DNA of 39,385 bases from positions 25,495 to 64,879 of the forward strand of contig CAYJWU010000002.1 of assembly GCA_964374025.1 (NCBI GenBank), read 5' to 3'. The position numbers and the translations under genes are program-made. Every line of letters starts with the position of its first letter. Position 1 is the stretch's first letter. This document shows positions 1 to 39,385 of the stretch, piece by piece. Source of the DNA: an uncultured Candidatus Saccharibacteria bacterium. GTDB taxonomy: Bacteria > Patescibacteriota > Minisyncoccia > Spechtbacterales > HO2-43-30. Under the pieces are notes generated by a model. The model saw only the letters and a program-made list of their open reading frames with translations, was not told the DNA's origin and ran no database searches.

Positions 1-932
1 CTATGCGACGCGCTCATCCATGGCTTTATAGCACCTTCGGATATGCTTAAACTTTTGCTTGGAATTACAAGGTCAGGATCGGCGTCCATTTCCGTGCCAA
101 GGCCGGAACACGCGGGGCAAGCGCCGTAAGGACTATTAAAAGAGAACGTCCTTGGCTGAATCTCTGCCATAGAGAAACCGCATTTGGGACAAGCAAAATT
201 CTCGGAAAAAATAGCGTCCCCCACAATTACCGTGCCCTTTCCCATGCGTATTGCCATTTCTATAGAATCCACAAGCCGGACTCTATCCATTTCTTCATCG
301 CCATTCATTTTGTCAACCACAATCTCTATATTATGAATTTTTTTCGGATTAAGCTCGCGGTCTATTGCCTCTTCTATGCTCAAAAATTCCTTATCAAGAC
401 GCACCCTGGTAAATCCCCGCTCTTGCGCTTCTTCAAGAACCGCTTTGTGCTCGCCTTTCTTCCCGCGAATAACCGGCCCCAAAATAAGAAATTCGCCTTT
501 TAATTTTGAAACCTCATCCGCAATTTGGGAAACCGTCTGGCGCCTTATCTCGATACTACATTTTGGGCAAAAGGGCGTGCCGGCGCGCGCGAATAAAAGA
601 CGGAGATAATCATATATCTCCGTTATTGTGCCCACTGTAGAACGGGGATTGCGCGAAACACTCTTTTGATCTATTGATATCGCGGGCGATATGCCCGTGA
701 TTTCATCCACGTCCGGCTTCTGCATAATTCCCAAAAACTGCCGCGCGTATGCGGAAAGCGACTCCACGTAGCGCCTCTGGCCTTCGGCAAAAATCGTGTC
801 AAAGGCAAGCGAAGATTTTCCCGAGCCGGACAATCCCGTAATCACAACGAGCTTGTTCTTCGGAATCTTCAAGCTTACATTTTTCAGATTATGCACACGC
901 GCGTTTTTTATATGGAGAAATTCGTCCCTCAT
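1..932 (-). CDS. uvrA: Excinuclease ABC subunit A (UvrA), N-terminal ~310 aa; the gene continues past the window start
   Basis: It is absent from the ORF track because it is open at the window edge. Minus-strand translation from the ATG at 932-930 gives [68 protein letters not shown]...[32 protein letters not shown]. This shows the Walker A motif and Cys4 zinc module typical of UvrA. Confidence 0.9.
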
Positions 933-1009
933 AATGCGAGCCCATTATACACGGAATTCTTTGTCAATACAAGGCGTGATTTGTGGGAGGCGATAAAGAA
1001 CTTGAAATA

Positions 1010-1375
1010 ATGCAGGGAGTTTATTATCATATAAATATGGAGGTTAGAAAAAAGAAAAAAGAAACAACGCTCAATGACTTGGCTTTAATGGTGGGCAAGG
1101 GTTTTGCAGATGTAGACAAACGTTTCGAGCAAGTAGACAAACGTTTCGAGCAAGTAGACAAACGTTTCGAGCAAGTAGACGGGCGCTTCGGAAAGGTAGG
1201 GGGGCGCCTTGATAGAATTGATAATACTCTCGCTCATGTAGATGCGCGACTAGACAGAATAGAAAAAGATATTCAGGAAATAAACAGCTTACTCGTGACT
1301 CGCGATGAATTTGATGATTTAATGGCGCGAGTGAAGTATATGGAGATGAAGTTAGGTATAGAAAGCGGAAAGTGA
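1010..1375 (+). CDS. Hypothetical coiled-coil protein with heptad repeats (FEQVDKR x3, then FEQVDGR, FGKVGGR, LDRIDNT, LDRIEKD)
   Basis: The ORF is 983..1375, and the first in-frame ATG is at 1010. A heptad periodicity is encoded by a 21-bp tandem repeat. A terminator hairpin lies downstream. I recognise no family. Confidence 0.55.
   Translation: MQGVYYHINMEVRKKKKETTLNDLALMVGKGFADVDKRFEQVDKRFEQVDKRFEQVDGRFGKVGGRLDRIDNTLAHVDARLDRIEKDIQEINSLLVTRDEFDDLMARVKYMEMKLGIESGK
1112..1216 (+). repeat. 21-bp tandem repeat GTAGACAAACGTTTCGAGCAA, three perfect copies plus two degenerate copies
   Basis: The perfect copies are at 1112-1132, 1133-1153 and 1154-1174. Diverged copies are at 1175-1195 and 1196-1216. 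All are in frame (7 codons per unit). Confidence 0.9.
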
Positions 1376-1405
1376 TGGTACGGGCCCGCATGGAAAGCTA
1401 TAAAC

Positions 1406-1430
1406 GCCCGACTTTCCGCCGGGCTTTTTT
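1406..1430 (+). terminator. Rho-independent terminator candidate after the coiled-coil ORF
   Basis: GCCCG (1406-1410) pairs with CGGGC (1420-1424), followed by TTTTTT (1425-1430). An alternative stem is GGAAAG (1392-1397) with CTTTCC (1412-1417). Confidence 0.55.
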
Positions 1431-1456
1431 GTTCAAACCACTCTAGCCCTACCTTT

Positions 1457-1474
1457 TACTCACGATCGTGAGTA
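1457..1474. repeat. 18-bp perfect palindrome TACTCACGATCGTGAGTA, same core as the palindromes at 36302-36351 and 37026-37059
   Basis: I checked the base pairing position by position. It is intergenic, 49 bp upstream of the uvrC ATG. Confidence 0.85.
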
Positions 1475-1522
1475 TATGGTAGCTCTTGCCTAAATTCAAA
1501 ATAAATGCTAAAATAATGCTTA

Positions 1523-2941
1523 ATGATTCGAGTTCGAAAATCCATCCTTCTCTCTTCGCTCCCCCCTAGGCCGGGGGTTTATAGTCTAAAAAATGCGCGC
1601 GGAGAGATAATTTACATCGGAAAATCCACGAATATACGCAAACGCGTAGAAACTCACCTTTCCCGCTACGCGGGATCTGGCGTAGCCAGAAAAAATGCAA
1701 CCCCCCTTGCGAGCGAGACGGCGCGGGTTGATTATATTGTTACCGCGAACGAGCCGGAGGCGCTCATAAAAGAATCCGAACTCATCAAAAAATACCAGCC
1801 CCGATACAATATAATGCTTCGCGACGATAAGCAGTATTTTTATGTCTGCTTTACCAACGAAACATTCCCACGCATTGTTGTAACGCACCAGCCACGCGGT
1901 TTGAAAATTGGAAATTGGAAATTGAAAATTCCACCCCGCGGGGTGGCTGGTCCCTTCACCGACGGCAAATCTCTCAAAACAGTTCTAAGGTATTTGCGAA
2001 GGGCATTCCCCTACTATACCCAGACGCACAGAAAACTACCTTGCCAGTATTGCCACATCGGCCTTTGCCCGGGGCCCGATCCGAATACAAAAGGGTATAA
2101 AAAAGACATCGCAAAAATAAAAGCAATATTAAATGGCCGAAAACCGCGCGTCATCACTTCGCTAAAAAAGGAGATGGCACAATTTGCCAAAGGCCTCGAA
2201 TTCGAAAAGGCGGCAAAGTCGCGCGATCAGATTCGGGCGCTTGAAAATATATTCGCACATAACACCCGGGGAGGAAGGTTTTATCCTCTCGCTTTCCTCG
2301 GCCCGCCCAGCGAGCGGGCCTCAGGGTCTCGGCCTTCGCTCCTCCCGACTGCGGTCGGGAGACCATGCCCGCTTCGGCCTCGAAACCCGCGAGAGAATAA
2401 AACCTTCCTCCTAGACCAAGTATCAAGCCTGGAGGCCTACGACATCTCCAATATTCAAGGCAAAGAGCCGGTTGCTTCTATGGTGCGGTTCGATGATGGC
2501 AAGCCGAATAAATCTATGTACAGAAAATTCAAAATTCGGTTTCCGCAAAAGCCAAATGACACCGCAATGATAAGAGAGGTAATACACCGCCGGCTTGCGC
2601 ATCCAGAATGGCCGTATCCCGACGCGTTTCTGATTGATGGCGGAAGAGGCCAGCTGAACGCAGCGCTGCAAGAATTTTCAATTTTTCCCCCTTCGGGGGA
2701 TCTCCCGCAGGGAGACAATTTTTCCCCCTACGGGGGATCTCCCGCAGGGAGACAATTTTCAATTGTTGCTCTGGCAAAAAAGCACAACGAATTATATGTT
2801 CCAAATCGGAAGAAGCCCATACCCCTCAACGCCCTTCCTAAAAACATTCAAAATTTATTCATGCACGCCCGCGACGAAGCTCACAGATTTGCGATATCTT
2901 ATCATAGAAAACTGCACAGAAAAACATCCCTCGGTGTTTGA
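1523..2941 (+). CDS. uvrC: Excinuclease ABC subunit C (UvrC), short form lacking the C-terminal (HhH)2 domain and carrying three in-frame insertions
   Basis: It has a GIY-YIG N-terminus (GVYSLKNARGEIIYIGKSTNIRKRV...YQPRYNIMLRDDKQYFYV). It has a UVR motif (ITSLKKEMAQFAKGLEFEKAAKSRDQIRALENI). It has an RNase H-like endonuclease domain (LEAYDISNIQG...FLIDGGRGQLNAA...IVALAKKHNE). The protein ends right after HARDEAHRFAISYHRK. Confidence 0.85.
   Translation: MIRVRKSILLSSLPPRPGVYSLKNARGEIIYIGKSTNIRKRVETHLSRYAGSGVARKNATPLASETARVDYIVTANEPEALIKESELIKKYQPRYNIMLRDDKQYFYVCFTNETFPRIVVTHQPRGLKIGNWKLKIPPRGVAGPFTDGKSLKTVLRYLRRAFPYYTQTHRKLPCQYCHIGLCPGPDPNTKGYKKDIAKIKAILNGRKPRVITSLKKEMAQFAKGLEFEKAAKSRDQIRALENIFAHNTRGGRFYPLAFLGPPSERASGSRPSLLPTAVGRPCPLRPRNPRENKTFLLDQVSSLEAYDISNIQGKEPVASMVRFDDGKPNKSMYRKFKIRFPQKPNDTAMIREVIHRRLAHPEWPYPDAFLIDGGRGQLNAALQEFSIFPPSGDLPQGDNFSPYGGSPAGRQFSIVALAKKHNELYVPNRKKPIPLNALPKNIQNLFMHARDEAHRFAISYHRKLHRKTSLGV
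1900..1946 (+). repeat. Heptamer array (ATTGRAA x4, containing TTGAAAATT twice) fused to the 16-bp perfect palindrome CCACCCCGCGGGGTGG, in frame in uvrC
   Basis: TTGAAAATT is at 1901-1909 and 1922-1930, and TTGGAAATT is at 1908-1916 and 1915-1923. I verified the palindrome at 1931-1946. The flanking arms CCAGCCACGCGG (1888-1899) and CCGCGGGGTGGCTGG (1936-1950) are imperfectly complementary. The stretch encodes LKIGNWKLKIPPRG. Confidence 0.8.
2270..2411 (+). repeat. 142-bp GC-rich structured insertion with 23-nt terminal inverted repeats, in frame in uvrC
   Basis: GGAGGAAGGTTTTATCCTCTCGC (2270-2292) pairs with GCGAGAGAATAAAACCTTCCTCC (2389-2411) with one mismatch. Internal hairpins are GGCCCGC/GCGGGCC and CTCCCGAC-TGCG-GTCGGGAG. 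It is translated as GGRFYPLAFLGPPSERASGSRPSLLPTAVGRPCPLRPRNPRENKTFLL. Confidence 0.8.
2679..2752 (+). repeat. Two tandem 37-bp copies of a double-hairpin element (CAATTTTTCCCCC-TTCG/TACG-GGGGGATCTCCC-GCAG-GGAGA), in frame in uvrC
   Basis: Unit 1 is 2679-2715 and unit 2 is 2716-2752, and each begins with CAATTTTT. A third related copy is at 35558-35597. Confidence 0.9.
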
Positions 2942-2987
2942 AAATTTGGGAATTGAAAATTGATTGAAAATTGCAAAATTGAAAATT
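2938..2987 (+). repeat. Array of four perfect TTGAAAATT 9-mers immediately after the uvrC stop codon
   Basis: The copies are at 2938-2946, 2953-2961, 2964-2972 and 2979-2987. The same 9-mer occurs in the uvrC-internal array at 1901-1930. Confidence 0.85.
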
Positions 2988-2999
2988 ACATACTATAAT
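2971..2999 (+). promoter_or_regulatory. Sigma70-like promoter giving a leaderless or near-leaderless transcript for the holin-like gene
   Basis: The -35 is TTGCAA (2971-2976), the spacer is 17 nt, and the -10 is TATAAT (2994-2999). The TTG/ATG start lies at 3004/3007, only about 5-8 nt downstream. Confidence 0.5.
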
Positions 3000-3003
3000 A
3001 CGG

Positions 3004-3342
3004 TTGATGCTGAAATTTTTCTTCAAAGCGCTCGTAAACTCATCTGCCGTTTATCTTGCCGGTAACTTAGTAGAGGGCTTTACATTTTCGGGGAACTTTG
3101 CTATACTGGCTGGAATAGGATTAGCGCTTGCCATATTCCAATTATTCATCTACCCCATTATAAAAATAGTGGCATTCCCATTGGTTTTTATAAGTTTTGG
3201 ATTTTTCAGCTTTTTTGTAAACATGCTCGCCCTATGGGCGCTCGCCTACTATATCCCGGGCTTTACGATTGAGGGCATAATACCGCTGATCTGGGGTACG
3301 ACAATATTGGGCATAGTGAATCTATTATTCTTCTGGCTATAA
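3004..3342 (+). CDS. Small integral membrane protein, phage-holin-4_2/DUF360-like
   Basis: The 112-aa product has 3-4 predicted TM helices (FAILAGIGLALAIFQLFIYPIIKIVAFPLVFISFGFFSFFVNMLALWAL). Composition and length are typical of that family. The family call is from memory. Confidence 0.6.
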   Translation: MMLKFFFKALVNSSAVYLAGNLVEGFTFSGNFAILAGIGLALAIFQLFIYPIIKIVAFPLVFISFGFFSFFVNMLALWALAYYIPGFTIEGIIPLIWGTTILGIVNLLFFWL

Positions 3343-3343
3343 A

Positions 3344-3553
3344 ATGATACTAAGTATCGCGCAAATTATAATTTCAATCCTCCTTATAACAACTATTCTT
3401 CTCCAGCAAAGGGGCTCGGGTCTTTCCAGCGCTTTCGGGGGAGGGGGAGGAGTGTACTACCAGAAACGAGGGATGGAAAAAATTCTTTTCAGGGCAACAA
3501 TTGCGCTTTCGGCGCTCTTTGTAATTACGGCTTTTCTCAACCTGATAAAATAA
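3344..3553 (+). CDS. secG: Preprotein translocase subunit SecG
   Basis: The 69-aa product has two TM helices separated by the Gly-rich loop LLQQRGSGLSSAFGGGGG, which is characteristic of SecG. Confidence 0.8.
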   Translation: MILSIAQIIISILLITTILLQQRGSGLSSAFGGGGGVYYQKRGMEKILFRATIALSALFVITAFLNLIK

Positions 3554-3555
3554 AA

Positions 3556-5280
3556 TTGGATCTAAATTCTCTTAAACAAATAAAATACCCAAAGTGGTCT
3601 TTACTCTGGCGCGCTTTTTCCAAAAGAGAAAAGTCTATTCTCGTATTTTTAACTTTCCTGATAGTTTCATCTGTTCTAACCCTTGGCGTGCGATTCTACT
3701 ACGCAAGTACCCAAATAGCTCCCGCCCGGGGAGGGACCCATGTTGAATCCGCTCTTGGCATACCGAGGTTCGTAAACCCCGCGTTATCCCAAATAAGCGA
3801 TGTTGACCGCGATATAACGAAGATCGTCTACGCCGGGCTGATGAAATACAACAAAGACGGCAAGCTCCTTACGGACCTCGCGGAAAGCTATAAAATTGAA
3901 AATAATACGCTATACACATTTAAGATCCGCGAGAATATATTCTGGCATGATGGAGAACTTCTGACCGCCGACGATATAGTTTTTACAATAAAACTTATTC
4001 AGGATCCCAAATACGCAAGCCCCATACGCCTAAACTGGCAGGGCGTGGAGGTAGAAAAAATTGATGATTTTACCGTAACTTTCAAACTGGTAAGCCCCTA
4101 TAGCCCATTTTTAGAAAATATGACGCAAGGCATACTTCCCAAGCACATTTGGGGAAATATCGCGCCGAAAAGCTTTCCGCTCGCGGAAGCCAACCTTCAG
4201 CCAATAGGAGCGGGGCCGTATAAATTTGAAAAATTCCAGAAAGACAATACCGGCAACATAAAATCCTACACATTAAAAATAAATGACAAATATTATGGCG
4301 CAGCGCCTCACGTAGAACGCATTGTTTTTAAGTTTTTTGACTCGGAAGACGAGGCGCTCCGGGCGTTAAAAAATCAGGAGGTCAGCGCCATGAGCTTTGT
4401 ATCCGGCTACAACAGCGCAGAAGCAGAAACCGGCGGCAATGTACGGCTTTATACATTCAACTTGCCGAGATACTTCGCCGCGTTCCTAAACCAGTCAAAA
4501 TCCAAAGCGCTTGCGGAGAAACCGGTGAGGGAAGCGCTAACGCTCGCGACGAATAGGGTTGAAATCATAAATCTCGCGGCCGGTGGAAATGGAAAACCTT
4601 CATTCGGCCCGATAGTGCGCGAGCTTCTTGGGTATAACCCTCAAATTGAGGAAAAATATCAATTTAATTTAGACGAGGCAAAAAGGATACTTGCGAGTTC
4701 CAAATGGATTGACACCGATGGCGACGGAGTCCTTCAAAAAACCTTGCCGCAAGATAAGGAGCCTACCTCCCTTGAAATAAATCTTGTTACGGTAGAATGG
4801 CCGGAGCTGGAAAAAGTAATGCGGGTTCTTAAGGAACAATGGGAAAAAATAGGAGCGCGGGTTATAATAAACGCGTACACGCTTGGCGAATTACAGCAAG
4901 AATATATAAGACCCCGAGAATACGAAGCCCTTATTTTTGGGCAGGTTGTGGGCATTGATCCGGATCCGTTCTCGTTCTGGCACTCTTCCCAAAAGAAAGA
5001 TCCGGGGCTAAACCTCGCCTTGTACGACAATAAAACCGCCGATAAACTATTGGAGGAGGCCCGCCAAACCCTGGACTCGCAAGCGCGCGCTGAAAAATAC
5101 GTCCTGTTTCAAAATGCCATAATAAATGATATTCCCGCTATCTTCCTATACAGTCCGACATATCTTTATCCTGTCAATAAAACTATTAAGGGAATCCTCG
5201 AGGGTAAAATCGCGGACCCATCTTTGCGATTTTCCGATATAACAGATTGGTATATTGATACAAAGCGGGTATGGAAATAA
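3556..5280 (+). CDS. ABC transporter substrate-binding protein, family 5 (peptide/nickel type), with an N-terminal TM anchor
   Basis: The 574-aa product apparently starts at a TTG 3 nt after the secG stop. It has an N-terminal TM segment and SBP_bac_5-like blocks (TFKIRENIFWHDGELLTADDIVFT; GAGPYKF; DPDPFSFWHS). Confidence 0.75.
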   Translation: MDLNSLKQIKYPKWSLLWRAFSKREKSILVFLTFLIVSSVLTLGVRFYYASTQIAPARGGTHVESALGIPRFVNPALSQISDVDRDITKIVYAGLMKYNKDGKLLTDLAESYKIENNTLYTFKIRENIFWHDGELLTADDIVFTIKLIQDPKYASPIRLNWQGVEVEKIDDFTVTFKLVSPYSPFLENMTQGILPKHIWGNIAPKSFPLAEANLQPIGAGPYKFEKFQKDNTGNIKSYTLKINDKYYGAAPHVERIVFKFFDSEDEALRALKNQEVSAMSFVSGYNSAEAETGGNVRLYTFNLPRYFAAFLNQSKSKALAEKPVREALTLATNRVEIINLAAGGNGKPSFGPIVRELLGYNPQIEEKYQFNLDEAKRILASSKWIDTDGDGVLQKTLPQDKEPTSLEINLVTVEWPELEKVMRVLKEQWEKIGARVIINAYTLGELQQEYIRPREYEALIFGQVVGIDPDPFSFWHSSQKKDPGLNLALYDNKTADKLLEEARQTLDSQARAEKYVLFQNAIINDIPAIFLYSPTYLYPVNKTIKGILEGKIADPSLRFSDITDWYIDTKRVWK

Positions 5281-5283
5281 ATA

Positions 5284-5368
5284 GCCCAAGTGGCGGAATT
5301 GGCTATACGCGCAGCGTTCAGGGCGCTGTGGGCGCAAGCCCGTGTGGGTTCGACTCCCACCTTGGGCA
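5284..5368 (+). tRNA. tRNA-Leu (anticodon CAG), long variable arm
   Basis: The acceptor stem is GCCCAAG/CTTGGGC. The anticodon stem-loop is CAGCG-TTCAGGG-CGCTG. The variable arm is TGGGCGCAAGCCCGT. The T arm is GTGGG-TTCGACT-CCCAC. The discriminator is A, and CC but not the final A is encoded. Confidence 0.9.
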
Positions 5369-5408
5369 CCTAGTTTAATTCTCTAAATTAAAATTAAAAA
5401 TTTTGTTT

Positions 5409-7184
5409 ATGACTCCAATACAATTTAGAAAAACCAGAAGAAGATCACCAGGAAAAACTATGGGGGGGCCTATCTTGAGGCCCCAAACAACTCCCCCGCC
5501 AGAACCAGACGCCACAGAGGGCCTAAAGGTAATAGCGCTCGGGGGGCTCGAGGAAGTGGGACGCAATATGACCCTTTTTGAATACAAGGGCGATATTGTA
5601 ATTGTTGACGTGGGCCTTCAGTTTCCGGAGGAGGACATGCCCGGAATTGATTATATAATTCCAAATATAGAGTACCTGAAAGGCAAGGAAAAAAATATTC
5701 AGGGCATAATAATCACGCACGGCCATCTTGATCACATCGGGGCTATATCCCACCTTGCTCCCAAGCTCGGATATCCCCCGATATACGCAACGGCCCTATC
5801 GCGGGGAATAATCCTCAAACGTCACCAGGACTTTCCAAACGGCGGCGAACTTAATATTTCCACCATCAAAAAGACGGATAAATTAATCCTTGGCCACTTC
5901 AACGTAGAATTTTTCCATGTAAACCATAATATCCCAGACAGCGTGGGCATTGCCCTGCATACGCCCGAAGGACTCGTTATCCACACCGGGGATTTCAAAT
6001 TTGACCACAGTCCGATAGGAGATGAGCCGGCAGACCTCGCGCGCATAGTACAGATTGCGACGCAAGCGAACGGCGTGCTTCTGATGCTTTCTGATTCCAC
6101 AAACGCGGAGGAGCCGGGGTACGCGATTTCTGAAAAACAGGTTCAGGAAAGCTTGGATGAAATCATAAAGCAAGCGGAGGGGCGGGTAATTGCCGCGACT
6201 TTTGGGTCGCTCATTTCAAGGATCCAGCAGCTTATAAATATCGCGGAAAAATACGGGAGAAAACTCGCGGTTGACGGCTATTCAATGCGCACAAATGTCG
6301 AGATCGCGCGGGAACTCGGCTTCCTTAATGTTAAAAAGGAAACACTTATATCTATTAAGGAAGTTCACAGGTACGATCCAAGCAAAATCATCATCGCCTG
6401 CACCGGAGCGCAGGGAGAAGGAGAGGCCGTTTTAATGCGCATTGCCCACCGAGAACATAGTCACGTGCAAATACAGAAAGGAGATTCCGTGATATTCTCC
6501 TCTTCGGTGGTTCCCGGAAACGAACGGTCCGTGAGCGCGCTTAAAGATCTCCTGATGTATCAGGGCGCCAAAATTTTCCATTCTAAACTCATGGATGTCC
6601 ACGCGTCCGGCCACGCGCAGGTAGAGGATCTCAAACTGATGCTCAATCTTGTAAAGCCAAAGTATCTCATGCCAATACACGGAAACCATTTTATGCTTCG
6701 CATGCATGGAGAAATCGCGGAGAGTTTGGGTATGCCGAGCGAAAATGCTCTTATCCTTGCCAATGGGAAACCCGTCGTATTCAAAGATGGCAAGGCGTAT
6801 ATTCTAAAAGGCCGCGTGCCGACAAACTATGTCATGGTAGACGGCCTTGGGATAGGAGATGTGGGCAATGTCGTGCTCCGGGATAGACAGCTGATGGCGC
6901 AGGACGGAATATTTGTTATTATAGCGACAGTGGATACAAAAACAGGAAAACTCAAGGGTAATCCGGACATTATTTCGCGCGGATTCGTATATCTTCGCGA
7001 ATCGCAGGAACTTCTTATGGATGTGCGAAGGAGAGTAAGAAAAATAATTGAAGGATCATTTGCCTCCAATCATACCCTTAACACTACATATCTTAAAGAC
7101 GAAATGAGAAACAAAACCGGGCAATTCTTATTCCAGAAGACCGAACGAAGACCGATGGTTATTCCTGTTATAATCGAAGTGTAA
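5409..7184 (+). CDS. rnj: Ribonuclease J (metallo-beta-lactamase/beta-CASP family)
   Basis: Matching blocks are KVIALGGLEEVGRNMTLFEY, the HGHLDHIG motif, and beta-CASP plus a C-terminal domain. The ATG is at 5409 (the ORF opens at 5403). There is a ~38-aa Pro-rich N-terminal extension relative to Bacillus RNase J. Confidence 0.85.
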   Translation: MTPIQFRKTRRRSPGKTMGGPILRPQTTPPPEPDATEGLKVIALGGLEEVGRNMTLFEYKGDIVIVDVGLQFPEEDMPGIDYIIPNIEYLKGKEKNIQGIIITHGHLDHIGAISHLAPKLGYPPIYATALSRGIILKRHQDFPNGGELNISTIKKTDKLILGHFNVEFFHVNHNIPDSVGIALHTPEGLVIHTGDFKFDHSPIGDEPADLARIVQIATQANGVLLMLSDSTNAEEPGYAISEKQVQESLDEIIKQAEGRVIAATFGSLISRIQQLINIAEKYGRKLAVDGYSMRTNVEIARELGFLNVKKETLISIKEVHRYDPSKIIIACTGAQGEGEAVLMRIAHREHSHVQIQKGDSVIFSSSVVPGNERSVSALKDLLMYQGAKIFHSKLMDVHASGHAQVEDLKLMLNLVKPKYLMPIHGNHFMLRMHGEIAESLGMPSENALILANGKPVVFKDGKAYILKGRVPTNYVMVDGLGIGDVGNVVLRDRQLMAQDGIFVIIATVDTKTGKLKGNPDIISRGFVYLRESQELLMDVRRRVRKIIEGSFASNHTLNTTYLKDEMRNKTGQFLFQKTERRPMVIPVIIEV

Positions 7185-7330
7185 AAGCGAATTAACCTAA
7201 TTGACCTAATTATTCTAATTGACCTAAGGAAATCCCAATCCCAAATGTCTAAATTTATTTTAGAAATTAGGCATCTAAGTCATTGAGATTTGTTTAGAAT
7301 AATTAGAGTAATTAGAATAATTTTTTTGCC

Positions 7331-8341
7331 ATGCGTGTTCTATCCGGCATACAACCCACTGGTCAATTTCACCTCGGCAATTACCTCGGCGCGCTTCGTC
7401 ACTGGGTGGATTTACAAAATCAGGGCAACGACTGCTTCTACCCCATTGTTGACCTGCATGCTCTGACGACAGTGCACGAAGCGGCTGTACTGTACAAAAA
7501 TACGCGCGAGGCGCAAATTGCGATGCTCGCTATTGGATTTAATCCTGACAAGTCAACTTTATTTTTGCAATCGCAAGTCCCCTCACACACCGAACTTGCC
7601 TGGATTTTAACCACGCTCACTTCTGTCGGGGACCTGGAACGCATGACTCAGTACAAGGAAAAATCCCAGCAAATGTCTAAGTCAGGGAGCGTGAACGCGG
7701 GGCTCCTTACTTATCCCACCCTCATGGCCGCGGATATACTTTTATACAATCCGGATTATGTTCCTGTCGGCGAAGATCAAAAACAGCATTTGGAGCTCAC
7801 AAGAAACATTGCTGAAAAATTCAACAAAATGTACGGGGGAACCCCGGGCACTAAGCCTGTTGAAGTGTTTAAGCTTCCCAAGCCGATGATTCAAAAGGAA
7901 ACTGCGAGGGTCATGTCCCTTCATGACCCTTCAAAAAAAATGTCAAAGTCCCTCGGGCCCCAGCATTATGTGGGATTATTTGAGGACGAAAGCTCCATAC
8001 GCGACAAAATAAAAAAAGCCGTCACGGACTCCGACAAAGAAATAAAATATGACCCCAAAAATAAACCGGCTATCTCAAACCTTCTTGCGATTTATAGCGG
8101 CATCACCGCAAAATCAATCAAGGATCTTGAGAAAGAATTTAGCGGCATAAATTACGCCAGTTTTAAGTCGTCTCTTGCCAATGCGGTAATTTCGCATCTT
8201 GCCCCTATGCAGGCGCGTTACGCGGAATTTCTCCAAAACCCCGAAGAAGCCGCGGCGGCATTTACACTCGGAGCAAAAAAAGCGCGGGCAGAATCAGAAA
8301 AAACAATGGCGCTTGTGCGGCAAAAAGTGGGGCTCAAATAG
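7331..8341 (+). CDS. trpS: Tryptophan--tRNA ligase
   Basis: It has a class I HIGH-like motif (GIQPTGQFHLGNYLG) and KMSKS, and the size (336 aa) is typical. Confidence 0.9.
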   Translation: MRVLSGIQPTGQFHLGNYLGALRHWVDLQNQGNDCFYPIVDLHALTTVHEAAVLYKNTREAQIAMLAIGFNPDKSTLFLQSQVPSHTELAWILTTLTSVGDLERMTQYKEKSQQMSKSGSVNAGLLTYPTLMAADILLYNPDYVPVGEDQKQHLELTRNIAEKFNKMYGGTPGTKPVEVFKLPKPMIQKETARVMSLHDPSKKMSKSLGPQHYVGLFEDESSIRDKIKKAVTDSDKEIKYDPKNKPAISNLLAIYSGITAKSIKDLEKEFSGINYASFKSSLANAVISHLAPMQARYAEFLQNPEEAAAAFTLGAKKARAESEKTMALVRQKVGLK

Positions 8342-8382
8342 TATCCGCGCCACGGCCACAGTATTTTCTGAACAACACAGGA

Positions 8383-8426
8383 GATTTACATAGTGTACGA
8401 TCGTGGGTTATGTAAATCTTGTTTTG
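8383..8426 (+). terminator. Terminator-like hairpin after trpS, with an ACGATCGT-containing loop
   Basis: GATTTACATA (8383-8392) pairs perfectly with TATGTAAATC (8409-8418). The 16-nt loop is GTGTACGATCGTGGGT, and TTGTTTTG follows. Confidence 0.55.
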
Positions 8427-8431
8427 CGCGT

Positions 8432-8469
8432 AAAAAAAAGCGGGCGAGTCCTTCGGCCCTGCTCGGGGT
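8432..8469 (-). terminator. Possible minus-strand terminator (GC-rich imperfect hairpin followed by U8)
   Basis: The minus strand reads CCCCGAGCAGGGCCGAAGGACTCGCCCGC followed by TTTTTTTT. The stem is imperfect, so this is tentative. Confidence 0.35.
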
Positions 8470-8537
8470 AAAGTTATCGCGCCGCTTTACGTTATAAAAC
8501 CTCTAAGCTGGGTAAGTTAATCTGACAGGTTAAACTG

Positions 8538-8744
8538 TTATGAGCTCATATTTTTTCTTTCCTCTTCGGAAAGAGAAGTGAGCCACAAAATAAAAGGCCT
8601 TCGAAGTTTGTCGATAGACCAGTCGCTACTTTTTAATAGAGAGGATTTTTCCGCGCGAAAACGTGAAAGCATTACAGTTGTCACTTGTAAGTGAACGGGC
8701 GCTAACCTGTTATGCTCCTCCAAAAATTGCTTCTTGCTCGTCAT
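8538..8744 (-). CDS. Hypothetical small protein (68 aa)
   Basis: It is an ATG ORF 77 nt downstream of the mutase gene on the same strand. A purine-rich GGGTGAAAG lies just upstream of the ATG. I recognise no family. Confidence 0.35.
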   Translation of the reverse strand: MTSKKQFLEEHNRLAPVHLQVTTVMLSRFRAEKSSLLKSSDWSIDKLRRPFILWLTSLSEEERKNMSS

Positions 8745-8821
8745 CTTTCACCCTAGCACCTTCCCCAGATAAAAGCAACTCCTTCGACCCCAATCTGAGG
8801 CATTTCTATTGCTTTCGCGGA

Positions 8822-10306
8822 CTATATCCACCCCAATTTTCCCTCAAGCACCGCGACTTTTTGCCGATTGAGCTTGTCGCCGATTTCGGGAAATTTTTCC
8901 AGTTCCTCTGCGAGAATATTTTTAACCCTAAGAACTTCCTCGTCAGATTCCCCTTCCACCCTTGCTGTAAGATACGGCGAGGTGTTGGAGGCGCGTATAA
9001 GGCCCCAACCGGTTTTTGTTATGTTGAATCGCACGCCGTCGATCAAGATAAGGGGAAACCTACCCTCAAAGTTTTTCTTGATTTTCTCCACAATATCAAA
9101 TTTTATCTCATCGGCTACGGGGAGTTTTATTTCCGGAGTCCGCACGCGCGCGGGGATATCCTTGAAAAGCGAAGAGAAAGGACCCTGATGCCGCGCAAAA
9201 ATCTCAATCATCTTGCCTGCGCTAAAAAGTCCGTCGTCAATTTTAAAATAATCTTCCACAAAATAGAAATGCCCCGATACCTCTCCAGCGAAAATAATAT
9301 CGCTGTCTTTTCGTAAACTTTCCTTTATGGGCGCATGCCCTGTCCGATGCATAAGTGGCACGCCTCCATACTCTGGCGCAAGCTCTGAAAGAAGCTGGGA
9401 GCACTTTACGTCAAACAGAATCTTCTTTCTGGGGTTTCTTGAAAGCGCGTCTTTCGCAAAAAGAAGGAGCAAGAGATCCGCGCTGACAAACTCCCCCTTC
9501 TCATCTACAAATCCCATCCTATCCCCGTCGGCATCAAAGCCAATTCCCAAGTCCGCCCCAGCTTCTCTCGCCTTTTCCCCAAGATCCTTCATATTTTGAG
9601 GCGCTTCCGGATCGGGAGTGTGATTGGGAAAAGTCGCGTCCGGCTCGGTGTAAAGCTCAACAACCTCGCACCCAAGCTTACGGAACAGTTCCGGGGCAAA
9701 TATTCCCGCGGATCCGTTGCCCGTGTCTATAACAATACGCAGAGGTCTTGAGAGTATTATGTGTTTGAGAAAATAATCTTCGTAGGGAGCGCGCGCGTCG
9801 AATGTCTCCAAATTCCCCCTTGCATCAACAACAAAATCCTCTTTCCCTATCATTTCCCGCATCATCTGAAGCTCCTCACCAAAAAGGGGCCACACGTCTT
9901 TTTTCATAAGTTTGAAACCGTTGTAAAAATATACGTTATGGCTGCCGGTGATATTCACTCCACCGTCAAAGCCAAAAAATGCAGTCGCAAAATAAATAAT
10001 AGGCGTAAGTGTTACACCCGCGTAGGCCACATCACAGCCGGTTGATAGTATCCCGGAGATAAACGCGTCTTTAAGCTCTTCGGCAAACGGCCTCATTTCG
10101 TATCCTACAATGACACGATTTCCGCCTTCGCGGCGAATTACGGTGCCATACGCTTTACCTATTAAACTCGCCACATCTTGCGTTAGGGTAATTCCCGGGA
10201 ACGGACCGTACCATTTCTCATACTTTGCTATTTCTTCCTCGCTGAATTTGCTACCTGCAATTCCCCGTATATCGTATAGACGAAAAATATTTGGGTTGAT
10301 GGTCAT
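8822..10306 (-). CDS. Phosphomannomutase/phosphoglucomutase (alpha-D-phosphohexomutase family)
   Basis: Matching blocks are the N-terminal FRLYDIRG, the active-site loop NITGSHN, the metal loop GFDADGDR and the sugar loop GEVSGH. The product is 494 aa. Confidence 0.85.
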   Translation of the reverse strand: MTINPNIFRLYDIRGIAGSKFSEEEIAKYEKWYGPFPGITLTQDVASLIGKAYGTVIRREGGNRVIVGYEMRPFAEELKDAFISGILSTGCDVAYAGVTLTPIIYFATAFFGFDGGVNITGSHNVYFYNGFKLMKKDVWPLFGEELQMMREMIGKEDFVVDARGNLETFDARAPYEDYFLKHIILSRPLRIVIDTGNGSAGIFAPELFRKLGCEVVELYTEPDATFPNHTPDPEAPQNMKDLGEKAREAGADLGIGFDADGDRMGFVDEKGEFVSADLLLLLFAKDALSRNPRKKILFDVKCSQLLSELAPEYGGVPLMHRTGHAPIKESLRKDSDIIFAGEVSGHFYFVEDYFKIDDGLFSAGKMIEIFARHQGPFSSLFKDIPARVRTPEIKLPVADEIKFDIVEKIKKNFEGRFPLILIDGVRFNITKTGWGLIRASNTSPYLTARVEGESDEEVLRVKNILAEELEKFPEIGDKLNRQKVAVLEGKLGWI

Positions 10307-10370
10307 AGTAGGTTGATCATAATATTATATGCTTTCCTTCACTATGCGCAAAGCTGCGCCGTGGATTTTC

Positions 10371-10411
10371 CGAAAAGAAAAGGGTCCACCACGCGATGAC
10401 GATGTGGACCC
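10371..10411 (-). terminator. Rho-independent terminator after the exonuclease gene
   Basis: The minus strand has GGGTCCAC, a 14-nt loop, then GTGGACCC followed by TTTTCTTTTC. The stem arms are at 10382-10389 and 10404-10411. Confidence 0.65.
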
Positions 10412-10418
10412 AATAAAT

Positions 10419-11006
10419 TTACTTCTTCAAATGAAGGGTTAACGCCCTTAATCCGATAATGAGCCCCCCTACATCGTTGAGGGCATTGTGGGGCCGAGCG
10501 GGAATCTCTATGCCGAAAGCTTCCGGCGCAGCTCCGCTTTGTTTTACTGTATAACCGTGCCGATGGAAAATCTCGTTCACATTATGGAATTTTTCCATTG
10601 CAAATGGGAATCCGATTCCGAGTAATTTACAGTTTTCAATCAGCACGTCGCGGTCAAACAGCCGCGATCCGTCTACCCTACTGTCAAAGCAATAAAGTTG
10701 ATATTCGGCGCATAACTCGGAAAACATCCGCAGGAAAGTCTGAAAATCAACGCCTTTTTCGTCAACCTCTTCTTGCGTAATATGGGTAAGATCAATAAAG
10801 TACTGTGAAAGCAAGGGGTTCCTTTCTGGTTTTACTAGATACATGCAGCTGCCCAACTCACTAAAGTTCTCTGTTTCTACGAGAGCGGCTCCGACTTGAA
10901 CAACTTCTCGGTGTTCTCCCGGACCCGACCATCCTCTGGCGGCCGCTCCCTCCCAAGTGGTACACTCTAGGTCAAAGATTACAATCTGTCCTGGTAAGTC
11001 TAGCAA
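10419..11006 (-). CDS. DEDD-family 3'-5' exonuclease (DnaQ/KapD-like)
   Basis: The Exo I motif is VIFDLECT and the Exo III-like motif is HNALNDV. The start is a TTG preceded by the canonical RBS AAGGAGGTG with a 7-nt spacer. Confidence 0.7.
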   Translation of the reverse strand: MLDLPGQIVIFDLECTTWEGAAARGWSGPGEHREVVQVGAALVETENFSELGSCMYLVKPERNPLLSQYFIDLTHITQEEVDEKGVDFQTFLRMFSELCAEYQLYCFDSRVDGSRLFDRDVLIENCKLLGIGFPFAMEKFHNVNEIFHRHGYTVKQSGAAPEAFGIEIPARPHNALNDVGGLIIGLRALTLHLKK

Positions 11007-11061
11007 CTAGACACCTCCTTCAATATCTGACATTTTTTACTAACCCCCCCTTTCTATCCGC

Positions 11062-11090
11062 ACTATACGCCCCTTAGTTGTTTCTGTCAA
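11062..11090 (-). promoter_or_regulatory. Strong sigma70-type promoter for the exonuclease gene
   Basis: The minus strand reads TTGACA (11090-11085), a 17-nt spacer, then TATAGT (11067-11062). Confidence 0.6.
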
Positions 11091-11147
11091 ACAACAGCAA
11101 CTACCAAACCGGCCCTAGAACATTATATGGGATATTTTAAAACAAAG

Positions 11148-11170
11148 AAAGTAAAGTAAAGTAAAGTAAA
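11148..11170 (+). repeat. Pentanucleotide microsatellite (GTAAA/AAGTA) x4
   Basis: The sequence is AAAGTAAAGTAAAGTAAAGTAAA. It lies directly upstream of a TTGACA hexamer (11174-11179) and 41 nt upstream of the rpsF ATG. Confidence 0.85.
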
Positions 11171-11210
11171 TGTTTGACAAATAACGCCCCTGTATGATAT
11201 CTTACGGGGT

Positions 11211-11705
11211 ATGGAAGAAGTCAAAGAACAAATTAAAAAGCGCTATATTCTGCATTTTATACTAAAGCCCGAATTCAACGCCGCGGATGATTTGCATAAT
11301 TACAGGCAAACTATCAACAAAAAAATAGAGGCGCTGGAGGGCCAGATTGAGGCCTCCCTATGCCAAGAAGAAACACGCCGCCTTGCCTATGAAATAGGGA
11401 AACAATCGCAAGGGTATCTCTGCGAGTCCGCGTTTTTGATTGAGCCGGAAAAAATAAAGGAGCTATCAAATAACCTCAAAGGCGAATCTCGTATTGTGCG
11501 ATACATGATAGAGACAAAAAAACCGATGAGTAAAAAAACGCGTTTACGAAGTATGCGATTGCGAAGCATTCCGGCCGAGATCAAACCGAGCGAACAAGCA
11601 ATGCAAGAAACTCATAAGACAGGTGGCCGCGAACAAGAAAAACGAAGCAAGATAAGCATAGATGAAATTGACAAAAAACTTGACGAAATAATTAAAAATA
11701 TATAG
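11211..11705 (+). CDS. rpsF: 30S ribosomal protein S6 (bS6) with a long charged C-terminal extension
   Basis: The S6-like core is RYILHFILKPE...RRLAYEIGKQSQGYLCESAFL...IVRYMI. It sits in the conserved rpsF-ssb-rpsR order. Confidence 0.8.
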   Translation: MEEVKEQIKKRYILHFILKPEFNAADDLHNYRQTINKKIEALEGQIEASLCQEETRRLAYEIGKQSQGYLCESAFLIEPEKIKELSNNLKGESRIVRYMIETKKPMSKKTRLRSMRLRSIPAEIKPSEQAMQETHKTGGREQEKRSKISIDEIDKKLDEIIKNI

Positions 11706-11708
11706 ACC

Positions 11709-12236
11709 ATGAATCTTAATAAAGCTATAGTTATAGGCAGGGTCACTCAAGACCCCGAATTGAGAACAACGCCTTCCGGGCAATCCGTCTGCAACTTTTC
11801 TGTTGCCACGAATAGAACTTGGACAAATTCCCAAACGCGCGAAAAGCAGGAAAAAGCAGAGTTCCACAATATCGTAGCATGGGCTCGGCTTGCGGAAATC
11901 TCAAACCAATACCTCAAAAAGGGGTCTTTAGTTATGGTTGAGGGAAGGATTGAGACCCGTTCATGGAGTGACGCCACGGGAAACAAGCGATATCGCACCG
12001 AGATAATCGCGGAAAATATGCAGCTTGGGCCGCGCCCCTCCTTCGCTCCGACCGCGGTCGGAGCGAAGGAGGGCGGGCCCGCTTCCAGTATTAAAGCGCC
12101 CGCGAGCCGCATACAGATTGACGACATACCTACAGTGGAAAGCGATGAGCCAATTACAAGTACCGCAGATCCCGACCAAGATCAAGATTCCAAAGAGGAA
12201 GATCAAGAGATAAATGTGAAGAATATACCATTTTAA
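11709..12236 (+). CDS. ssb: Single-stranded DNA-binding protein
   Basis: The OB-fold N-terminus is MNLNKAIVIGRVTQDPELRTTPSGQSVCNFSVATNR...FHNIVAWARLAE. It has an acidic tail ending in NIPF. Confidence 0.9.
   Translation: MNLNKAIVIGRVTQDPELRTTPSGQSVCNFSVATNRTWTNSQTREKQEKAEFHNIVAWARLAEISNQYLKKGSLVMVEGRIETRSWSDATGNKRYRTEIIAENMQLGPRPSFAPTAVGAKEGGPASSIKAPASRIQIDDIPTVESDEPITSTADPDQDQDSKEEDQEINVKNIPF
12036..12073. repeat. 38-bp perfect GC-rich palindrome inside the ssb linker region
   Basis: The sequence is CCCTCCTTCGCTCCGACCGCGGTCGGAGCGAAGGAGGG, and I verified all 19 pairs. It encodes PSFAPTAVGAKEG. The mirror ORF on the minus strand reads the same peptide. Confidence 0.95.
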
Positions 12237-12242
12237 TAATTT

Positions 12243-12440
12243 ATGGCAAATTGCGAATTCTGCAAAACTCATAAATCAATAAACCTGAAGGACGCCGAAA
12301 CGTTGCGTAATTTTATGTCCGAACAAGCAAAAATACTTCCTAGAAGAAAAACACACCTATGCGCGAAGCATCAAAGGCGTGTTTCGGGTACCATAAAACG
12401 GGCAAGGATTATGGCGATAGTGCCATTTACGACGAGATAA
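12243..12440 (+). CDS. rpsR: 30S ribosomal protein S18 (bS18)
   Basis: The 65-aa product contains LRNFMSEQAKILPRRKTHLCAKHQRRVSGTIKRARIMAIVPF, which is typical of S18. Confidence 0.85.
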   Translation: MANCEFCKTHKSINLKDAETLRNFMSEQAKILPRRKTHLCAKHQRRVSGTIKRARIMAIVPFTTR

Positions 12441-12441
12441 T

Positions 12442-13443
12442 TTACGCTTCTTTCACTTTCTCTTTTATAATACTCTCTACCTCTTTAACTATCTTGGGAT
12501 TCTCTTTAAGAAAATTTCTTGAGGCCTCCATGCCTTGACCCAACTTCATATCTCCATAATTAAACCACGCCCCGGAACGCGAAAGGGCGCCGTATTTTAA
12601 ACCGCAATTGAGCAAATCCCCAAGATACGATATTCCTTCATTATACATAATATCAAACTCCGCCGTGCGGAACGGCGCGCCGACTTTATTTTTCACAATC
12701 TTTGCCCTTACCCTATTTCCGACTATCTGCTCTCCGGATTTAATTTGAGCGGAGCGGCGCAAGTCAATACGCACCGATGAATAAAACTTCAGCGCCTTCC
12801 CGCCGGGAGTAGTTTCTGGATTTCCGAACATTATGCCAATCTGCATCCGTATTTGGTTTAAAAAGAGGACCGCGGTATTTGCTTTGTAGGTAATTGCCGT
12901 AAGTTTCCTAAGCGCTTGAGACATAAGACGGGCCTGTAAACCAATGTGATGATCTCCCATATCGCCTTCAATTTCCGCGCGGGGAGTTAACGCCGCTACC
13001 GAATCCACTATAATTACGTCCACTTTTCCCGAACGCACAAGCGCGTCTACTATATCCAACGCCTGCTCTCCGGTGTCGGGCTGGGAAACCAATAACTCCT
13101 TTGTATTGAGGCCTATGCGCTCCGCGTATTCCGCGTCAAGGGCGTGCTCCGCGTCTACAAAAGCGGCTATGCCTCCGGCTTTTTGGGCCTCCGAGGCAAT
13201 ATGCAGGGCTAATGTAGTTTTTCCGCTCGCCTCTGGGCCAAATATTTCTGTCACGCGGCCCCTGGGAATTCCCCCAACTACAAGAGCGAGGTTGAGCGAA
13301 ATAGACCCCGTTGATATAACGCGCACGTCAACTTTTTTCGCATCTCCAAGGCGCATAATGGAGCCGTCGCCAAACCTTTTTCTAATATCGTCCAATGTTA
13401 CCTCGAGTTCATCCGTTTTAGAGATGATTTTTTGTTTAGTCAT
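12442..13443 (-). CDS. recA: Recombinase RecA
   Basis: It has the Walker [13 protein letters not shown], plus [15 protein letters not shown]-like and L1/L2 regions. The product is 333 aa. Confidence 0.95.
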
Positions 13444-13454
13444 ATTGGTTATTT

Positions 13455-13799
13455 TTAATTCTTAATGTATACAACTCTCCTCACAAGATCGCTGCTTCTC
13501 CCAAAAATATTCTTTGCCTCAAAGGAAAGGATATTCATCCCATCCGTTAAACGCGCGACATCTTCAAAGCTTCCATTCTTTCCAATATATAACTCCCGGC
13601 CGTTCAGTGTCAATGAATGAGTATTTTCTACTCTGCCCGCAATCGTAATCTCAAGGGAGTTTACGATAATGGTTTCACTCGATAAATTTGTAAGCTCAAT
13701 CTCCGGGGCAAATAAAAACGCGGTAAATTTAATAAATATATACCCTGCGACCGCAACCAAAAATAAAAAAACGCCTAGAATATGTATATTGTTATTCAT
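13455..13799 (-). CDS. Hypothetical membrane-anchored protein (one N-terminal TM helix, beta-rich C-terminal domain)
   Basis: The ORF is 13455..13853. I prefer the ATG at 13799 ([22 protein letters not shown]), which overlaps the ftsK stop codon. Confidence 0.45.
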
Positions 13800-15945
13800 C
13801 GTCGCCCACTTCGACGTATACGTCCCTTGGCTTTGCTCCATCGCCCGGTCCAACGACGTGATCCTCCTCGAGCATATCTATCAGTCGCGCCGCCCGCGCG
13901 TACCCAACGCGCAATCTTCGCTGGAGAAGGGAGGCCGAAGCTTTTCGTGATTGTATGACAATTTTCTTTGCTTCTTTATAAAGCTCATCATCTGTCCCGC
14001 CCTCAATTTCCTCAAAGTCAAATCTCCCATCAAGAATCTCCGAGGATGTCGCAACTGGTTCGGTTATAGACTCAAGCGCTTCACTGCCAGTGCTCCCAGC
14101 GGATTCGCGCAAGTAATCCGCGACGCGCCTTACTTCTTTTTCCGTTACATACGCGCCCTGGACTCGTTTTGGCTTGGAAGCGTCTCCCGCAAGATAGAGC
14201 ATGTCGCCGTTCCCCAATAACTTCTCTGCTCCGGCCATATCCAAAACAGTACGCGAATCAATTTGAGAAGCAACCTGAAACGCGATACGGCTGGTTATGT
14301 TTGCCTTAATAAGTCCGGTAATGACCTCGACAGACGGCCGCTGAGTCGCAAGCACAAGATGTATGCCGACGGCTCTCGCCATTTGCGCGAGCCGCACAAT
14401 AAGCGCTTCAATCTCCTTGCCGCGAGCCGCCATAAGGTCGGCAAGCTCATCTATAATTATCGCGATATATGGAAGCGGGCCATGCGCTTCTATTGCTTTT
14501 TTATTTGAATTAAATCCCGCGATATCGCGCACCTTAACGCTTGCCAACAGTTCAAACCTGCGCTCCATCTCCGAAACTGCCCACTTAAGAGCGTTTACTG
14601 TCTTTTGGGTATCAACCACAACCGGCGCCAGAAGATGGGGTATATCAGAATACACAGGAAATTCCACCCGTTTAGGGTCTATGAGAATAAATTTAAGCAA
14701 ATTTGGGGGATTTTGGTATAAAAGGCTAAGAATGATAACATTGAGGCATATTGTTTTTCCGGAGCCCGTGCTTCCCGCGATTAAAATATGGGGCATCTTT
14801 GCTAGGTTCGCGAGGATCGCCGCCCCGGACACATCGCGGCCAAGAGACAGGGTTAAGTTGCTTGAACGTTTTCCAAATTCCGAGCTTTCCAGCATATTTT
14901 TCATCCTCACAAGAGCAAAGCCCTTATTGGGAATTTCAACGCCAACAAGCGACCTTCCCGGAATCGGAGCCTCTATCCGTATGGGGTGCGCGGCAAGAGC
15001 CAGAGAAAGATCGTTATGAAGGGCCATGATACGGGAAAGTTTGACGCCCTCCGCCGGCTTAAGAGTGAACTGTGTTACGGCAGGCCCCACATTTACCTCG
15101 TCCATTTCTACCTCAATTCCAAAATTCTGAAGAGTTCTTTTAATTATGTTGGCGTTTGCCACAATGTCTCCCGAAGAGGGCTTCCCCGTTTCTTTCTCAA
15201 GAAGCTCTATGGGCGGAAGGCGAAAATCCCCCATTATATTTTGCATATCTTTTACGGCAAAATCATCCCTGCCCGCTCCGGACTCCCCGGATGCATCTTG
15301 TCTCTTTTCGGTACTTCGAGTCTTTTCGCTTACACCGCTCTGCCATGTTTTAACTTTAAATTCTGTAGGTTTCTCATTTTTATTGATATCCGAACCGGAT
15401 TGTTCCAAATCCAAAGAGGACGCGTCCTTTTCTTTTTCCGCGCGCCCCCTGACCCGCTCCATGATCTTATCTATCCTTATATTAAAACTTATTATAATCG
15501 CGGCTATAATAAACCCTAAAAAAATAACAAAGGAGGCGAGCTGTCCGAGGTACCCAATAAATGGCAAAGACACAAAATAACCCCAGTATCCCCCGTTCAT
15601 AGCTCCTTCCGCGGAAAAAATATTAAGTATTCCTAAAATTCCGGAAAAAAATAAAAGCCCTCCCGCGATAAGAGGAATGTAGCTATTTCTCTTGCCCGAA
15701 CCAAAGAGGATAGAACTTGCCGCAAGGAGAACGAAGGGTATGCCGAATCTTCCTAAACCAAATAACACCTCTGTAATTTTAGAAAATATGGAGCCAGCGC
15801 TGCCCGCCTTGCCGACAAACGCAAGAATAGCAAGAAAAAACAGAACTATAAAGGCCACTCCCCATAGCGCCTTGACCACCTCGCTATGGACATCAAACCT
15901 CGGACGTGTTTTACCTTTTTTATTTAATTTTTTACTTTTCGCCAT
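13792..15945 (-). CDS. ftsK: DNA translocase FtsK/SpoIIIE
   Basis: It has N-terminal TM helices, the motor-domain Walker A GSTGSGKT, IIDELADLM, and the C-terminal gamma-domain wHTH (ASASLLQRRLRVGYARAARLIDMLE). Confidence 0.9.
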   Translation of the reverse strand: MAKSKKLNKKGKTRPRFDVHSEVVKALWGVAFIVLFFLAILAFVGKAGSAGSIFSKITEVLFGLGRFGIPFVLLAASSILFGSGKRNSYIPLIAGGLLFFSGILGILNIFSAEGAMNGGYWGYFVSLPFIGYLGQLASFVIFLGFIIAAIIISFNIRIDKIMERVRGRAEKEKDASSLDLEQSGSDINKNEKPTEFKVKTWQSGVSEKTRSTEKRQDASGESGAGRDDFAVKDMQNIMGDFRLPPIELLEKETGKPSSGDIVANANIIKRTLQNFGIEVEMDEVNVGPAVTQFTLKPAEGVKLSRIMALHNDLSLALAAHPIRIEAPIPGRSLVGVEIPNKGFALVRMKNMLESSEFGKRSSNLTLSLGRDVSGAAILANLAKMPHILIAGSTGSGKTICLNVIILSLLYQNPPNLLKFILIDPKRVEFPVYSDIPHLLAPVVVDTQKTVNALKWAVSEMERRFELLASVKVRDIAGFNSNKKAIEAHGPLPYIAIIIDELADLMAARGKEIEALIVRLAQMARAVGIHLVLATQRPSVEVITGLIKANITSRIAFQVASQIDSRTVLDMAGAEKLLGNGDMLYLAGDASKPKRVQGAYVTEKEVRRVADYLRESAGSTGSEALESITEPVATSSEILDGRFDFEEIEGGTDDELYKEAKKIVIQSRKASASLLQRRLRVGYARAARLIDMLEEDHVVGPGDGAKPRDVYVEVGDDE

Positions 15946-18900
15946 ACCCCGTGCCTGCTGGTATTATCTTTCCTATTATAACATTTTCTTTCAATCCCAC
16001 CAACTTATCTTCCCGCCCCATCACTGCCGCGTCTATTAATACCCGGGATGTTTCCTGAAATGAAGCGGCCGCGAGAAAGCTAGAGCTTGCAAGCGAGGCC
16101 TTTGTAACACCAAGAAGCACCGCCTCAAAGCCCGCCTCTTTTTTATTACTTTTCTTGAGTTTTTTGTTTTCTTCCATAACCTCGGGCAACTCCACAATTT
16201 CTCCGGGGACAAAGTTGGATTCCCCCACGGTAGTAATTCGCACGCGCGAAAACATCTGGCGCACTATAATTTCTATGTGTTTATCGTGAATACTCGCCCC
16301 CTGGGATGTGTATATTTTTTGTATAGATCCTATTACATATTTTTCGACCGCCCGCCGTCCGGACTGCTCGTATAGATCCTGCAAATCTATATTGCCCTCG
16401 GACAACTGCTGACCTCTTGTGACAATCTCTCCTTTTTTTACAAGAACGGCTATGTTTTGGGGCACCGCGTACTCTACGATACCGGATGATTTTTTTGAGG
16501 CCTTTCTTGATAAAACACTGGGATTTTCTTTATCTTGCTCTACTTTTATTATTCGCTCCTTATCCTTCTCCTCAATAGAATAAACCCGCCCGGAAACAAC
16601 GGATATCGCGGCTTTGCCTTTGGGCGCGCGGGCTTCAAAAATCTCTTCAACTCTTGGGAGTCCTTGCGTAATATCGCTCGCGCCCGCTACTCCACCGGTG
16701 TGGAAGGTACGCATTGTAAGCTGTGTGCCCGGTTCCCCTATGGCTTGGGCGGCCACTACTCCGACTGCTTCTCCAATTTTTACCGGAACATTATGACCCA
16801 AGTCCCACCCGTAACATTTTACGCAGACCCCACCTGTGGTCTTACAAGTTATTGTCGAGCGGACCATGACGCTTTTAACGCCGGACGCTTCAATTTCTTT
16901 GGCTTTTCCAAAATCAATAACATCCGGGCCCTCGGATTTTTTGACCTTGCGGCCGTCCGTTCTAAGTAACGCTCTCCCGACTATCTTCTCCGCGAATGTT
17001 TGCCCCGTGTATTCCGCTTCGGCCCGCGTTATTTCAAATCCTTCCGTATCGCGGCAATCCGCTTCCTGAACAACAATATTTTGAGAAACATCCACCAGCC
17101 GCCGAGTAAGGTACCCTGCCGTAGCTGTGCGAAGAGCTGTATCAGCCGTACCTTTTCTCGCGCCATGAGTAGATATAAAGTATTCAAGAGGCGTCAATCC
17201 CTCCTTAAAGCTTGACTCCACCGGCATCTCCATAGTTTGCCCGGAGGGATTTACGACAAGGCCCTTCATCGCGGTCATCTGGTATATCTGCGACCAGGAA
17301 CCGCGGGCCCTTGAATTTACAATCATAGATACGGACCCCTTGGGATCCAAATAATTAGGCACAAGACTTGTAAGTGTCTGTCTAGCCTGCTGCCATACTT
17401 CAATAATCTTGTATCTTCGTTCCTCAACGCTCAAAAGACCTTCGTTGAACTGGGTCCGGATAAGCTCGGTTTTCTGACGCGCCTCTTCGAGTATTTTGTC
17501 TTTCTCTTTGGGCACAGTAAGGTCGTCCATAGACCAGCTCATTCCTGAAAGCGTGGCATACAAAAACCCGAGGGTTTTAATCTTGTCAAGAACTTCGCTT
17601 GTGCGCTTATTGCCGTATCTTGCAAAAATACTTGAAATAATATCCCCCAAAACTTTCGCGTTTAGTTCTTCGTTTACAAAGGCAAAGTCCTCGGGTAACG
17701 CCCTATTAAAAAGCACTCTCCCGACACACGTCTCAAGATACGCCTTATCTTTTCCATCGCGCGAATAAGACAAAACTTTTATTTTCTCTCTAAGGCCTAT
17801 GACGCCCATATCATGCGCGAGCTCGGCGTCCTGAAACGACTTAAATGTCCGGCGAATCTCTCCGTCCTCCAATTTACTCATCCAATAACATCCAAGGACG
17901 ATATCCTTAGTCGGGGTGGCTATCGGGCCTCCGGTCGCGGGCTTCAAGAGATTCAGAGAGGAAAGCATAACATTTCGCGCCTCTGCCTGCGCCTCCTGTG
18001 AAAGGGGCACGTGAACGGCCATCTGATCGCCGTCGAAATCGGCATTGAAGGCAGCGCAAACAAGCGGATGAATTTGAATCGCCTCGCCCTCAATAAGCAC
18101 GGGCTGAAATGCCTGTATTCCGAGCCGATGGAGCGTAGGAGCGCGGTTCAACAACACGTACTTTCCCCTTATAACCTCTTCGAGTATCGCCCATACCTCA
18201 AAAGTTGCATCTTCAATCAGGCGTCCCGCGGCCCTAATGTTATAAGCAAGTTCTCGCTCAATAATTTTTTGGATAACAAATGGCCGGAATAGCTCCAATG
18301 CCATTTTCTTTGGAAGCCCGCATTGATGCAAAGCAATCTCGGGTCCCACGACAATAACGGATCTGCCGGAGTAATCAACTCGTTTTCCGAGCAAATTCTG
18401 TCGGAATCGCCCCTGCTTGCCTTTCAGCATATCGGCCAACGATTTTAATAATCTTTTGCCGCCTGATGTCGCGGTGACAGTTTGAGTTTTGCGAGCGGAG
18501 TTATCAATAAGCGCGTCTACCGCTTCCTGAAGCATTCTTTTCTCATTACGGCAAATAACCTCTGGGGCGTTTATCTCACGAAGCCGCTTGAGCCGATTGT
18601 TTCTGTTGATTACCCTGCGATAAAGATCGTTTAAGTCGCTTGTCGCGTACCTTCCTCCATCGAGCTGCACCATTGGACGCAGTTCCGGCGGCAAAACTGG
18701 CAGCACCGTCAAAAACATCCACTCCGGCCTCGCCTTGCCCTCAATAAATCCGCGTATGGTACGGAGCCTTCGCAAAATTTTACGCCTGTTAACTCCTTGA
18801 GTTTCTTCAGCTGACTTCTCAAGACCGGCCTTGAGCTTATTTAAGTCCAATCCCCCTATTATTTTTACGAGGGCCTCTGAACCCGTGCCCGCGCTGAAGA

Positions 18901-19510
18901 CTTCTCCGTATTTCAAACTCAAATCAAAATATTCCATCTCGGAAATAATACGATTTGGCCTAAACGAATTAATAATCTCCAACTCCTTGTTTTTTCTCGC
19001 CTCGAGCTGTTTTCTGCTCTTGGGCTCCGCTTTTAGCCTTCGCTTGTATTCTTCATTCAGTCGTTTCAAGGCGTCTTTTTTCGCGTCGGTAAAAACGTCG
19101 GTAATAATGTAAGAGGCGTAATACACCACCCTTTCAATCTGCTGCAGGGGTATGTCGAGCACAAGGCCTATTTGCGACGGCACGCCCCTTAAGAACCATA
19201 TATGGGCTACGGGAACCGCAAGCTTGATATGGCCCATGCGCTCACGGCGAACAACTGACCTTGTTATTTCAACGCCGCATTTATCGCAAATAATTCCCTT
19301 GTAGCGAATACGCCTGTACTTCCCGCAATAACACTCATAATCTTTTTCGGGACCAAAAATGCGTTCGCAGAAAAGCCCGTCTTTTTCCGATTTTTGCGTT
19401 CGGTAATTTATCGTTTCTGGTTTTGTCACCTCGCCATGAGACCAACTCAATATATCCTCCGGAGAGGCGATTTTTAATTTTATGGATGTAAAATCGCTAA
19501 CTTTCGGCAT
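15932..19510 (-). CDS. rpoC: DNA-directed RNA polymerase subunit beta'
   Basis: It has the zinc motif CYCGKY...CDKCGV and the catalytic NADFDGDQM. The preferred ATG is at 19510 (MPKVSDF), overlapping the rpoB stop by 14 nt. The 3' end overlaps the ftsK start by 14 nt. Confidence 0.95.
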
Positions 19511-22500
19511 GTTTTTGTTCTTTAACTTCAACGTTTAATCCTAGGGATTTAAGTTCGGAAACAAGCACGTTAAATGATTCCGGCACATTTGGTTTTTTAA
19601 TTGACTCGCCCTTAATAATGCTTTCATACGCGGAAGAACGCCCCATTACATCATCCGACTTAATTGTAAGAATCTCCTGAAGTATGTGCGCCGCGCCATA
19701 ACCTTCCAACGCCCAGACCTCCATTTCCCCGAACCTCTGACCACCAAACTGCGCCTTTCCCGAAAGAGGCTGTTGGGTAATTAGGGAATACGGGCCTATT
19801 GCCCTCATATGTATTTTATCCTCCACCATATGTATCAGTTTCATTACATACATGTATCCGATAGTCACTCTATTTTCAAAAGGAAGGCCCGTGTAACCGT
19901 CATATAAGGTAATCCGGCCATCCTGAGGAAGCCCCGCGGCTTTAAGCTCCGAACGTATATCGTCTTCGCGAGCTCCGGATAAAGCGGGGGTTACGGCTTG
20001 GTATCCAAGCGTGTGCGCCGCCCACCCAAGGTGCGTTTCCAAAATTTGACCGATATTCATTCGCGACGGCACGCCCAAGGGATCCATTACAAGGTCTACC
20101 GGAGTGCCATCCGGAAGATACGGCATCTCCTCTTCCGGTAAAACTCTCGCGATAACGCCTTTGTTTCCGTGTCGGCCCGCTATTTTGTCTCCGGCCCCTA
20201 TTTTTCTGACTTGTGCTACTTCAATTTGAATACTTTTTATAACACCCGGGGGAAGCCGGTCTCCTTTCTCCCTTGAAAATATATATACGCCAACAACCCT
20301 CCCCCTCTTCCCATGGGGAAGGGTGAGTGAAGTATCTTTAATATCGCGCGCTTTCTCCCCGAATATTGCCCTAAGCAATCTTTCTTCGGAAGTAAGGTCG
20401 CTCTCACCCTTGGGAGATATTTTTCCCACAAGTATGTCGCCCGCCGTAACATACGCCCCAACCATAATAACGCCCTCCTCGTCCAGGTTACGGAGCTTTT
20501 CTTCGGAGACATTGGGAATATCGCACGTAGTGACCTCTGGCCCAAGTTTTGTTTCGCGTATATCAACCGAAAAATCTTCTATATGTATTGAGGAAAAGGC
20601 GTCTTCACGCACAAGCTTTTCTGATACTATGACGGCATCTTCGAAATTATGCCCGCGCCATGAGAGAAACGCGGTTAGAACATTTCTGCCCAAAGCCAAT
20701 ACTCCATTCTGCACGGAAGAACCATCCGCGATTATATCTCCCTCCTTCACCTTATCTCCGGGCTTAACACGCGCCTTTTGGTGAATAATAGTATATTGGT
20801 TAGACCTCTTAAAATTTGTTAGCGGATACTCTATTTTTCTTGCTCTTTTTTGCTTGGAGTTTGCCGCGCTTGATTTTGATTTGGCGCTTATAATAATATG
20901 TTCCGCGTCTGCCTCTACGACCTCCCCATCCGCCTCTGCTATAGCCACCAATCTTGAATCCAAAGCTACGCGCTCTTCGAGGCCCGTCCGTACATCCGGA
21001 GATTCTGGCCTCACGCACGGCACCGCTTGACGCTGCATATTAGAACCCATGAGGGCGCGATTCGCGTCGTCGTGTTCCAGAAATGGAATCAAGGCAGTAG
21101 CCACGGATATCGCTTGCTGGGAGGATACGTCAACATACTGCACCTTACTTTTTTCTATAAGCCCCGGAGTTCCCCTTATGCGCGCGCGTACCAATTTGCC
21201 GACAATTGTGTTGTTTGAATCCACCGACACATCGGATGAGGCAATATTCATCCGCTCTTCCTGATGCGCGTTTAAGTATTCTATTTCTTTGGTTATTTTT
21301 CCGTTTGCTACCTTAAAATAAGGGGTTTCTAAGAAGCCATACTCGTTAAGCCGCGCGTATGAAGCGAGGTGCCCTACAAGCCCGATATTGGGACCTTCCG
21401 GGGTCTGTATGGGGCAAATTCTTCCATAGTGAGATGGCTGTACGTCTCTCACTTCGAATCCCGCGCGCTCGCGAGTAAGCCCGCCGGGGCCAGTTGCTGA
21501 AAGCCGCCGTTTATGTTCGAGCTCGGAAAGCGGATTCGTGTTATCCATAAACTGGGAAAGCTGGCCAGTTGTAAAAAACTCCCGCACTATCGCGATAACC
21601 GGGCGCGCGTTTATAAGTTGGGAAGGGGTAAGTGTCGCCGGATCAAGCGTGGACATTTTATCGCGAATAATTCTTTCCATACGGGTAAGGCCTACTCTTA
21701 AGCGGTTCAAAAGGAGCTCCCCCACGGCGCGCACCCTTCTGTTGCCAAGGTGGTCAATATCATCCGGGTGCGCTTCCGGATCATTATTCATTCTTATAAT
21801 CTCGTACAACACGCCCACTACATCTTCGAGGTGCAGAACCCGTTCTTGTTTGGAATAAGATTCGCCGTTTACCCCCGGAGTCGCGAGACGCTGCCCCATT
21901 TTCCATCGCCCAACCTTTGACAAATCGTATCTTTCAAAATTAAAGAACATATTCTCTATAAGCTGACGCGCGTTATCCACGGTTGCAAGATCCCCGGGCC
22001 TTATTCTCCTGTACACTTCTATGAGAGCTTCGTCGCGATTGCGGGAAGGATCGCGTTTGAGCGTCTCTTCTATATAAGAAGTATTGGAATCGGTATCCAC
22101 TTTTTTAAAAAATTTCCGAATGTCTTCATCTTTTTCCGCGCCAAAAGCGCGAAGCAATGTCGTTGCCGGAACCCTGCGGCGCCTGTCAATTTTTACGCCA
22201 ATAACGCCCTGCGAATCTGTGTCAAACTCAAGCCACGCGCCTCTATTGGGAATGATTTTAGCGCCGAAAAATTCTTTTCCTCCGTGCCAGCTAGACGTGA
22301 AGAAGGCTCCGGGGGAGCGAATAAGCTGCGAAATCACTATGCGCTCAACGCCATTCACGATAAAAGTGCCGCGCTTAGTCATTAAAGGAAAATCTCCCAA
22401 GTACACCTCTTGCTCTTTTTTCTCTCCCGTGCGCTTATTAAGCAAGCTCATGCGCACTCGCAGAGCCGCTTCAAAAGAAGCATTGCGTTCCCGGGCTGTA

Positions 22501-22709
22501 AACTCGTCGTACTTCTGCTCATCTAGCCGATAATTCAAAAAGTGCAACTCAAAATCCTTATCCCCGTAATCTCTTACCGGGGAAATTTCATCAAAAAGCT
22601 CCCGAAGTCCCTTTTCCCAGAACCACTCGTATGATCGGCTTTGAATCTCGAGGAAATTTGGGAAGTCGAAGGCCCTATAATTGTGCTTGCTGAAATTTTT
22701 AGTTTTCAT
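19497..22709 (-). CDS. rpoB: DNA-directed RNA polymerase subunit beta
   Basis: Conserved blocks are GRYNKRLGD-like, HYGRICPIQTPEGPNIGL, AGRHGNKGV and FGEMEVWALE. The ATG is at 22709 (the ORF opens with a TTG at 22718). Confidence 0.95.
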   Translation of the reverse strand: MKTKNFSKHNYRAFDFPNFLEIQSRSYEWFWEKGLRELFDEISPVRDYGDKDFELHFLNYRLDEQKYDEFTARERNASFEAALRVRMSLLNKRTGEKKEQEVYLGDFPLMTKRGTFIVNGVERIVISQLIRSPGAFFTSSWHGGKEFFGAKIIPNRGAWLEFDTDSQGVIGVKIDRRRRVPATTLLRAFGAEKDEDIRKFFKKVDTDSNTSYIEETLKRDPSRNRDEALIEVYRRIRPGDLATVDNARQLIENMFFNFERYDLSKVGRWKMGQRLATPGVNGESYSKQERVLHLEDVVGVLYEIIRMNNDPEAHPDDIDHLGNRRVRAVGELLLNRLRVGLTRMERIIRDKMSTLDPATLTPSQLINARPVIAIVREFFTTGQLSQFMDNTNPLSELEHKRRLSATGPGGLTRERAGFEVRDVQPSHYGRICPIQTPEGPNIGLVGHLASYARLNEYGFLETPYFKVANGKITKEIEYLNAHQEERMNIASSDVSVDSNNTIVGKLVRARIRGTPGLIEKSKVQYVDVSSQQAISVATALIPFLEHDDANRALMGSNMQRQAVPCVRPESPDVRTGLEERVALDSRLVAIAEADGEVVEADAEHIIISAKSKSSAANSKQKRARKIEYPLTNFKRSNQYTIIHQKARVKPGDKVKEGDIIADGSSVQNGVLALGRNVLTAFLSWRGHNFEDAVIVSEKLVREDAFSSIHIEDFSVDIRETKLGPEVTTCDIPNVSEEKLRNLDEEGVIMVGAYVTAGDILVGKISPKGESDLTSEERLLRAIFGEKARDIKDTSLTLPHGKRGRVVGVYIFSREKGDRLPPGVIKSIQIEVAQVRKIGAGDKIAGRHGNKGVIARVLPEEEMPYLPDGTPVDLVMDPLGVPSRMNIGQILETHLGWAAHTLGYQAVTPALSGAREDDIRSELKAAGLPQDGRITLYDGYTGLPFENRVTIGYMYVMKLIHMVEDKIHMRAIGPYSLITQQPLSGKAQFGGQRFGEMEVWALEGYGAAHILQEILTIKSDDVMGRSSAYESIIKGESIKKPNVPESFNVLVSELKSLGLNVEVKEQKHAES

Positions 22710-22765
22710 AAAACACAAAATAAATAATACTTCATTTGCTTATGAAGTTTTACAATAAATTTTCG

Positions 22766-22794
22766 ATTTTACGCAAGATTCCTTGTTGTCACAA
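22766..22794 (-). promoter_or_regulatory. Candidate promoter for rpoBC
   Basis: The minus strand reads TTGTGA (22794-22789), a 17-nt spacer, then TAAAAT (22771-22766). This leaves a 5' UTR of about 50 nt containing the hairpin CTTCAT-TTGCTT-ATGAAG. Confidence 0.4.
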
Positions 22795-22917
22795 GGGTAG
22801 AAAATTTCCGCCAAAGGCGGATCAGCCTCTGGATGAAAAAATTAGATATAGAGATATTCTACACGAAAGGTGTAAATCTTGTCAAGGGCCATAATCAACT
22901 CTGTCCCAACACTCACT

Positions 22918-23517
22918 TTAATAATGGACTTTTACATAAAAATAATTTTTGCGTGAGGTGTTCCACGACCAAGGCTGCCACTTGCCAAAATTCCAATCTC
23001 TTAATATCTCCCCATAAGTTCGTGTAGTGTTGCCAATTGGCAGAGTCGCACTCCAAGCTTTCTTTGGTAACCCCGAATCGTACACATAGAAAAGTTGGAT
23101 GTCGTCATCGTATCCCCATAATGTTATCCAATGGGGAACTAACTTGCCCAAAATTGGGGTATATTTTTCACTTAAATATCCATTACCAATACGAATCATC
23201 ACGAGATTATCTTGCGAAAGAAACGTTTTGAGAAGATTGATTTTTTCTTCGCCGGAAAGATATTTTGCGGTATTCGTTTCGGCGTGAAGTCCGTAAGATC
23301 TGAATATATTCTCATAATACTTTTCACCAACTACCACACTAATGAGATGTTGTCCTATCCAATTCGTGTGGTACTCTTCGGGGTGTTTTTTGTTATCCAA
23401 TCCGAACGCACTCAATATTGCCTTTAGTGAATATACTCCACAGTGGCTTAATCCTTGTTTAAGGTATTCTTGTGGCCTTCTGTTTGAAACAAAAGATGAT
23501 GGATTAGTGAAACTCAT
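22918..23517 (-). CDS. Papain-fold cysteine peptidase, C39-like/BtrH_N-like
   Basis: The 199-aa product has a candidate catalytic Cys in QGLSHCGVYSLKAIL and a candidate His in LVPHWITLWGYDD. The family call is from motif memory. Confidence 0.55.
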   Translation of the reverse strand: MSFTNPSSFVSNRRPQEYLKQGLSHCGVYSLKAILSAFGLDNKKHPEEYHTNWIGQHLISVVVGEKYYENIFRSYGLHAETNTAKYLSGEEKINLLKTFLSQDNLVMIRIGNGYLSEKYTPILGKLVPHWITLWGYDDDIQLFYVYDSGLPKKAWSATLPIGNTTRTYGEILRDWNFGKWQPWSWNTSRKNYFYVKVHY

Positions 23518-23770
23518 CGAGGAAGAAGATAATTTTCTTAATCATAGTTTGATTCTACCGAGAAACCGCCCTTCGACAAAGCTCGGGGCGATTCTTTGAA
23601 AATTAGCCAGGCTAAGTTTAAGATTACCTGCGTCTTTTACTCTTCTCTGCTTCCAGCTATATATTCTACTAATTAATGACTCTCTCAGTATAGCAGATTT
23701 AAGGGCTAACACCAACGCATAAACTTACCCCACCTTTGCTACTCACCATATTTATCCCCAAGACAGGCTA

Positions 23771-23798
23771 TTGACAGGGTTTGCTGGCTTGCTATACT
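23771..23798 (+). promoter_or_regulatory. Orphan sigma70-type promoter in ORF-free DNA
   Basis: The -35 is TTGACA (23771-23776), the spacer is 16 nt, and the -10 is TATACT (23793-23798). Confidence 0.5.
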
Positions 23799-23804
23799 GA
23801 CAAC

Positions 23805-23850
23805 GTGATGACACTCTGGAGTATCCGCAAGGATAGCTCCAGATTTTTTT
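23805..23850 (+). ncRNA. Candidate ~45-nt small RNA ending in a GNRA-loop terminator; antisense to the 3' end of the NYN gene
   Basis: A predicted TSS lies about 7 nt after the -10. The hairpin is CTGGAGTATCC-GCAA-GGATAGCTCCAG (23816-23842) with one bulged G, followed by A then T7 (23844-23850). There is no ORF between the promoter and the terminator. Confidence 0.35.
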
Positions 23851-24361
23851 ATTGGCTGATTTTGCCTTTGAGCTTGCGTAAATCAATGTATTTGGCTCTC
23901 TCCAGCAACTCTTTTGAGATATGACCCCTGGTGGACATTACGATAATTCGCTTGCCAACCTTTTTTATTCGGTCAATCGGCACGGCAAAATCGCTGTCTC
24001 CTGATAAAAGCACCGCCGTATCGTACTTTTCTTTCGTATCGTCCATCTCAAAAGCCAGTTCCATATCCAGATTGCTTTTCCATTCCTCTTTGCCGCTTTT
24101 GCGGTCTTTAATTTTTTTGACCACTTTAGTTCGCAGGATATAACCGTTTATCTCAAGCATATCCAAAAACTTTCGTTGTGCTGTATTGAACTCATCCACC
24201 CCTTTGTAAATAAAACATTTTGCATCGTTGCCGCACTCTTTTTTGAGATAGTTCATCAGCTTTTGATAAAAAAGTTTCCAACCCAAAGTTCGCTGGGAGT
24301 AAAACACATTTTCAGCGTCTATAAAGACATAAACTCTGCCTTTTATAAATTGGCGTAGCAT
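23849..24361 (-). CDS. NYN/LabA-like (PIN-related) domain protein
   Basis: Matching blocks are VYVFIDAENVFY, AVLLSGDSDFAVPIDRIKKVGKRIIVMS and an acidic-residue pattern typical of NYN/DUF88. Confidence 0.75.
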   Translation of the reverse strand: MLRQFIKGRVYVFIDAENVFYSQRTLGWKLFYQKLMNYLKKECGNDAKCFIYKGVDEFNTAQRKFLDMLEINGYILRTKVVKKIKDRKSGKEEWKSNLDMELAFEMDDTKEKYDTAVLLSGDSDFAVPIDRIKKVGKRIIVMSTRGHISKELLERAKYIDLRKLKGKISQ

Positions 24362-24396
24362 AGAGGCATTTTTACTTTATCAGATTTTTGTAATTT

Positions 24397-24597
24397 TTGC
24401 CATCTCGTTACTCGCTACGGTTTAGAAACCAAAAAACTCCGGCGTTAAGAGTTCTTTGCGGGGTAGCAAGCGAGAGGAAAACCTTTTCGCTTTCAAGCCT
24501 ATTTGTTGAAGAAGATAATGAAGAGGTTCTTAAGTTTTACGAAAAGAGAGGGTGGTTTGTTCTTTACAAAGTATTTTGCATGGAAAAGCAACTTTAA
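24397..24597 (+). pseudogene. Possible remnant of a GNAT acetyltransferase C-terminus
   Basis: Only the segment LFVEEDNEEVLKFYEKRGWFV resembles the GNAT motif-B region. I found no upstream GNAT motifs in any frame. Confidence 0.25.
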
Positions 24598-24621
24598 TAT
24601 ATGCACATTTCTTATCCATAC

Positions 24622-24648
24622 ATCGCCAATCTCAAATTGGCGATTTTT
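24622..24648. terminator. Hairpin between convergent transcription units
   Basis: ATCGCCAAT-CTCAA-ATTGGCGAT is followed by TTTT on the plus strand and preceded by an A/T-rich tract. It lies 23 nt from the stop of the Wzy/TPR gene. Confidence 0.45.
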
Positions 24649-24670
24649 AAATAAAAACCTCTTACTCCAC

Positions 24671-27199
24671 TTACTCCGCCTCGAGGGCGCCTGCCTCCTC
24701 TCCACCCGTAACTTCTAGCGGAGGCGTTATTCTCCCTTCTGGCGGAGCTGCCGGAGGCACAATATTCGAAAGCGCATTATTACCCGATTTCAGGTTAATT
24801 AGTATTCTCTTCACTTCGGCGTTGTCGGGATTTAACTCCGCGATTTTAGTAAATTGATCAATCGCGCCCTGCGTATTGCCAAGCCGATCATAGCTTAGCC
24901 CTAAGAAATATCGCGCGTTAGAAAAGTTCTCATTCAAGCTTACCACCCGCACAAACTCATCTCTTGCCTCTTGGAGCTGGTTATTCAGATAATAAAGAAG
25001 CCCGAGCTGATACCCCACCCCCGTATCAAGCGGGTTGAAATTTCGTGTTTCTAAAGTTTTTTCGATCGCAAGCGCGCGATTTCCCTGACGTTCATAGACC
25101 TGTGAAATTAAGAAGTGAGCGGGAGCATAATCGCTCTTTAGAGCAATTGCTTTTTGAAGATTGACAAGCGCGTTACTAAGACGTTCTGCGTGCTCGGTTT
25201 CTAATTTGAGAACCTCTTCTTTATTCTTCTTTGCCTCGGCACCCTGGGAGAGACGAGAAATATTTATCTTTAACGCATCCGCCGAAATAACATACGCGCG
25301 ACCCACATTCAAATATTCCGCGGGGTTATTGGGATTTATCTCCGCGGCTTTTGTGTAATTGCTAACTGCGAACTGATCAGCGCCGCCAACTATTCTTATA
25401 TTATCTTCATATATAGCGCCCAGTTGCCTCCAATTTATTGGGTCTTCTGGATTTGCTTTTGTGGCTTCTTGCCCTGCCCGTATCCAGTTTTGCAGTATAA
25501 TCTGGTATCTCCGCTGAAGCTCGCCGGGGTCAAGATCTTTGTTATTTAGAACTTCTTGCGCGCGGAGGCCGAGAAGCTGCGCGAATGTTCTCCAATATAC
25601 GTCGCGTGAACCATCCAGGTTTTTTGCAAGGTCCACCTTTTTTATCGCGCGATTTAAGTCACGATCTTTATTATATGCCTGTACCCCAAATATATGAGCT
25701 ACAGAAGCGATATATTTCTGCCCCTGCAAATACAGTCCGACTATCGAGCCCACGATTAGCACAATAATAATAAGGGAGGCGGCGAATGTTCGCTGGGGCG
25801 TTTTAAGTAATGAAATTTCCCATGTCTCAATTGCGCCTCCGGCCCGCAAGCTAGCGAGGACTAAACCTGCGAAAAGAAACGTGAAAAGCAAAATAGGAAA
25901 ATTCACGGGATAAAAGAACCACGAGAAGATAAGGAAGAGAAAACTAACAAAAGAAATCAGAGAGATGCGCTCCAAAGATCCGCCCGCGGGAACGGCAGGC
26001 CCGCCCGCCGATGAGGCAGGTTTTTTTCGGGAAAGCGCGGCTACCCCCTTGAATCCAACCCACGTGAAGAATCCGAACGTAAAAAACAATGTGACAATAC
26101 CCAAAACCCCGATTGTTGCAATAAGCGTCGGCACAAGAGCGAATCCCTGCGTGAAGCGCGCGCCCCAGAACGCGGTCGCGTTGAGATCCCGCGATCGATA
26201 GAGAAGATATTCATTGAGAAACGTCGCGGGCCCCGAACCAAAAATCGCTTTGCCGACTCCGGAACTTAGCGTTCCTTGCGCTATGTCAAGAGTTCCCGAG
26301 AGACTCGGCCGCACCTCCACTGGGAAACGCACAATTGAGGAAACTGGCGGCTTTGTAAAAAAGAGAATAGCCACAACGACCATGAGAACAAGTGTCACGC
26401 TAAATTTCGATCCAAGCATTACGCCTCCGGCGCGTGGCGTTTCGCCAGGCGCAATCTGCGGCATTCCCGCCCTTCGTGAATGCATTATTTGCCAACTTGC
26501 CACAAGCGCGGAAGCAAGGAGTATGCCGAGCCATACATAACTAAAGTTCACTAAAATAAGAATAAGCGCAAGCCCCGCTCCGCCAAAAGAAAAAGCCGCC
26601 TTTATGCCGCCCGAAAGCTTAAAACTCGTAAGAAGCGCCATTATCATTACGAGCCCTGAACCCAAAAATATGGCGAGCGCCTGGACAGTGCCTATTGGAT
26701 TGAAGGAAATTTGCCTTGTAAAATCAAACGGCATAATAAATATGCCGAAAAACTGCAGAAGTGAATATAATGAAATTACAAAAAGGGATACGCTGAAAAA
26801 CATAAGCGCGCGAATGAGATGTTGGGTTTCACGAAGAAAAAGGGGGACTAAAAATAGAGCCAAACCATATATCAGGAAACTAAAGAAGCTATCCGGAGAT
26901 GTTCCATCCCCCCAAAAACTTGTTTGGGGCGATGCCGATAGAAATGTTGAAACGCCCGCTATAACAAAAAACGCGGCAAGGGCAAACCAAAATCTAGTTT
27001 TAGGCAATGCGAATTTGCCCTCATTTAGGGTTTTCGCAAGAAAAGCAGAGAGGGCGACGAACACGAGCACGCCCGCAAGAATTGTCTTATTTTCCGCAAC
27101 GGGAAACGCGGTTAATGGCAAAAAGAACGCGGGCACAAGCCCAAAGAGGAGATACATGCAAATTCTCCCTACCAGATCCCAATTGAGTTGTTTCGTCAT
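24671..27199 (-). CDS. Polytopic membrane protein (O-antigen ligase/Wzy-like) fused to C-terminal TPR repeats
   Basis: The N-terminal ~480 aa carry 10 or more hydrophobic helices. The C-terminus has TPR-like repeats (AIALKSDYAPAHFLISQVYERQGN; ARYFLGLSYDRLGNTQGAIDQFTKIAELNPDNAEV). The Wzy assignment is from architecture only. Confidence 0.6.
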   Translation of the reverse strand: MTKQLNWDLVGRICMYLLFGLVPAFFLPLTAFPVAENKTILAGVLVFVALSAFLAKTLNEGKFALPKTRFWFALAAFFVIAGVSTFLSASPQTSFWGDGTSPDSFFSFLIYGLALFLVPLFLRETQHLIRALMFFSVSLFVISLYSLLQFFGIFIMPFDFTRQISFNPIGTVQALAIFLGSGLVMIMALLTSFKLSGGIKAAFSFGGAGLALILILVNFSYVWLGILLASALVASWQIMHSRRAGMPQIAPGETPRAGGVMLGSKFSVTLVLMVVVAILFFTKPPVSSIVRFPVEVRPSLSGTLDIAQGTLSSGVGKAIFGSGPATFLNEYLLYRSRDLNATAFWGARFTQGFALVPTLIATIGVLGIVTLFFTFGFFTWVGFKGVAALSRKKPASSAGGPAVPAGGSLERISLISFVSFLFLIFSWFFYPVNFPILLFTFLFAGLVLASLRAGGAIETWEISLLKTPQRTFAASLIIIVLIVGSIVGLYLQGQKYIASVAHIFGVQAYNKDRDLNRAIKKVDLAKNLDGSRDVYWRTFAQLLGLRAQEVLNNKDLDPGELQRRYQIILQNWIRAGQEATKANPEDPINWRQLGAIYEDNIRIVGGADQFAVSNYTKAAEINPNNPAEYLNVGRAYVISADALKINISRLSQGAEAKKNKEEVLKLETEHAERLSNALVNLQKAIALKSDYAPAHFLISQVYERQGNRALAIEKTLETRNFNPLDTGVGYQLGLLYYLNNQLQEARDEFVRVVSLNENFSNARYFLGLSYDRLGNTQGAIDQFTKIAELNPDNAEVKRILINLKSGNNALSNIVPPAAPPEGRITPPLEVTGGEEAGALEAE

Positions 27200-27232
27200 A
27201 TTCGTAATTTAATCTTAATTTTACATGCAGAT

Positions 27233-27241
27233 ATTATATCA
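27233..27241 (-). promoter_or_regulatory. Extended -10 promoter (TGATATAAT) for the Wzy/TPR gene
   Basis: The minus strand reads TGA-TATAAT. The -10 hexamer starts about 40 nt upstream of the ATG at 27199. Confidence 0.4.
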
Positions 27242-27276
27242 TGGTGAATTTATTTCCGTACATGTGGAAAACTTTA

Positions 27277-28371
27277 TTAGCCGGTCGCCGCGGTCTTGTT
27301 AACCACAATGCTTTGCAAAATCCCCATCATTACAAATAAAGAAATGAGGCTGCTGCCTCCGTAACTTACAAATGGAAGAGGCAGACCCGTAATCGGCAGG
27401 AGCCCCATCGTCATGCCAATATTTACAAACATCTGCGAAATAATCATTACGGAGAAACCCGCGGATACAAGACGGGCAAAATTATTCGCAGAGTGTCTTG
27501 AAATTTTCATTATTCTCCTTATAAAAAACGCGAAACACGCGAGCAGCATAACGGCGCCGGCCAACCCCGTCTCCTCAACAATTGCCGCGTAAATAAAATC
27601 TGTGTGGGATTCTGGCAAAAAACCAAGTTGGGTCTGGCTGCCCCCGCCTATCCCCTTACCCCATACCCCGCCCGAACCTACAGCGATAACTGACTGCAAT
27701 ACATTATACCCGCTTCCCCTTGGATCTGACTCGGGATTGATAAAAGAAAGGAACCTATCTTTCTGGTAATCTTGAAAAACAAAGGACCACGCGAAGGATA
27801 CTAAAATAATTCCGGAAAGCGCCAAGGCGATAATATGCCTTATTTTTATACCCGCTATAACCATTATGCCAAACCATATGCTCAAAAGTATGATAACCGA
27901 ACCAGTGTCTGGCTGAATAAAAACAAGCGATGCTGGTAAAAATACGTACAGCCCGCTTACTACAATGTGGCGCGCGCGATAAATTTCTATGTGGCGCATG
28001 GAAAAGTATTTCGCAAGCAGCAGTATGAGAACAATTTTTGCGAACTCTACGGGCTCGAAGGTTACGGGGCCTATGCGATACCAACTCTCCGCCCCCCTTA
28101 CGGATACCCCGAACATCAAAACTCCGAGCAGCAACAAAAGCGAGAATCCATAAATAATGATTACCGGCGCCCTATAATTTCTAAGAACTCGATAGTCAAA
28201 AAAACTTATCAAAACCATTAAAAAAAACCCTATGGCTAGCCACAGGATCTGCCTCTTAAAATTTACTATTTCCTCTCCCCCGCTCGCATATATCGAAATC
28301 AATCCAAACGCGACAAGAAGCAAGGATAGGGAGATAAGCAGCCAATCTAATTCCCTAAGGTGCTGACGCAT
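27277..28371 (-). CDS. SEDS-family peptidoglycan polymerase (FtsW/RodA)
   Basis: The 364-aa polytopic protein contains QPDTGS-like (IQPDTGSVI), ESHTDFIYA and GLLPITGLPLPFVSYGGSS. Confidence 0.85.
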   Translation of the reverse strand: MRQHLRELDWLLISLSLLLVAFGLISIYASGGEEIVNFKRQILWLAIGFFLMVLISFFDYRVLRNYRAPVIIIYGFSLLLLLGVLMFGVSVRGAESWYRIGPVTFEPVEFAKIVLILLLAKYFSMRHIEIYRARHIVVSGLYVFLPASLVFIQPDTGSVIILLSIWFGIMVIAGIKIRHIIALALSGIILVSFAWSFVFQDYQKDRFLSFINPESDPRGSGYNVLQSVIAVGSGGVWGKGIGGGSQTQLGFLPESHTDFIYAAIVEETGLAGAVMLLACFAFFIRRIMKISRHSANNFARLVSAGFSVMIISQMFVNIGMTMGLLPITGLPLPFVSYGGSSLISLFVMMGILQSIVVNKTAATG

Positions 28372-28375
28372 AAAA

Positions 28376-29125
28376 TTATCGAAAATAATCTTTTATAAAA
28401 TTAGAATTCTCAAAAAAATTGCTTTCCACTCTCGCGTCAATACTCACATCATCCGCTAATATATATGGCCACATAATCTGAAAAGATCTCGCCGTTCCCC
28501 GAAGAAGATCCTGCATATCCGTTCTGCCTGCCGCAACGGGCTTACCGCCCGCGTAAAGCACAACGTGCGCCTCCACATTTTTTAAATTGTATGGGGATCT
28601 ATTGTTTACTACCCCGGAAAAACGAGAAGCGCTGATGCTTGCGTCTCTTACAAGGCTTGTTTCGACTAGTACTAATCCAGCGGAAGAAAACGGGGCAAGC
28701 CGCTGCCAGGTTATGTTGATTATGCGAAAAGTTATTTTTACGGGATTTGTCATCCTTATAGCCGGCTCTACTATGTATCGGGACTCCTTGGGAAGAATAA
28801 AAGTTTCCCCAAAAATTTTATTTATAGACCCCTCGTTTTGATCCAAAAAATTAAATTCGTAAGAAATTTTTGAGGAACCATATTCTGTATTCGGATTTTT
28901 TACGTATGCTACCGCGTCATAAGTCCCTTCTTTTTTCACTTCAAAAAAATCTGCGAATACAACTTCCAAATCCCTGAAGAGAGGTTTATCTGCCGCGTCC
29001 TGGGACTTTGGCGACGCGGGCAATCGCATGTTTGTAAACAAAAAAACAAGAACAAATACGGACCCAAATAATCCGACAAGAGACATAAGACCGATAATAA
29101 CTTGTTTTTGGCGTCTATAATCCAC
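28376..29125 (-). CDS. Hypothetical membrane-anchored protein
   Basis: It has a GTG start and a single N-terminal TM helix (IIGLMSLVGLFGSVFVLVFLF). It lies 5 nt upstream of the SEDS gene. I recognise no family. Confidence 0.45.
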   Translation of the reverse strand: MDYRRQKQVIIGLMSLVGLFGSVFVLVFLFTNMRLPASPKSQDAADKPLFRDLEVVFADFFEVKKEGTYDAVAYVKNPNTEYGSSKISYEFNFLDQNEGSINKIFGETFILPKESRYIVEPAIRMTNPVKITFRIINITWQRLAPFSSAGLVLVETSLVRDASISASRFSGVVNNRSPYNLKNVEAHVVLYAGGKPVAAGRTDMQDLLRGTARSFQIMWPYILADDVSIDARVESNFFENSNFIKDYFR

Positions 29126-29182
29126 GGAAATATTGTAGCACCGTAAGATAAAAAAACAAAATAATAAAAAAGAGGTTATGAA

Positions 29183-29293
29183 TTCGGCGGCTACCTACTT
29201 TCCCAGAAAAAATCTAGTATCATCGGCCTTGGAGTATTTCACTTCTGAGTTCGGAATGGGATCAGGTGGGGCAACTCCAGTATTACCGCCAAA
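29183..29293 (-). rRNA. rrf: 5S rRNA
   Basis: The minus strand reads TTTGGCGGTAATACTGGAGTTGCCCCACCTGATCCCATTCCGAACTCAGAAGTGAAA...GTAGGTAGCCGCCGAA. Helix I pairs end to end. The flanks AGAGGTTAT / ATAACCTCT form a processing stem, and a T-rich tract follows. Confidence 0.9.
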
Positions 29294-29617
29294 TTTATAA
29301 CCTCTTTTTGGAATCTTATAACTCCGTAGGAAAACTTATTATGAGAAATTAGTACTCATAAGCTTAACGCTTTGCAGCGCTTACACTATGAGCCTATCAA
29401 CCTCGTCATCTTCGAGGTCTCTATGAATCCTAATCTTAGGGTAGGCTTCGTGCTTATATGCTTTCAGCGCTTATCCCTTCCGAACATAGCTACCCAGCAA
29501 TGCCGCGGGCGCGACAACTGGTACACCAGAGGTTCGTTCTCCTAGGTCCTCTCGTACTGTAGGAGACTCCCTTCAAGATTCTACGCCTGTGGCAGATAAA
29601 GACCAACCTGTCTCACG

Positions 29618-29905
29618 CATTTGTGGACTATACCACCTTCCCATTTTAAAAATGGGAAGATCGACGTTTTAGCTTTCTGATCTATACAGAAAACTCTAGC
29701 TCTTTTAGCTAAGTCTCTACGGGGTCAATATACGCCTTTTTCGCTTTTTGATATTTCGTAGGCATATACGACTTCCCTCGGTATTATCCTATCATACGAC
29801 AGGTTAAAAAGTCAAGATAGGACTTCACCGATATGAGTCGATTGTTTCAATCACGATTGCTCGTGAAGGCCGCCGTGTGTTCTCGATTTCTTGGGTTCTT
29901 TGTTG
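29618..29905 (-). mobile_element. ORF-less group I-type intron in 23S at E. coli-equivalent position about 2593
   Basis: The exon sequence GGGTTCAAACCGT | CGTGAGACAGG is split by 288 nt. The 5' exon ends in U and the insert ends in G. The upstream exon segment 29906-29998 is 93 nt, matching the E. coli 2501-2593 spacing. Confidence 0.75.
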
Positions 29906-29998
29906 ACGGTTTGAACCCAGCTCGCGTTCCGCTTTAATGTCCGAACAGGACAACCCTTGGGACCTTGTACAGCCCCAGGATGCGAAGAGCCGACATCG

Positions 29999-30858
29999 CT
30001 TGTCGACATTTTCTCTCTTTACAGAGAGGATCGGACTATGTCTTCACCCCGCAAAATCATCAATGACGATCGCGGGGGCCTGCGTATTAACTCTCCTTAG
30101 AAATTATAAAATCGTCAGGAGAATTCCTCTGGTTAAAACCAGAAAGTCTCTACGGGGTTACAACCCAATTTTGTACTCCATGGAAGGAATAATGTTTGCC
30201 TTTAGAAATCTATTAAGGCAATCTACTGATGACTTGAGAAACCTAATGCGGTAATACGATTTATCCCTATTAAGAGTTGCTTCCAGATTCAACTGTTCCA
30301 ATTTGTTGATTAATTTCATCTGGTCTTTCGTTGAGAACTGTTGAGTATTGAGATAAACGTCGTACTGTCGGCATCTGCTCCCATCATCCATAAACCATAC
30401 AAACAGAATCGTTGGATCTAATTTTAGGTCGTCTGGAATAATTTTCTTGCGCCTACGGTAAAACTTTCTATATAATTCGGTCAATTCGGGATGTTGTCTG
30501 GTCCAAAATCTATAAGCCATTCTATTTCCATTGCCTCTATATCTCTTGGGTTCTGAAGCGCAGAGATTTTTTAGCTTCTTAAACTTCCAATCAACATATT
30601 CTTTTGCGCTGTATCCATGGTTAATCTCCAAAAAAGCATTGCTTCTTCCGGGAACGATTCTTAAATAACCGTCACCTAAAATAGACCCTATAATAATAGA
30701 TCTCTGAAATTGAGTTAAACTTCCCACGGTATTGTCCATAAAGTAATTATACCACGAAAAATTGCTGGGCAATCGTAGTTTTACTTATATGGAGTTCACC
30801 GTTATAAGCAGGATTTTTAAATGGCATTACTGCCATAACACCCCGATGTTTGCACATA
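29999..30858 (-). mobile_element. Group I-type intron in 23S at E. coli-equivalent position about 2500, carrying a LAGLIDADG gene
   Basis: The exon sequence GGTTCGACACCT | CGATGTCGGCTC is split by 860 nt. The 5' exon ends in U and the insert ends in G. Confidence 0.8.
30158..30739 (-). CDS. Double-motif LAGLIDADG homing endonuclease (intron-encoded)
   Basis: The two motifs are [11 protein letters not shown] and [10 protein letters not shown]. The ORF is 30158..30772 (TTG), and I prefer the ATG at 30739 (MDNTVGSL). Confidence 0.85.
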
Positions 30859-31437
30859 AGGTGTCGAACCGGGCCGTAGATATGAACTCGCGGGCCCGAC
30901 TAACCTGTTATCCCCGGGGTAACTTTTGGCTGATGATCTTCCCCTTTCCTATAACAAAAAGGGTCGGTTCACTAAGTTACACTTTCGTGAGTCCGCGGCC
31001 AACACGCCTTGGACTAAAGCTGGCTTATGCCTTTACACGACCGCTCCGATTTCCATCCGGAGCTAGCCAACCTTTAAACGCCTCCGCTACTTTTTAGGAG
31101 GTCTAGCGCCCCACTAAAACTACCCGCCTTCCACTGTCTCCCCGCAAACGCGGGGGTTAGAATTATCCTCTTTGAAGATGGGTGTTTCATTGATGACTCC
31201 CCCCAATCCGAGAATCGGGGTTCAAAGTCTCCCCACTACGCTACGCATCAAACAAAATAAACCAATGGAAAGGTATAGTAAAGCTCCCGGGGTCTTTTCG
31301 TCTTGCCACAGGAAAACGGCATCTTTACCGATATTGGATGTTCACCGGGCTCCTCGTTGAGACAGTTACCCAGTCGTTACGCCTTTCGTGCGGGACCCAA
31401 TTTACGGGCCAAGGAACTTCGCTACCTTAGGACTCTT

Positions 31438-32189
31438 CATTTATGTTATTACTGCGTTTTGCAGTAACCCTCACAATGAGGCTCTATGTCTCCATAGAGA
31501 TCGGACCATATCATATACGGTGCGTTTCTTTTCGAAATGACCGTACTCTAGCGTATGGCCTCTGAGGATCCTCTTTAAATGAACGTTCCATATCTTTGAT
31601 GCAATACTTTCTCTTTCTACCCGCTCCCCTATTCAGGCGCTCCCGAATTCTAGCAATTTTTATCAGTTCTTCTTGTGTAATCTGCTCTTTCTCCATCCAC
31701 AACTTCACGGCTTTTCTGAATAGAAAAAAATTGCGTTTTTTTGTTGCCGAACGAAGGCAAAATTGCTCAAAGAAAGGAATCACTATCTCTTTTAAGGCAA
31801 GAGGGTTCAGAACCGCGTAGGTATGCAAACCATCTTGCCGCTGGCTTATGGTTCCGCAACCAAGATATCGCTTGAACTGCGAAAGTATATACCGTTCTCT
31901 CTGAGAGACGCTAAACGCAAACGATATCTGCCATCCCAGCGTGTGATCTTGACGCTTCCTGAAACAAATCACGAAGCTTCCCTCTCCATCCGCAAAACCA
32001 GCGAGATAGTGCCCCCACTCCGGGGGTATGCTTTGTTTGTTCATAATTAGAGTTTCCTGCGGATTGTCCTGCGTTCCCGAAAAACTCGGAAACCGACAAC
32101 GAATTTTTACTGGCAACTTCGTGCCGAGTACCGTTATCTTATCCAGGATATTCCCGCATATAGCTAGATTTTATAACTACAAATAATTC
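31438..32189 (-). mobile_element. Group I-type intron in 23S helix 69 at E. coli-equivalent position about 1917, carrying a LAGLIDADG gene
   Basis: The exon sequence GTCGGCTCTAACTAT | AAGAGTCCTAAGGTAGCG is split by 752 nt. The helix 69 stem GGCUC/GAGUC is restored after removal. The 5' exon ends in U and the insert ends in G. Confidence 0.8.
31511..32044 (-). CDS. Single-motif LAGLIDADG homing endonuclease (I-CreI-like architecture, intron-encoded)
   Basis: The motif is YLAGFADGEGSF. The product is about 177 aa from the ATG at 32044 (MNKQSIPPEW). The ORF extends to 32116. Confidence 0.8.
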   Translation of the reverse strand: MNKQSIPPEWGHYLAGFADGEGSFVICFRKRQDHTLGWQISFAFSVSQRERYILSQFKRYLGCGTISQRQDGLHTYAVLNPLALKEIVIPFFEQFCLRSATKKRNFFLFRKAVKLWMEKEQITQEELIKIARIRERLNRGAGRKRKYCIKDMERSFKEDPQRPYARVRSFRKETHRI

Positions 32190-33556
32190 ATAGTTAGAGC
32201 CGACATTCACCGGCGCTTCTACCATGAGCCGTACAGATTGCTCCACACGACAAACGGCAGTTGACGTTCCGGCATTGGTCAGGCGTCAGCCCCTATACTT
32301 CCTCTTTCGAGTTCGCAGGGACCTGTGTTTTTGTTAAACAGTCGCCAGGCAAACTTTAGCTGCGTCCCGACTTTACGTCGGGAAAGGCATATTGCGAACT
32401 TACGCCTAGCTTTTTTGCCGAGTTCCTTAACGAGGAATCACCCGTTCACCTTGGGCTACTCGCCCTGCCTACCTGTGTCGGTTTGCGGTACGGACTGCAT
32501 ACCCTTAACCCTACGGGCTTTTCTAGGGAGATTTATTGATTACTTCGTCCGATTAAAACCGGACTCAAAGCGAATCCAATAACACTCGTAATCTCCAAAT
32601 CTCCGTCACCCTTCAGAAAGATATGCAGGAGCAGGAATATTAACCTGCTGTCCATCCCCCGACCCCATTCGGGTGTCGAGGTTAGGGCCGCCTAACCCTT
32701 GGCTGATATACATTGCCAAGGAAACCTCAGGCTTTCGGTGGTCCGATATCTCATCGGACTTGCGGTTACTTGTGCCAACATTCTCTCTTCTTTATCCTCC
32801 ACCGTCCCTTACGGGACGACTTCACCGGATAAAGAATGCTCCCCTACCCCCCGACTTTACGTCGGAGTTGTATCTTCGGTATTCGATTTAGCCCCGATAC
32901 ATTTTAGGCGCGAGAACTCTTAACTAGTAAGCTGTTACGCACTTTTTAAAGGATGGCTGCCTCTAAGCCAACCTCCTAGCTGTCAGAGAACTCTCACCTC
33001 CTTTGCCACTTAATCGAAATTTTGGGACCTTAGATTACAATCTGGGCTGTTTCCCTTTCGAGCGTGGAGCTTAGCCCCCACGTTCTAACTTCTAAGAAAC
33101 GCATATTTGGAATTCGGAGTTTGATTGGTCCAAGTTGGAGAATCCTTCTTAAACCATCCAGTGCTCTACCTCCAAACTGCTATCTTAGAGCTAGCCCTAA
33201 AGCTATTTCGGGGAGAACCAGCTATTACCAAGCTCGATTAGCTTTTCACTACTCCCCACAGCTCATCCCATAGTGTTGCATCGCTAACGGGTTCGGGCCT
33301 CCTCCCGGTTTTACCCGGAACTCGCCCTGGCCATGGGTAGCTCGCTTGGCTTCGGGTCTTATTTGCACTACAAAATCGCGCTATTAACACTTGGTTTCCC
33401 TATGGCTCTGTCCCTTACGGGACTTAGCCTGCAATGCAAATAAACTCGTTGGCTCATTCTGCAAAAGGCACGCCGTCACCCCTCGATTTCTCTCGGGGCT
33501 CCGGCTCCTTGTAGGCATATGATTTCAGGTACTATTTCACCGCCCTTACCGGGCTA

Positions 33557-33593
<37 letters not shown>

Positions 33594-34351
33594 ATTACCA
33601 AAAGTATTTAGCCTTGGCAGATAGTCCTGCCTGCTTCCCTCGAAGTCATCGTTCCTCGAGGTACTCAAGAACCCACCAAAAGCTTTCGCATTTAGGCGGG
33701 CCCGCCTGATTGTCTCGCAAAGCGAGACTTTCGGCGGGTAGAAACTAGGAGCATGCAATGTCTTTCGCCTACGGGGCTATTACCCTCTTTGGCTGCCCTT
33801 TCCAGGGACATTTGACTAGACAAATCGCATATTTGTGAACTCCTTCTGGGTTGCCCCAGAGCGTTCCCATCTTACAACCCTCCGACTACTTATTAAAATA
33901 AGAGGTCGAAGTTTAGGCTTTTCCCTTTTCGCTCGCCACTACTGGGGGAATTAAAATTTTTCTATTTTCCTCCGCTTACTGAGATGTTTCACTTCAGCGG
34001 GTTAGGCCTCCGACTTACGTCGGAGTGATGCAGGTTCACTGCATCCCGTTTCCGGATTCGGAGATCCCCGGATCAAAGGTTGCTCGTCACCTCCCCGAGG
34101 CTTATCGCAGACACGCCACGTCCTTCGTCCCCTTTTGGTATCAAGGCATCCACCATACGCCCTTGTAAATAATTGTTTTCCTGCGGAGTTATAAAACTCC
34201 GTTATATTCACTTGTCAAGGTTCTCGCCTTGCGGAAATAAAACAACCGCATCTTTCAGCGGCTGTTTGCATAACTCAAAATATGCAAAACTAACCGCTTT
34301 CTTTAATACGCACTATTCTATTGTTCTCGGTAAATTTTAACACCTGTCCGT

Positions 34352-34381
34352 ATGATACCAAAATTTAAATATTGCTGTCAA
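34352..34381 (-). promoter_or_regulatory. Strong sigma70 promoter upstream of 23S (independent of 16S)
   Basis: The minus strand reads TTGACA (34381-34376), an 18-nt spacer containing TGG, then TATCAT (34357-34352). This amounts to -35 plus an extended -10, about 165 nt upstream of the mature 23S 5' end. Confidence 0.6.
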
Positions 34382-34388
34382 TAGCATT

Positions 34389-34429
34389 ACAATAACAAAA
34401 CTTCTCTGGGGGAGAAGTTTTGTTATTGT
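34389..34429 (-). terminator. 18-bp perfect stem hairpin 15 nt downstream of the membrane-protein gene
   Basis: ACAATAACAAAACTTCTC-TGGGG-GAGAAGTTTTGTTATTGT was verified pair by pair. There is no separate U tract, although the 3' arm is U-rich on the minus strand. Confidence 0.5.
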
Positions 34430-34443
34430 CTTATTGATTGCTT

Positions 34444-35127
34444 CTACTTGCTGCCTATTTCTTTGGACAGCTTCTCCAGCCAATCCTTTGCAACGCCTTG
34501 CCCACCGAAACCAAACGCAAGCCCGCCCGCGATCGCGAGGAACGCCACAAACCCCATAAATAAGGTATTTATAAGACCGGTAGCAATGCCCAGCTGGTCG
34601 AACACGGCAAGAAACGCGAATACCCATACAGCCCAGCGGACCATAACGCCAAGCATTTTTGGCGCAGTGAATTCCGCGGCCTTTATACTTGCCCTTATTA
34701 TCTTTTCAGAAAAATCAGCGACTACCGCCGCGATAACTAAAATTAATGCCGCTACAAAAATATTTGGGACATACGCGAGTATAGAAGTAAGGAACTTTGC
34801 TACTTCCTGCAGGCCCAAAATGTCCGCGGCAGCCATGAAGAACGCGATTAGCAAAAACCACTTTACAATCCAGCCGACAAAGCCGCTAAACTCCCAATCA
34901 ATACCGGCTTTGTGCGCCGCTTTCATAACGCCAAGCTGATCAAAAATCTTATCGATCTGCGCGGCCGCTAACACCCTTGCGACAAGCTTGCCCAACGCTA
35001 TTGCGACAAGCCACCCCACCGCGAACACAACTATGGCGCCGAAAAGAGAGGGAACAAATCCCACGAACCATTCCCATAAGTTTTGAAGGGAAGCTACGAT
35101 AACATCTGTCCAAGTTTGAACTATCAT
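34444..35127 (-). CDS. Integral membrane protein with conserved TM-helix repeats (mechanosensitive-channel-related family)
   Basis: The ORF opens at 35175 with a TTG, and I prefer the ATG at 35127 (MIVQTWTDVIV). It has repeated amphipathic and TM segments (FVPSLFGAIVVFAVGWLVAIALGKLVARVL; VPNIFVAALILVIAAVVADF). The family call is from memory. Confidence 0.6.
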   Translation of the reverse strand: MIVQTWTDVIVASLQNLWEWFVGFVPSLFGAIVVFAVGWLVAIALGKLVARVLAAAQIDKIFDQLGVMKAAHKAGIDWEFSGFVGWIVKWFLLIAFFMAAADILGLQEVAKFLTSILAYVPNIFVAALILVIAAVVADFSEKIIRASIKAAEFTAPKMLGVMVRWAVWVFAFLAVFDQLGIATGLINTLFMGFVAFLAIAGGLAFGFGGQGVAKDWLEKLSKEIGSK

Positions 35128-35248
35128 ATCAAAAAAACAATTGACGAATAACAACTGGCAATTGACAACGGCCAAAAAGCCAATGGCTATAAGCCAATCA
35201 AGAAACTTTAATATTAATTATGTTAATTGTTAATGTTAACTCTTAATG

Positions 35249-35291
35249 TACCCCGAACTGTGTTTCGCGAAGCGAAACTCTAGTTCGGGGT
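35249..35291. repeat. 43-bp imperfect hairpin repeat, copy A
   Basis: The sequence is TACCCCGAACTGTGTTTCGCGAAGCGAAACTCTAGTTCGGGGT. The outer stem is ACCCCGAACT/AGTTCGGGGT and the inner stem is TTTCGC/GCGAAA. Confidence 0.9.
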
Positions 35292-35408
35292 CAACTATTT
35301 ACTATCGGCCTTTCTTAATATTATACCAGAAGGGGTCAAGAGGTGGGATGTGGATAAGTAAAATGTGGTATGAACCAGAGTTTGCTGGAAGCAAACACGG
35401 TTAATACC

Positions 35409-35451
35409 TACCCCGAACTGTGTTTTGCGAAGCGAAACTCTAGTTCGGGGT
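35409..35451. repeat. 43-bp imperfect hairpin repeat, copy B (one substitution versus copy A)
   Basis: The sequence is TACCCCGAACTGTGTTTTGCGAAGCGAAACTCTAGTTCGGGGT. It lies 19 nt from the tRNA-Ala 3' end. A degenerate inverted relative lies at about 35375-35405 (GAACCAGAGTTTGCTGGAAGCAAACACGGTT). Confidence 0.9.
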
Positions 35452-35469
35452 GGGCCGAGCTAAGCTCGG

Positions 35470-35543
35470 TGGACCTGAGGAGATTCGAACTCCTGACCTT
35501 CGCATTGCAAATGCGGCGCTCTAACCAACTGAGCTACAGGCCC
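35470..35543 (-). tRNA. tRNA-Ala (anticodon UGC)
   Basis: The minus strand reads GGGCCTGTAGCTCAGTTGGTTAGAGCGCCGCATTTGCAATGCGAAGGTCAGGAGTTCGAATCTCCTCAGGTCCA. The G3:U70 identity pair is present, and CC but not the final A is encoded. Confidence 0.9.
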
Positions 35544-35557
35544 ACGTGAATAAAAAT

Positions 35558-35597
35558 ATTGTCTCCCTTCGGGAGATGTCCCGCAGGGACACAAATG
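35558..35597 (-). repeat. Third copy of the double-hairpin element seen in uvrC
   Basis: The transcript-sense (minus) sequence is CATTTGTGTCCC-TGCG-GGGACATCTCCC-GAAG-GGAGACAAT. The uvrC mRNA reads CAATTTTTCCCCC-TTCG-GGGGGATCTCCC-GCAG-GGAGACAAT. Confidence 0.85.
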
Positions 35598-35627
35598 CGG
35601 TGTTCTACCACTAAACTACTGGCCCGC
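35590..35627 (-). pseudogene. tRNA 5'-half-like fragment (acceptor, D arm and anticodon-stem 5' strand, UGU-like loop) with no T arm or 3' acceptor strand
   Basis: The minus strand reads GCGGGCCAGTAGTTTAGTGGTAGAACACCGCATTTGTG and begins at the last base of the sodN stop codon. It resembles the first half of the neighbouring tRNA-Ala and tRNA-Ile. It runs straight into the double-hairpin element. Confidence 0.5.
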
Positions 35628-36073
35628 TATTTTGCCTGAATTTCCATATTCTTTTTCACTGCCTCATAACTGTATCCTTCTTTTGTCTGCTCAAAGACGG
35701 TGCCTATCTCGTCAATTAAATCTATGAGTTTTTGGGCATCCGCTATATCCATTGTTTTTTTAGCTTCACCTGCCGCTTTTGTGGCTTTCCAGAATAAGCC
35801 ATGAAGATTCTCAAACTTTTCGGCGTGTTCGGGCTTGAAATAATCCGTCCAAAGCACCCAAAGGTGATGCTTTACGAGTTCCGCCCGCTCTTCCTTTATG
35901 GCAATGCAGCGCTCGCGCAAAACTTCATCCTCTGTACTCTCATAAATCTTTACGGCGTTGTACACCGACTGCGCTTCTATCCTTGCCTGCGCAGGATCAT
36001 AAACTCCGCACATCAGGTCGCAATGGGCATCGACAGTTTTAATATTAAAAATTTTGTTGATAAATTTCTGCAT
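35627..36073 (-). CDS. sodN: Nickel superoxide dismutase precursor
   Basis: A leader MQKFINKIFNIKTVDA is followed by HCDLMCGVYDPAQARIEAQSV...KEERAELVKHHLWVLWTDYFKPEH. This closely parallels Streptomyces NiSOD (HCDLPCGVYDPAQARIEAESV...LWSDYFKPPH). Confidence 0.85.
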   Translation of the reverse strand: MQKFINKIFNIKTVDAHCDLMCGVYDPAQARIEAQSVYNAVKIYESTEDEVLRERCIAIKEERAELVKHHLWVLWTDYFKPEHAEKFENLHGLFWKATKAAGEAKKTMDIADAQKLIDLIDEIGTVFEQTKEGYSYEAVKKNMEIQAK

Positions 36074-36097
36074 AGATTTGAATTTTAATTATAACGG

Positions 36098-36169
36098 TGG
36101 GCGGCGAAGGGATCGAACCTTCGACCTCGTTCTTATCAGGAACGCGTTCTACCACTGAACTAGCCGCCC
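36098..36169 (-). tRNA. tRNA-Ile (anticodon GAU)
   Basis: The minus strand reads GGGCGGC-TA-GTTC-AGTGGTA-GAAC-G-CGTTC-CTGATAA-GAACG-AGGTC-GAAGG-TTCGATC-CCTTC-GCCGCCC-A, and CC is encoded after the discriminator. Confidence 0.85.
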
Positions 36170-36301
36170 CTATTGTTTCCCCACAATACCCCTTTCCCAC
36201 CCCAAAATCAAGCCGCATACCAATGCGACAGCTGCAATCGCGGTAATAAAAAGTGCCTGCCGTTTCTTAAATTATACAACAATTACAAAATCGGCGCGAA
36301 A

Positions 36302-36351
36302 CAATTATAGTATACAAATACTCACGATCGTGAGTATTTGTATACTATAAT
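36302..36351. repeat. 50-bp perfect palindrome centred on CACGATCGTG, abutting the stop codon of the PaaX-like gene
   Basis: The sequence is AATTATAGTATACAAATACTCACGATCGTGAGTATTTGTATACTATAATT, with 25 of 25 pairs verified. The inner 34 bp are identical to 37026-37059. Confidence 0.95.
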
Positions 36352-36995
36352 TAATATTTCATTCCTTTATCCAATAAGCTAAGGTGCCGCCGCAGTAGAA
36401 CACCCTCTCGCAAAAAGTATCTGCGCAAAATCCTATCATTGTCTATTTTTGCCGCAAACATCATTGTATATGGCGTGATACCCAAAAATTCGCACACATA
36501 CCGCAGTTCTCTCTCGCATTCAAACGGATAGATCCATACACTTTTTTGAAATTGGAAAAACCCCAAATTTTTTAGTTTTGATCTCAAAACATCTCGGAGG
36601 CTTCTCCGCTTTTCCGGAACATCAAAAAGGAAAAATCGCCACTGCCCATCCCACTTGTCCTTTTTGATAACAGTTATATCATCTAACTTAGCTTTCCCGA
36701 AAACCTTTTGACCCTTTGGGGTCAATTCAATTCTTGCAACATTTTCTTTCTTATCAAACCTCCACCTGACATAGTGATTTCGCTTCAGCTTATAAATACT
36801 CTGCCGTACCTGCTCGGCGTCACTTTCTGGGGGTACATATGGGCCGCCCTCCTCCCACCACTTTTTAACATAGTATCGGACAAGGGCGATTACCACCTTA
36901 CTCCCCATGGGAGAAAGTATCACTGCTCCGCCCACCAACCCAAACAAAATCGCTTTCTCTATAGAATTTTTATTAAGTATCATTCTTGCTGGCAT
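36351..36995 (-). CDS. PaaX-like / Cas2-fold domain protein (putative DNA-binding regulator)
   Basis: WDGQWRFFLFDVPEKRRSLRDVLRSKLKNLGFFQFQKSVWIYPFECERE matches the PaaX_C/Cas2-like beta-alpha-beta signature. I prefer the ATG at 36995 (MPARMILNK), because the longer ORF to 37238 reads through the upstream palindrome. Confidence 0.65.
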   Translation of the reverse strand: MPARMILNKNSIEKAILFGLVGGAVILSPMGSKVVIALVRYYVKKWWEEGGPYVPPESDAEQVRQSIYKLKRNHYVRWRFDKKENVARIELTPKGQKVFGKAKLDDITVIKKDKWDGQWRFFLFDVPEKRRSLRDVLRSKLKNLGFFQFQKSVWIYPFECERELRYVCEFLGITPYTMMFAAKIDNDRILRRYFLREGVLLRRHLSLLDKGMKY

Positions 36996-37025
36996 ATAAA
37001 CAATACTACCATACCAAACTATTCT

Positions 37026-37059
37026 TATACAAATACTCACGATCGTGAGTATTTGTATA
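37026..37059. promoter_or_regulatory. 34-bp perfect palindrome (candidate operator) 31 nt upstream of the PaaX-like start
   Basis: The sequence is TATACAAATACTCACGATCGTGAGTATTTGTATA, with 17 of 17 pairs verified. Confidence 0.6.
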
Positions 37060-37134
37060 TTGATATGGAAACAAAAAATCCTAAGAGGAATCGTATGGAA
37101 AATCATACGGAAAACCTTAGGATTTATTCCTAAA

Positions 37135-38052
37135 TCAGTAGCCCTTCCATATCGGGGGCACGGGGTAACTTTCTCCAAACATCTCTGCGGGAAGTGTGCC
37201 CCCGTACGCGAGCAGACTTTCGCCAAACTCGAACGCATGATAATTAAACTGCGCAGTTCTCAAAGTTTCGAATCCTCGCCTCATCGCACTTCTATGCTGT
37301 GGGTGATACCGAAGTATCTCCCAAATTTGGCAATTGAGGATAATGGGCAAGAACGGGGAGAATGAGGGATAAGTCAAGAATATATCGGCCTGTTCTTCCA
37401 CGGCCGCTCGGGGCACAAATCCCCCAAATCCAATGCACAAATCGACAACTGGCTTTGTTTCAAGTTCGGAAACGGAATCCCCAACGATAGCAACCGGCCC
37501 CCAAATTCCGTTTGAGGCTCTAAACTTTTCGATTACCTTACGTTTTCCTCCGTCGCGCGATAAGGGATTGCTCTCGTCAAAGCCCGCATATCGGCCTCTC
37601 CGGAAGAAAAGTTCGTTGGCGTATACGTCGCCTTCTGATATCCCAACATACTCGGCAAGCGGTAAAATTGCCTCGCGATAACCCCCGGTTATCAAACAGA
37701 CGTTTACACCTAAATCCTGCAATGCTTGTATCGTTTCTTTTGCATCTGGTGCGAGATTTTCAATGTACAATCGCGAAATCCTTCCAAGATCCCGATGCCT
37801 GGGCCGTATAATCTCCAAGCGTCTTCCAAATACTTCCTCAAGTGCGATCTCGCCGTCCATTGCTCTTTTTGTAAGCTCCGCGACTTCCGTTTTTTTGCCG
37901 CTTATACGGGCAAGCTCGTTTATTCCCTCTATTCCGCAAAGGCAGCTGTCTACATCTATAAAAAGATGCTGATAATCATAGGCCCTAACTTGTCGGCACA
38001 GCACATCAAAGTCACCTTCGTCGCATCGCTCGCAAACTGCGTGCATACCCAT
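37135..38052 (-). CDS. HAD-superfamily hydrolase, phosphoserine-phosphatase-like (subfamily IB) with a C-terminal extension
   Basis: Motif I is LFIDVDSCL. It has a cap-domain helix pair and motif III/IV-like GDSVSE. An AGGAG lies 9 nt upstream of the ATG. Confidence 0.65.
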   Translation of the reverse strand: MGMHAVCERCDEGDFDVLCRQVRAYDYQHLFIDVDSCLCGIEGINELARISGKKTEVAELTKRAMDGEIALEEVFGRRLEIIRPRHRDLGRISRLYIENLAPDAKETIQALQDLGVNVCLITGGYREAILPLAEYVGISEGDVYANELFFRRGRYAGFDESNPLSRDGGKRKVIEKFRASNGIWGPVAIVGDSVSELETKPVVDLCIGFGGFVPRAAVEEQADIFLTYPSFSPFLPIILNCQIWEILRYHPQHRSAMRRGFETLRTAQFNYHAFEFGESLLAYGGTLPAEMFGESYPVPPIWKGY

Positions 38053-38245
38053 TTTAACTTTCTCCTAACAAGAACTAACCCCCTTCAGTAAGATTTGAAA
38101 GGGGTTAGTTGGAGTACGATTTCTGAGTATTTTTAGAGTTTCGTCACACCACAACTATCCCCTTTCAAAAAAGAGGATGAAGTGGTGCTCGAATTAAATT
38201 TTTGCAAACCAAATAATTTCATATTTTGCTTCTGCTTTCTACGGT

Positions 38246-38402
38246 GCATACCCTGTAATGACCTTGCGAATTATCTGCTCCATAAATGGATCAGATATAC
38301 TCGCAGTTTTTTGGTCACTGGGTATACACCCGTAATACGTAATGCCTCAGCTCTATTATTTCGTAAATAATAGAGCTATCGCAAGGTCATTACGGGGCAT
38401 AC
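38246..38402. repeat. ~157-bp inverted-repeat-bounded element (MITE-like or structured RNA) in the 16S-downstream spacer
   Basis: The arms GCATACCCTGTAATGACCTTGCGA (38246-38269) and TCGCAAGGTCATTACGGGGCATAC (38379-38402) pair at 21 of 24 positions, plus one G:U. The interior has a 13-bp perfect hairpin at 38349-38377 and a third CCCGTAAT copy at about 38329. Confidence 0.7.
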
Positions 38403-38536
38403 CATCGAATGGTCTCGTTTAGGATTAGAGACCAAAACCAACAAGTTAAGGGCTGAATTCAGACCCTCGACTTGGCCGACTAAATTTTCCCCGCTTAACC
38501 GTCCTTAAAAAGGAAAGTAATAAGTGAAAAAAATTT

Positions 38537-39385
<849 letters not shown>

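Follow-up and report, generated by a model that had tools for sequence, protein, structure and literature searches.

The repeat that interrupts uvrC in the 39,385-nt stretch of DNA analysed here (the window) is a genuine 30-nt DNA element, which we call E. We consider it best explained, with a probability of roughly 0.7, as a selfish insertion element that acts at the level of DNA and is perhaps mobilised by a structure-specific GIY-YIG nuclease. That E is a DNA-level, site-specific and selfish insertion element is quite probable; its link to a GIY-YIG protein, suggested by gene neighbourhood, is more tentative, and we place it somewhat short of even odds.

The unit consists of two abutting 6-bp hairpins with 3-nt loops, T-N-C and then G-N-A. 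The consensus reads T-S-N-C-C-C / T-N-C / G-G-G-N-S-A, followed by an inverted copy with the loop G-N-A; E is a G+C-rich, dyad-symmetric head-to-head dimer of a 15-nt hairpin, with zero spacing between the hairpins. Because hairpin 2 is the inverted copy of hairpin 1, the consensus has no polarity. The first-pass annotation had described a 40-nt double hairpin with covarying stems and UNCG tetraloops. The double hairpin is real and its stem differences are compensatory, but the unit measures 30 nt, and the tetraloops do not hold: the transcript given there carried one G too many, whereas the sequence reads C5-TTC-G5 or C5-TAC-G5 and folds with 3-nt loops.

In their minimum-energy fold the uvrC units form two 6-bp stems with 3-nt loops, and single units fold better than their shuffles (z about −3 to −4.8; for E3, −17.9 kcal/mol and z −3.9). 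Where the search placed no constraint on a stem position, the partners complement each other in about 93–95% of 127 copies, with 2–3 pair types each. The formal covariation test that the first-pass annotation had proposed came out strongly in its favour: across the family 98.4% of stem cells pair, there are 140 double-sided stem changes where shuffles give 31 ± 4, and a covariation score of 0.324 compares with 0.066 after shuffling and at most 0.10 in slid controls. In these alignments the stems stay complementary while their sequence changes. Could the unit be one long hairpin instead of two? Single sequences can fold in this way, yet the variable positions do not pair across the halves, and we reject this fold. 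A chance origin is ruled out by shuffles of the window together with the complementarity at unconstrained stem positions. Nor is E a known RNA family: Rfam at gathering thresholds returns only rRNAs and tRNAs within the window, and our literature search found no published description of E in CPR bacteria.

A structure-only scan of the window yields four perfect double hairpins versus 0.0 expected, and the E pattern has 0 matches in 100 shuffles of the window. Three of the perfect copies are in uvrC, all in frame, and the fourth lies in the anticodon loop of a tRNA-Ala remnant (Table 1). All five window copies (four perfect, one degenerate) fit TTN^(C/A)AA. The tandem pair reported in the first-pass annotation is indeed in frame in the 472-aa ORF, where it forms a tandem repeat (2679–2759) with a period of 37 nt (30 + 7), 2.2 copies and a 97% match; the third uvrC copy had been missed, as had the degenerate copy in the intergenic DNA upstream of rpoB (flanks ATT^AAA). 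Perfect relatives (TCCGCC-AGA-GGCGGA / TCCGCC-TCT-GGCGGA) occur in another locus (L112). The heptamer array at 1901–1930 in uvrC encodes GLKIGNWKLKIPP, which two uvrC orthologues (P0002, P0003) have as well.

Table 1. Copies of E, their host sequences and heptamer repeats, by position in the window.
Feature	Position	Strand	Description
uvrC ORF, 472 aa	1523..2941	+	Pfam GIY-YIG, UVR, UvrC_RNaseH_dom; hosts three E copies
E3	1661..1690	.	TCCCGC-TAC-GCGGGA / TCTGGC-GTA-GCCAGA; perfect double hairpin; flanks CTT^AAA
TTGAAAA heptamer array (reverse complement of TTTTCAA)	1901..1930	+	inside uvrC, without E; potential target sites
Two heptamers, GAATTTT and CAATTTT	2672..2685	+	directly 5' of E1; T-rich target side
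E1	2686..2715	.	TCCCCC-TTC-GGGGGA / TCTCCC-GCA-GGGAGA
CAATTTT heptamer	2716..2722	+	separates E1 and E2
E2	2723..2752	.	TCCCCC-TAC-GGGGGA / TCTCCC-GCA-GGGAGA
CAATTTT heptamer	2753..2759	+	3' of E2, then CAATTG
TTGAAAA heptamer array	2938..2987	+	from the last uvrC bases (stop codon 2939–2941) downstream; without E
Degenerate copy, second subfamily	22807..22836	.	TCCGCC-AAA-GGCGGA / TCAGCC-TCT-GGATGA; 1 stem mismatch
Intact tRNA-Ala(UGC)	35468..35543	-	a few bases past the 16-nt spacer CAATATTTTTATTCAC after E4; uninterrupted counterpart of the fragment
E4	35562..35591	.	+ strand TCTCCC-TTC-GGGAGA / TGTCCC-GCA-GGGACA
tRNA-Ala(UGC)-like 5' fragment	35592..35627	-	acceptor, D arm, anticodon stem and loop to TTTG; truncated by E4

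The copy that the first-pass annotation placed near 35558 in the rRNA spacer is a true relative, E4, but its site is the anticodon loop of a tRNA-Ala-like fragment between the sodN gene and the intact tRNA-Ala. The insertion point is TTTG^CAAT, within a perfectly palindromic TTG^CAA target. The fragment's anticodon arm, CCGCATTTG, is the same as that of the intact tRNA; ARAGORN makes no call on it, and a repeat comparison groups it with a tRNA 5' half (family D20). E4 matches the architecture with 0 mismatches on both strands and aligns with the uvrC copies at 78% directly and 81% inverted. A common orientation of all copies relative to transcription, as had been claimed, cannot be asserted, given that E4 fits both strands and that the family consensus is dyad-symmetric.

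None of the outcomes that the first-pass annotation had named as refuting its idea was observed, and further copies are abundant beyond the window. Public scans recovered at least 118 genome loci and at least 120 metagenome loci, with hosts mostly Patescibacteria among the matches listed. Some host labels among these listed matches are not CPR (Methanoregula, 'Gammaproteobacteria' and Pirellulales MAGs), and mis-binning is possible. A phage origin is rejected, since 2.9 million viral contigs gave a single match. Other, independent assemblies also contain tandem copies (L063, L157, L172), which speaks against an assembly artefact in uvrC, and near-identical copies occur within one locus (L041, L034, L025, L063, L070).

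Where does E insert? The family flank logo is AATTTN^E^CAAWTT, and in a flank-free sample of 109 copies position −2 is T in 94, position +1 is C in 72, and positions +2 and +3 are A in 103 and 94, respectively. Sequence comparison shows that insertion at T-T-N^C-A-A sites adds E and nothing more, exactly 30 bp. At two loci (L045, L003) the tRNA remnant equals the intact tRNA copy up to the anticodon loop, and E is the sole difference; there is no target duplication at tRNA sites whose uninterrupted sequence is known. A 7-nt direct repeat flanks 29 of 111 copies (26%; 4.8 expected), with 22 of the 29 in pre-existing heptamer arrays. These repeats could mean that a duplication-generating transposase serves part of the family. 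The possibility that E is a tRNA intron was rejected: when it is removed in silico, just 2 of the 308 double hairpins (L042, L047) leave a complete tRNA behind, and the other tRNA-sited copies lie in fragments adjoining an intact tRNA copy.

Of 100 testable copies, 54 fall within ORFs of 150 aa or more, where every codon offset and either strand is represented; the genome set holds 40 further coding copies. Others are found between genes and within loops of dead tRNA fragments. By stem order, 35 coding copies are sense and 19 antisense (35% antisense), and the expectation that orientation follows transcription was not borne out. Codon offset 0, which gives SPxGGSPxGR, accounts for 33/54 coding copies. 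Read along the sense strand, 32 coding copies have the CAA side downstream, versus 7. Composition bias does not account for this, since T.CAA and TTG.A occur in sense strands at a ratio of 0.86; the strand bias is not predicted by dyad symmetry.

The host gene uvrC illustrates how such insertions are accommodated. Its nearest orthologues are Spechtbacteria-like and 402–445 aa long, and the comparison that the first-pass annotation had called for shows close orthologues to be without the E-encoded segments. E3 encodes SRYAGSGVAR in frame (residues 47–56), at a place where orthologues are shorter. E1 begins at codon position 3 and encodes (F)PPSGDLPQGD, and E2 begins at codon position 1; the tandem copies are read in different frames, FPPSGDLPQGDN versus SPYGGSPAGR. 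The E1–E2 insert adds 81 nt (27 codons) relative to short-linker orthologues, and the three copies contribute 10 + 27 extra residues, in variable linkers. In the predicted UvrC structure, residues 49–58 (the E3 region) and residues 392–408, between helix 375–387 and strand 413–418, have pLDDT below 50. The E-encoded segments are thus modelled as low-confidence loops between confident secondary-structure elements. E can be tolerated in genes because 30 nt amount to ten codons, almost always stop-free, and encode Ser/Pro/Gly-rich loops at tolerant surface positions. Two UvrC alleles of one 90%-identity cluster (P0008 and P0243) are set apart by a hairpin cluster in the same linker, a difference that counts as recent gain or loss, yet is more complex than a simple 30-bp indel. 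Clean 30-bp indels were sought in the 90%-identity UvrC clusters and none was found, the one informative pair being this complex type; likewise, neither an excision product nor a clean pair of empty and filled sites within a single population was seen.

What could mobilise E? Unbiased clustering of neighbours within 1 kb of E at 238 listed loci returned GIY-YIG as the sole recurrent family (16 loci, median distance 23 nt), and no transposase-like or other nuclease family recurred within that distance among these loci. In the genome set, 9/14 GIY ORFs lie within 20 nt of E. The small GIY-YIG protein is 80–95 aa long (about 83), comprises the catalytic domain only, without a DNA-binding domain, and has the structure-specific nucleases UPF0213 and Slx1 as its nearest solved structures. 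It is encoded in a cassette in tRNA-Cys or tRNA-Glu genes, in the order tRNA 5' remnant with E in the anticodon loop, GIY-YIG ORF, intact tRNA; E lies 3–14 nt upstream of the start codon. In every small GIY-YIG/tRNA cassette examined, the upstream tRNA remnant has E in its anticodon loop. The same holds for loci sampled via the protein and not via E, where the double hairpin is present in the anticodon loop of the upstream tRNA-Cys remnant in 4/4. Since the small GIY-YIG gene is near E at only about 7–12% of E loci, the link could run one way, with cassettes dependent on E but E perhaps independent of cassettes. The window has no small GIY-YIG gene, and E4 would represent an ORF-less version of the cassette arrangement, at tRNA-Ala. 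At other loci, arrays of tRNA remnants beside an intact copy (L112, L041, L034) look like repeated invasions.

How does E compare with known mobile elements and repeats? Like the free-standing homing endonuclease genes of phage T4 (seg/mob, I-TevI), which spread by cutting cognate alleles, the cassettes place a GIY-YIG nuclease gene in or beside a conserved gene. The CPR proteins differ in consisting of a catalytic domain only, of about 83 aa, without a DNA-binding domain, and the CPR host gene is restored by a duplicated tRNA 5' half and not by splicing; in the cassettes examined, E marks the remnant. In organelles, the Allomyces mitochondrial double-hairpin elements and the yeast mitochondrial GC clusters are short, G+C-rich pairs of stem-loops dispersed in compact A+T-rich genomes, where they lie between genes, in variable regions of rRNA and, occasionally, in frame within a protein gene (var1). 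Both are found together with mobile endonuclease ORFs, and some of these ORFs carry a duplicate of the end of the invaded gene, which is thereby restored. E likewise is a dispersed, mobile pair of adjacent G+C-rich stem-loops, but the likeness is one of architecture only: the mitochondrial elements are organellar, not known to be related to E in sequence, and variable in length (26–79 bp), and we know of no fixed 30-bp dyad-symmetric unit among them. A MITE was rejected, as E has 30 bp without a body, as opposed to terminal inverted repeats flanking a body of 50–500 bp; a classical MITE with target duplication is also disfavoured by the lack of duplication at tRNA sites and by 7-nt repeats that are mostly heptamer arrays.

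REP/BIME/REPIN sequences are G+C-rich palindromes of 20–40 bp with variable but complementary stems, often arranged as inverted dimers 1–5 bp apart; a dedicated nuclease, RAYT, is presumed to mobilise them in trans (PMC3733652). With its two inverted 15-nt hairpins, E falls within this 20–40-bp palindrome and inverted-dimer definition. However, its hairpins have zero spacing, and E ends in T...A with TTN/CAA flanks, whereas REPs end in GTAG or CGTC; in E, GTAG requires a second hairpin with the loop GTA, which about 30% of copies have. REPs are extragenic and go with HUH tyrosine transposases; E is inside long ORFs in 54/100 testable copies, and its sole recurrent neighbour (238 listed loci, within 1 kb) is GIY-YIG. 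Rickettsia palindromic elements (RPEs) are palindromic repeats inserted in frame into unrelated genes, where their peptide occupies fold-compatible positions (PMC10969869), and they carry a CGTC end tag (PMC3733652). E is also found in frame in unrelated protein genes, and both occur in reduced-genome bacterial lineages. RPEs are, however, about 100–150 bp long with a conserved peptide for each family, whereas E is a 30-bp unit used in all frames and on both strands, without the CGTC tag, across many CPR lineages and tied to GIY-YIG/tRNA cassettes. Finally, TIGR arrays, which are Tas-associated tandem guide RNA arrays and also present in CPR, comprise two variable spacers of 8–12 nt, box C/D motifs, long arrays and an adjacent Nop-domain Tas gene (PMC12045711). 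They resemble E in the 36–37-nt tandem period, the stem-loop variants and the occurrence in CPR (PMC12045711). We rejected this identification: E is dispersed, mostly solitary and often intragenic, its variable positions are covarying stem pairs, and no Tas neighbour family was found within 1 kb of E at the 238 listed loci.

Several other accounts of E deserve consideration. E might not be mobile on its own. It could be an integral end of GIY-YIG/tRNA cassettes or a by-product of their homing, or else arise when breaks at TTN^CAA cuts are repaired; solo copies would then be scars at nuclease cuts, into which repair copied E from another locus. The E copy in the remnant anticodon loop of every examined cassette, including those sampled via the protein, would be expected from this, as would the one motif common to the sites and the near-identical copies within a locus. 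Yet about 90% of copies are far from any cassette, and their unrelated flanks give no homology for templated repair. We regard this account as unlikely, if the least so of the alternatives; it overlaps the insertion-element explanation, the one point of difference being whether E moves by cut-and-paste or by copying into breaks. Slightly less credible is a REP-like element moved by an unseen single-strand HUH transposase of the RAYT or IS200/IS605 type, which would insert a minimal hairpin pair 3' of a short single-stranded target. A 30-nt inverted dimer of G+C-rich hairpins does resemble closely spaced REP dimers (PMC3733652), insertion is sequence-specific and without duplication at tRNA sites, and the 32:7 strand bias could reflect a replication-strand preference. 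Against it speak the absent GTAG or CGTC tag, the 54/100 testable copies that are intragenic, and a neighbourhood (within 1 kb in the 238 listed loci) in which only GIY-YIG and no transposase-like family recurs; moreover, within a single strand the hairpins are not alike, one having the loop TNC and the other GNA, in contrast to IS608-type ends.

Is E instead a functional RNA motif, that is, a double hairpin selected in transcripts as a processing, stability or termination signal, with its orientation following transcription? The strong stem covariation, the folding of single units (z about −3 to −4.8 relative to shuffles), the position 3–14 nt upstream of the start codon in GIY-YIG cassettes and some strand bias of coding copies (32:7 by flank, 35:19 by stem order) are in keeping with it. 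Covariation is, however, equally expected of DNA hairpins recognised by a nuclease, as with REPs, and the loops are triloops, not UNCG. A DNA-level insertion element fits better because E reads alike on both strands, with 35% of coding copies antisense by stem order, occupies arbitrary internal ORF positions in all frames and on both ORF strands as well as intergenic DNA and dead tRNA fragments, and follows the TTN^CAA motif and not gene ends; there is also no Rfam family match. We therefore hold the RNA motif to be improbable, a shade more so than the transposase. The first-pass annotation was right that selection bears on structure and not on the peptide, given that the frames of E1 and E2 differ, but selection on RNA in the transcript sense is unsupported. 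Least plausible by far is that the Ser/Pro/Gly decapeptide is favoured as a useful linker at the protein level. Codon offset 0 is over-represented (33/54 coding copies), but all three frames and both strands are in use, E1 and E2, the tandem uvrC pair, do not share a reading frame, roughly half of the copies are non-coding, and the stems covary at peptide-changing positions.

If E is a selfish DNA insertion element, a nuclease acting in trans would catalyse its spread, recognising the hairpin or cruciform once extruded and not a fixed sequence. The 80–95-aa GIY-YIG protein is the candidate nuclease, and solo copies, such as those in uvrC, would be non-autonomous members. In its fullest form the proposal is speculative, and we consider it doubtful: E and a minimal Slx1-like GIY-YIG protein would constitute an unrecognised bacterial mobile system, in which the nuclease acts on the extruded double hairpin, spreads a 10-codon block through CPR genomes, seeds Ser/Pro/Gly loops in a large share of CPR proteins, and repeatedly invades and rebuilds tRNA genes via a replacement tRNA 5' half in place of splicing.

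The pairing of E with a catalytic-domain-only GIY-YIG protein suggests a nuclease–element partnership that would parallel REP/RAYT with another enzyme fold. With a covariance model of E, annotators could mask the insertions and mark tRNA fragments interrupted by E. If the proposed explanation is true, many of the short, lineage-specific insertions that hamper the alignment and annotation of CPR proteins would be traceable to one 30-bp selfish element, which would also explain assembly breaks and fragmented tRNA loci in CPR MAGs and would be a bacterial counterpart to the mitochondrial double-hairpin elements and GC clusters.

The 472-aa ORF that hosts the tandem copies of the element (E, a 30-nt unit of two abutting 6-bp hairpins with 3-nt loops) encodes GIY-YIG, UVR and UvrC RNase H domains and is therefore uvrC; its closest relatives are Spechtbacteria-like UvrC proteins of 402–445 aa, at 55–64% identity. 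The first-pass annotation placed two copies in frame in this gene, and this is borne out: nucleotides 2679–2759 form a tandem repeat (period 37 nt, 2.2 copies, 97% match), each unit of which, read base by base, consists of CAATTTT and then a 30-nt core. With a 37-nt period, the two cores fall in different reading frames. At minimum energy the cores fold into a pair of directly adjacent 6-bp stems, each capped by a triloop (−18.7 kcal/mol, z about −3). The UNCG tetraloops proposed at first disappear, as the transcript then given has one extra G per hairpin. A structure-only scan of the window, for two abutting, perfect, G+C-rich 6-bp hairpins with 3-nt loops, returns four perfect double hairpins versus 0.0 expected.

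How does UvrC accommodate E? Together, the two tandem copies and their three CAATTTT heptamers lengthen the gene by 81 nt (27 codons). Comparison of uvrC orthologues, suggested earlier, shows that the linker from DGGRGQLNAAL to (V)VALAKR comprises 7–13 residues in many of them and is 27 residues longer in the window, which also has extra residues at 47–56. Some orthologues carry E-like peptides, at these variable sites or at others (PTGHLPKGD in P0008; SPAGRP...PPAGDLPKGD in P0033). The P0008 linker DNA holds a hairpin cluster, TCTCCCTACGGGAGA plus a full core, whereas P0243, of the same 90%-identity cluster, lacks it in nearly identical flanking DNA; the linker site has therefore changed recently. 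In the AlphaFold model, pLDDT is below 50 at residues 49–58 and 392–408, the latter between a confident helix (375–387) and strand (413–418), and for these reasons the E-encoded segments are predicted to be loops at tolerant positions. Catalytic motifs downstream of them are conserved in the orthologue alignment. A separate 142-nt segment of uvrC (pLDDT <50; peptide partly common to the orthologues P0004 and P0006) resembles a larger palindromic insertion of another kind, with no other copies among the fetched loci.

Positions of features in the window and, where a locus (L) is named, in sequences fetched from public genomes and metagenomes (^, point where E interrupts the flanking sequence)
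Feature	Position	Setting	Details
uvrC ORF	1523..2941	window	
E copy	1661-1690	in frame in uvrC	SRYAGSGVAR; from structure-only scan; absent from first-pass annotation
E copy	2686-2715	in uvrC	TCCCCC-TTC-GGGGGA then TCTCCC-GCA-GGGAGA; peptide (F)PPSGDLPQGD
E copy	2723-2752	in uvrC	core of 2686-2715 copy but loop TAC; peptide SPYGGSPAGR
E copy	35562-35591	anticodon loop of tRNA-Ala-like 5' fragment	site TTTG^CAAT
One-mismatch copy, another subfamily	22807-22836	upstream of rpoB	
Larger palindromic segment	2270-2411	in frame in uvrC, residues ~249-296	23-nt terminal inverted repeats (96% complementary); internal G+C-rich hairpins
Tandem repeat, 21 nt	1112-1180	ORF 983..1375 upstream of uvrC	perfect; 3.3 copies; VDKRFEQ repeats
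Heptamer arrays without E	1901-1930; 2938-2987	window	heptamer or octamer arrays also in L041, L061, L086, L089
Nickel superoxide dismutase gene	35627-36073, minus strand	between tRNA-Ile and tRNA-Ala, 16S-23S region	Pfam Sod_Ni, E-value 2e-38
rRNA operon	34444-38052; 29182-34176	minus strand	heavily interrupted
LAGLIDADG-like motif ORF	31511..32116	within 23S span	
LAGLIDADG-like motif ORF	30158..30772	just downstream of 23S 3' end	
Palindrome, 34 nt	36311-36344; 37026-37059	flanking PaaX-like ORF	perfect; TATACAAATACTCACGATCGTGAGTATTTGTATA
22-nt core of this palindrome	1457-1478	just upstream of uvrC	
Hairpin-forming repeats, 43 nt	35249-35291; 35409-35451	23S side of tRNA-Ala	98% identical; TACCCCGAACT...AGTTCGGGGT
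E in otherwise complete tRNA gene	L042 7338-7367	anticodon loop of Glu/Lys-like tRNA	
E in otherwise complete tRNA gene	L047 2694-2723	T loop of tRNA-Ser(CGA)	
Tandem GIY-YIG cassettes	L119 1142-1755; L121 1069-1749	conserved infB-rbfA-tRNA-Cys neighborhood	two ORFs, each with own tRNA-Cys remnant and double hairpin
Half elements and extra D-loop double hairpins	L034 ~5190-5204; L122 ~1390-1420; L124 ~1300-1315	beside full E	

The further copy claimed for the rRNA spacer exists, but its site is a tRNA-Ala-like anticodon loop and not plain spacer. The minus-strand order is tRNA-Ile, the nickel superoxide dismutase gene, a 36-nt tRNA-Ala-like 5' fragment ending ...CCGCATTTG, E, CAATATTTTTATTCAC and intact tRNA-Ala, so that E splits the anticodon loop. 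This copy has zero mismatches to the architecture on both strands and is 78% identical to the uvrC copies aligned directly versus 81% inverted. Because both strands fit and the two identities are similar, its orientation to transcription is undefined, and a shared orientation of all copies can no longer be claimed. Elsewhere in the rRNA operon, the interval from 16S to tRNA-Ile contains HAD-hydrolase and PaaX-like ORFs, and that from tRNA-Ala to 23S an MscS-like ORF; the 23S match spans 3381 nt versus a 2925-nt model, and 5S lies ~1.5 kb away.

Is E confined to this contig? A scan of one genome per species with the pattern T..CCC...GGG..AT..CCC...GGG..ACAA finds at least 118 loci, where we estimate ~4 chance matches under uniform base composition, and a flank-free metagenome scan for the window's own subtype finds at least 120; viral contigs yield one match. 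Copies beyond the window, for which a search was proposed earlier, are thus plentiful, and E is widespread in CPR genomes: hosts among the genome-scan matches listed are mostly Parcubacteria, Saccharibacteria-labelled, Berkelbacteria and other CPR MAGs, with a few other labels. Genuine-looking copies occur on contigs labelled Methanoregula, Methanosarcinales, Pirellulales, Methylomirabilis and 'uncultured Gammaproteobacteria' (non-CPR labels: L007, L014, L016, L023, L024, L046, L049, L058, L064, L077, L080), which could be mis-binned CPR contigs or true spread outside CPR.

The two stems are kept complementary while varying, as the compensatory changes noted earlier had implied. Eight stem positions left unconstrained by the genome-scan pattern are Watson-Crick in 117–120 of 127 copies, each with two or three pair types. 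Across 106 distinct cores, 98.4% of cells are paired, with 140 double-sided changes versus 31 ± 4 in shuffles and a covariation score of 0.324 versus 0.066 (slid partners at most 0.10); 11 of these cores come from a scan that demands pairing, and the unbiased part is the unconstrained positions of the other 95. A single long hairpin was rejected, its structure not being conserved across the family. The loops are T-N-C in hairpin 1 and G-N-A in hairpin 2; hairpin 2 is therefore an inverted copy of hairpin 1, which makes the consensus dyad-symmetric. The stems differ in other subfamilies: TCTCGC/GCGAGA, TCCCGC/GCGGGA, TCAGGC/GCCTGA, and TCCGCC with AGA/TCT loops. Since half elements, single 15-nt hairpins such as TCCGCC-CAA-GGCGGA in a tRNA D loop and TCTCCC-TAC-GGGAGA in a uvrC linker, occur next to full elements, the basic unit may be the 15-nt hairpin.

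At TTN^CAA sites, E has been added as a block of 30 bp. The flank consensus of the flank-free sample is AATTTN^E^CAAWTT (n=109: T at −2 in 94, C at +1 in 72, A at +2 in 103, A at +3 in 94), and all window copies match TTN^(C/A)AA. E is also tolerated in frame in proteins: of the 100 copies flanked on each side by 450 nt or more, 54 fall within ORFs of 150 aa or longer (codon offsets 33/10/11; 35 sense vs 19 antisense by stem order), and a further 40 coding copies, using all three offsets, come from the genome set. The CAA side lies downstream on the sense strand in 32 coding copies vs 7, a bias for which base composition does not account and which may point to a step specific to one strand. 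Called tRNA genes are found no more than 150 nt from 27 of the 129 copies in the genome set. For 15 of 131 copies, against 3.3 expected, the flanks form a 5-bp stem whose 7-nt loop holds E, typically a T loop (TT^CAAAT) or an anticodon loop (CTG^CAAA).

Could the flanking repeats be target duplications? A 7-nt direct repeat flanks 29 of 111 copies (expected 4.8), and 22 of these 29 belong to a longer CAANNNN heptamer array. We tentatively take the arrays for series of target sites and not for target duplications; they may instead be slippage products, or traces left by E being inserted and lost repeatedly. Tandem heptamer or octamer arrays with TTGAAAA/TTTTCAA-like units are common in these genomes, also within coding sequence (one inside uvrC encodes GLKIGNWKLKIPP), and E often sits exactly at unit boundaries.

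Which enzyme accompanies E? When all ORFs within 1 kb of E at 238 loci are clustered, the leading family is GIY-YIG, present at 16 loci at a median of 23 nt from E, and no transposase-like family emerges. With an HMM of small GIY-YIG ORFs (80–95 aa, Pfam PF01541), we find them in 14 of the 118 genome loci listed, nine at most 20 nt from E, and within 150 nt of E at eight metagenome loci. The layout recurs (L003, L045, L085, L088, L093, L116, L041, L034, L112): the 5' part of a tRNA-Cys or tRNA-Glu, its anticodon loop split precisely by E (CTG^CAAA or TTTT^CAA), a few bases, a GIY-YIG ORF whose last codons overlap the next tRNA's start, and an intact copy of the same tRNA. At L045 and L003 the remnant equals the intact copy up to the loop, the 30-bp block being the sole difference, and insertion there is thus exact, with no duplication. 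These first loci were selected for containing E; at four further loci sampled via the protein, all cassettes carry a double hairpin within the anticodon loop of the remnant, and its stems often differ. E thus invariably marks the cassettes examined. The window's tRNA-Ala copy has this layout with the ORF missing, and the HMM finds no small GIY-YIG gene in the window. The nickel superoxide dismutase stop codon overlaps base 1 of the tRNA-Ala-like fragment, as cassette ORFs overlap tRNA starts. The tandem cassettes of L119 and L121 suggest repeated invasion of one site. In silico removal of E from L042 and L047 restores a callable tRNA; these genes may be recently inactivated or may need the insert to be removed. 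The small GIY-YIG protein is nearest by sequence to UPF0213 proteins and the Slx1 nuclease domain and has no DNA-binding domain; Slx1 is a structure-specific endonuclease.

Mitochondrial double-hairpin elements and GC clusters are among the closest known things to E. Rickettsia palindromic elements are likewise in frame in genes but measure 100–150 bp (PMC10969869) versus 30 bp for E. REP dimers share a similar hairpin logic, yet they lie outside genes, carry a GTAG/CGTC tag and are linked to the HUH enzyme RAYT (PMC3733652). Because E lacks defining features of each, we file it under neither of these nor the mitochondrial elements; by analogy, it would work most like a REP dimer permitted inside genes. 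TIGR arrays (features per PMC12045711) were considered and excluded as its identity. We found no published description of E in the literature; uncharacterized short inserts and sparse GIY-YIG ORFs are mentioned in a survey of CPR rRNA insertions, but E is not. E probably is, or was, mobile at the DNA level, with its hairpins or a cruciform as the putative recognition feature and the small GIY-YIG protein as the candidate enzyme. We rate E as a small palindromic selfish repeat, unusual in size, habitat and partner.
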